From Eledone cirrhosa (taxonomy: Eukaryota), in assembly GCA_964016885.1 (NCBI GenBank), contig OZ024743.1:284766001-284830000 (forward strand): DNA of 64,000 nucleotides, given 5' to 3'. The translations under genes were made by a program, and so were the position numbers. This document shows, piece by piece, positions 1-64,000 of this stretch (position 1 is its first letter; each line of letters begins with the position of its first letter). The notes below the pieces were generated by a model. That model did no database searches. It had not been told where the DNA came from and saw nothing but the letters and a program-made list of their open reading frames with translations.

Positions 1-384
<384 letters not shown>

Positions 385-464
385 CATGTTTATTTATATG
401 TTTATTTATATGTTAATCAATTTCTAGTTATTATAAAATGCTCGGACCTACTCGTTACAATCTT

Positions 465-3295
465 AGATGTGTATACGATGGATATTAATACTTACAATAG
501 CTTCATACGGAAATAATTACATAGGAAATACAAAAAAACTAATGAGGCGGCACTGATTAACATCAACAACGAGGCACACAATATAGTCAAACACCTAGGA
601 ATAGACGACAGAACGGAGCCACTTCGGCCATGTACCCCCACATTTAATCTCAAGGACCACAAGGTAAATTTTTATTATAACCCCACAATTAGACTTATAT
701 GCCCGTCCAAATCGGACATCGGGAAAATTAGTAAACATATATTAGACAGAGTGATAGCACAAATGAAGAATAAACTAGTGATTAAACTATGGGGTAACGC
801 TACCGAAACAATTAAGTGGTTTAACAATATAGCTAACAAAAAAGTGCCTAAGTTTATACAATTCGACATTAACGACTATTACTCCTCTATATCCCCCAAC
901 ACCTTGAATAAAGCCTTAGCATTCACCAAAGCCAATTCTGACCTAACAAACGACGAGATAAAATTTATATTAGCTTCTAGGAAAACAATAATTAAATTTG
1001 AAAACGCCTATTGGGAACTTGAGGATAGATTAAATAACTTTGACATCACGATGGGGGCTAACGACTCAGCTCAAGTCACAGATTTAGTAGGTATTTATAT
1101 AGCCCATAGTTTACAGAGTGAGTTTAGCGATCTTCACGGTGGAATCTACAGAGACGACACCCTTCTCCTAGTTAAGAAGCTAAATAACCAGAGCATAGAA
1201 AGACTCCCTAAGAATATTAGAAAGACTCTCGGAAAACTAGGCCTTAGCATAACGTATGAGTATAGCACTAAAATAATTAACTTTCTAGACGCAACGCTTA
1301 ACCTAAATACGGGACTTATAAGACCTTTTCACAAGATTAATGAAAACTTAGCATACATCAACTGTAACTCAAACCACCCACTATCCATAATTAAATCCAT
1401 TCCACGCAGCATATCCCTTAGGATCTCCCGCCTCTCGTCTAACCAACAAATCTCCGAGGAACATGCAAAATACTACAATACCGCACTAGACAAGGCAGGC
1501 TACTTAGATAGAGTAGAATATATAGATGATAGCCTCCGCAAAGCGAACACGCATAACACAAACTCCAGAAACACACGCACACACGCATTTACGGATAGAA
1601 CTACAAATTATACTGTAAATAGAAATACAACATCGAAATCAAACAAGTCACGCAGTAGAAAATATATTTGGTATAACCACATATTTAACACCTCTATTAG
1701 TACTAACCTACCCTCTACCTTCTTTAGAATAATAAATAAGCACTTTCCAAATTCATATAGATACAGCAAAATTCTTAACACTAAATCTATTAGACTATCT
1801 TACTCCACAGCACCAAACATAGAGGTACACATTAAGATACTTAACGCTAAAAAGATACATAACACCAGAACACAAATTTATAACAATAACAATACAATCA
1901 CCATTGAACACAACAGAATATCTAATACACAACCACCCACTAATAGGCAAACAAAACGTAACACACTTGTACAGGCATCGCAGCCCACCAATAATGCCAA
2001 AGTTACCCATGACAAGAATTGTAACTGCCACCTACCTGAAACCTGTCCATTACATAATGAATGTATGCAGTCTAACCTGGTTTACCAATGCACAGTAGAA
2101 TCAGACAACCAGAAATGGTATTACATCGGAGCGACTGGGAATACATTTAAAGCCCGTTGGTTATACAATGAAACATTCCCAACATCGTTATGTAACTACC
2201 CTTGCAAACAAGACTTGGCAACTGAGGGAAAGTAACCCTCAATACACCCTGAAGTGGAAAAAATTATCGAACGTGCTCCTATATCGGAGTGGTACGAGAA
2301 GCTGTCGATTATGTGACCTTGAGCAGTTCCACATTTTGAGTTCGAAGAATAAGTTACTCAACAATAATATCGAAAGATCAATTTATTGTAACCATAGACT
2401 CAAAGAAAAGTTTTCGCACTACAAGTGCAAATCGAACCCTTAACCTCTTACTACCACCTGACAAACTGCATATACTTAGACTTTTTACCCTCTTATTGTA
2501 TCTAACCTCTTTAATTACCCACAAAAACCAATACCTATATCCCTCCCTTCTCCTTCATTCCTTTTCTATTTCTTTTTGTTTTCTTCCTTTCTTCTCTTGC
2601 CCTTTTGGCTATCTTTTCTTTTCTTCTTTCTCCCCCCTTCCTTATTTTTATTTTTATTTTTTATATATATATTTATCTCTCTATATCCCCCCCCCCTCTC
2701 TCTCTCTCTCTCCATCCCTCCCACTATAAACAATTTTTTTCCCTTTAACTCACTACACTCTAAAACAACGACATGAAGTCTACTATCAAAACTGATCAAG
2801 GAACCATTCCACCTCTACCCCTCCCACCATCTCAGTTTGTCACTCTACTTCCTAACTCTTCTCCCCCTTTCTCTCTCTCTCTCTATACTATTCCGTGTGT
2901 CCCTCCACTTTCTAATTCCTCTTCCTCTCTCTCTACACTAGTAAATACAATTCCAAAAAAATGTTTTTCTCTATATATTAAGAACTTTTTCAAGAGTAAC
3001 TTACTCACTATTTTGAAAATTTGGACGTGAACAACAATTATCATTGAGTGGCTGCTATTTGCAGTATAGCAATATAAGGTTGCACTTACCAATGAAACGG
3101 TTGTAAATACCTGGATAAAATCCTTTTTCTTAATGCTTACCTGTGTTTTCTCTTTTATACTTTATACTCCAAGATTGAACGGAATTCTTACAAACTTGTG
3201 CAGTTACCCCTAACCGTACGTTGAAACCGTCCATGAAACTGGCTTTCTTAACCACGAACTGGATCACAATAAGCAATTTCTTGCTTCCCTAACTA
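465..3295 (+). mobile_element. Penelope-like retroelement (RT plus C-terminal GIY-YIG), 5'-truncated, frameshifted, flanked by (TA)n
   Basis: The frame of ORF 751-2235 is open from ~517 (LKDHK, RLICPSKSDIGKISK). It has PLE RT motifs QFDINDYYSSI, FDITMGANDSAQVTDLVG, YRDD, NFLDATLNL and YINCNSNHP. A CNC-x5-CPL-x3-C linker precedes LVYQC...YYIGATG. The GIY-YIG continues after a frameshift in 2168-2443 (CRLCDLE...LLN...CNHR). A CT-rich 3' UTR follows. Confidence 0.92.
517..2443 (+). pseudogene. Penelope-like RT/GIY-YIG polyprotein, disrupted (stop at 514-516, frameshift near 2160)
   Basis: ORFs 751-2235 and 2168-2443 join into one RT-EN protein. Confidence 0.88.
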
Positions 3296-3296
3296 A

Positions 3297-3339
<43 letters not shown>

Positions 3340-3676
3340 AATACATATATATATATATACATATATATATAAATACATATATATATATACATATATATAT
3401 ACATATAAATACATATATATATATACATATATATATAAATACATATATATATATACATATATATATACATATAAATACATATATATATATACATATATAT
3501 ATATATACATATATATACATATATATACATATATATACATATATATATATACATATACATATATACATATATATACATATATATATATATACATATACAT
3601 ATATACATATATACATATATATACATATATATACATATATATACATATATATACATATATACATATATATATATAC
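3296..3676. repeat. (TA)n-derived microsatellite
   Basis: Direct reading. Confidence 0.97.
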
Positions 3677-3841
3677 ACTACTGCTCTAACAGACGACAAG
3701 GACTTCCTAATCATTGCAGGAGATTTTAACGGACACGTAGGTAAACACTGCGACGGCTTCAATAGAGTACATGGAGGCCATGGAGTTGGCACAAGGAATG
3801 AGGAAGGATTCAGACTTCTAGAATTCTGCGACGCCAATGAC

Positions 3842-6337
3842 ATGTCGATATGTAACACAAACTTTAAAAAACCCGACAACCACCTGATCACCTATAGATC
3901 AGGGGAGCACTCTAGTCAGTTAGATTTTATCCTCATCAGAGGACGTGACAGATGGACGGTTGTAAACACAAAAGCCTTCCCTAGTGAGGAATGTACATCC
4001 CAACATAGCTTAGTTGTCAGCGACCTCACGGTCAGAACTAGACGAGCCCTGAAACAGAGGCCAACCTGGAGAAGAAAGATCTGGAAGCTGAAAGTCCCCT
4101 CAACCAGTAACAGATTTAAAGATATTTTACTCAACGCCTACGACAGTAAAGAAGAACAGATAGAGACATTTAACGTAGAAGAGAACTGGGAGTTCCTAAA
4201 AAATAACTTACTAGAGGCGACGGATGAGGTTTGTGGCTGGAGTAAGACCTCAAGCAGGAGGAGAGTGACTTGGTGGTGGAACAATAAGGTAGATGAAGCA
4301 GTCAAGGCCAAGAGACAGGCATGGAAAGAATGGAAGAACGGGGGGAGCAGGGTACATTACATAGAGACCAAGAGGGAAGCTAGGCGACAAGTATACTTAG
4401 CTAGGAGGGAAGCAGAGGATAGAAAATTCAAGCATGTTTTACAACGTGAGGACCAGAAACAGGAGGTATTCAAGATTGCGAGGCAGTGTGTCAGAGATAG
4501 TTGTGATGTCATTGGAGAGAAGTGTATCCGGAATGATAAAGGTGAGCTTGCCCTCACAAGTGCTGAGAAGAAAGATGCATGGAAGAGTCATTATGATAGA
4601 TTACTAAATGAGGAGAATGCATGGGAAGAAGAGACCCTACCCCACGTAGACCCTATAGAGGGACCAGCAGTACAAGTCAGCGGCAGCGTAGTAAGTAAGG
4701 CAATCAGAGATATGAAGATAGGGAAGGCAACCGGTCCATCGGGTATAGCTGCCGAGATGCTGAAGGCATCTGGGTCTGTAGGTCACACTATAACCACACG
4801 TATCGTTAACCAGGTAATACTAGAGGGGGCCATACCAAAAGATTGGTGCAGTAGCATCATTGTCAACTGCTACAAAGGTAAAGGCGATGCACTAGATAGA
4901 GGAAACTATAGAGGTATAAAGTTGATGGACCAGGTCATGAAAGTAACAGAAAGAGTTATAGCACAGCTGATTAGGGACCGGGTGAATATAGACGAGATGC
5001 AATTTGGGTTTGTTCCAGGGAAAGGCACCACTGATGCGCTCTTCCTTGTGAGGCAATTACAGGAAAAGTACCTAGCTAAAAGTAAGCCACTCTACTTGGC
5101 ATTTGTCGACCTTGAGAAAGCCTTTGACAGAGTTCCACGTGCAGTAATCTGGTGGGCTCTTAGAAAACTAGGAGTAGATGAATGGCTTGTGAAAGCGGTA
5201 CAAGCCATGTATAGGGGAGCAGTCAGCAAAGTTAGGATTGGCAATGAGTATAGCGAGGAATTTAGCGTACAGGTTGGGGTCCACCAGGGCTCTGTTCTTA
5301 GCCCTCTCCTGTTCATCATAGTCCTGCAGGCAATAACGGAGGAGTTTAAGACCGGATGCCCATGGGAACTCCTGTATGCTGATGACCTCGCACTCATAGC
5401 TGAATCTATGGTAGAACTAGAGAATAAATTCCAAACCTGGAAGCAGGGACTAGAGAGAAAGGGCCTCAAAGTCAACATGACAAAGACTAAGGTCCTTATA
5501 AGTAGACGAGAAAACAGAACCCAGATCCCCTCAGGGAAATGGCCTTGCTCAGTATGTAGGAAAGGTGTAGGTAGGAACTCCATTCTTTGCCCCAAATGCA
5601 AACAATGGGTACACAAGAGATGTAGCGGGATCTCAGGAAGCTTAATTAAGAATGTAGGATTCACATGCAGCAGCTGTGCTGAAACAGCAAGCAAACAGCC
5701 ACAGGAAACAAGTACCACCAATCTCTGGGAGGGCCCTGTAGAAACAGTAGACAGCTTCTGCTACCTAGGTGACCGAATTAGCAACGGAGGTGGGTGCTCA
5801 GAAAGTACAATAACTAGGGTAAGAACGGGATGGAAGAAGTTTAGGGAACTACTACCACTGCTAGCTGCAAAAGGCTTCTCCCTCAGAATGAAAGGCAGAC
5901 TGTATGATGCGTGTATCCGAACAGCGATGTTGCATGGTAGTGAGACCTGGGCGCTGAAGGTGGAAGACTTACGTAGATTAGAGAGAAACGAAGCCTGCAT
6001 GCTCCGATGGATGTGTAACAGTAATATACGTGAACGACAAAGCATAAATGAATTGAGAGAGAGACTGAGCATAAGAGGAATCAAATGCTGCGTGCAGGAG
6101 AGGCGGTTACGCTGGTATGGACATGTGATGCGTATGAAGGATGACAGCTGCATAAAAAGGTGCAGAGCACTAGAAGTTGATGGAAACCGCGGAGTGGGGA
6201 GACCCAAGATGACTTGGGATGAGGTGATAAAAGCCGACCTTACCCAACTACACCTCTCAAAGTCAATGACACACGACCGTGACTTCTGGCGTCACGCAGT
6301 AATACAGGGTACCCGACCTCCCATGGGTACATGCTGA
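3842..6337 (+). CDS. RTE LINE ORF: partial APE endonuclease, reverse transcriptase and PHD finger
   Basis: Motifs include GDFNGHVG (upstream, in frame), [40 protein letters not shown], a C4HC3 finger, [11 protein letters not shown] and GRPKMTW. Confidence 0.93.
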
Positions 6338-6369
6338 AGCATATAAACAATATGCCCCCCCCCCCCCCC

Positions 6370-6622
6370 CCACCGCAAGGTGGTCGTGGAGGTGCCACGG
6401 CAAAAAAGCACCCAGCCCACACTGTAAAGTGGACGTGTAGGCGCCACGAAAAAGCACCCAGCACTCACTGTAAATGAGGTTGGTGTTAGGAAGGGCATCC
6501 AGCTGTAGAAATCAAGCCAGATCAGTTCCTGTATGAGCAAGGCATGGTCAGCCGACCAGACACTGCCCACAACAGGACAACCCGTCTAACCCATGCTAGC
6601 GTGGAAGAACGGACGTAAAACG
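6370..6622 (+). ncRNA. Structured RTE 3' UTR: tandem hairpin plus H-type pseudoknot modules and terminal stem-loop
   Basis: CCACC-GCAA-GGTGG hairpin, then GTCGTG-GA-GGTGC-CACGGC-AAAAAA-GCACC. A second module follows ~47 nt later. Compensatory changes are visible between copies. Confidence 0.65.
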
Positions 6623-6648
6623 GTGATGATGATGATGATGATGATGAT

Positions 6649-7540
<892 letters not shown>

Positions 7541-7572
7541 CATATATATATATATATTTACATATATACACA

Positions 7573-7646
<74 letters not shown>

Positions 7647-7772
7647 TGTGTATATATGTAAATATATATATATATATATATGTGTTGTTCCGAAGGACTG
7701 GACTAGCAGCATCATCGTTAACCTTTATAAGGGTAAAGGAGATGCCCTAGATAGGAGTAACTATAGAGGCAT

Positions 7773-8251
<479 letters not shown>

Positions 8252-8262
8252 AATATATATAC

Positions 8263-8406
<144 letters not shown>

Positions 8407-8621
8407 GTCAAAAATGTACATCTACATATGCATACTGAAATACTAGTGTGTATATGAATACACACACGTATACATATGTAGGTGTAACAAGTCTTTCACT
8501 GGTTGCTTTACTGTGACCACCCAGCTATTCCGTATGTAAACACACAGACAAACCGGTTTTTAGAGTCATACTGGTTTTCGGGGGAACACCTTCCCTCTAT
8601 TCTCCAGAAAGCCAGACAAGG

Positions 8622-8666
8622 AATATTGAACTAGTTTCGTTGTTGTTACAACTCATCAGCAATATT
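8622..8666 (-). ncRNA. Minimal type I hammerhead ribozyme
   Basis: Exact reverse complement of the 9140-9184 motif. Confidence 0.88.
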
Positions 8667-8751
8667 TACCTATCTACCGGCCCTTCTGGAGAATTGTAAA
8701 AGCACATATCGTTATATGCTTTTTCTATGAAAATTAGTAGTGGGCAGACTA

Positions 8752-8759
8752 ATTTGCAT
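8752..8759 (-). promoter_or_regulatory. Octamer motif ATGCAAAT about 86 nt upstream of the hammerhead
   Basis: Perfect ATTTGCAT on the + strand. The same arrangement occurs in the 54243 unit. Confidence 0.4.
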
Positions 8760-9139
8760 AGAGTGTGAGTACGCACCGGTTCAGCGGAGACGATAAAAAC
8801 AAATAACGAAACGAAATTAAATTTCGTTTCGTTTGTAACTCACTTTTGTATGACTGACGCTTAAACAATTAAGTCAAAAATGTACATCTACATATGCATA
8901 CTGAAATACTAGTGTGTATATGAATACACACACGTATACATATGTAGGTGTAACAAGTCTTTCACTGGTTGCTTTACTGTGAGCACCCAGCTATTCCGTA
9001 TGTAAACACACAGACAAACCGGTTTTTAGAGTCATACTGGTTTTCGGGGGAACACCTTCCCTCTATTCTCAATTTTCATAGAAAAAGCATATAACGATAT
9101 GTGCTTTTACAATTCTTCAGAAGGGCCGGTAGATAGGTA

Positions 9140-9184
9140 AATATTGCTGATGAGTTGTAACAACAACGAAACTAGTTCAATATT
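9140..9184 (+). ncRNA. Minimal type I hammerhead ribozyme
   Basis: AATATTG-CTGATGA-GTTGT(AACA)ACAAC-GAAA-CTAG-TT-CAATATT. This gives a 7-bp stem I, canonical core, 5-bp stem II and palindromic stem III (AACTAGTT), with predicted cleavage after GUU at 9177. Confidence 0.9.
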
Positions 9185-9677
9185 CCTTGTCTGGCTTTCT
9201 GGAGAATAGAGGGAAGGTGTTCCCCCGAAAACCAGTATGACTCTAAAAACCGGTTTGTCTGTGTGTTTACATACGGAATAGCTGGGTGCTCACAGTAAAG
9301 CAACCAGTGAAAGACTTGTTACACCTACATATGTATACGTGTGTGTATTCATATACACACTAGTATTTCAGTATGCATATGTAGATGTACATTTTTGACT
9401 TAATTGTTTAAGCGTCAGTCATACAAAAGTGAGTTACAAACGAAACGAAATTTAATTTCGTTTCGTTATTTGTTTTTATATATATATATATATACATATT
9501 TGTTTAATATTTTATCTTGACTCTGTATACCGTTTATCTTTCACCGAAAGTGGTTTTTCATTACATCTCTTCTTTCCATGATATCCGGAATACATTGAGT
9601 TCTTCATACGGATTGGACACTACCGTAAACTCTTGGTAGATTTATCTACATATATATATATATATATATACATATAG

Positions 9678-9708
<31 letters not shown>

Positions 9709-9749
9709 GATATATATATACATATAGATATATATATATATATACATAT

Positions 9750-10761
<1,012 letters not shown>

Positions 10762-12059
10762 TATATATATATGACTATTCAAATAGAACTTAAAACGATA
10801 AGTTCTTGTTTTTTGGATATGTCACTATTTATAAAACAACTTTTGTATTTTATATATATTTATTCATATTTTTTCCTAGGAACTTCATAATAGATCTATG
10901 AGTATTAGGTTGAATGGATTATGGTATTCTAGTATGGTTTTTCATTTTTCTCAAATCAAGATCCTCCCAAGGTCAACTTGGCCTTTTTTTCCTCATAGGG
11001 TTAATAAATTACATGTTCTGTCAATTTTTACTAAAGCTGAATGTTTGTGATATAAGGGATGACTAATACTTCATAGGGAAAAAAAAAAGGATCTGTGTGT
11101 TTAAATTCCCTATAGGCTCATTGTGTTTGTTTGTAGGATATTTATTTCTATATTCTTCAATTCACCTTGCTGTTGGAAATAGGTTTCAGATATTCTGAGA
11201 TAAGCAAATAAAATATCCAGCAGGCAATTTATCTCTTATCTGCCTTGAAATAGGAGTTAATTATTTGCCTTTATGAGACATTTTATATTATTTTCTTAAG
11301 TTGTCAGATTAACCCTGCTCCATCTCTTTTTGTTGTATTTTCCCAATTCGTTTTTCTTTTATTCTAATTATGTATCATCATCATCATCATTATCAATTTT
11401 ATGTCTCCTCTTTTATGCTGGCATGGATTGAACAAGACTCAAGGCAAAATTCTGCAGCTGGATGCTTTTCTGATGCAAACCCTCTCTTGTTTTTTTAAGT
11501 AAGGTATAGATCTTTGCATGCAGGTATAGACCCTTCAGCAGTAGGATGTCTGTTTATGCTAAATGTAAACAAATATTATTGCCTGTGATCTCAAATGCAA
11601 AGAGAAGAAAAGGGACAGACAATCACACAGATACACATATATACGTCTATCAACCTATCTCTCTCTCTTTCTCAATCTTATTTTTCATTCTTCCATATAC
11701 TGTACCAATATATAATCATATCTATATATATAATCATCATCATCATAGTTTTTACATCCACTTTTCTATGCTAACATGGGTTTGGACATGTTGTTTTAAG
11801 ACAATATTTTACAGCTGGATGCCCTTTCTGATGCCAACCTTTTCAGTCACCTCTTACAACATGATGTACCTATTTTAAAAACTGGGATGGTAGGATATGG
11901 CCCCATAACTCTGACGTTTCTTAGGGCTTTTTAAATCTGACAGAGTCCATCCCCTCTTGATGCCTGAGTACAACAAATTTCTTCCAGTGAAGGAGAGTGA
12001 GAAAATGGAAGTGAGAAAGGGATATAGATTTCTTTTGCTGTGTGTATTCTGGTTTTTAG

Positions 12060-12272
12060 AATAGCTAAGCCATTTGGTGCCATGGTCAGGATTTTACCTA
12101 TATATATATATATCCATGTGATGGACATGAGAATGAGTACTCAATACCGAACTAGAGTTTAAATACCCTTTATTATGGCTTAGTGATATGTCTTGTTATT
12201 CTGGAATTTCACCTGTGTACCTGTGGGTACACATGTAAAACTCCAAAGTAACAAGACTCATCACTTACTCAT
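12060..12272. repeat. Unclassified interspersed repeat with a ~90-bp terminal fold-back; inverted homologue at 16058-16205
   Basis: 12075-12220 is a diverged reverse complement of 16058-16205. 12181-12268 forms a hairpin. Confidence 0.65.
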
Positions 12273-12315
12273 ATTAAAGACCATATATATATGTATATAT
12301 ATATATATATATATA

Positions 12316-15300
12316 TCATCATCATCATCATCTTCGTTTAATGTCCATTTTCCACGGTAGCATGGGTTAGACGGGAGTTGTCCCACTTGAGGCAAGGTTG
12401 GTCGGGTGACCGTGTCTCGGTCATATAGGACTATCTGGCAGGTTTTCTACGGCTGGATGCCCTTCCTAACACCAACCACATTTACAGTGTGGAACTGGGA
12501 ACTTTTTACCGTGTTATATTCACGGCCACATTACAGTGTGAACTGTGTTTTTTCTCGTGACACCTACACAATCTCGATCTCGATCTCATTATCTCATTTA
12601 TTTGGACTGGATGTTGTGGTACCAACTTTATAGAGAGAAGATGGTGTTGGTGGGAGGATAGGGTAGGGGTAGTGGATTGGGGCGTATATTTGGTTAAGAG
12701 GTGCCTACTGACTGTCTGTATTACTGCGTAGCACTAAAGATCTCGGTCCAGTGACATTGTCTTAGAGAGGTGCAAGTGTGTAAGGTCGGAATTTATCAGA
12801 TTGTCCCAGGTTTTTCTGGGTCTACCTATTCCGTAACTACCATCAATTTTGATCGCCCTGCACTTTTTTATACAGCTGTCGTCTTTCATGCGCATCACGT
12901 GGCCATACAAATGTAGTCTTCTCTCAAGTAAACAGCATCTGATCCCTCTTATTCCTAATTTCTCACTTAGTTCATTTATGCTTTGCCGTTCACGTATATT
13001 ACTATTACACATCCAATGGAGCATGCATGCTTCGTTCCTTTCCAGTCTACGCAGGTCCTCTGCACGTAATGCCCATGTCTCACTGCCATGTAGTATTGCT
13101 GTTCATATACAAGCATCATACAATCTGCCTTTCATTTTTAGAGAGAAACCTTTTGTGGCCAACAGCGGTATAAGCTCTCTGAACTTTTTCCATCCCGTTC
13201 TGACTCTGGCTACTGTACTTTCAGAACACCATCCACCACTGCTGATTTCGTCACCCAGGTAACGGAAAGTGTCTACTATTTCTATAGAACCATCTGGGCA
13301 ATAGAAGGGGCTAGTATCCTGTAGACACTTGCTACCTATTGCACCTGAGCATCGGCCACATATAAAGTCTACGTTCTTAGATAGTTTACCTGTGATCCCA
13401 CTACATCTTTTATGTACCCATACTTTGCATTTGGTACATAAAATTGAATTTCTGCCTACTCCTATACTACACACTGAGCAAGGCCATTTCCCTGAGGGTA
13501 CCTGTGCCTTATTTTCCTTTCTACAAACTAGGACTTTAGTCTTAGACAAGTTAACTTTAAGGCTTTTGATTTTAGGCCATGCTTCCATTTTTGGAATTTC
13601 TTTTCTAGTTCAGCCATTGATTCAGCTATGAGCGTTAGATCATCTGCGAATAGGAGTTCCCATGGGCAGCCGGTCTTGCATTCCTCTGTTATAGCCTGAA
13701 GGGCAATAATAAATAGGAGGGGGCTAAGGACAGAGCCTTGGTGAACACCAACTTTTACACTAAATTCTTCATAATATTCATTGTTAATTCTAACCTTACT
13801 GACTGTTTCATTATACATAGCTTGTATAGCTCTCACAAGCCATTCATCTACACCTAGTTTTCTAAGAGCCCACCAGATAATGGAGTGGGGGACTCTGTCA
13901 AAGGCTTTTTCCAGGTCTACAAAAGCTAAGTAGAGGGGTTTACTTTTAGCTAGGTACTTCTCTTGTAGTTGTCGTACAAGGAAAAGAGCGTCTGTGGTAC
14001 TTTTACCTAACACAAACCCAAACTGCATTTCATCTAGATCAATTCACTCTCTGATTAGTTGCGCTATAACTCTTTCTGTGACCTTCATGACCTGGTCAAC
14101 TAACTTAATGCCTCTATAGTTTCCTCTATCTAGAGCATCTGCTTTACCCTTGTAGCAGTTAATGATGATGCTGCTACGCCAGTCTTTTGGTATGACCCCA
14201 TTCTGTATTACTTGGTTAACTATACGGGTGACCATAGTATGTCCCACCATTCCAGATGCCTTCAACATCTCAGCAACTATCTCCGAAGGCCCAACTGCCT
14301 TGCCTGTCTTCATATCTTTGATTGCCTTACTTATTATACTACCTTTAACTTGCACCACTGGTCCTTATATTGGATCGATTTGGGGCAGACTATCTTTTTC
14401 CCACTTATTCTTCTCATTTAATAGTCTCTCGTAGTGACACTTCCAGGCTATCTTCTTATCAGCATCAGTGAGGGCAAGTACACCGTTATCATTACGGACA
14501 CACTTCTCCCCGACAATATCACTGTTTTCCTTGACACATTGTCTAGCAATCCTGAACACCTCGCGTTGTTGGTCCTCACGTTGTAGAACATACTTGAACT
14601 TTCTTTCCTCTGCTTCCCTTTTTGCAAGGTACACTTGTCCCCTAGCTTTTCTCCTGACCACTTGATAGTGCTCTCTACTTCCCCCATCCTGCCATACTTT
14701 CCAAGCCTGCTTTTTGGCCTTGATTGTCTCTTCTACCTTACTGTTCCACCACCAAGTTACTCTCCTCCTGCCAATAGGTCTGCTCCAGCTACAGATTTTA
14801 TCCGTTGCTTTCAGCAGGTTCACTTTCAAGAATTGCCACTGTTCCTCTATATCGCACGTCTCTAATTGCTCTTCCTCATTGTCAAAGGCATCAAGTAATA
14901 AGCTTTTAAATTTGTCACTGGCTATGGGGTCCTTCAACTTCCCTATTCTTCTCCTCAAGGTAGGCCTCCTCTGTCGTCATGTACGTCTATTCCTGACTGT
15001 GAGGTCACTAACTACTAGGCTATGTTGGGAGGTGCATTCTTCACGGGGGAGGGATTTAGTGTTTACAACAGACACTTTGTCTCGTCTTCTAGTAAGGATA
15101 TAATCTATCTGGCTGGCGTGTTCCCCTGATCTATAGGTGATCAAGTGGTTTTCACGTTTTTTGAAGTTTGTGTTACAGATAGTTAGGTTATTGGCGTCAC
15201 AGAATTCCAGGATTCTGAAGCCTTCCTCATTTCTATTTCCAACCCCATAGCCTCCATAGATTCCATCATAGCCATCACTATGTTGTCCAACGTGGCCGTT

Positions 15301-15617
15301 TAGATAACCAGCAATAATTAGGTAGTCACTGTCGGTTATTTGGGAGGTAGTGTGCATTAGCGTCTCATAGAACCTGTCCTTTATAACGTCAAGTAGACCA
15401 GATTGGGGTGCATAAGCGGATATTATTGTCACAATAGTTTTATTTAGAACTAGCCTTATTTTAATTATTCTGTCATTCACTCTATTTACGTCGATTACCT
15501 TATCTACCTATTTTTCAGCTAACATAATTCCTACTCTACCCAGTCCATTGTCATTTCCCATCCAGAAAAATTTATAGTATCGTTTTTTACCCACGATGAA
15601 TCTGGCAGACCCCCCAA
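12316..15617 (-). mobile_element. RTE LINE (family B-related), 5'-truncated, several stops and frameshifts
   Basis: Consecutive minus ORFs 14977-15480 (APE: SAYAPQ, SQIDYIL), 14365-14958, 14044-14358, 13528-14028 (RT, FADD), 13103-13588 (PHD) and 12734-13024. The 3' UTR and (CAT)n tail lie at 12316. Confidence 0.95.
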
Positions 15618-15756
15618 ATCTCCGCAGTCAACCCATCAAACAGGTCTAAACTTAAGGAGTAGTAACCGGGCGGTAGCTTTGCTATACTGATTTATTAGGG
15701 AACTTACTAAAGCCGCTGAGTTATGATTGGACCATTAGCAATAGTATATATATATA

Positions 15757-15868
15757 ATTGTTTCTACTTTAGGCACAAGGCCAGCAATTACCCAGTGCAT
15801 TACTAGTACTTTATTTTATCGACCCCGTAAGGATGAAAGGCAAAGTTAACCTCGGCGGGATTTGAATG
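15757..15868 (-). mobile_element. Nin/Deu-domain-type SINE, truncated
   Basis: Reverse complement of ...TTTGCCTTTCATCCTTACGGGGTCGATAAAATAAAGTAC...GGCCTTGTGCCTAAAGTAGAAACAATT. Confidence 0.8.
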
Positions 15869-16005
15869 GTATATATATATAATGTAATGGAGATCGAGTG
15901 ATGCAACTTCGAGCGATTAGCAACCTCTAGACTCACCTGATCAATGTAAAAATTGTCAATACCTGAAATAAAGCCCCTTGTTCTACCATTTTACTCTTCA
16001 TTCTT

Positions 16006-16049
<44 letters not shown>

Positions 16050-16229
16050 CATATACACAGAGGTGAAACGTCAGAGGAACAGGAGTCATCACTAAGCCAT
16101 AACAAAGAGTATTTGAATTCTACTTCGGTATGGAGTACACATTCTCATGTCCATCAACATCACATGGATATATATATATAGGTAAAATCCTGACCGCGGC
16201 ACCAAGCAGTTTATATATATATATATGTG

Positions 16230-16358
16230 TGTTTCAAGTCATTGAGGCTCTGGTAGAAGGTAGAAGATACTAGCTGCCCAAGGAGTCACACAGTGGTATA
16301 GAACCCGAGACCACATAGTTCTGAAGTGAATTTCTTAACCACTCAGATATACTTGTGT
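16230..16358 (-). mobile_element. Degenerate tRNA-derived SINE (CORE-like body)
   Basis: The minus strand reads as a tRNA-like head followed by ...ACTGTGTGACTCCTTGGGCAG. A related head lies at ~57290-57380 (+). Confidence 0.55.
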
Positions 16359-17390
16359 TTTGTGTACTTTGTAAAATATCTTGTGATGGTTCGAATTTAA
16401 GAAAATTTATTAATTAGATCATGTGTGCAAGAAAAATGGTGTCAAGACAAATCAATATAATTTTCTCACATCTTCCACCTGTTAAGTGAGGCTGGGAAGA
16501 AAATGGACTACTAGTGTTTCCCTCAGTCATCATCATCATCATTTTTACATCCGTTTTTTCACACTTGCTGTATTATCTTTCTTTAAATAAATGAGTGGTT
16601 TATGTATAGAATGATATAAACAGATAGGTACTAGGTAAATATAATCTCAACTCTACCTCATTCATTTATTTTTGTTTGTTTTTACATTTTGTATCAATAA
16701 AATGATTACCTGAGTGTTATTATGCTAATAATTTTGTATATGTCTATTGGAAAGTAACTTCATTGATAAAAATACTCAGTATACTGTGTATCAAAGCATC
16801 ATCATTATTGTTAAGAGACTAGCAAATTAAGCTACAATACTACTGAGAAAACCATTAAGATGCCAGAAGTTCTTGTGAAAAAGTTGTATTGGCAAATCAA
16901 ACCAGCAGACATTTTTTTTCAAAAACGTAATAACATATAGGGAACCACTGTTTAATTTCTTACATCATCCAGACAAGGTTGTTTGATGAACTTTAAGAAA
17001 AATCTAAGGAAAAATTTATTTTCTCTTCGGTATATCTTCAATTAGACAAGATCCTAAGCAGAAACTGTTATTTAAAAAATATTGGTACCGATAATACTTT
17101 TTTCTACTTTGTTGCATACTTTGATATTACTTCCCTCCTCATTGGCAAATCTGCTGCCAGGAATAGATGTTTCCTTCTAACATACTAACTTACTAACTGA
17201 AGAGCTGAAAAAAAAAATGTTTCAGATAACCAATATATCCTTCAAATCTTTCTATTTTATTTATTTTATTTTATGGTTTGCATCCTTACTAACTTACATA
17301 TATATATATATGTAAAAGAAATAACAACACAATCGGTACAGTATATGGAAGGAATATATTAGGTTAACGCTTGAAATAGCAGGAAGAGGG

Positions 17391-17426
17391 TCTTAACGTT
17401 TCGGAAGCTAGTCATTCATCAGAAGA
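17391..17426 (-). ncRNA. Minimal hammerhead-like motif in a short Penelope-type fragment between TA tracts
   Basis: Minus strand TCTT-CTGATGA-ATGACTAGCTTCC-GAAA-CG-TT-AAGA. Stem I and the core are intact and AACGTT is palindromic, but stem II is poorly paired. Confidence 0.6.
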
Positions 17427-17497
17427 AAGAATGAGAAATATATTATATATTTATATATATATATATGTAACATATATGTAACATATATGTAATATAT

Positions 17498-19570
17498 ATG
17501 AGAGTAACATGGTGGTGGAACAGTAAGGTGGAGGGGTCAATTAAGGCCAAAAAGCAGGCTTGGAAAGTATGGCGGGATGGGGGAAGTAGAGAAGACTATC
17601 AAGTGGCCAGGAGGGAAGCTAGGAGACAAGTGTACTTAGCAAGAAGGGAAGCTGAGGAAAGAAAGTTCAAGCATGTTCTACAACGCGATGACCAAAAACG
17701 TGAGGTGTTCAGGATTGCTAGGCAATGCGTCAAGGAAAACCGTGATATTGTCGGGGAGAAGTGTGTACTAAACGACGATGGCACACTTGCCATCACCGAC
17801 GCTGATAAGAAGGTAGCTTGGAAGTGTCACTATGAAAGGCTACTAAATGAGGAGAATAAATGGGAGAAAGACAGTCTCCCCCATATCGACCCAATAGAGG
17901 GACCAGCAGTGTTAGTCGAGGGGAGTATAATAAGTAAGGCAATCAAGGATATGAAGACGGGTAAGGCGGCTGGGCCTTCGGAAATAGTTGCTGAGATGCT
18001 GAAGGCATCTGGCATGGTGGGACACACCATGGTCACCCGCATAGTTAACCAAGTCGTACAGAATGGGGTTGTTCCGAAGGACTGGCATAGCAGCATCATC
18101 GTTAACTGTTATAAGGGTAAAGGAGACGCCCTAGATAGGAGTAACTATAGAGGCATTAAATTAATCGACCAGGTCATGAAGGTCACGGAAAAAGTAATAG
18201 CGCAACTAATCAGAGAGAGAATTGACCTAGATGAAATGCAGTTCGGGTTTGTGTCAGGCAAAAGTACCACAGACGCTCTTTTCATAGTACGACAACTACA
18301 GGAGAAGTACCTAGCTAAAGGTAAACCCCTCTACTTAGCTTTTGTCGACTTGGAGAAAGCCTTCGACAGAGTCCCCCGCTCCATTATCTGGTGGGCTCTT
18401 AGAAAACTAGGCGTTGACGAATGGCTTGTGAGGGCTATACAAGCCATGTATAAAGAAACAGTCAGCAAGGTTAGAATTAACAACGAATATAGTGAAGAGT
18501 TTAGCGTAAAAGTTGGCGTCCATCAGGGCTCTGTTCTCAGCCCCCTACTATTTATTATTGCCCTTCAGGCTATAACAGAGGAGTTCAAGACAGGCTGCCC
18601 ATGGGAACTCCTATACGCAGACGACCTGACACTCATAGCAGAATCAATGGCCGAGCTAGAGAAGAAATTTCAAACATGGAAGCACGGCCTAGAGTCAAAA
18701 GGACTTAAAATTAACCTGGCTAAGACCAAAGTACTAGTTTGTAGGAAAGAAAACAAGGCGGCGGTCCCTTCTGGGAAATGGTCGTGCTCGGTGTGTAGGA
18801 AAGGCGTAGGTAGAAACTCCATTTTATGTCTTAAATGCAAAGTATGGGTGCATAAAAGATGTAGTGGGATCACAGGTAAGCTAACTAAGAACATAGATTT
18901 TACATGTGGCCGGTGCTCTGGTGCAATAAGTAGCAGCAAGTGCCCACAAAATACTAGCTCTTTCAATTGCGCAGAGGGTTCTATGGAAATAGTGGACAGC
19001 TTCCGTTACCTGGGCGATAAAATCAGCAGTGGGGGAGGGTGCTCTGAAAGTACTGTAGCTAGAGTCAGAACTGGTTGGAAAAAGTTCAGAGAGCTTATAC
19101 CACTATTAGCTGCTAAAGGGTTCTCCCTAAAAATGAAAGGCAGGTTGTACAATGCCTGCATACGAACAGCAATGCTGCATGGCAGTGAGACCTGGGCATT
19201 GTGTGCAGAGGATATACGCAGACTAGAGAGGAACGAAGCTTGCATGCTCCGCTGGATGTGTAACAGTAATATACGTGAACGGCAAAGCATAAACGAACTA
19301 AGGAAAAAATTAGAGATAAGAGGGATCAGATGTTGTTTACTCGAGAGAAGGCTACGTTGGTATGGACACGTGATGCGCATGAAAGTCGATAGCTGTATAA
19401 CAAAGTGCAGGGCAATAAAGATAGACGGTAGTCACGGAATAGGCAGACCTAGAAAAACCTGGGACGAGCTGATAAACTCCGACATCACACACTTACACCT
19501 CTCCAAGACAATGTCACTGGACCGAGACCTTTGGCGGTACTCAGTAACAGAGAAGACTCGCCTTACCTAA
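17498..19570 (+). CDS. RTE LINE ORF (RT plus PHD; APE missing)
   Basis: [25 protein letters not shown]4HC3 and RLRWYGHV. The ATG arises at the microsatellite junction. Confidence 0.88.
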   Translation: MRVTWWWNSKVEGSIKAKKQAWKVWRDGGSREDYQVARREARRQVYLARREAEERKFKHVLQRDDQKREVFRIARQCVKENRDIVGEKCVLNDDGTLAITDADKKVAWKCHYERLLNEENKWEKDSLPHIDPIEGPAVLVEGSIISKAIKDMKTGKAAGPSEIVAEMLKASGMVGHTMVTRIVNQVVQNGVVPKDWHSSIIVNCYKGKGDALDRSNYRGIKLIDQVMKVTEKVIAQLIRERIDLDEMQFGFVSGKSTTDALFIVRQLQEKYLAKGKPLYLAFVDLEKAFDRVPRSIIWWALRKLGVDEWLVRAIQAMYKETVSKVRINNEYSEEFSVKVGVHQGSVLSPLLFIIALQAITEEFKTGCPWELLYADDLTLIAESMAELEKKFQTWKHGLESKGLKINLAKTKVLVCRKENKAAVPSGKWSCSVCRKGVGRNSILCLKCKVWVHKRCSGITGKLTKNIDFTCGRCSGAISSSKCPQNTSSFNCAEGSMEIVDSFRYLGDKISSGGGCSESTVARVRTGWKKFRELIPLLAAKGFSLKMKGRLYNACIRTAMLHGSETWALCAEDIRRLERNEACMLRWMCNSNIRERQSINELRKKLEIRGIRCCLLERRLRWYGHVMRMKVDSCITKCRAIKIDGSHGIGRPRKTWDELINSDITHLHLSKTMSLDRDLWRYSVTEKTRLT

Positions 19571-19965
19571 ATATATAGTAAAACCTACTCCAGCCAGTAG
19601 GCATCTCTAACAAAATACACCCCGTCCCACCCCCACCCCCACCCCATCCACACCACCCCGTTCTATGTAAAGTTATGTTGGTGCCGCGCCATCGAGGCCG
19701 AAACAAATGAGATCGTGTAGGTGTCACGACAAAAAAACACACAGTCCACGCTGTAATGTGGCCGTGTAGGCAACACGGTAAAAACCTCCCAGACCCACAC
19801 TGTAAATGTGGTTGGTGTTAGGAAGGGCATCCAACTGTAGAAAACCTGCCAGACAGTCCTATGCAAGCAAGACAATCACTCTTGCCTCAAGTGGGACTAC
19901 CCCCGTCCAAACCCATGCAAGCGTGGAACACGGACGTTAAACGTTGATGATGATGATGATGATGA
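17498..19965 (+). mobile_element. RTE LINE family B, 5'-truncated, young
   Basis: Uninterrupted 690-codon frame, family-specific 3' UTR and (GAT)n tail. Confidence 0.96.
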
Positions 19966-20096
19966 TATGTGTGTGTGTGTAGAGAGAGAGAGAGAGTGTG
20001 TGTGTGTCTGTGGTGCTGAGACCAGAGAGACTACAAATCAAGGGAGTACTCTATGCATGGGAAGAAGCAGAGTGGGAATATATTTTACCTTCTTCT

Positions 20097-20133
<37 letters not shown>

Positions 20134-20140
20134 ATATGAA

Positions 20141-21706
20141 GTAAGTCACTCTACCTGGCATTCATTGATCTCGAGAAAGTCTTTGACAGAGTTCCCCGTG
20201 CTATAATCTGGTGGGCTCTTAGAAAACTAGGAGTAGATGAATGGCTTGTGAAAGCTGTACAAGCCATGTATAGGGGAGCAGTCAGCAAAGTTAGGATTAG
20301 CAATGAGTATAGCGAGGAATTTAGCATAGAGGTTGGTGTCCACCAGGGCTCTGTTCTTAGCCCTCTCCTGTTCATCATAGTCCTGCAGGCAATAACGAAG
20401 GAGTTTAAGACCGGATGCCCATGGGAACTCCTGTATGCTGATGACCTCGCACTCATAGCTGAATCTATGATAGAACTAGAGAAGAAATTTCAAACTTGGA
20501 AGCAGGGACTAGAAAGAAAGGGTCTCAAAGTCAACCTGACAAAGACTAAGGTCCTTGTAAGTAGACGAGAAAACAGAACCCAGATCCCCTCAGGGAAATG
20601 GCCTTGCTCAGTATGTAGGAAAGGTGTAGGTAGGAACTCCATTCTCTGCCCCAAATGCAAACAATGGGTACACAAGAGATGTAGCGGGATCTCAGGAAGC
20701 TTAACTAAGACTGTAGGCTTCACATGTAGCAACTGTGCTGAGACAGCAAGCAGCAAACAGCTACAGGAAATAAGTACCACCAATCTCTGGGAGGGCTCTG
20801 TAGAGACAGTAGAAAGCTTCTGCTACCTAGGTGACCGAATTAGCAGCAGAGGTGGGTGTTCGGAAAGTACAACAACTAGGGTAAGAACGGGATGGAAGAA
20901 GTTCAGGGAGCTACTACCACTGCTAGCTGCAAAAGGCTTTTCCCTCAAAATGAAAGGCAGACTGTATGATGTGTGTATATGAACAGCAATGTTACATGGT
21001 AGTGAGACCTGGGTGCTGTCTGTGGAAAACTTGCATAGATTAGAAAGAAACGAAGCCTGCATGCTCCGATGGATGTGTAATAGTAATATACGCGAACGGC
21101 AAAGCATAAATTAATTGAGAGAGAGACTGAGCATAAGAGGAATCAAATGCTGTGTGCAGGAGAGGCGGTTGCGTTGGTATGGACATGTGATGCGTATGAA
21201 GGATGACAGCTGCATAAAAAGGTGCAGAGCACTAGAAGTTGATGGAAACGAGGAGTGGGGAGACCCAAGAAGACCTGGGATGAGGTGATAAAAGCCGACT
21301 TTACCCAATTACACCTCTCAAAGGCGATGACACATGACCGTGACCTCTGGCATCACGCAGTAATACAGAAGACCCGACCCCCCCAAGGGTACAAGCCGAA
21401 GCTGAAGCATATAGACAATATGCCCCACACCCTCCCACTGCAAAGTGGTCGTGGAGGTGCCACGGCAAAAAAGCACCCAGCCCACACTGTAAAGTGGACG
21501 TGTAGGCGCCACGGAAAAAAGCACCCAGCACTCACTGTAAATGAGGTTGGTCTTAGGAAGGGCATCCAGCTGTAGAAATCAAGCAAGAATCAGTTCCCGT
21601 ATGAGCAAGGCATGGTCAGCCGACCAGACACTGCCCACAACAGGACAACCCGTCTAACCCATGCTAGCATGGAAGAACGGACGTAAAACGTTGATGATGA
21701 TGATAT
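20141..21706 (+). mobile_element. RTE family A, 5'-truncated, with stops and frameshift
   Basis: ORF 20248-20982 closely matches 3842-6337 and has the same 3' UTR and (GAT)n tail. Confidence 0.95.
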
Positions 21707-23957
21707 GACAGTCCGTCATTAAGCTAGCAGAAGTCTGATGAGATTTCAATTCCAGAGTCAGGCCTGATCAATAGAGATTGAACCTTGACTTGAGCTGATC
21801 AATTGCGAAACATGCATCACATCTGAATAAACTTAATGAAAATTTGACGCCTCATCCATACTTATTAATTATATATGTGTGTGTGTGTGTGTGTGTGTGC
21901 GCCTTGCATATGCTATCCCTCAAAGGTTTTAACACATACTTGTTTTTGCTTTATTTCCAACTTGTAACCTAACACTTCCTATGCAAACATAATCTCTTTC
22001 TCACTCTCACCCTGTCTTCCTCCCTCCTCTATCTCATTACTTTAAAAATCTGTTTGTGATTTCTATTGGTTTTCTGGGTTCTATTGTGAAGTTTTTTTAA
22101 CCAGTCTGGTGCATCAACTCATTCTGTCTTTGCCAATGTTTACGTCACCTTCATCTTTGATGTTCCTAACTAATAATAATTATTTGCAGTGTTGTTTTTA
22201 TAACCAGTTACCTTTATTGTTAAGTCAATCACAAACAATGAAGTGTTAGAAATATTACAAAACTGAGATTAAAACAACTAAATGGGTATGAAATCCATTC
22301 ATTGACACTGGCTATCTAACTTTGACTTTGAAATTTATCTATTGAAGAAAAGAAGAAACTGTTGGTGTCCACATAACCAGGGACATTCATGTGTTCTTTC
22401 TATTGAAATGATCAATGTTCACCATACTTTCCAAAATTGATTCCCTGGTAATCAATCACGCCACCACCACTACCAACAACAACACCTATTCATTTGACAT
22501 TATCTATAGAAAGTTCTACTAATAGCTTTTACTATTCTCATTTATACCCAATCAAATTACTCAGTTCCCTTAACTGAAGCAATATCCGATTGGCTCAGTT
22601 ATTACTTCTCTCAACTCCTCTCCCCGTCCAAATTTCTTTGTGTTGTTTCTTTTATTAAACAGGATAATATTCTTCTCTTTTGCGTTTACATGCATTCATG
22701 TATTTACATTGAAGATTGAATGTTCACATTTAATTTCTGCTGAGTTGCTCATGAATAAAGTATTTTAGATTCAATGAAAAAGGTGTGGTGACCAGTTAAG
22801 GATTGATATGTTTGTCCAATACCTACCAGAAAGATTTAACAGTTTTTATTTTGTATCCCCTCTTCTACATGGTCAATCGTTAATAAAGTATATAATAAAA
22901 TTAATCTCTGTTGATGTTTCCATTATAATCCTTTTCAATGTGGAGATAGTTGCAGTTTTAACAATATCTCAGTATCAGAAGCTTTTTAAATAAATCTGGA
23001 AGTGAATGACTGGATCCACAAATGGTTCTTGCAAATAAAGCACTGACATTCACTGAAGCAGGTCACACGGTGTTTCTTTTGTGTCTGTAGCTTGTTGGTG
23101 CTTTCAATAACTTTGACAGGAGATTAAATGTTCAAAATTATTGTATGAGCTAGGTTTAACATCTCATGTTCAGAGATACAGGAAAGTCATGCAATGGTTG
23201 AGAAATGTGTGTGTGTGAACATGTATGTTTGTGTGGAGGGGTGTGCTCCTATGTGAATTTATTTTAGCATCCATTTGTTTAATTTGATGTGTTGGTTTCT
23301 AATTGTGTGTTTATATTTCTATGATTTTTTTTCTTTTTCCTATTGTATGAGCCTGTGATTGTCTAGTGTTGATCTTAGTATTTGCTGAGTGTATAATTTT
23401 ATTTGAATATTTATTTGTATTTGTGTGTTTTATTTTAATATTTATTTGTTTGTATTTGTATGTGTTCATGTTATTGTTTTATATTTATATGTGTGTATAG
23501 ATATGTTTGCATATGTGCACTTTTTATAGTTTAAACCACGTTAATGAGACAAAATAAAATTTATTATAGCAGATTTTGACTTGATTCTACAGTTATTTTC
23601 AAACATTTCTAAAAAAGATCAACTTTGGCCCTTTGTAAAATCTCCAATATTAAGAAGATTAGCATTGCCAATATAGTTATTTTGGTGAATGTGTTTATTT
23701 AGTTTTAATTGTTTTGTTTTATTTCTTTAATCTTAATAAAAACAAGACACTCCTTTGTTATAGTTCAGAGCAGACATGGAAATATAATTGATGAAAACCA
23801 CCACCATGCTAATGGTTTCAAGAGAGGACAATTAGCTGAGACAATAGTGTTCTGAAGAACAACTAACTGAGCAGTCAGTAGTTTATATTATATCACTGTA
23901 CTGTGTTAAAGGTCAGAACATTTAAACTTTATATGGTCCAGTTCACCTAGCTGTAAA

Positions 23958-24135
23958 TAATTGTTTCTACTTTAGGCACAAGGCCAGCAATTACCCAGTA
24001 CATTACTGGTACTTTATTTTATCGACCCCGTAAGGATGAAAGGCAAAGTTAACCTCGGCGGCATTTGAACTCAGACTGTAAAGGGACATAACTATGCTAG
24101 AAAGCATGGCGTCCAACCCTCTACCGATACTCTGT
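23958..24135 (-). mobile_element. Nin/Deu-domain-type SINE (short subfamily)
   Basis: Reverse complement of the 50209-50394 element. Confidence 0.85.
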
Positions 24136-24989
24136 AAATAATAACTGCCAGGTAGAATCAACTCACTGTTATAAGCTGAAATTACCAAGAAAAATTAATT
24201 GTTATCTTGTAGTGGTGATTCTGAAACCTCTTTGGAGTCAAGTTAGAAAAGAAGTAGGATCTCACTTATCTCATAGGCTTGATCACCAATTGATCTATAC
24301 TTCTTCCCATGAACAATCAGATAATTTTCTAACAACAAATGTATTGAATTGGAACAAAAAGGAGACTTCTATAAACCTTTGTAGTGAAATGAGAACAAGA
24401 TCTTCCGATTTAGAGCAAATTTAATGAGACTGATATTTATATTGAAATTAATAGAATTAATTATATTAAAATTAGTTGATATATCCTGGAAAGATGTCTA
24501 AACTGTTATGGACACAGAATGTGAATGGATGATGTATGTTCTATGAAAAATATTCTGAAATGGTAGTAAAGGATACTTACGATAGATGTTAATCTGAGAA
24601 AGACTTGAGTGAAAGCCATTAGGACAGACTTAAGAATTTTCAATTTGACAAATGATATTATATATATATGCACATGGAATAAGGATTTTATACTATATTT
24701 TTGTCAAACACTTGCTACCACAAAGAAAAAAATAAACAGCTGTTAAAACAATAAGGATAAGAAAGAGGATTCAGATGGGATGTGCTTTGTATGAATAAAC
24801 AATCACCTACCCCAAAATAGGTGAGAAGATATATATAAACCAGTAGCGACTTAAGAGAAGAGACAATTATGGAGGTAATTATGACAAAAATAGTGCTATC
24901 CATTCCATGTTTTAGTTGTTATATGTGTTAAATATATGTATGTGTATATATATATATGTATGTGTGTGTGTGCATGTATATGTATGTAC

Positions 24990-25021
<32 letters not shown>

Positions 25022-25046
25022 CTATATATATATATATATATATATA

Positions 25047-25395
25047 TGGAGGCACATGGCTAAGTGGTTAGAGCATTGGCCTTGCAATCGAAAGGTTGTG
25101 AGTTCAATTCTCAGACCAGGTGATGTGTTGTTTCCTTGAGCAAGACACTTTATTTCACATTGCTCCAGTTTACTCAGCTGTAGAAATGAGATGACAGGGA
25201 CTGATGTCCCTATCATTCCACTGTAAAGTGGACGTGTAGGTGCCACGGCAAAAAACCACCCAGCACTCACTGTAAATGAGGTTGGTGTTAGGAAGGGCAT
25301 CCAGCTGTAGAAATCAAGCCAGTATCAGTTCCCGTCCCACCCTTGCAAGCAGGGAAAAAGTGGACGTAAAATGAAATGATGATGATGATGATGAT
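25047..25395 (+). mobile_element. tRNA-derived SINE with RTE-A tail (same family as 7915-8251)
   Basis: Near-identical head, body and tail, ending in (GAT)n. Confidence 0.9.
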
Positions 25396-27232
25396 GTGTG
25401 TATATATATATATATACACATATATCGTCATCGGTTAACATCTATCTTCCATGCTAACATATATATATATATATATGTATGTATACAGGTAAGATAAGAT
25501 AGAACTAATTATCATGCCTTTTTTTTCTGTAAGTAATTGTTTTAGGAAGATATTTTACTATTAGTAGAAATTGAAAGGATGGGTTCATTCGACTCAATCA
25601 AGTCACCTGAGTATAGTTGAGAGTATGGATAACATTTACATATACTATATTGGTTCCGTTTTAACATTTTATTATTTGAATACTATTCCACTTAATTTAG
25701 ATCACTAATTGCTTTGAAAAACACATGAATGTCACTATTCTCCTTTTATTTTCTCTAAAATTTCAACATATACACTTATATAAGTAACAAGTATTTTGAA
25801 TTCTCTGGATTTCCACCAATTGGGAACATTGTTTAGTGAAAGACTTCTGAAATTAAATATTAAATGTATTATTCATTATTAAGAAAAGGCCACTGCAGAT
25901 CTGATGAAAAAGCAATCAATGATTTTAACACATCATATTCAGAGGTGTCAAAATGGAGACTGAATGCCATAAATAGCAGTCCTAGTATTAGACTATTTAG
26001 ACTTTAGAATTACAATAACCAAGATGACACATAATGACTATGAGGTTCTGGACTACTAATAAAACATCTAACTTGGTACACTATGACCATTTTGGACAAA
26101 GTACTGAGATAGTTTAACTGACTGATAACTTTAGATAACATTAGATAAAGCATCCTACTGTATGAACATTTGCTGCAAAACAAATGAAAAGAAACCTTCC
26201 TTCTATACTAACATAGAAAAATAGATGCAAAATAGGAAAAAACAAAACTGATAAAGTAATAAAAACTTGTTTTTATTTTAGTTATGAATACATAGCCTAG
26301 GAAAAATCAGACTATTTTAATAAGGAAAACAATTGTCTAAGATATTGTGTTTAAATAACTACTTAATGAAAAGGTTAATGACTGAAGTAGGAGGCATAGA
26401 AAAAATATCGAACCATCAGATATCTCTTTTTAGGAACAGCCAAGAAAATTATAGAAGTTAATCTGTGTTTGCTGAATATATATTGGCTTTGAATAAGTCT
26501 GAAAAGCAAATTTTGTCTCTTTGGGGCTTATTTCAGTATGACCTCTGGGTTAATTGCATATCACAAGAGATTTCTGAAGCTGCTGCTGTTAATATGATAT
26601 TGAAATCGTTAACCATAAAACTATTTGTCTCTACTGTCCAGAGATGTATAAATCAATGACTATATGTATTAAGTTTGTAGACTATTTCAAGATCAGAGCT
26701 TGTGTTTAATATTTGATATGTAATTAACAAGAGAAAGCTACAGCTAACAAAAAATGGCAGATTCACTTGAGGTCCAACTCTCATTTTGTGTTTTATTATC
26801 TTAATTTTTTCGCCATTGAAATGTCCATTTTAGGATTTGTAACTGACAGATATATATTTGGAAGGATTAAACCAACAGCACACAAATGCCATATATCATA
26901 CCAGTATGAAGCAAGGTATCAACATGGCTTAGGAACTGTAGTTATAAAAGAAATGCTTCATGAAATATTTCTTCAGGTTGTCCAAAGTGAAACATATATT
27001 TAAATATTTTCCAACAAAAGTATCTGTATAGTTTAACTGCTCAGATTAAGAGGGATGGTAATGTCATGAAAATATATGTTTTGAATTCAGGATCAATAAA
27101 ACTTTAGTATTTATTTTCTTTCACACACTCTCTTCCCCACACACTTTCTGCCTGTCTCTCTCATTCAACTCCCCCTCTCTCAAATGGATTTAGGACTTGA
27201 CATTAATAAAACTCACCAAAGTGCTAGGAGGA

Positions 27233-28607
27233 TTCTTCAGCTGTGTTAAAGACATGACAACTTCTCAAGTGTTAGTGATCTCCACGATAAATACCCATAG
27301 TACACTCTATAAAAGGTTGATGAAAGGCATAGCTATAGATGACCAAACAAGCAGTTGAGATGGTTCTTCAGCAGTGAAAATAACATAACAATCTCCTTAG
27401 TGCTGATGCCATGATAACATGCACTCAGCAGAGTGCCAGAGCATGCAATCAAGATGCACACTGTGCTGAATGTGGAAACATATGTAAGTGAGATGCAGGC
27501 CCCTAGCTCATCTATGTGCTCAATAGCTCTGCTTGAGTACTGACTTGGTTTGTGATGGCCCATCTAACCCTTGCTAGCAGGAAAAATGGACATCAAATGA
27601 TGATATGTTACCAAAATGAATTAGAAAATCTTTGGATGAAGAATCAAGAAATCTAATCCAAACTCTAAAGGAAGTTTATGTAGCTGAGACACTAAAAGTT
27701 TTACAAATAGCAGGTTAACTAGAATCATCCAATAAGCAAAGAATGCATCCAATGTTAATATTAACAAGTAATTCACGTGGAGGTGCCATGGCAAAAAAGC
27801 ACCCAGCACTCACTGTAAATGAGGTTGGTGTTAGAAGGGCATCCAGCTGTAGAAATCAAGCCAGAATCAGTTCCCGTCCCAGCCTTGCAAGCAGGGAAAA
27901 GCAGACGTAAAATGATGATGATGATGATGATGAATTCATATATTCAAGAATATCACAAATATATATTTGGACTATATTTTATTTTTTATTTTCAAAAGAT
28001 CTATCATTTTTAACACCTTTCTCCCTATGGGCCATCACAAACCAAGTCAGTACTCAAGCAGAGCTACTGAGCACATAGATGAGCTAGGGGCCTGCATCTC
28101 GCTTACATATGTTCCCACATCCAACTTAGTGCTCAGACAGGTCACAGTGTGCATCTTGCTTGCATGCTCTGGCACTCTACTGAGTGCATTTTATCATGGC
28201 ATCATCCAAAGATTTTCTAATTCATTTGGGTAACATATCATCATTTGATGTCCATTTTTCCTGCTAGCAAGGGTTAGATGGGCCATCACAAACCAAGTCA
28301 GTACTCAAGCAGAGCTATTGAGCACATAGATGAGCTAGGGGCCTGCATCTCACTTACATATGTTTCCACATTCAGCACAGTGTGCATCTTGATTGCATGC
28401 TCTGGCACTCTGCTGAGTGCATTTTATCATGGCATGAGCACTAAGGAGATTGTCATGTATTTTCACTGCTGAAGAACCATCTCAACTGCTTGTTTGGTCA
28501 TCTATAGCTATGCCTTTCATCAACCTTTTATAGAGTGTACTATGGGTGTTTATCGTGGAGATCACTAACACTTGAGAGGTTGTCATGTCTTTAACACAGC
28601 TGAAGAA
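27233..28607. repeat. Local inverted duplication (~405-bp arms) with an extra partial direct copy
   Basis: 27233-27639 is the reverse complement of ~28202-28607 with few mismatches. 28027-28200 repeats 28278-28433. Confidence 0.92.
27775..27932 (+). mobile_element. 3' tail fragment of the RTE-A partner SINE
   Basis: Matches 8097-8250 and ends in (GAT)n. Confidence 0.85.
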
Positions 28608-28774
28608 CTTTAACCACACACATTTTAATGGTCTATATTGAAAGCTAAGGGTTGTATTTGGTACAACCATTAGACTGGGTTGTGATATTTTAGTACCTAG
28701 GATTTTTTTCAACACGCTGATGCATATGTATATGTGTGTGCATGTGCATATGCATACATTTATATGTATCAATA

Positions 28775-29142
28775 TCATCATCATCATCATCATCACCGTT
28801 TTACGTCCGTTCTTCCACGCTAGCATAGGTTAGACGGGTTGTCCTGTTGTGGGCAGTGTCTGGTCGGCTGACCATGCCTTGCTCATACAGGAACTGATTT
28901 GGCTTGATTTCTACAGCTGGATGCCCTTCCTAACACCAACCTCATTTACAGTGAGTGGTGGGTGCTTTTTCGTGGTGCCTACACGTCCACTTTACAGTGT
29001 GGGCTGGGTGCTTTTTTGCCGTGGCACCTCCACAACCACCTTGCGGTGGGAGGTGTGGGGGCATATTGTCTATATGCTTCAGCTTGTACCCATGGGAGGT
29101 CGGGTACTCTGTATTACTGCGTGACGCCAGAGGTCACGGTCA
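28775..29142 (-). mobile_element. RTE family A 3' end
   Basis: Reverse complement of ~6273-6645. Confidence 0.93.
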
Positions 29143-30297
29143 TAAATATAAACGTGCAACACAGACACACTTACAAAAATACACTCACAGACATACATTC
29201 ACACAAACATACACTCATACAAACACATACATACACATACATTTACACACACAAACATACACTCACACATACACTCCCTCACAGCATAGCAAATAGAACG
29301 CCAGCTGCTGTTTTGCTATAGTTTTTTCATCATCCCCTTCCTTCCTTTTACACACACATACATTCACACAAACATACACACACGTTGTGTGACAGATGGA
29401 TGGAAGTCACTCAAATTTATATATAAATTAAAGTAATCTCTAAACTTTACAGGCTATTGATGATCCATGCCAGAAATAATCAGTTGATTATATTTATAAA
29501 CAAAAGAATATATTCTTCTTCCATGGAGTGTTTATCACCTAAACTATTAGTTTCTACTTCTCACAGTACATCACCAAACACTATAGTTTACACTCCACTA
29601 ATGATTACATATAGTTGAATGAATTGTCATTTTGTTGATGATTCTTTTTCCTTCTTGTCAAATGCTTTCTGTCAGATGTGTCACAGTGAAATAACACTTG
29701 TCCTTGTGTTCAGCCTGCTGAATTGTTGAGAGACATTTCTACAATAACAGTGCATCAATTAAGTTATAATGAAATTATACTAAACTCCTGAGAATATTGA
29801 TGATAATTGATAGGAAGATCATTAATCCTCAAAATCAAAAACAAATCTTTTTCATTGCAACTGCTGGCAGATGTGTTGCCATTCACCCCCACCCCACCCC
29901 CTTCGTGACAGGAGATGGGGTTTGAACTCAGAACACAGAACTGCTACAGATACTGGCACTTTTAACAATTCCACTAATCCACCATCCCTGGACTGATACT
30001 TTATTTATTGACCTATGAAAAAATGGAAGGCAAAGTTGTCTTAGGATTTGAATTCAGGGTATAAAGAACCAGAACAAATACTACAAAGCATTCTTTTCAG
30101 CATTCTCACAACTCCTGAGAAATCTTACAAGCTATACTCAGAAATTTATTGTTATCATAGCAACTTTAATATTAATAATTTCAAAATCCACTACAAAACT
30201 TAGCCTCTACAGGATTTAAGCTCAGCACTGCACTTAACAAACCACTCATTAGATACACTCTATTCTCTCACCATCTGCAACCCCATGTTGTCTAAAC

Positions 30298-30604
30298 CAG
30301 AGGTCTTCAACCACTGGGCCAGACTGGTACTGGTCCGTGGATCATTTGCTACTGGGCCACAAAGAAATAATTAACTTGTTTAAAATTATATAATAGATAA
30401 ATTGAATATTGGACTTTAATTTTTAAAAATTTACATGAGAGTCAAAAGATTATACACTTTTTCTTCCTTTCATAAATTTCTCTTTTTATTATTGCTCTCT
30501 TTATCGAAATAAACTTAAATAACATATATGTGCAACTACCGGTCTAAGGAAAGATTGTCCGGCATGAAGCCGATCCATGGTATAAAAAAGGTTGGAGACC
30601 ACTG
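30298..30604. mobile_element. Non-autonomous hAT (Charlie/Buster-like) MITE
   Basis: TIRs CAGAGGTCTTCAACC and GGTTGGAGACCACTG, with a perfect 8-bp TSD GTCTAAAC at 30290-30297 and 30605-30612. Confidence 0.9.
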
Positions 30605-31625
30605 GTCTAAACTATAGTCTGTATGTTAGCCAGGTCACAAACAACACAGGTAACAGAGTATGAACTGACACTCATTTGTTTAGTCAACCCTCTCCTTAAT
30701 AACTCATCCAATCATTGATTGAATTTATGAAGAACTTATCATATTCTATGCTAATATGTTCAAAATAGATTTACAGTTGGTCAAAATGTTGGTTGGTTGA
30801 TTAAAAGAGTTATAACTTATTTCTGTTACACTATGTCAATCTATGGCCAAAACACTTTAAATGTTACTACCACAGTTTATCTAGCTGTAAATAGACACTA
30901 TGGTTAACACAATTCAACACTGTAGGCTACAGGAACACAATATTATTATTTAGTATTTTCTTAGCTTACAACTCTAAGTGCAAACCTTATAAACCTAGTG
31001 TAGGTACCGAAAGAAAAAAAAGAAAAGAAGAAACATTGAACAAAACCTCCTTATCTTCAAAGAGATCATGAAATAAGAAGGATCAACAGGAGTTGAATCT
31101 CTGCAGGACACATTCTATTGCATGAAGTGATGAAGAAGAGAGAAGATAATGAGGCAAAAGGAAAATAGGTTCCAAGAAAAATATAGACTTCTTACGTCTT
31201 GTTTTGTCGACATCTGTACCTACAGATTGTTTACTTTCACCTTCTTTAGTGTTACAGACTCTGATATCATAGTTGCTATGGAAGTAATAATTCTGCTCAA
31301 TCGTCTAATAGAATTTAATAACTTAATTGGTGCACAGCTGAACATTTTGTGTATGTGTAAATATATGTCTGTCTGCAAGTGCTCATTTATATTCTAGAAA
31401 GTAGAGATATTTGAGAATATATAAGATTAAGAGTTTAGATATAGCTATATTTGATAAAAAAAAGGCAGTGTTTAGAAAAAAGTGAATTTACAATATTTAT
31501 TAACACCAATATTTACTATACTTTATAATCACCCACTTTAAATTTGTCAGTGATATTTTGCATTATACTAAGATGTTTCTGTTATGCATGTATTATCCTT
31601 TTACATCTCAGATGTTTATTCAAAT

Positions 31626-31686
31626 CAGGACAACCCGTCTAACCCATGCTAGCATGGAAGAACGAACGTAAAACGGTGATGATGAT
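31626..31686 (+). mobile_element. Extreme 3' end of RTE family A (~60 bp)
   Basis: CAGGACAACCCGTCTAACCCATGCTAGCATGGAAGAACG...GATGATGAT. Confidence 0.85.
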
Positions 31687-31711
31687 CCACTCTCAACTGA
31701 TACTCTATTAA

Positions 31712-31789
31712 ACAGGGCAGGGCATAAAGATCTCTCATATTCTTTTTTTATATCCCTTCAAAATGTAGATCTTTATGCCCCTACCCTGT
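31712..31789. repeat. Small inverted-repeat (MITE-like) insert
   Basis: ACAGGGCAGGGCATAAAGATCT...AGATCTTTATGCCCCTACCCTGT. Confidence 0.7.
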
Positions 31790-31829
31790 ATAAATCTCAA
31801 AAGGATAAAAAGTTGAGTTGACCGTGGCA

Positions 31830-32015
31830 GGAATAAATGTTATGCTGCAAGGAAGAAGGGGAGTTTATCATTTCTGCACGAACTCATTTGGCATGAGATA
31901 CAATGTCAACTGATTAATAAGTCAACAAATAAATTGACATTACATCTCTTTATGCCAGAGGGTTTGGCTGGAAACAGTAGACTTCTCTTTTTCTCAGTGA
32001 TATAACATTTATTCC
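31830..32015. repeat. Old imperfect fold-back (MITE-like)
   Basis: GGAATAAATGTTAT/ATAACATTTATTCC termini, with inner TGGCAT..GAGAT..AATGTCAA pairing to TTGACATT..ATCTC..ATGCCA. Confidence 0.65.
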
Positions 32016-32303
32016 ACTATTTAAATTATTTGTATTACTATTTGTTAGTATCAACCATCCCTAGTTTCCATAGATTCTACTGTTTTACTGTTAGTTGTTT
32101 ATTTCTTTAATATTACTTTTGTTTGTTAATTAATACATAATCAGATCAAATGCTTTTTTGGTATTTGTTCCAGCTCACTGCTCACTGAGTTCAAATCCTG
32201 CAGAGGTCAACTTTGCCTTTCAAATTTTTAAGGTTGATAAAAAAGTACCAGTCTAGTACTTGGGATTGATTATTCCTCCAAATCTCTTTTTCACTCCAAA
32301 CCC

Positions 32304-32365
<62 letters not shown>

Positions 32366-32799
32366 TCTCTTGCAGAAATTGGCTGTGTTCAAACTTTAAG
32401 AGGGGATGGGCTTCAAGGGGTTTCAAGTGCCCAAGAATTGCCATATATCATGATTGCACCCCTACAAGTCCATCAGGAGTTACAGGCCCATACACAGATA
32501 ATGCATGTGTGCTTATGCACAAGATTCATTTAATTTCATTTTGTTTTTAACTTCTGTTTTTTTCGGCAGTGTTTTCTATAGTCAAATGGCTTTTCTGAAG
32601 CCGACCTATATTATATATATATATTATTTTTTGGAGAGTATGGTATATACTGCTCATCTTTGTGAAACTAGTTAGCTGAGGGACATACTGTTTCTAAAGG
32701 ACATAAATAAACATCACTGTTTACTTTAAATAATATCAGTGTGAAGACAGATACATGCACACACACACACACATAGTTAGCAGTAAGAAGTCAAGAAAA

Positions 32800-33030
32800 G
32801 AAACTTTTTCAAATCCAAGGAATGTTCTATAGTAGTTGATATCTTCTGTTACTTAAATGACCTAATTAGCAGTGAAGGAGGTTGATCTGAAAGCATAACA
32901 AGAATAAGAAGTTCATGGAGCTGCTACCTCTATTGACTATGAAGGGTTTCTCTTTCCTGGTGAAGTGTAGATTATATGATACCTGCATACATAGTGTAAT
33001 GCTGCATGGGAATGATACATGGACACTGTT
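32800..33030 (+). mobile_element. Degenerate RTE fragment
   Basis: ELLPLLTMKGFSFLVKCRLYDTCIHSVMLHGNDTW matches the RTE C-terminal region. Confidence 0.8.
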
Positions 33031-33059
33031 TGATAGCTCGTTAAGCTTCCAAGAACGTG

Positions 33060-33570
33060 AGAATAAAATAAGTACCAGTCATTTATTGGGATTTAATTCA
33101 ATTGATAAATGTTGGTCCTTGCACAACATGCTTTGCAGCATAGAGTTTAGCCCTTTACATTCTCAGTTCAAATCTTGTCTTAAGAGTTTAATAAAATAAA
33201 GTACCAGTATCTCACTGGGGTTGATTTAATCAACTTTTCCTATCTGCAAATTATTGGCTTTGTGCCCAAATCAGAAACTATTATTGTTATTATTGATTGG
33301 CAGAATTGTTAGAATGCTTTATACAATACTTTTGGGTGTTTATTTAAGCTCTTTTTGTTCAAATTTCATCAAAGTTTGTTTTTTACCTTTTTGGGGTCAA
33401 TAAAATAAGATACCGGTCAATTACTGAGGCTGATTTAATTGACTTACCCATTCCTTTAAACTTTTGGATATGTGCCTAAATTAGAAACTATTAAGGGCAG
33501 TATATTAGCAGAATTGTTGGTGCATTGGGTAAAATGCTTTGCAATTTGTTTTTCTGGCACTTTAGCTTCC
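33060..33570 (+). mobile_element. Tandem cluster of degenerate Nin-type SINEs
   Basis: Repeated AATAAAATAA(A)GTACCAG...CTGGGG.TGATTTAAT...TTGTGCC.AAAT.AGAAACTATT units. Confidence 0.65.
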
Positions 33571-34749
33571 AAGTATATATATTTTATTTCGTTAGAAATA
33601 TGATAATGAAAGTGATGTTCCAAATAGCAGCTTCATAATGGAGAAATTAGTTATTTTACTAATCCTGTCCAAATTTTTGTTTATTTCCAAAATTAAATGA
33701 AACATATCAACAGTGTTTTTTCTTTGGATTATGGTTACAAAAGGGTTACACCTCAGAAATAAGAAGTTGTGACATTCATGCTTTTCTCAAGGATATTAGT
33801 AAAGTTTATATTATTACTAACAGACTATTTGCCATTACGTTAGAAAGAAGATCCTAAAATAAAAATAAAAAAAAGTAACACGCTATAGTTGTTCTTTAGT
33901 TTATCATAATTGTTTTGATGAAATGAAGCAGAAAAAGAAATTAACTTTGGCAACCTGGCTTCTTTTGAGAGAATTCCATTGTTTTGTATTTTTTCTTGTT
34001 TTAGCTTTACACCAGTTTTTCATTTTTTTTTCTTTACTTCCTTTTGTAGCTTTTTTTATTTTTTACTTTTAATTCATCAGCAGAACAAACTGGTTTTGTT
34101 TTCTATTATATATTTTATTTTTCTTCTTAACTTCATGTCTGAAGAGGAAGGAATATTACCTGTGGGAGCCATCAATATTCAGAAGTGTGGATGGAAAGAG
34201 AAATGTTAGTGCAATTCATGTGTGGTATTGTAGTTAGTGATGATCAACTAAATTGATAGAGTAGAAAACAACCAGTATTGTTAGTCTTGTCATTGAGACT
34301 AAGTTGTGTCTACCATCATGAACTTTAGGTGTTCCTCCTTTTTACAATTGATAAAATATAAATGAGTAATATTATATAATAGGATAATCATAAGCCATCA
34401 AAGGATCTTTTACACAGTCACTTGATCTAGAAGAAATAGCAGCTAAACCTCCCTCGCACCATACTCTACTGTCTTAAAAACAAAGATAGACATGCAAGAA
34501 CTATAATACATATACCAAAATGAAGTCAAGGTCATTGAGAGAAGCATCTTTGATATTAGGTGGTCAAACCTATACAGTACTGGAATATATGATTTACAAT
34601 ATTTAACTTTGTCCTTCTTGCTTTCAGTTTCAAATCTTATTGTGATTGACTTTGTTTTTCATCCTTCCAGGGTTTGATAAAATAAATATATAATAAAACT
34701 AAAATCAGATCAGTGAACTTATAGTATTTCATTTTAAAATATTTACCTT

Positions 34750-35052
34750 TATCACCATCATCATCACCACTATCATACATCTATTTTCCAAGCATGCATG
34801 GGTTAGATGGCTTGTCATAATCTGAAGCTAGTCCAGTCAGATTACCATATCTTGCCTAAATGTTCCATTTGGGGGTTTGGTTTCTATGACTTGATGCCCT
34901 TCCTAATGCCAATCACTTTACAAAATGTATTGAGAGCATTTTATTGTGACTCCAGCACTACCACCTTACAGGGTAGACTGGGTGTTCTTTATTGTAGCTC
35001 CAGCACCACCACTTTATAGAAAAGGCTAAGTGTGTTTTATCATGGCACCAAC
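34750..35052 (-). mobile_element. Old RTE-type 3' UTR with at least three pseudoknot modules
   Basis: CAT-type tail, TTGATGCCCTTCCTAATGCCAA and repeated TTTTATTGT..CTCCAGCAC units. Confidence 0.7.
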
Positions 35053-35967
35053 AGGTTGTGCCTAGAAAAATACTGTGATTTTTAAAAATCATACACCTAA
35101 AGGGTTAATAATTCTATTTGTTGGCTTTCCTAAATATTTCATAATCTCAGCAATATCAAGATTGTTTTTAGAAAGCCAACATTTTAGTTATTGCATTCCT
35201 CTCAATCATGAAACAAAATACCTCAACTAGCTATTTAATACATACAAATCATTTGACCTGCTAGAAATAGCTGCTAAATATTTTTTTAATTCCATCCCCC
35301 CTATCACCTTAAAAATGGAAGAATATGTTTAACAATGTCCTCATAAATCTACAAAAAAGGCAGGAAAGATAAAGCTAGATTACATTTTGAACATAAGTCT
35401 GCTGAAACAGAATTGAACCTGGAGCTAAACAATAATAACTAAGGATGTTTCCCACAACTATATGCCACCTTTGCAATAATTAGTACTGTATCGATATAAG
35501 ACATCAATATGTAGTGCATTAAATTTTGATTAACATTAGATTAGAACTGTCCTTTTACAATTAAGCCTTCCGAAAATTGAAGTGTCAAATTATGCTCAAA
35601 TACATTAACCATTTATCATTTTAAAACACATATTTGATTGTCATAAAACAATATGATTTGCTGACAAGTTACATCCACCATATCACACCCAATATGGTTT
35701 TTGTATGAATACATCAAGAAAACAATAGTATTGAGAGACCTAAAGGGATAAAGAGATAATAATCATTGATATGAAGAATTAAGAGTTGAATGGTAATATT
35801 TTTAGCTGAAGTCGTGTGAATTCTTATAGCTTTTATAGCTATATAAATGAGGTGGTGTGTGATGGGGTCTGTTATGCTGAGGATTAACACACTGTTCATA
35901 TTGCAACTATCATTTTGTAAAAGTCATGCATATTTATTAATTGCACTAACCTCCTGTTACATGCATG

Positions 35968-36034
<67 letters not shown>

Positions 36035-36732
36035 TATATACTTATGTAAAAGTCAATCCTATGTGAAAGTTGACTTTAGTTCTTCAGAGAGGAAAGATCA
36101 ATGTTTTTGAAATATTAAAAATAATAAAAAAGACCAACTTGAATACAGCTTTTTTTTTTATTACTGAATTTTAATTTTATTAAAATTTCAAACATAAACA
36201 CAAGGAATCAAAATATTAAACCTGAATAAAGCATTTCATTCTATGCTGAAAATAAAATAGAATAATGATTATGTTACGTATGTTGTCACTAATTATTATT
36301 TATAATTAGATTCTGTAAAATAATGACGATCTTGTGCATGTCGCCAATTGTTAATGATAATTAGATTCTGTAAAATAATGACTATAGTGTGTATGTCAAC
36401 ATTTCTTATTGTAAAATCAGGAATGATAATACATTTGCTTAACTGGTGCAACATGTTGAACAAACAGTCAACTAGAAATGGTATTGTGTTACAATAGCAA
36501 TTATACAACAAAGTGAAAGAAACAGTAGAAAAGTTGAAGCTTTCTTGCCTAAATTGGCTGGCAACAAGATTCACACTAAGTATCAAAGGTAGTTTAAGTT
36601 TTCACACATTGCTGTCATCTTCTTTCATTTGTTAATGACCCTAGATTTACAGAACAATAGAGCACTATCTTGTTTCAATGATCACCTGAATTGCAAAATG
36701 AAATTGTTCTAGTCTCGTGATAGAATACATTA

Positions 36733-37122
36733 CAGTCCACTATGTAAGATGGTAGTGCTGCTGCCATGATAAAAAGCACCCAGTTCACCATGTAAAGTGA
36801 TAGTGCTGGTGCTACAACAAAAGCACCCACTCTACTCTACTCTGTAAGATGATAATGCTGGTGCCATGATAAAATGCACCCAGTCTACCCTGTAAAGTGG
36901 TGGTGCTACAACAAAAGTAACCACTCCATTCTATAAAGTGGCAGTATTGGTGCCATAAAAATGCTTGCCATCCATGCTATAAAGTGGTTGACATTAGCAA
37001 GGGCATCCATAAAACCAAACCAAAAACAGAATGTGATCACCTGACCTGTTTGACCTTAGAATATGACAAGCCATCTAACCCATGCATGGAAAATAAACAT
37101 ATAAGGCTGATGGTTATGATGA
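36733..37122 (+). mobile_element. Old RTE-type 3' UTR with about five tandem hairpin/pseudoknot modules
   Basis: Repeated TGTAAAGTG...GGTGC...AAAAGCACC units, then AAGGGCATCC, CCATCTAACCCATGCATGG and a GAT tail. Confidence 0.75.
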
Positions 37123-38566
37123 TTTCTGTAGTACATACAGTATTCTAAAATTTAGAGTTAGCATCTCAATCATACTTTCAGCCTATAATGTGATAGACAA
37201 GTATATTATCTTGTTAATTTTTAGATGACAGATGGTGCTACAAATTTAATGTATTAAAAATAACATTTCTCTCAGTAACAAATTAAACATTTTATTTTTT
37301 AAACACTTTTTAAATTAACATCATAAAGTAAAAGTTGGTTGTGCCCCAGCATGACCACATTCCATTGGCTTAAAACCAATGAAAGAGTAATTTATAAACT
37401 ATTCTTGCTCTTCTTACAATAGTACAGAATCAAAACCAGTCCAGAGATTTAGTTCAAGATTTTTCACCAAATCAGATACCTTGGTGGTGGTGGTAATGGT
37501 GGTGGTAGTAGTAGTAGAGGTGGTGGTGGTGGTAGTGTCGGAGATAATGCACTTTTAATATACTCAAAGTCTGTTTGCAGATATATCAGTTACTATACTG
37601 TCCAACTTAATTTATTTGGGTATGGAGAGACTCACTAGTTTACAACATATTTGTTGTCTTGCCAAATGATTGGCTATTATATTTTAACTTTTGCTTAGAG
37701 AGAGCAACAAGACTTATGAATCCAACTAATTATTTCATGTACTCTAGTACAGGTATTGTTCTACTGGCTGGAAAGATTATTGGATCATAAGACTTTTTGT
37801 AATGTTGGCAACAGGTTAACTTTAACTGACATGGTCCATCTGACTGTAAAGAGATGACAGTACCAGTAATGTACTGGGTAATTGCTGGCCTTGTGCCTAA
37901 AGTAGAAACAATTATAAGGTGAGAATGAATGTTATGGAATCTTAAGGGTGCTGGCCTGCTGTTCAGGATATCGTTTTCTCATGTAATTATGTAACTACTA
38001 CCACACAACAAGGTGTATGTCTTAATGGATCCATTCGCCAAGCTATAAATAGGTGCTGTGTGAAGGCACAGTTCCCCATTATAAGTCAAAAGTACCTTGA
38101 ACAGTTCTTTAGCTTGTAGCAGTGGATTTTTGGAATATACAAACAAATACTTTTTGAAATGTTTCAAGTGAATGGCTGCAATTTGCTCATGACTGATATA
38201 GATGTTCCCTTGTTGACTTGTTCATTTGTGTTGTTATTTCTGGATGTGTTAATGCCATTGTTATTGTTAATGGTGTAAATATCACTAAAATAAGATGTAC
38301 TGAACATTACAATCAGGCAACATCCAATATCATTTAATCACATAAAGCACAAGACAGCTAGTTCTTCACTGAAGAGATAACTCTAGCCAAAGACTTAATG
38401 AAATTGTAGAATCTCATTAAACCCGACATATCAAACATATCTATTATATTTTGATGACTATTGATTGAAGCTACATCACAATAATTGTTTCAACTGCTCA
38501 TAATAATTTCCAGGAGCTATTTCTCCATCAATTGATGTATCATTGTAATTTATTATTATTGCTTTT

Positions 38567-38792
38567 AAGGGCAGTAGATTGGCAGCATTGGTAGAGCATC
38601 AGATAACATACTTTGCGGCATATATTTACATCTCTTTACATTCTGAATTCAAATCCCACTGAGGTTAGTTTTGCCTTTCATCCTTATGAGATTGATAAAA
38701 TATAGTACCAGTAACATACTGGGGTTTATTTAATCGATTTTCCCCTCTCCCAAAATTGTTGGCCTTGTGCCTAAATCAGAAACCATTATTAT
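38567..38792 (+). mobile_element. Nin-type SINE (long subfamily)
   Basis: tRNA-like head, GCCTTTCATCCTT...GATAAAAT..GTACCAG body and (ATT)n tail. Confidence 0.82.
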
Positions 38793-39127
38793 TGCTTTTA
38801 AGAATAGTTAGCTACTAGAAGGATACCAAATGTTACCCAAGAAACAATGCACTAATTTGGTGACCAATCTTTTGGAAGAGAATCATAATTCTGCATGAAT
38901 TTATTATTTCCCAAATATTGTTTATATTAGTTATTACTGAGATAACAGGCTTCTTTTTAATTCTGAAAAATTTTCTTTCATTTATATAATTCACTAAAAA
39001 AGGAAAACACACACACATACACATGTAGGTGTCATGTGAATGTATCTATGTATTGTGTGTCTTTTGTATGTTTTCACTATGTTTATGTGTGTGTGTTCAC
39101 AATTAGATGTGTGTTTATTATTTGTGT

Positions 39128-39350
39128 AGGGTGGTGGATTGGCATTATTGGTAGAGTGTCAGACAATATGCTTTGCAGCATAATGTTGGCCCTTTATGTT
39201 CTGAGTTCAGATCCTGCCGAGGTTAACTTTGCCTTTCATCCGTGCAGAATCAATAAAATAAAGCACCAGTAATACACTGGGGTTGATTTAATTGACTTGC
39301 CCCTTCCCCTAAAATTGTTGGCCTTGTGCCTAAATCAGAAATCATTATTT
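39128..39350 (+). mobile_element. Nin-type SINE (long subfamily)
   Basis: Same family as 38567-38792. Confidence 0.82.
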
Positions 39351-40761
39351 GTATATGTTCTGTTATGTGTTTAAGTTTTGTGTTTGTACACATTACCTTC
39401 TACTGTTTCTCTTCCATGGATGACAGGGAAAATGACTTTTCTGTACTAATAATATAAAGAAAAACATTCTTTCCTTTTGAGATTTCCATACCACAGAAAT
39501 GTACTGGAAGTTAGTTTAGGCAAAAGGGCTTTTATTTAAAAATAAATTAGGTAAAATATTTTTGTGGTACAATGGATTGTTGTCACTAAAATGGTTGTAC
39601 ACTCCATCAAAAATATAGATACACAGTTTTAGTATCATGTAAATAACCTTACTGAACATTGTAAAGTAATCAAATGCTTTTAGCTAATTTGCTCAGTTAG
39701 CGTGTTTTCTTTTTTTAATATTTAATGCTGGGTGCCTTTTCTACCACTCAGTTATTATGTAAGAGAAAAACCTATTGTTTATCACTCAGGAAAGCTGGAA
39801 CAAAACTATACCCCTTAATGGCACAACTAAATGGCTTATGATCATAGAATCAAAAGTCCAACATTTTAACCACATAACTCTTATACTTCACAAAACATTT
39901 CATTTCCATTATGCTTCATGCCTATGATTTTCACTTCTGATTTTGGCACAACACAAAAACAAAGAATTCTGAGATGACTGAATAAGGAATATAGGATAGC
40001 TTTATTTTCATTTTAAATGTGAATTGAGAGAAAAACACTCTACCATTCCTACTTTTATTATACAAAAGTATTATACTAAAGTATTTATATTTAGATTAAA
40101 ACCTTCTATCATAGTTTTATTTAAGAACCTTTTATTATGTTCTAAACACATTATATAATCCTAGCAAAAGCTTGATTATTTTGAAAATAAATTGAAACAC
40201 ATAGGCAGTATATTTCATTATAAATATGATAATGAAAGGATTAATAATGTTTTTATTTTATTATCATTTTTTGTGAGATTAACTAAAAGTAAATATTCAG
40301 AATTACATTGATACCATTTAGATTTTAAAACCCATTTTACCTAAAAACAATGATAGATTTACTAAGCACCAATATTTTTTATTTAAATTCTTCTGATATG
40401 TTTTTATTTCTAATTTAATTTTAAAATTTAGAAAATTAAAAACCATATAATAAGCGCTAAATAAAATTTCACAATGTGCAACCGGTTTTATATGTAAAGA
40501 AAACTCTGTCTAACTGTCTTTAAAAGGAATTGTCTATATAATAAATTTCCATCATTATCATAATCAAAGTGTTCCTTGTACTTTGTATACAATAATGGCT
40601 TCTTGTCAATACTAATCAAGGCACACCTTGAGTGAGTGCTCTCATCAGAATGGAATATATGACCAGTCTAAATATGAGTACAAAAGTAGCTTTTCCATTA
40701 CTTTCTTGGATTTAGCATTGCAAACTAACAAAGTGCTTGTTAGTTATACTTTGATTCTTCT

Positions 40762-41520
40762 TAGAAAAATTAGAAATAAGAGGGATCAGATGTTGTTTAC
40801 TCGAGAGAAGGCTACGTTGGTATGGTCACGTGATGCGCATGAAAGACGACAGCTGTATAGCAAAGTGCAGGGCAATAAAGATAGACGGTAGCCACGGAGT
40901 AGGCAGACCCAGAAAAACCTGGGACGAGCTGATAAATTCCGACCTCACACACTTACACCTCTCCAAGACAATGTCACTGGACCGAGACCTTTGGCGGTAC
41001 TCAGTAATAGAGAAGACCCGCCTTACCTAAATACAAAGTAAAACCTACTACAGTCAGTAGGCATCTCTAACAAAATACCCCCCCCCCCCCCACCCCATCC
41101 ACACCGCCCCTTTCAATGTAAAGTTATGTTGGTGCCACAAAATCGAGGCCGAAACAAATGAGATTGTGTAGGTGTCACGACAAAAAAACACACACAGTCC
41201 ACGCTGTAATGTGGCCGTGTAGGCAACACGGTAAAAACCTCCCAGTCCCACACTGTAAATGTGGTTGGTGTTAGGAAGGGCATCCAGCTGTAGAAAACCC
41301 GCCAGACAGTCCACGCTGTAATGTGGCCGTGTAGGCAACACGGTAAAAACCTCCCAGCCCCACACTGTAAATGTGGTTGGTGTTAGGAAGGGCATCCAAC
41401 TTTAGAAAACCCGCCAGACAGTCCTATGCGAGCAAGACAACCACTCTTGCCTCAAGTGGGAAAACTCCCGTCCAAACCCATGCAAGCGTGGAACACGGAC
41501 GTTAAACGATGATGATGATG
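40762..41520 (+). mobile_element. RTE family B 3' end with 112-bp tandem duplication in the 3' UTR
   Basis: Matches ~19303-19965. 41194-41305 is repeated at 41306-41417 with ACAGTCC microhomology. Confidence 0.94.
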
Positions 41521-42699
41521 GTGTATCTGCCCATGGTAACTATTTACAGCAAGGATAGATGAGCTAAATCAGTGTAAGTCAATTCTTAAAACTTGGCACA
41601 GCTTCGTTAACTGATCTAGCTGTAACTCTAGACAACATAAAATAAATAAATTATTAATTAAGGAAATATAATGATACAGACGATGTCTTGGATGAAAATA
41701 CATCACTGTATAAGTGTGAACACAACTTTCATCCTATCCCATTCACCATTAATGACATTAGATATAAGTCAAGCTTCATCATTGGTATATGTTATGTAAT
41801 GTTACAATTATGCTCATACATCAACTAGAAGTGACTTCAAATATGCTATTTTTCATACAACCTATTCTCTCTGTACAAGCCAAACAATGTTGAATATTCT
41901 GTAATGAGACCCTGCAAAAAAATAGACACAAACCTTCTCATTGCTTAAAGAATATTTTCAGATCAGATTACCAAGCATTTCTTGTGTGTGTCTATTCCTT
42001 AAGGAGTAGAGACTATAGTATAAGCAGTCATCCACAACGACAGCTGGCTGCTGCTTGGCACTTGGCACTGTTCAATCTTTATGCCAACAGAATGTAACAG
42101 TATTGAAGATAGTAAAAATATGAATATCTTTGGCTAAGAATGGTTGCTTGGTGGTAAGCTATTTCAAGCACTATATATAAGAGAATGTTCATTGGTAAAA
42201 AGTAGTGCTTACAGAAAAAATAGTACAACCACCAAAACATTTGATTTCACTATTTGAGACATTTCTCCAGATCATCATCATTTTATGTCTCCTTCCTATG
42301 TTAACATCAGGTGGATGGGATGTCACAGTGCAAGTCAGTTCTTATTGGGAGTTACTACCCTTTTAGTTGGGTAGGAGAACCATGTTTCATTATTACATTC
42401 CAATTTTTGATATGGTTTCTATGGCTGGATGCCTTTCATAACACCAACCAATTTAAAGAGTATTGTGAGTGAATTTTATTGTGACACCAAAACTAGAGAG
42501 ATTGTTTTGTCTTATGTAAGACTAAAGAGTCTTTTCTACTCTACATTCTATGTTCATTCAAGGCAAACATGACTGAGAGTGAATAATGATATAAGGCTTA
42601 AAGGTGAAGGGAAATGGAGTGGAGAAATAGAGCAATGGGAAGAAAAACAGAGACAAACAGCTTTATGTTGGTTATGGTGTGGTAGCTAAATATATACGT

Positions 42700-42990
42700 A
42701 TACACCAGGTCCAAACACAAAGGAACCAAACTCCTATTGTCACTGCTCCATCTCTCCTGCTCTCCCCATCTCTCACTATTATGAGCAAATGGAAGCCCAC
42801 ACGCTGGCCGCCCCATGACCCCAGTGGACAGAATAGAGAAGGCGTTTCCCTGGAGGCTGGTGAGGGAGATGCGCTGGAAGAGCCTTCCAGCTCGTGAGGG
42901 TCACACCTGTGGGTGGCCAACTCTGTGCCGATGGTGGTGAGTAGGGAGGTGGCCCTAAGGCCATTGACACCAGAAGTCTCCACTGTTGGT
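42700..42990 (-). mobile_element. 3' fragment of an RLE-type (CRE-like) non-LTR retrotransposon
   Basis: GC-rich island. The minus strand translates, with one frameshift, to VETSGVNG..ATSLLTTIGTELATHRCDPHE..FQRISLTSLQGNAFSILS, resembling the CRE C-terminal ETxG...QRxSxxxQRGN motif. Confidence 0.65.
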
Positions 42991-44152
42991 TATTAGTAAA
43001 TATATTGAATAGAAAAACAATATAAGCGGCATGATGGAGTGGTGGCAAGGTGATGGGAGAGAATATTTATAAAAATTGATTAGGGCACCAGCAGAAAATA
43101 TTAGATTATGGTGAGTGGGAGGATAATGCAATGAAATTTCTTAAAAGGCACCATGATAGTAAGTGTAGCAGATTAAATTTGCATTTAAACCAAAATATTA
43201 GTTTGGCTGATAGCTAAATATATCATAACATACAAGAAATAGAACTTATATACATGGTATTTTTTGACTGAAGAGAAATGAGATTTTGTGATGTTCATGC
43301 ATTTTTGAAGACTATCAAAGATATATGAGTAGTTCCAACAGAGAATTGAAACTAAGTCATATATACAGTTTCTTCAACTGCCAATTTAAATCTATGTAAT
43401 CATATTTGATCATAGTTAATTTGAAAGTAGTGGATTGATCTTTAGTTCAACACTACTATTGGCACTATGTTGTGTTCTTTGCCAAACTATTTTGCTCTGC
43501 TGGTCCCAGCCTGTATTATTAAAGGTACCATTTACCTACCCTTATATATAAAGACTGTAATAATCATTCTAATTTTGTTGGTTGAGTGACTAATATTTGC
43601 AAAGGTATCCATCTGTAAAATTAATTATTTCAGAATCTTTGAACCTATGTCAGCTTAGAAGATAGTAATATAAAAATGTTTTACAAAACAACAAATACAA
43701 AAAAAAACCCCATAAAGTTTGCCAAACTGTTTTCCGTGAAACACAAACACATTGTGTTCAATGGGAGAGTCTGCCATAAAACTGTAAAGCTATTACTTAC
43801 ACATAGCTATCTTTAGCTTTAGATGTAAGATGTCATGGATAGATGGGTAAGGTTGAGACTATAACTTACTTACACACATATACATAGATATTCATATGTA
43901 TGCACACATACATAGTCACACATACAACTCTCATTTACACATACATACATTCACATGCACATAGGGATTTATTCTAAAGGTAATACTTAGTTATTTCTGA
44001 AGATTGAAGGTGTTCAGTAGAAGGACTGTGTCTATAAAGTATCAGCCTTCTCCTGACTGGTGAAAACTGTCTTCATGTTGCCTCTTTAGCATAGTGCTAT
44101 GTCCAGGAAAGACTAAAGAATATTTGACCTCACTTATCTGACAGAAAAGCAA

Positions 44153-44529
44153 ATAATGGTTTCTGATTTAGGCAAAAGGCCAACAATTTTTGGAGGAGGA
44201 GAAAGTCAATTAAATCGACTCCAGTGCATTACTGGTACTTTATTATATTTACCCAATATGGATGAAAGGCAAAGCTAACCTCGGTGGTATTTGAACTCAG
44301 AACATAGAGGACGTATAAATAATTGTTTCTACTTTTGGCGCAAGGCCAGCAATTACCCAGTGTACTACTGATACTTTATTTTATCGACCCCGTAAGGAAG
44401 AAAGGCAAAGTTAACCTTGGCGGGATTTGAACTCAGAATGGAAAGGGCCGTAACTCTTTGCGTCAAAGCATGGTGTCTGACCCTCTAACGATACTGCCAA
44501 TCCACTGCCTTAGAGGACGTATAAATAAT
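44153..44529 (-). mobile_element. Nested Nin-type SINEs: short-subfamily copy (44324-44510) inserted in a long-subfamily copy
   Basis: 19-bp TSD TAGAGGACGTATAAATAAT at 44305-44323 and 44511-44529. Confidence 0.88.
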
Positions 44530-45249
44530 AAAAGAAGAAATGTCTTAGCTGAAGATCAGTGAGCTCACTTGAAAATTACGGTGCTATGGTTAAAGCATCT
44601 TCAGCAAGAATAAAAATATAATTTTAGGTCGATAATATCATTATCATTTTGTTTTTATATATTTTTTTATTTTAATGGTGATTCAAGAAATTAGATACTC
44701 CTCATTTAGTTCTTGACAAAAATAGATCTATGTCTATGGGCATTGATTTCAAGGTAAAATTTATTTCTTATGCAACTTAACTACTCATCACCAGTGATGT
44801 AGAGAAAGTTCAAGACAAGTACAGAATCAATCAGCAATATTTAAATTACTTCATGACAGGAGTGTGAAATAGTAGTCTGAATGCTTTATTGTAAATAGCT
44901 TGGTAATTTCACTATTCTCAGTTCAAATTCTGCTGGAGTCCAAGATTTATTCAAGATTATGATATAATTAATTCTATGAAATTAAAATGTGTAATGTGTG
45001 GTAATGGAAAATGTTACTCTCATATATAAAATATTTAAAAATTTTGAGACTTATTTTTTTTTATCAGGCAAATGCTTATTTATTTCCTTCTTATTATAAT
45101 TTATTATTTTTGTTAAGGGAGAGATTCAGTATGTTGTGAAAATGTAAATGTTTCACATAGTACCCAACAGTTCTTCAAGACCAGAAATTATCAAACTATT
45201 TTAGGCAACATTCCCAAATTATCTAGAACCTATTCTTGACAGAAAAGTG

Positions 45250-45600
45250 CTTCACGGAAGAAAGAGACAACACATCATGAATGAGGGGGTCTGCAAAAGA
45301 ATCACCTAGCACATAAAAAAGGGCCACTTTAAAGATCTACTGACCATGGAGAAGAGGAGTAAGCTGAGGTGGTATGGGCATATGGACAGATTGGACGGAC
45401 ACTCCAAGACAATTCTCCAAGGAACAGTGCAGAGAAAGAGAAGGTAGGGCAGACAGAGGAAGCAGTGGACAGACAACAGAGCTGAGTGTATGGGAAAGAA
45501 CTTTGTCACAACCCAAGCACTTGCCCATGAGCGCCAGAAATGGAGGCAGCTGGAGTAGCGTTCAACATTGCAGTGTCCCAATGACCTCGAAAAGTGTTAA
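45250..45600 (+). mobile_element. 3' fragment of a distinct RTE (BovB-like) LINE
   Basis: Translates to DLLTMEKRSKLRWYGHM..KTILQGTV..GRQRKQWTDN..ALAHERQKWRQL. Confidence 0.78.
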
Positions 45601-46643
45601 ATGTACCCTGATGATTCTTGACAGCTAAGTGAACCAACATAAAGTAGAATGAAATTTACTGCCCCAAAACAATAAAATGCTTACAGTGGATTTGAACAGA
45701 TGACCCTAGAACTAGAAGTTTAATAACAACAATATTCACCCAGCTATTTCTACAATTGAGATACTACTAGGTTTTTTGCAATTCCATAATACAGATGATT
45801 ACAAACATACCCACAGGTACACATATACATATGCATCCACACACACACACACATGTATACACACACACACACACATACATACTCATTTAACTTTAATGCT
45901 AAGTAAATTGTGAGTAGGTTTTATCTTTAACCCTTTTAAGCCTATGTTTTTCAACATCACTTCTTCATTATCAAACACTTTTTATAGAGAATTGTTGGGA
46001 TGTAAACAGTGGATCTCTTCTCTAGATATTTTTTACCATCTAGTTTTGTTCTCAAAATTCCTCAATTCAAATTTTTTCAAGCATCATCCATACACTTCAT
46101 CTCTTCATGGCCAATAAAATACATGCCAATAATGCACTCTGTGAGTGTTAGTATCCGACTCATCAACTAACTGACTACTACCCTACCCATCCCTATAAAC
46201 AGTTGACCATGTGCTTTGTGAATAGAAATCAATATTTTAATTGATTCATCAACCAGTTGACATTTCTGGGTATAACATTTCATGGCTAGATTTCAATCAA
46301 TACATGGCTACATCTATGTCATGTATAAATATATAATAAGGATTGTTTATGAAATTCATTTTTTTTTCCTTTCTCTTTTTTTTACTGATAATAAAATCTG
46401 AATTCTATCAATTTACATGTTCGGATAAAATACATTATGGTATTTAGTTATCACGTTTTACATTCTAAGTTCAAACCCAACCAAGATGAACTTTGTTTTC
46501 ATCTTTCTGGGATCAATAAAATGAAGTACCTGTCAAATATTCAATTCAGTTTATTTGATTCTTTCTCTCCCCAAATGGATACAGGCTTTGTGCCTGAATA
46601 TAAAAACCATTATTATCATCATCATTGTTATTATTATTATTAT

Positions 46644-47415
46644 TGGAAAGAAATGAAGCTTGCATGCTTTGATGGATGTATAATAGCAATATACGCGAAC
46701 GGCAAAGCATAAATAAACTGAGAGAGAAATTAGACATAAGAGGGATCAGATGCAGTGTGCAGGAGAGGAGATTGCATTGATATGGACATGTGGTGGTGAC
46801 ATGACAAAAAAGCACACAGCCCACACTGTAAAGTGATGACAGCTGTATAAAAAGATTCAGAGCGCTCAAAGTCGATGGCAGTTATGGAGTAGAAAGACCC
46901 AGGAAGACTTGGGATGAGGTGTAAAAGCTGACCTTGCACAATTGCACCTCCCAAAGGTGATGATGGCACAGGACTGAAATATCTGGCTTTATGCAGTAAT
47001 ACAGAGGAACTGCCCTCACATGAGCACAGGCTGAAGCATACATCAAATATGCATCACCTTCACCTCCATCCCCCCTTCCATACACCTCCCATGAGCACAA
47101 GCTAAAGCATACTTCTAGTATGCACCACCTCCACCCCTCTTTCATACACCTCCCACATCCTAACACCCCACCCATATCCTAACACTCTGACCCTCACACA
47201 CCTCCCCAATCCCCAGCCCACATCGTAAAGTGGTCGTGATGGCAACAACAAAAAGCACCCAGCCCACACTGTAAAGTGGTCGCGTAGGTGTCACAACAAA
47301 AAGCATCCAGCCCTCACTGTAAAATGGTCATGTAGGTGTCAGGGCAGAAAGCACCCAGTACACACTTTAAATGTGGTTGGTGTTAGGAAGGGCAACCAGC
47401 TATAGAAACCAATCC
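46644..47415 (+). mobile_element. Degenerate RTE 3' fragment with three to four 3' UTR modules
   Basis: [26 protein letters not shown] homology, with a module array at 47215-47410. Confidence 0.88.
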
Positions 47416-47669
47416 CAACACCTTTTGTTTTCTTTTTTTTTTCATCTCTCTCTCTGATTACTTTCTTTTGCAAATTGTTAATCAATGATACCAGAAATTC
47501 AAACTAGGTTGTGAACTTAGCAAGCTAGGAGCTTACCTCTACGCTGAGATGCTTATTACCCTGTATACTCATCTTCTGGCTAGAGCAAGTTATTTTGCCA
47601 GATCATACCAAGATCTTACCATTCTTAACATTCTTACCATGGAATGATGTCAAAATACGGTACAAATAA

Positions 47670-47812
47670 AATGCTTTATTTTATCAACCTGGTAAGGATG
47701 AAAGGCAAAGCTAACCTCAGTGGGATTCGAACTCAGATAATAAAGGGGCATAACTCTATGCTGCAAAGCATGGTGTCCAATGCTTTACTGATACTGCCAA
47801 TCCATCACCCTA
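47670..47812 (-). mobile_element. Nin-type SINE, partial
   Basis: AAGGATGAAAGGCAAAGCTAACCTC...GAACTCAG...ATACTGCCAATCCA. Confidence 0.78.
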
Positions 47813-48573
47813 CTACTATAAATCATAGTGATTTGAGCAATTGTAATGGCAATAGTGTAATTGTTAACACTGAAAAGTGTACAGGCAATGGTCATGTTGC
47901 TCTTTTATATCTTAAATTGATGTTTATCATATCAAAATATGAACTGAAGTAAAATTTTAACAGTTAATTCATATGACTATAACTTGCAAAGGCATGAAAA
48001 ATTAAAATAAACGGATGTCAGAACTGGGTCATAAATATGATACACCTTAAGCTTACTTCTTACTTTGCTGCACTTACCACCCTAATAGTTACTATAATAA
48101 TATAGTCATATCAACTCTTGTTAATTAATGTTCAGTAAAGTTGAAATAAGATATTATTCTCGATTTCATGCCTTCACTTCTAACATTTTAACTACTATTT
48201 TTAGATAATAAAAAAGATGCATATTTTTATCTATATTTTACTTTTTGTTTTCGTATTTTAAATGATTTTCTTGTTTCAATTTCTTGACTGTAATGCAGTA
48301 GAGAATCAATACTTAAATTATATATTTAGGTGTGCGGTTATTCAGAATGGTTGATAGCAAACATACTTGATGCTATTAAGGAGAGGACAAGCCAAACTAA
48401 TCTCATTGATTTTATGCACCAGAATCATTAGACACCAAGACACAGTCACTGCATGAATTATAGTCACAATTAAAACTCTCAAAGTTGTGACAATTGCTTG
48501 GCCTGACAATATTTGATTACATATATATACATTCTGCTTAGTACAACACCAATATACCTACTGGAAACTACAC

Positions 48574-48690
48574 ATTGCGTGCTCATTTTGGTGAACCTAC
48601 AGTAACTTGACATTACAATCCCTAAACTATATATATATCTAGGGAGTGTAACTTGTAGTTACTGCAGGTTCACCCGGGTGAGCACTCAAT
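48574..48690. repeat. Imperfect palindrome centred on a short (TA)n
   Basis: ATTGCGTGCTCA..GGTGAACCT.CAGTAACT..TCCCTA pairs with TAGGGA..AGTTACTG.AGGTTCACC..TGAGCACTCAAT. Confidence 0.8.
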
Positions 48691-48736
48691 ATTTAGGTTC
48701 ACTTCTGTGTTGAGGTGTAGAGCTATACAGAGTGTA

Positions 48737-48980
48737 ATATATTGAAAGGATAACAAGGACAATTGGTTACTCCTTCATTACATTTATTGGTAGGTAACGC
48801 GTGTTTCGCCACTGATCAGCTCAAGGTTCGATCTGTATCGATCCTACCCAACTCAATAATCGGCAGCTCGACGGACCCTTTAAAATGGTATAATATACCA
48901 TTTTAGTGGCGAAACGCGCGTCACCTACCAATAAATGTAATGAAGGAGTAACCAATCGTCCTTGTTATCCTTTCAATATA
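48737..48980. mobile_element. Fold-back element with ~76-bp arms each carrying the 3' half of a hammerhead
   Basis: 48737-48812 is the reverse complement of 48905-48980 with about 3 mismatches. The arm reads AGTGGC-GAAAC-GCGC-GTC-ACCTACC-AATAAA. Confidence 0.75.
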
Positions 48981-50208
48981 TATATAATATATATATAGTA
49001 ATCATCATCACCGTTTAATATCCATTTTTCCATGCTTGCAATATTTATATATATATCAGGCTCCTTATATTTAAGTCGCTTGAGATTTTATATATTGATC
49101 CATTAGTGATATGTATAAGATGTTCTATATATATATATATATATATATATACAGAGAGAGAGATAGAGATAGATAGATATGTGTGAGTGTGTGTGTAGAT
49201 ATGGAAAGTAGATCTAATCTATTGTTTGAAATAATTAATTAGTTTTATTGACACCATTCAGTGGAACATATATTGCATCAGTTAACTCATCACATGCTGA
49301 CATTTTCCTCATCTTTATCCCCTCACATTTTTGTACTCCACATTTATTCTTTTTTGTATTTTTGTTCTTTTTTATTTTACTTTTATATTTTTCTTTCCCT
49401 TTTCATTTGATTGCCTTTATTCATGTTTTATAAGTATATATGTATGAAAATATTTTTCCAGGCAAATATAAAATTATTGTGTACAGTGCTCAGATGCACT
49501 ACAACTCATCAAAGTACATAGAATTATCGACAAATGTCAGGAAAGTGAACAGTGTATGAGTCATGATATACACACAGATACATGTGTGCATGTGTATGGA
49601 GGTGAATTGTAGTGTTGGTGAATTCCGGGAAGCATGGAGGTTTTGAAGGATGGAGTATATTTATGAAGGATGGAGTATATTTATATGTATCTATATATAT
49701 GAGTGTATGCATATTTTCAAATTATAAATATATATAAATTATTTGTATATTTCGATGAATTTAGGCATACGTATGATTTAAAAAACAACAACAAGATCAA
49801 GCTTTTAAAAAGTAACATTATCAATGACCTATACCTTGACAGAATAAGCTCATGGTAAATACTTCCTCCCATCACTCTCCATTTTCTTTACTTCTACCTA
49901 TACTACAACTTTTCTTCTATTCCCTCTCTTTATGTTTATGTTTACTACTTCCATCCAATACCTCTTCCCTTTACCAAATTTTTACTATATATGAAAAATG
50001 TTTAACTTACTAAATACTTTTTTGAGAAGTCAGTATTGGCATAACTTCAAAGTAAGCAGTTACTATTAGTAATAAATATTATTTTGTCCCTACAAATAGT
50101 ATTGAATTCTTTGTTCACTGCATGCTTTATGTACTTAAGTATACAAACCTATAAAACAAGCATTTATTGAAGTTCCTCTGAGGCAAACATTATTTACAAT
50201 ATTGACTG

Positions 50209-50394
50209 GGGGCGGTGGATTGGCAGTATCGGTAGAGGGTCGGACGCCATGCTTTCCAGCATAGTTACGTCCCTTTACGATCTGAGTTCAAATCCCGCCG
50301 AGGTTGACTTTGCCTTTCATCCTTACGGGGTCGATAAAATAAAGTACCAGTAATGCACTGGGTAATTGCTGGCCTTGTGCCTAAAGTAGAAACA
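50209..50394 (+). mobile_element. Full-length young Nin-type SINE (short subfamily)
   Basis: A and B boxes (TGGCAGTATCGG, GAGTTCAAATCC) and a 20-bp TSD ATTATTTACAATATTGACTG at 50189-50208 and 50395-50414. Confidence 0.93.
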
Positions 50395-50539
50395 ATTATT
50401 TACAATATTGACTGAAACCACAATCAATCACAATTTCTTCAAAAACATTCTTATTTCTACCTAGAAAACCTACACTGAAATCTTACTCCAGAATATGGAA
50501 AGTTCTATGAAATTTATATGATATAAACCATCAGGATAT

Positions 50540-51110
50540 TGAAACAAAGAAAAAATGAAGTCAAAAATGATATGTTAATACCAGATAAAACTTATATGAA
50601 AGAAATAAACATGCATACCACAAACTCGTTTCAAAGTAAATATCTCTTTCCAATTGCTAATACTATCTATCGGTCGCAACTCCAGGTAGAAGGAGCAATA
50701 TGAAATAAAGCGTCTTGCTCAAGGACATAACGCATCGGCTGGTCCAGGAATCAAACTCACAACCTCACGATTGCGAATCCAATTCTCTAACCACTCAGCC
50801 ACACGCCTTCACACTAAAATAAATATCTAACAATTATAAAATGAGTCATATCATACTTCCTTAAACAATATCAATATGGTAACTTGTGTCTTAGCTATTG
50901 GATTAGAAATATATAATAGAATAGACTCTAATATGGCTAATGAACCTTATTTTACCTTAAAAGATCATAAAAATAAACTTCCCTCAACATCCTCCTTTTA
51001 CATTGATCAACACAAAATTTGGCACAAGGATAATCAGCAAAAAGACATTAAATATTATATTACCTAATATTAAAGGTAAGTAAAAGATGCCACTATGGAA
51101 TAGCATTAAA
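50540..51110 (+). mobile_element. Highly degenerate Penelope-like RT remnant interrupted by a SINE
   Basis: LEIYNRID...PYFTLKDHK resembles LGIDDRTE...TFNLKDHK of the element at 465. Confidence 0.55.
50664..50812 (-). mobile_element. tRNA-derived SINE with the same central domain as 7915 but a different tail
   Basis: Minus strand GGCGTGTGGCTGAGTGGTTAGAG...GTTTGATTCC...TCCTTGAGCAAGACGCTTTATTTCATATTGCTCC, then CTGGAGTTGCGACC(GATA)n. Confidence 0.82.
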
Positions 51111-52461
51111 GCCATTGGTGACTAGGTGTGTATCATTTTTTATTTTACCCAATGATGGCTAGTAGAAAGATTAAATGTATGGCTTGCACTGTAGTTTGAA
51201 ATCATGACCTTGCATATAGTTGCCTAACATTGTAACCAGCCAGACTTGGAACCCCACACTATAAGAGATAAAATAAGAATGTTAATGTGTTAATAAGTTA
51301 TTATGATAACAGTATATAAAAAGCAATGGAAAGGCTAGCTTACTGAGTTGATGCAAAGAATAGAGATAAATTCTGTCTATGTTAGCAATGCAACCAATAG
51401 GTGCACAGGATATTGTAGCCTAAATTGGCAGCCTTACAACAGCCATGTAGTTGTACTTTCATATCTGATCTCATAAATAGTGTAATGTTGAATGTTTAAA
51501 ACAGCAATTCATGAAAGCCATAAATTTGATTTAAAACAGAAGACAAAACAATAGTTTTCCTATGTTAAACTGGAAACTATCTACACAGCCAAAGGTAAAT
51601 ATAAAAAAGACTGGCTAATATTTGGAGATCCACTCAACTCCTTATTAGTCACTCCTCTGTTTCTAAACATGTCAGTTAATGTTTTCTTAATATTGCTACT
51701 CTATGTATCAGTCTTTATTAAAAGCAAATGATTGAATACCTGTTTTGAGTTTACAGTGAGCTTTATGTGTTCAATAGGCTTGCTAGAAATAGCAACAAAA
51801 TCTCTCTCACACTACACTCTACTATCTTAAAAAAGAGGAGGACACATAGTATAATATAATTCTAACATACAATGCCTTAAAAAGAAAATATGGTTTTCAT
51901 CATATGCCTGCTTAATCAGAGCTGGCTTGGATCTAAATAAGAACTATTTGGCTTTTCTATGTTTTATCTATTTATTGCATTGATGGACATTCATATTAAA
52001 ACTTTTAAAAAGTCTTCTGTTTTTTTCAAGCTTAAAGGCTAATAAGGTGAAAACTTATCCTGGTATCATATGGTGTTAAGTGATTGAGAACACAAGACAT
52101 AAGGCATACCAGCTGCTGCTGATACTCATTGTTTCATGTGGGTGGACTAGCAATGTGATATGAAGTGTCTTTTTCAAAGACAAAACATCTCACTTGGCCC
52201 AGGGATTGAACCAATAAACTTATTATCATGAAACCAATATGCTAGGCTGCATGCCTTCTCTACATACTAAAATAGCAGGCAAATATTTGTTTTCGCTTTC
52301 TTTAGATTAACAGTATTGTTAGCATATCAGACAAAATGCCTGCAAAATGGCTCCTTATTTTCTGAGTTCAAATCACATTGAGATCAACTTTGACTTTTAT
52401 CCTTCTGGATCGACCAGCTTAATATTACTATAAAGTATCTTTGATGTGAATGGAATTCTAA

Positions 52462-52663
52462 TCTATATTATAAAAGAGACCTGTAGCTCCATCTGTCTGT
52501 CCATCACACATATATGGTAGAGTGAAAAGGGGAGGCAACCACTTTTTTAAGTTGATAACCTGTCATACTTATAGTTTATTGCAAGGGTTAGAGGCAATAA
52601 GGTAGACATTTGTAGAATAGGGTGGTGGCGAGGAGCCAGTGGGAAGGGAGAACCTAGTTCTAG
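52462..52663 (+). mobile_element. Possible non-autonomous Helitron
   Basis: A|TCTATATTATAAAA start with nearby (TCTG)n, a small TGGC-GAGGA-GCCA hairpin and a CTAG|T end. Confidence 0.4.
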
Positions 52664-53123
52664 TAGAAGATTAAAACTAAGACTAAATATTATTCACAAA
52701 ATATGATAAACCTATCACTTTAACAACATTCGCAAGACTTTATTTAGTTCTTGGAGTTCTTGGACCAACATTTTTATTCATTGATTTCTAACATTCTTCT
52801 CATAGAATATCTCTGTAACTGAATTGGATGCAACCCAAATATCTCTTCATATTTTGTCTTTTTTACTGGGATTCTTAGATAACACTTGCCTGAAGAATTT
52901 TGACAGTTTGTGGCTTTTGCCAACATTTTCATAGAAGCTGATTGAGTCTTTAGGTTGAGGATTTACGTCAGTTGTTAAATTAACTAATCAATATTTTCTT
53001 GGGTTTCATTGACGTCATATAATCTAGTATAAGTTATTCATATATTTTAGTTTTGATATGGTTTTCATAAAGTATCAAATGTATACTTATATGCATATGT
53101 ATGTATATATATAAAAAAAAAGG

Positions 53124-53600
53124 GGGGTGGAAAAAGTTCAGGAAGCTATTATCTCTGTCAACAACAAAAGGTTTCTTGCTACAAATGAAAGGCTTACTAT
53201 GATACCTGTGTATGATGCATAATGCTGCATGGTAGTAAGACATGGGCAGTAAATGCAGAGGATATCCAAAAGTTGGAGAAAAATGAAGCAAGCATGTGCC
53301 AATGGATGTGCAATGTTAATACGCATGAAAGACAAAGCTGGATATAGAGGAATCATATATAATTTGCATGAGAGTAGATTGCACTGATATGGACATGTGA
53401 TGGTCTTTGCCAAGCTTACACTAAGGCCTCTCAGTTCTATGAAGAAATGACAATTATTTGAAATGCATGGCACATGTGGAAAAGAAAGACATAGGAAGAC
53501 ATGGCCTCCACCTCATGATAGACATTACAAAGAACTGAAATGGTTAGTTAAAGACAGTGCTGAAAAGAACCACTGACCTGTGCAAGCAAGGCAAAGACAG
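53124..53600 (+). mobile_element. Degenerate RTE 3' fragment
   Basis: Homology to GWKKFRKLL...KGF...MLHGS.TW...EASM..WMCN...YGHV. Confidence 0.85.
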
Positions 53601-54249
53601 TCTGAATGATATTAGAAGATCCATTGATCACTTTATTCCTGTTCATTCCCCATCACTATCTACTGCTTTATCTGTTATACCCAACCCTCATACCTGTCTT
53701 ATTGTATGTACCACCCATCCATGTAACAAGGATGGGGGGGGGGGATCTGTCTGTTTCAATCTCTCCACCATCATTCACTATCACTATTTATTGAAAGAAC
53801 AATAAACAAAAACAGCAACTAAAGTATATATAACAAAAAAAAGCACCATATGCACATGAATATTCACCATCACCCACGCCATACACACAGGAACATGATA
53901 ACAGACACATATATATGCACACACACACACACACATATACAAATGCACACACACACACACACATATGTTCAAACATACATGCACGTACACATACACATGT
54001 GCACACATTTATGTACATGCAAAATTCCAGGCACACAAAAAAAGAAACCAGTTATAGGATAATTAATTGAAATGGTCAAAATATGCGGAAAGACTTTGAA
54101 CAATTGATTAATTAATTAATAATAATAATAATAGTAATGATTTCTGATTTAAGCATAAAGCCAACAATTTGAGGGGAGGGGAAAGTCGATTAAATCAACC
54201 CCAATGCATTAATGGTGCTTTATTTTATCAAACCCATAAAGCAGGGGAA

Positions 54250-54296
54250 GCAACTGACAACATTGTTTTTCACTTGTTAGTGGTTATCAACGCTGC
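54250..54296 (-). ncRNA. Variant-core minimal hammerhead-like motif (U3:A8, A12)
   Basis: Minus strand GCAGCG-TTGATAA-CCACT(AACA)AGTGA-AAAA-C-AATGTT-GTC-AGTTGC. Confidence 0.55.
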
Positions 54297-54370
54297 ATAT
54301 CCAACTAATTTTTACTGAGACAAAAATAATCTATAGAGTTCTCGACTATGTATATGAGCTGATGAAGCTC

Positions 54371-54378
54371 ATTTGCAT
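54371..54378 (-). promoter_or_regulatory. Octamer motif ATGCAAAT about 75 nt upstream of the hammerhead-like motif
   Basis: Perfect ATTTGCAT on the + strand. Confidence 0.4.
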
Positions 54379-54569
54379 ATGGAACAGTAGCCGGCCAGGA
54401 TTAAATAAATCAAAAATTAGTATAGGTGCTCCAATATAGCATTATACACATATATGTACGTGTTGTATACAAAATGTTTCTGAAAAACATTTTACAACCT
54501 TCTGCTATGAATATTTTTAAGGTTGTGACCACTGTCACACATCTTTAGTCTTAGCAAAAACCAAGGGAA

Positions 54570-54616
54570 GCAACTGACAACGTTGTTTTTCACTTGTTAG
54601 TGGATGTCAAAGCTGC
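54570..54616 (-). ncRNA. Second copy of the variant hammerhead-like motif
   Basis: Minus strand GCAGCT-TTGACAT-CCACT(AACA)AGTGA-AAAA-C-AACGTT-GTC-AGTTGC, with a perfect palindrome ACAACGTTGT in stem III. Confidence 0.55.
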
Positions 54617-57600
54617 ATATCTACCAGAGACAAAAATAAGCTAGAATCTTATAGATTTTTTGCCTATGTATATGAGCTGATAAAGCTCATTTGCTAAGAC
54701 TAAGGATGTGTGTCAGCAGTCACAACCTTAAAAAAGTTCATAGTGGAAGGCTGTCAAATGTTTCTACTGTATACAACACGTACATATATGTATATAACGT
54801 TATGTTGAAGCACCTTTACTAAGTCATAAACAGTTATTAGGAGAAATCTTAGAAAATTGGCCATCACAGATTATCTGAAGAAAAGTTGTATAGATATTTG
54901 CTGTATTGTAGACTCATCTAATCCATTATGCCAGTATAAAACTTCTGCAAAAATGATGATAGCTATGATGATGTACAGTATATTTCTTTTAAATGCAGAG
55001 AGAGTGGAATTACATTACATCAACTCAATTTCTTAAGAATTATCTCCATTTATATCTTGACAGTAATGAACGAAGTTTTTTTTACTGTTTGTTGTGATAA
55101 AACAAAAATCTATCATTATAATTACTATTGCATATTTTTCTGTATTATTTTCTGTATATCTTCTGCATATCTTCTGTATTATTGGCAAATATCTGATATG
55201 TTCTATTATATTTATTTATCAAAAATATATAATCAATAATGAATGAAACTATTTTTCATGTTTTAAGAATATTCAATTAATAGAATTCAACCCAACAAAT
55301 AGTTTTATTTAACATTTTGTAAATTATTATAATTATTTTCTCTTAACAACAACAACAACAACACCAATCATAATAATGAAACAACTCCAAAAATGCAGAA
55401 TGATAGAACTTTTCATTGGAAGAAAATTAGATCAAAACTGATGAATTTATTGATGTGTGAATTTTAATTCTGAATCTGTTATTCATTGCTCTTTGTAATT
55501 TATAAATGGGCATAACAGAAGATCAAGGCCAAATTGCAGATGAACTTTTCTTTGTTTCTATTTTTTGTCAAGGCTATTAGTGTTTTTATTTTAAACTACC
55601 ATAGTGCTAATTGTATTGAACTCTTCATACTGATCATATAGAAAATAAAAATAACTATATTACAGGACCAACACATGATGAATGATGCTACAGTACAGAT
55701 CTATACTGACATGCTAATATTATTCAAAATTTTATGATTTTGATTAACTAATAAAACTATAGATTATTATGTTTGAATTCTTTTACAGTTGTTTTTACTG
55801 TTAACTGTCGCAGTCTGCTGTTCAAATCTTATTTGATTTAATTTTTTGCCTTTCAGCATTTTATTGCCGATAACATAAGTATGAAATCACTTGAGTGTAT
55901 ACTCATTCTAAAAAAATATTTGTTTTTAATCAAATCAAAACAAATTAATTAGTGTCTAACATATAATGGCAGCAAGTTGGCAGAAATAGTTGAGTGCTTT
56001 GTTGTAGGCTCTGCTACTTCCTTCTGACAAAATGATTTTATAAAAACCATTTAATCATTATTATCCTCATTCTACATGTTTTCCATGTTGGCAAAGGTTG
56101 TGTTGCCGTTGTCTAAGACTAGATTGGTCAAAGAACCACATCTTGCTTATTTGTTCTATATTTGGCTTCAGTTTACAATATAACCTCAAATCCCACTTGG
56201 ATGGACTATCTTTCACTGTTCCTCAGTTGCTAAACTAATTACGAGAATTGTAATTTAGATTGGATTTATTCAATCAGCTCCCTTCAAACATTAGTCTTGT
56301 GCTGAATCAAATACAAGAAATAATTATATATAGCATACATTTAGCAGTAAATTATCCTGTGATGTTGGACACATCAGATGATTTTTATCATAGATTGCAA
56401 CTAACCTTAAGAATACTTCAAATATTTTCTTTCTGTTAATGATTTCCAAAATCTATATCACCTTACATATATTAATTCAAGTATAGAAGCATTCAAACTT
56501 TTATGAAAATTAATAAAGAAAAATATAATTTGCTTATATAATGACTAGAATAATCTGTTGCAATAATATTTGATTGATTTCTTACATAAATTTAAAGTAA
56601 AAATGTATAGAGACGTAGCAAAAAAAGTGTGTGACGTTCATATCTTTCTCAGGGGTAATAAATAACTAAACTGAAAAGATTTCAATTGATAATCAAGCTT
56701 ATCTTCTACAGTCTAACACTTGCCATATACTCATACTAATATTATATTAATCATAAATATCACTGAATTAGAATTATCACAATATCTTAGATAGAGAATA
56801 AATTATATTTCCTGTTTGACTTTTCTGAAAGTCTTTTTTTCTTTTCCCAATTCTCTTGTGAATCTATATAGTTAAACTCAATATCTTATATACATACATA
56901 GATAAATGTATTTACCTATGTTAATGATTTTTAAAAAATAATCTATGCCTCTATATGTTATGTGTTAGAAGTATGGGGTTTTGAAATTAAATATTTAATT
57001 CATTCATATATTCAAAATATAGTTTTTTTTATAGATTCTTTAAATCTTTCATATGAAACATTGTAAAAAGAAAGTAGCTTTTCTTTCATAATTTCAGTAC
57101 CATATAACAATAATCATCACTTTTTTGAGGTGTTGCAGTGTTTATTAATTTTACATATTCATTTTTGTTCTCTGTGCAATAACCTTCTTTATATTCATAC
57201 TTCTAATTACTGTTACTAATATTCCTGAATGTTTCTGATGTGTTATTTTCTATGTCTAACCACTTCTCTGACTTTCTCATATCTCTTAAGAGCAGGCATG
57301 GCTGTATGATTAAGAAGTTTACTTCGCAATCACATGAGTTGGGCTTGATTCCATTGCATGCTATTTTACACAAGCTTTGAATCAACGTAAGCTATGTGAG
57401 TGAAATTGAATAGCCAGCTGGGTTGTATTTGTTCTTGGGTGATAGACTTTAATCAGCACCCAGTTTAACACCACCACCACCACCCAGTTTATACCACCAC
57501 CACTATCCAGTTTAACTCCATCACTTGTTCCTTGACTGTTGCAAGCATTCAGACAAGTTCTTCAGTTTCTGTCTCTATAACCTCCACCAGTCTCTGTCTT

Positions 57601-57959
57601 GCAAACATGTGTGAGTACTTATTTCCCTCATTAGACTAAGAAATTAAGCCATGATAAAAAATATATCTTTTCAGATCCTAAAATTTTAAAACTTATTTTA
57701 CCACTTTTAGTATCTTTTTGATAGTTATACTTCCTGTATAGTCATATTCGACATAAAACAGAAAATATGTTTGGTGTACAGTGCTGAAATAACTGGTTTT
57801 TTTTTATATATATCATAGTTTCTTCTAGTCAAATCTATCTTAAAACAGTTTTATGGTATAAAAAAATAGATGTTCTTTTCCTAAGTTTTAATGGTTACTC
57901 TTTGACTATATTTAAATTTTACGACATCTTTGTTGTTGCATCTTCTGTGCTCTAATGAT

Positions 57960-58180
57960 TAATTATTTCTACTATAGGCACAGGGTCAGCAATTTGGGGG
58001 AAAGGAAAGTCGATTGAATCGACCCCAGTGCGTTACTGGTACTTTATTTTATCAACCCTGTAAGGATGAAAGGCTAAGCTAACCTCGGCGGAATTTGAAC
58101 TCAGAACATAAAGGGCTGTAACTCTCTGCCACAAAGCAGGTTGTTCGATGCTCTACTGATACTGCCAATCTGCTACCCTG
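57960..58180 (-). mobile_element. Nin-type SINE (long subfamily), full length
   Basis: Reverse complement of the family at 38567, with GTCGATTGAATCGAC hairpin. Confidence 0.87.
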
Positions 58181-58649
58181 ATTTCTTACAGAGACTCTAG
58201 GTTTCAACTATATAACAAAGAGGAGTACAATTGTGTAATGATTATTACTTTTCTAAAAAACAAAACAAAAAACATTAGATATGTAAATCAACTGATACGG
58301 TTACTAAGAGGAATTCAAATAAATCTTGTTCAAGTTTTACCAACATCTTACCTGTTATCATTCTAACTACATGATTATGTTAATGATGTCAAAATACTTA
58401 AGTTAATTGATATTTTAGAAACATGAAATTAATAAGATGTCCTCATAACTCTTTTTCTTACAACATATTTTTGTTGCTATTTCCACACATTGGGATTTTT
58501 TCTTTGTTTTTGTTCTAGTTCTCATGTTCGCTAATTTCTTGACTGTGATACAGCAAATCTCCAATAATTGAAAGATTTATTAAATGTGAAAACATTAAAG
58601 ATTGACATACAATGGATTGTTCTTTGCAGAGCTGTTCTGTTAGAGAATG

Positions 58650-59885
58650 GGTCACAGATGGTGGATAGTGATACAGCCACAAGATATGATGGTTAGTTGA
58701 AATATAATTAGGCTCCTGCCAGACGAATAAGCAGCCTGGACCAACAGTGGTAAACTACTTGGAGAGATAGAGCAATGGGTGACACCCATAGCTCCAAGAA
58801 AACTCTCTCAACCCAATGATGAAGCTACAGCAAGGTGAGTAAAGGCTGCCTCTAAAAAAGCCTAGTCATCACGGGTTTGAGAAAAGTACCAGATTAGTGA
58901 CTGGCATCAATAAGACCACCAAAGCTGCAATATTATTAGAGGCAACAAAAACAATCATACCACATCATCCTTCATGCAGGGTGCATTTGAGCCTGAGGTA
59001 GAAGGGCCTGTTCAAAAATATATTGCAGTCTCCATCTCATGCTGCAAGAACTGGCGATGAGCTTATGACCTATCCTGGAAGCCATGGGATGGACACACAA
59101 TGGCTGTGTATCTCAGGACCCCAAAGAGGGTTCAGAATGGAGCAAACCCTAACAATTAGAACCTGGAACATTACAACCATTAAAGATAATGAGCAGGAAC
59201 TTGTGGAGGAGGCTAAATGCTACCAGCTAGATATAGTCAGGGTTTCTTCAGCAAAATTTCATGGCTCTGGTACTGTAGATTTGGATAGAGGATGGAAACT
59301 TCACTATTCAGGTGTGGCACCAGAAGTGACTGCACAGGCATGAGTGGGGATACTCACAAGCCTCCAGCTATCAGAGTGTGTTATGGATTGGATCCCACTG
59401 AGAGGAAGAATTTGTCTCTTGAAGCTTAAGCTGGAAGATATGTCTCATAAGTGTATGCATCAAACAAAGAGTCTGAATACAGATCCTTCCTTGATGAAAC
59501 TGAAATGGTTTTTTTTTCTGAAAAGTCTTTAGAGTAATGTTACTTGGTAGAGTGCATGGCTCAGAGATCAGAGAGTCATTCCAGATAGAGTTGCTACTTC
59601 TCCAAATTGAGAGATCACAGCTCTGATAATACAGACATGTGACTAGAATGTCTCAGGAAAGAATTACTGGACTGATTTTATAGGTAAAAACGACCAGCAG
59701 GAGACCCAGGAGTAGACTCCAAGCAAGATAATTGGATTATATCAATGACCTCGGCTTGTATTGCTTGGGGATTCAGCTGAATCAATTGGAGACAGTTGCT
59801 TTTGACAGGACCTGCTAGAAGGTGTGTTTGAGGACTCCACCCCCATGGGACTCCCAGGAGTAAGTGGGCAAAGAAGATGTGATGA
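58650..59885 (+). mobile_element. Internally deleted, degenerate Expander/Rex3-type RTE LINE
   Basis: APE N-terminus TWNITTIKDNEQELVEEAK.YQLDIV...GWKLHYSGV...VGIL is joined directly to C-terminal HVTRM...GKRP.G.PR..W.DYI homology. The boundaries are approximate. Confidence 0.8.
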
Positions 59886-62800
59886 GTAGCAAACTTATAA
59901 TTTCGTTTTAAGAAGCCAATATACTAACATTACTTATCTACAGCATCTCAGCTTCACTTAGAACTGCCTACTGATGCCATGTTTCACCCTCTTCTTACAT
60001 CTCTCTCTCTTGCTCTCTCTCTTTTCTTTTACTTCTTTCTGGTATTTTCAAAGTCTCTCATATTAAATAGCTTGTACATCATGACACCAACAAGCTAAAG
60101 GGAGATCTGTGTGTGGGTGTGATGAACTTCACTCAAACTGCTCAATATTGCTAGTACAGTTCTCAAAAATGTTCAGGCCAACTTGAAAATGAGAATTTAC
60201 ACAACAGGACTTCACTGTTGATCATCATATCCGTGATAAAAATCAAATGGTTTTAGCTAAATTACCAATTGAATTCTTCTAAGTGTTCAGTTAATTGCTT
60301 CCATGTTATTAGTCTGCTCTAACAGAAGAGATTCAAACTATTCTACAATAACAACTATAAGCACAGCTAATTTTGTATTCTTCAGATTCTGGCTTTTTTC
60401 TTTGGTCAATTCTTCTTGTTAAATCATTTTCAGTATTACAAACATGATATTAATTTCTTTGAACTAACTAGCAGACCAATGTTTTTTTGTGAAGGAAATG
60501 TATAATTAGTTGATATGATCCATCATATTACAAGTATTCAGTTTATTGACCCTGAGAAAAGTATAGACAGAGTTGACCTCAGCAAAATATGAACTCAAAA
60601 CAAGAAAATATCTTACAAGGTTAGTAATGATACAAATTGAAGTGAAATATCTATAACTATGAATCAAAATCAAACTGAGAGCAACTTAGTTCATTAACAG
60701 CTCAGTATAGCACTTGCCATATACTTCACAATATTCAATTAACTACACACTAATTTCTTCAGTCTTTTCACCTATTTTCTGACTTTTTTTCAGTGGTACA
60801 GGGTCTCAAGTTGCATGTCAATACGAGGTCGAGATACAGTTATTTCTCATTGAATCAGACAATATAAAGAAAAGTAAAAATCATTATTTCAGTTGGCTGT
60901 TGTTATTATTGAATAATACTAGTTAACTATGCATAGAGCATACCAATGAAACACCTTGAAGCAAGTTCTCCATATTGTAGCTAATTTTTTTTGCAACAAC
61001 TATTCAGCTAATTACTAGTAGAATTTAAGACTGGATATAGCTAGTTATTTAAAACTTACTGCATCACTAATGTAGTTATATAAATATCCTTTGAGGTGGA
61101 TAAACTTGTGCTGAAATTTCTTGTGGAAGCAAAGATGAGTGAGTTGATTAAGAGACTTATGAACTCTAGGCTTTTGAATCCTAAATTTATATGTTAAAGT
61201 TTTTGTTGCATCGTTCATTAAGATTGTAATATTTCTGCAAATATTCTTTTCCTTCCCTTGTGAAAGTTGTATTACTAAAAGTTGCAATATAGTAATATTA
61301 TCAATATACATGACAGGTTCAACTGTCTTAAACAATTTCAAATATTTCTATAAGCTTAGGAACTAAATTTACTACAGGATCAGAGGATTACATCCAGAAA
61401 ATATTGTTATTGTTCAGTAATTTATATTCTTTTAATGTTTGTATTAATCAACAAATATACTATTTCATTTATTTTTCATCAATAGCTTTTCTTCTGTTGC
61501 CCTGTGCTTGCTTAATTTCAAAAGATCTGTAACATATTTCTCCTTATCTTTTGATCCCACAGCTTGTCATTCATGAAATATGTCAGTCTCAGGTCTAACC
61601 AAGCTAAGTGCAGAACTCCAAGTACAAGCTGCCTCATAGTCACAGCAGATAAAATGGAGAGTTCACTGGGACCACAAGGCACCATGTGCCTGGGGTTCTG
61701 CACACCAAAGAGCTTTCCCCCAACATTGTCTGTTGGGTTGCTAATATTTACATTTGTCAACCTACAGTACCTAACACCAACTACAATCATTACCAACTAC
61801 CACCATCACCACAACCAGCCATCGCCAACCACCACCACGACAAACCAAGCTAAGTTTCCCCCAAAACTTTCTTTGGTCTAATCCCTACTGTGGATATTTT
61901 CAATAATATTTTCATACCTACTTAGCCATTTCTCCAGAGACTGTATTATCCACCCAATTTCTCAACTTATATATTTCTGGTCGTCTTTTCTCATAAATAA
62001 ACATTTTATATCTATCTGCTCTGATTAGAAAGAATTACAGTTAAAATCAGTATATACTCGACTATAAACCAAAGAATATGTGACCAAAAAATCAATGGTA
62101 AAATGGTGGGGTCAGCTTATATTCACCATCTAAACATAATAATTAGCCACCTTGACTAATAAACGAAGTTTGGATTTTTGCCTATTTCTCCAACATAAAA
62201 TACGGGTGGGGGTATTATATTTGAGTATATTCGGTAGTTTCCTTTCATTTTTTACATATTTCTTCTTTCATTTATTCACATCCAGACACTTTATTTTTAT
62301 TTTTGTCATTAATGTAATTATTTCCCTTGTTGTGGGATTAATGATTTTATATCATATTTATATTAGCAAAGTTCCTAACCTAATTAAAGTTTAACTTCTT
62401 CAGAAACCCAAACTGTGACAGGTGCAAAACCTTCCCCAACCACACCCAAAGATTTTTTCAGTAGCTGCTTATTCTGTGACAGAAATCAATGTGTCTTTTG
62501 TTGTTACAGGAAATACTTATTAAACTTTCCTGTTCAGCCTGTTAAGATCAATAGACAGTCAAACAAGGTTGTTTGTTATCTTACTGCTGCATTTAGTAAC
62601 TCTCTTCACATTGATTGTGTGTGTGTGTTTTAAGACTATCCATTTGTCTAAGATAGATGAAGACAAGCATCATCAAATTCAAACGTTAGATTTTGGCTTT
62701 GTCACCTTAGCATTCTTTACAACTAGAAGTCAGTGGAAACAAGCAGACTATCATTGTATCAAATGTTTATGAAAGTAAATAAAAAAAATAAAAACATTAA

Positions 62801-62986
62801 AACAAAAAAAAATACTGTCACCTTTCATGAAAAAAAAAAATCTATAAATATAGTGGATCCTGTTCAGACTTTGAGAATGACAGTTATCAGAGAAAAGAAA
62901 ATATGAAAGTCACTCACTCAAGTCATAAGAGATAATAATTATTTAGATGTAAATTTTATGTAAGAATATATTTGCAGCCTTGTTCC

Positions 62987-63059
<73 letters not shown>

Positions 63060-63399
63060 CACACACACACTCCTTCGGCTGCAACGTTTTTCGAAATATT
63101 TACTTCTGCGTTCACAGATTGATTTTTTAGTTTCAGAAGATCCCGTTATGGGTGAAAGCAGCGATTCTTTACTTAAACTTTAATTTGTTATTTTAATATA
63201 TATATCAATCTATTATATAGATATTTCTATATGAAATATATGTATACCATCTCTATCATCATCATCGTTTTTACATCTGCTTTTCCATGCTTGCATGGGT
63301 TGGATGGGTTCTTCTCAGCATGGCAATGTGTGTTACATTATCCACTTTTGATCCATACAACCTACATTTGTCATTAATGCTTTACCCATGTAACTTCTT

Positions 63400-63995
63400 C
63401 ATTGAGTTGGTGTTTGTAAGTTTGGGCTTGATCCTGGGTGGCTAAAAGCTAACCCTCCATATCTCTCTTCATATCTCCCCTTCTCAACCAATCCCTTGAT
63501 CTTTCAGTTTTCAGGTGTCTATTCTGTTCTTCAAATTGGCCATGCAAAGGCATTGGCACTCTCAATTCGTGCTTTTCTTTCTCAACTCTTTTCTTGTAGT
63601 CCTCTTTGCTTTCCAAGAATTCTTTCACTAATTTATTTGTCTTGGCATCATATTTGAGTAGTATCTCATTGCTGTTTGCAATGTAAGAGTCTGGGCCTCT
63701 CCTCTCTGCAATGACGCATTCTTCTACTCCAATCAATCCTCTCCCACCATTCTTTCTTGACTCATACAGCCTCAAAACATTTTCACCCTTACAGACTACC
63801 CCCATCTCTGCCAACATCACCTTGGTCTTTCTGTTGATGTCTTCCAGTTCCTGCTTGGTCCAATTGAGGACCTCCCCACTGTATCTCACTACTGCTACAG
63901 CCCAGCAATTTATAGCTGCCATCAACTTTCATGCATTCAGTTTTGTCTTTACAAGTAATTCTACTCTCCTTCTAATTAATATTATTATTATAATC
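63400..63995 (-). mobile_element. R4/Dong-clade (RLE) non-LTR retrotransposon fragment
   Basis: ORF 63449-63925 reads AINCWAVAVVRYS...W...EL..INRKT...RLYESRKNGGRGL...PLHGQF...WL..GD.K...EG. Confidence 0.85.
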
Positions 63996-64000
63996 CTGCC

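Follow-up and report, generated by a model that had tools for sequence, protein, structure and literature searches.

Metazoan non-LTR retrozymes are a known class of hammerhead ribozyme repeats (PMC7229834; Li et al. 2026, bioRxiv 10.64898/2026.07.22.740005), and the accessible text of these two reports describes no internal promoter. A 2020 review, in the portion available, assumes that retrozymes are transcribed by read-through, as no promoter has been seen in them (PMC7761336). For newt satellite 2, an internal snRNA-type promoter is reported to drive transcription by Pol II (PMC2220036 and PMC6765202, in passages citing Coats et al. 1994). Penelope-like elements have been described as leaving tandem, inverted and 5'-truncated insertions in (TA)n (PMC8557442, available excerpts), and a U3-A8 variant of the hammerhead core has been reported in those of schistosomes (PMC4209133, available excerpts).

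The window analysed here, a stretch of 64,000 nucleotides from Eledone cirrhosa, contains two hammerhead repeats, which we term family A (466-467 bp) and family B (320 bp). A preliminary description had placed the octamer ATGCAAAT on the ribozyme-sense strand at 8752-8759 and 54371-54378, 75-86 nt upstream of hammerheads with an AACA loop on stem II, in two unrelated units of 466 and 320 bp. A window scan found both octamers at these positions on the minus strand, with gaps to stem I of ~85 nt in A and ~75 nt in B; the AACA loop is present in both hammerheads, and at the level of detection the units are indeed unrelated (z = 0.0 for the A versus B consensus with box and core masked). Measured from octamer start to core, the distance is 100 nt in A, 88 nt in the window copy of B, which carries an 8-nt deletion, and 96 nt in the B family consensus. 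The octamer word as such is not enriched in the window (5 observed versus 6.9 expected); two of the five occurrences extend to the 12-nt box TATGCAAAT(T/G)AG, and these are the only such sites in the window. In each of the two families, the other ribozyme copy has had its octamer lost or truncated at an inversion junction. An Rfam scan of the window gave no match at the gathering score. The coordinates are collected in Table 1. Elsewhere in the window, a third minimal hammerhead-like motif (17399-17422, minus strand) has no octamer, is truncated on its upstream side by AT-rich simple sequence and shows 94% identity over 131 nt to a copy at locus L186; several copies of one dispersed repeat family, 1-2.6 kb long and 75-93% identical, lie at 3675-6307, 12311-15353 and 17500-21708.

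Table 1. Positions of the family A and family B features in the 64-kb window.
Feature	Position	Strand	Remark
Family A monomer, 466 bp	8401..8866	-	Sole promoter-bearing unit of the window insertion; (TA)n end at 8401
A octamer box TATGCAAATTAG	8749..8760	-	Same sequence as the box at -77 in U6 locus L102
CCACT, octamer+16	8739..8743	-	Weak match to the U1/U2/U4 YCASY motif
Imperfect inverted repeat, 3' arm	8727..8737	-	Pairs with the octamer box in predicted RNA
TATA-like box (CATATAAC), octamer+41	8711..8718	-	
Minimal type I hammerhead	8622..8666	-	7-bp stem I; 5-bp stem II closed by an AACA loop; stem III of 2 bp, palindromic
Upstream partial A unit, 5'-truncated	8867..9070	-	No octamer, no ribozyme
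Inverted 5'-truncated A arm	9071..9479	+	Hammerhead 9147-9177; octamer lost at junction; ends in 74-nt extension and (TA)n
B octamer box TATGCAAATGAG	54368..54379	-	Identical to the boxes of U6 locus L101 and RNase MRP
TCAGC, octamer+16	54358..54362	-	U1/U2/U4-like motif
TATA-like box, octamer+43	54330..54335	-	TATAAG in the family; deletion-damaged in the window copy
Family B hammerhead	54250..54296	-	U3-A8 core 54290-54284, AACA loop, G12 changed to A
Upstream B unit	54555..54694	-	Decayed hammerhead (core 54610); octamer truncated at inversion junction 54694
Match to host distal snRNA box in upstream B unit	54573-54562	-	238 nt before next TATA
Inverted B-unit piece	54690..54822	+	82% identical to 54417-54558

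Family A is a young, non-LTR retrozyme with an intact core. Its hammerhead (core 8659-8653, intact motif 8659-8629, minus strand) has the CUGANGA, GAAA and NUH elements together with stems I-III, and is predicted to be cut between 8629 and 8628. A 211-nt query (8590-8800) retrieved 918 candidates from the 3.0-Gb genome, and all 40 of those scored were full-length matches of 100% identity. The 30 loci fetched represent 24 independent insertions of tandem units of 466-469 bp, with 5' truncation and (TA)n flanks; an inverted arm is present in 18 of the 24, the ends recur at two sites 74 nt apart, and arrays range from dimers to at least 30 units. The unit contains no ORF of 150 aa or more. The monomer is predicted to be strongly folded (z = -9.1), and the minimum-energy fold of a dimer transcript is the double hammerhead. 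With a single promoter-bearing unit and a single ribozyme on each strand, the insertion in the window could not release a monomer alone. Some A copies vary at the A of the box's AG extension.

Family B is an old, non-LTR retrozyme, of which both copies in the window are decayed. Its core is of the U3-A8 type (TTGACAA in 16 of 30 aligned copies), and in that form the family consensus has a complete hammerhead core. In both window copies G12 reads A, and the upstream copy is also altered at A9, so that the core is not intact; to judge from these changes, both copies are likely dead. The genome contains 270 candidates with a period of 320 bp, the nearest copies being 74-83% identical, and a perfect octamer is kept in 19 of 30 aligned B copies. 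The preliminary description had proposed that the octamer should be conserved among family copies, and here the outcome depends on the level of comparison: across families the expectation stands, as detailed below, while within a family conservation is nearly uninformative, A being too young and the octamer of B being 96% conserved versus 83-91% in its flanks, in a set chosen by similarity to an octamer-containing query. We therefore do not use within-family conservation as proof of selection, the A copies being near-identical and picked by identity and the B signal weak.

The box was compared with the snRNA-type promoters of the same genome, for which we took the best-scoring matches (20 of 42 for U1, 20 of 48 for U2, 12 of 42 for U4, 20 of 48 for U6, 8 of 15 for U6atac and the single one for RNase MRP), many of the fetched loci being copies within clusters. 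In vertebrates, the octamer is the distal element, located ~200-250 nt before the start. The preliminary description had applied that layout here, with a PSE expected ~200 nt downstream, and neither part agrees with the host promoters: their box, of the form ATG(C/G)(A/T)AAT(T/G)AG, is proximal and seen only in Pol III type-3 genes, while the distal element is another, TTACCTCCCTTG-type motif, matched at about -255 to -290 in 10 of 15 representative promoters. A candidate vertebrate-like PSE ~185 nt downstream of the octamer was accordingly dropped. Of the 20 U6 loci, 12, from three independent places, have the box at -76 to -78, seven have it displaced to -270/-275 and one lacks it; in RNase MRP (1/1) and in the top U6atac locus it lies at -77, and it is absent from the other seven of the eight U6atac loci, which resemble retrocopies. 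Within the L107 group (U6 cluster, C19), an inserted repeat separates the box from the gene in six U6 copies and puts the box at -270. None of the 52 U1, U2 and U4 loci has the box within -330. All 52 have instead a YCASY motif at -56 to -58, found in none of the fetched U6, U6atac and MRP loci, as well as AATTA at around -90 and a TATA-like word at around -30; in the U4 cluster, 11 of 12 loci also have a weaker octamer-like word at -109, without the AG end. As far as promoter sequences can tell, then, the octamer of Eledone cirrhosa is a proximal element of the Pol III class (U6/U6atac/MRP). A similar word starts the predicted U6 PSE of Schistosoma japonicum at -71 (PMC5460494, available part), which we regard as a hint only.

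The TATGSWAATKAG box of the host Pol III type-3 promoters is matched at 12 of 12 positions by both A and B, with a per-site p of ~1e-5. A genome-wide pattern that excludes A and B, with 55-85 nt separating the box from the hammerhead core, gave 18,957 matches versus 0 in the reversed control, and among the first 100 listed 98 belong to a family C and 2 to a family D. The complementary box-plus-core pattern gave 7,101 matches, mostly A, versus 1 in the reversed control. The snRNA-type signature in hammerhead tandem repeats claimed from the two window units thus recurs across families far above background, where the two counts reflect amplification and not independent events. With box and core masked, the families fall into three mutually unalignable groups, A/C, B/D/G/I and H; the box-bearing lineages are A/C, B/D and H, with two further box-bearing families among the rare matches. 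The pattern also matched at L218, which we did not count as box-bearing family because its stem I is poor. The offset from box to core is similar (88-105 nt) in at least three unalignable lineages, which may share an ancestor too old to align instead of having each captured the box independently. The simplest alternative, that a common octamer happens to lie in two AT-rich repeats, has the unenriched word in the window and the descent of the large copy numbers from a few ancestors in its favour, but the complete 12-nt identity to host boxes and the recurrent offset make coincidence very improbable.

The box does not accompany every hammerhead of this genome. An octamer-independent hammerhead pattern, which by design excludes B, C, D, G, H and I, gave 13,974 matches versus 231 in the control; 83 of the first 100 listed are A-type, and the other 17 rows, corresponding to 16 hammerhead places, have no octamer within 300 nt even when one mismatch is allowed. 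Family F accounts for eleven of these 16 places; its repeats lie on either side of a Penelope-like ORF at L192.

Downstream of the octamer, the PSE-like element suggested by the preliminary description for comparison with host U1, U2 and U6 genes has a counterpart in a YCASY motif followed by a TATA-like box. YCASY lies at octamer+16 in A (weak), B, C, D and H, and TATA follows 25-28 nt later, which is the spacing of U1, U2 and U4; a YCASY 26-28 nt before TATA, as in the host Pol II snRNA promoters, is found in B, C, D, H, G and I, and weakly in A. At fixed offset the joint p for YCASY and TATA runs from 9e-5 to 2.6e-3 in B, C, D and H: the B consensus has 9e-5, H has 2e-4, C has 4e-4 and D has 5e-4 to 2e-3; A reaches 0.03, with p = 0.08 for CCACT alone; the window serves as background for these values, Pol III genes score 0.004-0.04 (best of 7 offsets) through TATA alone, and TATA-like words are common by chance in DNA of 35% GC. 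The distal box is matched 238 nt before TATA in B and 227 nt before it in G and I (host range 227-258), where it comes from the preceding unit, directly behind the cut site; these matches come from one lineage, and the matched sequence also forms part of stem I. No distal-box match is found in A or C, so that A combines this absence with the weakest YCASY of the families compared. AATTA ~60 nt before TATA is not in place in A or B (in B it is displaced by ~13 nt). The combination of box, YCASY and TATA is absent from every host gene fetched. For the snRNA promoters of insects, the fixed distance between elements is known to be important (PMC1761439, available part).

Families G and I (L160:2318-2800, L121, L133:2800-3113) are relatives of B that lack the octamer and match host U1/U2/U4 elements: TAATT, YCAGT and TATA occur at U1 spacing (p ~1e-5), and with the distal box all four elements are matched. 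Their comparison with B suggests a promoter switch within one lineage. Another hammerhead-like family, known from two decayed copies (L219 and L220; G000:C1:22607354 and 31479845), has U6-type spacing with TATA at +47/48, and in L219 a T5 run after a long hairpin; it is possibly a Pol III version of the arrangement.

We consider it quite probable that the box has a promoter role of some kind, whichever polymerase is used. Given the motifs and their spacing, our preferred reading is that A and B are non-autonomous hammerhead retrozymes in which the box is part of an internal snRNA-type promoter with YCASY and TATA, probably served by Pol II. The alternative of a U6-type Pol III promoter, in which short transcripts would start just before the ribozyme and full monomers would arise only by read-through, is suggested by the box itself, which is identical to U6 and MRP boxes and absent from all 52 Pol II snRNA loci, by the family C monomer examined, which has only T4 runs, by the U6 spacing of the small L219/L220 family, and by the Pol III transcription reported for Schistosoma hammerhead repeats (PMC6765202, available part). 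Spacing argues against it, since from octamer start to TATA-like word the repeats of A, B, C, D and H measure 41-43 nt versus 46-48 nt in all five host Pol III promoters compared. Runs of T5 are expected to stop Pol III. The A and B monomers contain T5 or longer runs, two T5 per A unit and several per B unit; in A, a T5 is reached ~270 nt past the predicted start, ahead of the next promoter and ribozyme, and yet arrays of at least 30 complete units exist. Such runs, expected to terminate Pol III before it reaches the next ribozyme, argue against its transcription of A and B, and we hold a Pol III promoter to be rather unlikely.

The box could also have been kept for reasons other than transcription. 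In the repeats it forms the 5' arm of a hairpin (-3.4 to -11.9 kcal/mol, versus -0.9 to -3.0 in host promoters) whose pairs covary, A having TAG/CTA where B and D have GAG/CTC. The distal-box match is at the same time the 3' strand of an extended stem I; RNA structure could thus explain part of the conservation. The covarying pairs would fit an octamer retained as a hairpin arm or inherited as the relic of a captured promoter, with transcription by read-through from outside, as would the spread of families G and I without the octamer and the statement of a review, in its available text, that retrozymes seem to have no promoters (PMC7761336). However, the box arm is exact across lineages while its 3' partner drifts, which is the pattern of a protein site and not of a helix, and neither the fixed YCASY/TATA spacing nor the U1-like elements of G and I would be needed for a hairpin. 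An explanation by RNA structure or inheritance without promoter function therefore seems improbable to us, about as much so as a Pol III promoter.

The insertions of A bear Penelope-type traits, namely 5' truncation, inverted arms, an end extension and a (TA)n microsatellite target. A young autonomous Penelope-like family is present in the genome (L244 and 149 other places; 150 scored copies of 98-100% identity; ORFs of up to ~713 aa), in which the only hammerhead-like motif close to the 3' end is degenerate, and no box lies 3' of the ORF in any of 30 loci. Pfam returned no significant family for these Penelope-like ORFs, which we identify by their RT and GIY-YIG motifs. No shared 3' end was detected, A having no similarity to the 3' regions of two Penelope-like families. 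Pieces of Penelope-like ORFs near A at L022, L025 and L028 were rejected as partners, since they are separated from it by (TA)n or unrelated DNA and appear to be neighbours sharing a target. The hammerhead of a further family, E, was in none of 30 loci located in a 3' repeat of the adjoining ORF; as it lies outside the ORF's repeat, only family F is tied to an ORF. In the window itself, a 407-bp inverted repeat of 98% identity, together with palindromic inverted pieces in (TA)n, occupies 27233-28607 and 48521-48981; all of these are possibly other Penelope-type insertions.

Under the preferred reading of an internal, probably Pol II-served promoter, the life cycle of these repeats could be pictured as follows. 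Transcription would start ~30 nt past the TATA box, which puts the start 15-29 nt ahead of the same unit's catalytic core (in A near 8686-8688), and would thus take in the 5' strand of stem I. Two minimal hammerheads in tandem would pair through the palindromic stem III and then cut, and the released monomer, running from cut site to cut site, would carry the whole promoter of the next unit and likely circularise. A Penelope-like reverse transcriptase/endonuclease, acting in trans, would likely copy it into (TA)n, which would produce tandem and inverted arrays truncated at the 5' end. As the promoter would lie inside the copied RNA, each new dimer could be re-expressed.

More tentatively, we propose that several lineages may have captured parts of host snRNA promoters, built from them a chimeric promoter with a box of the Pol III class and spacing of the Pol II class, and shifted between layouts of the U1 type, the hybrid type and the U6 type. 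On this view, the 320-bp unit would approximate one snRNA promoter closed by a ribozyme, its distal box coming from the previous unit and being rebuilt only in tandems or circles, and animal retrozymes would be self-promoting. If this is true, the case of newt satellite 2 would extend to an invertebrate, and tandem or circular permutation would offer a route by which an upstream-type promoter passes through retrotransposition. A defined promoter signature, open to mutation and to comparison with host snRNA genes, is present in at least ~26,000 genomic units, so that the mode of transcription of these repeats is accessible to direct tests. The analysis also outlines promoter motifs of the U6 and U1 types in this animal, which are of use in guide-RNA expression and in studies of polymerase choice. 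In the openly accessible literature searched, we found no report of an snRNA-promoter arrangement in an invertebrate retrozyme.

How the two families relate to described systems can be summarized from the parts of the respective sources that are accessible. Like metazoan retrozymes, they are short non-coding tandem repeats in which each unit has a single type I hammerhead, they occur in thousands of copies and their RNA is strongly self-paired; Penelope-like enzymes have been proposed as mobilisers of that class (PMC7229834; bioRxiv 10.64898/2026.07.22.740005). What sets A and B apart from those retrozymes, which have canonical hammerheads, is the presence of host snRNA promoter motifs with a fixed spacing, the minimal form of the hammerhead, Penelope-style inversions and a 74-nt end extension. 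With the Penelope-like pLTR hammerheads they share the minimal type I form and the short palindromic stem III that needs a dimer (Cervera and de la Pena 2014, PMC4209133), and family B shares its U3-A8 core with the schistosome elements of the same report. They differ from Penelope-like elements (Craig et al. 2021, PMC8557442) in that A has no ORF and an extension of 74 nt instead of 30-40, and the pLTR hammerheads that we checked in Eledone cirrhosa lack the box. As in the Sm-alpha SINE-like repeats of Schistosoma (PMC6765202), the promoter would lie at the 3' end of the cleaved monomer, a position from which only tandems can propagate; the Sm-alpha promoter is reported to be of the Pol III kind, whereas here an upstream snRNA-type arrangement is found inside the copied unit. 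The parallel drawn earlier with newt satellite 2, a ~330-bp tandem hammerhead repeat, appears fair, in that both combine a hammerhead repeat with an internal snRNA-type promoter signature and the 320 bp of family B approximate one snRNA promoter and a ribozyme. In contrast to the vertebrate arrangement, the box of Eledone cirrhosa is proximal, comes from the Pol III type-3 class and is joined to spacing of the Pol II type.
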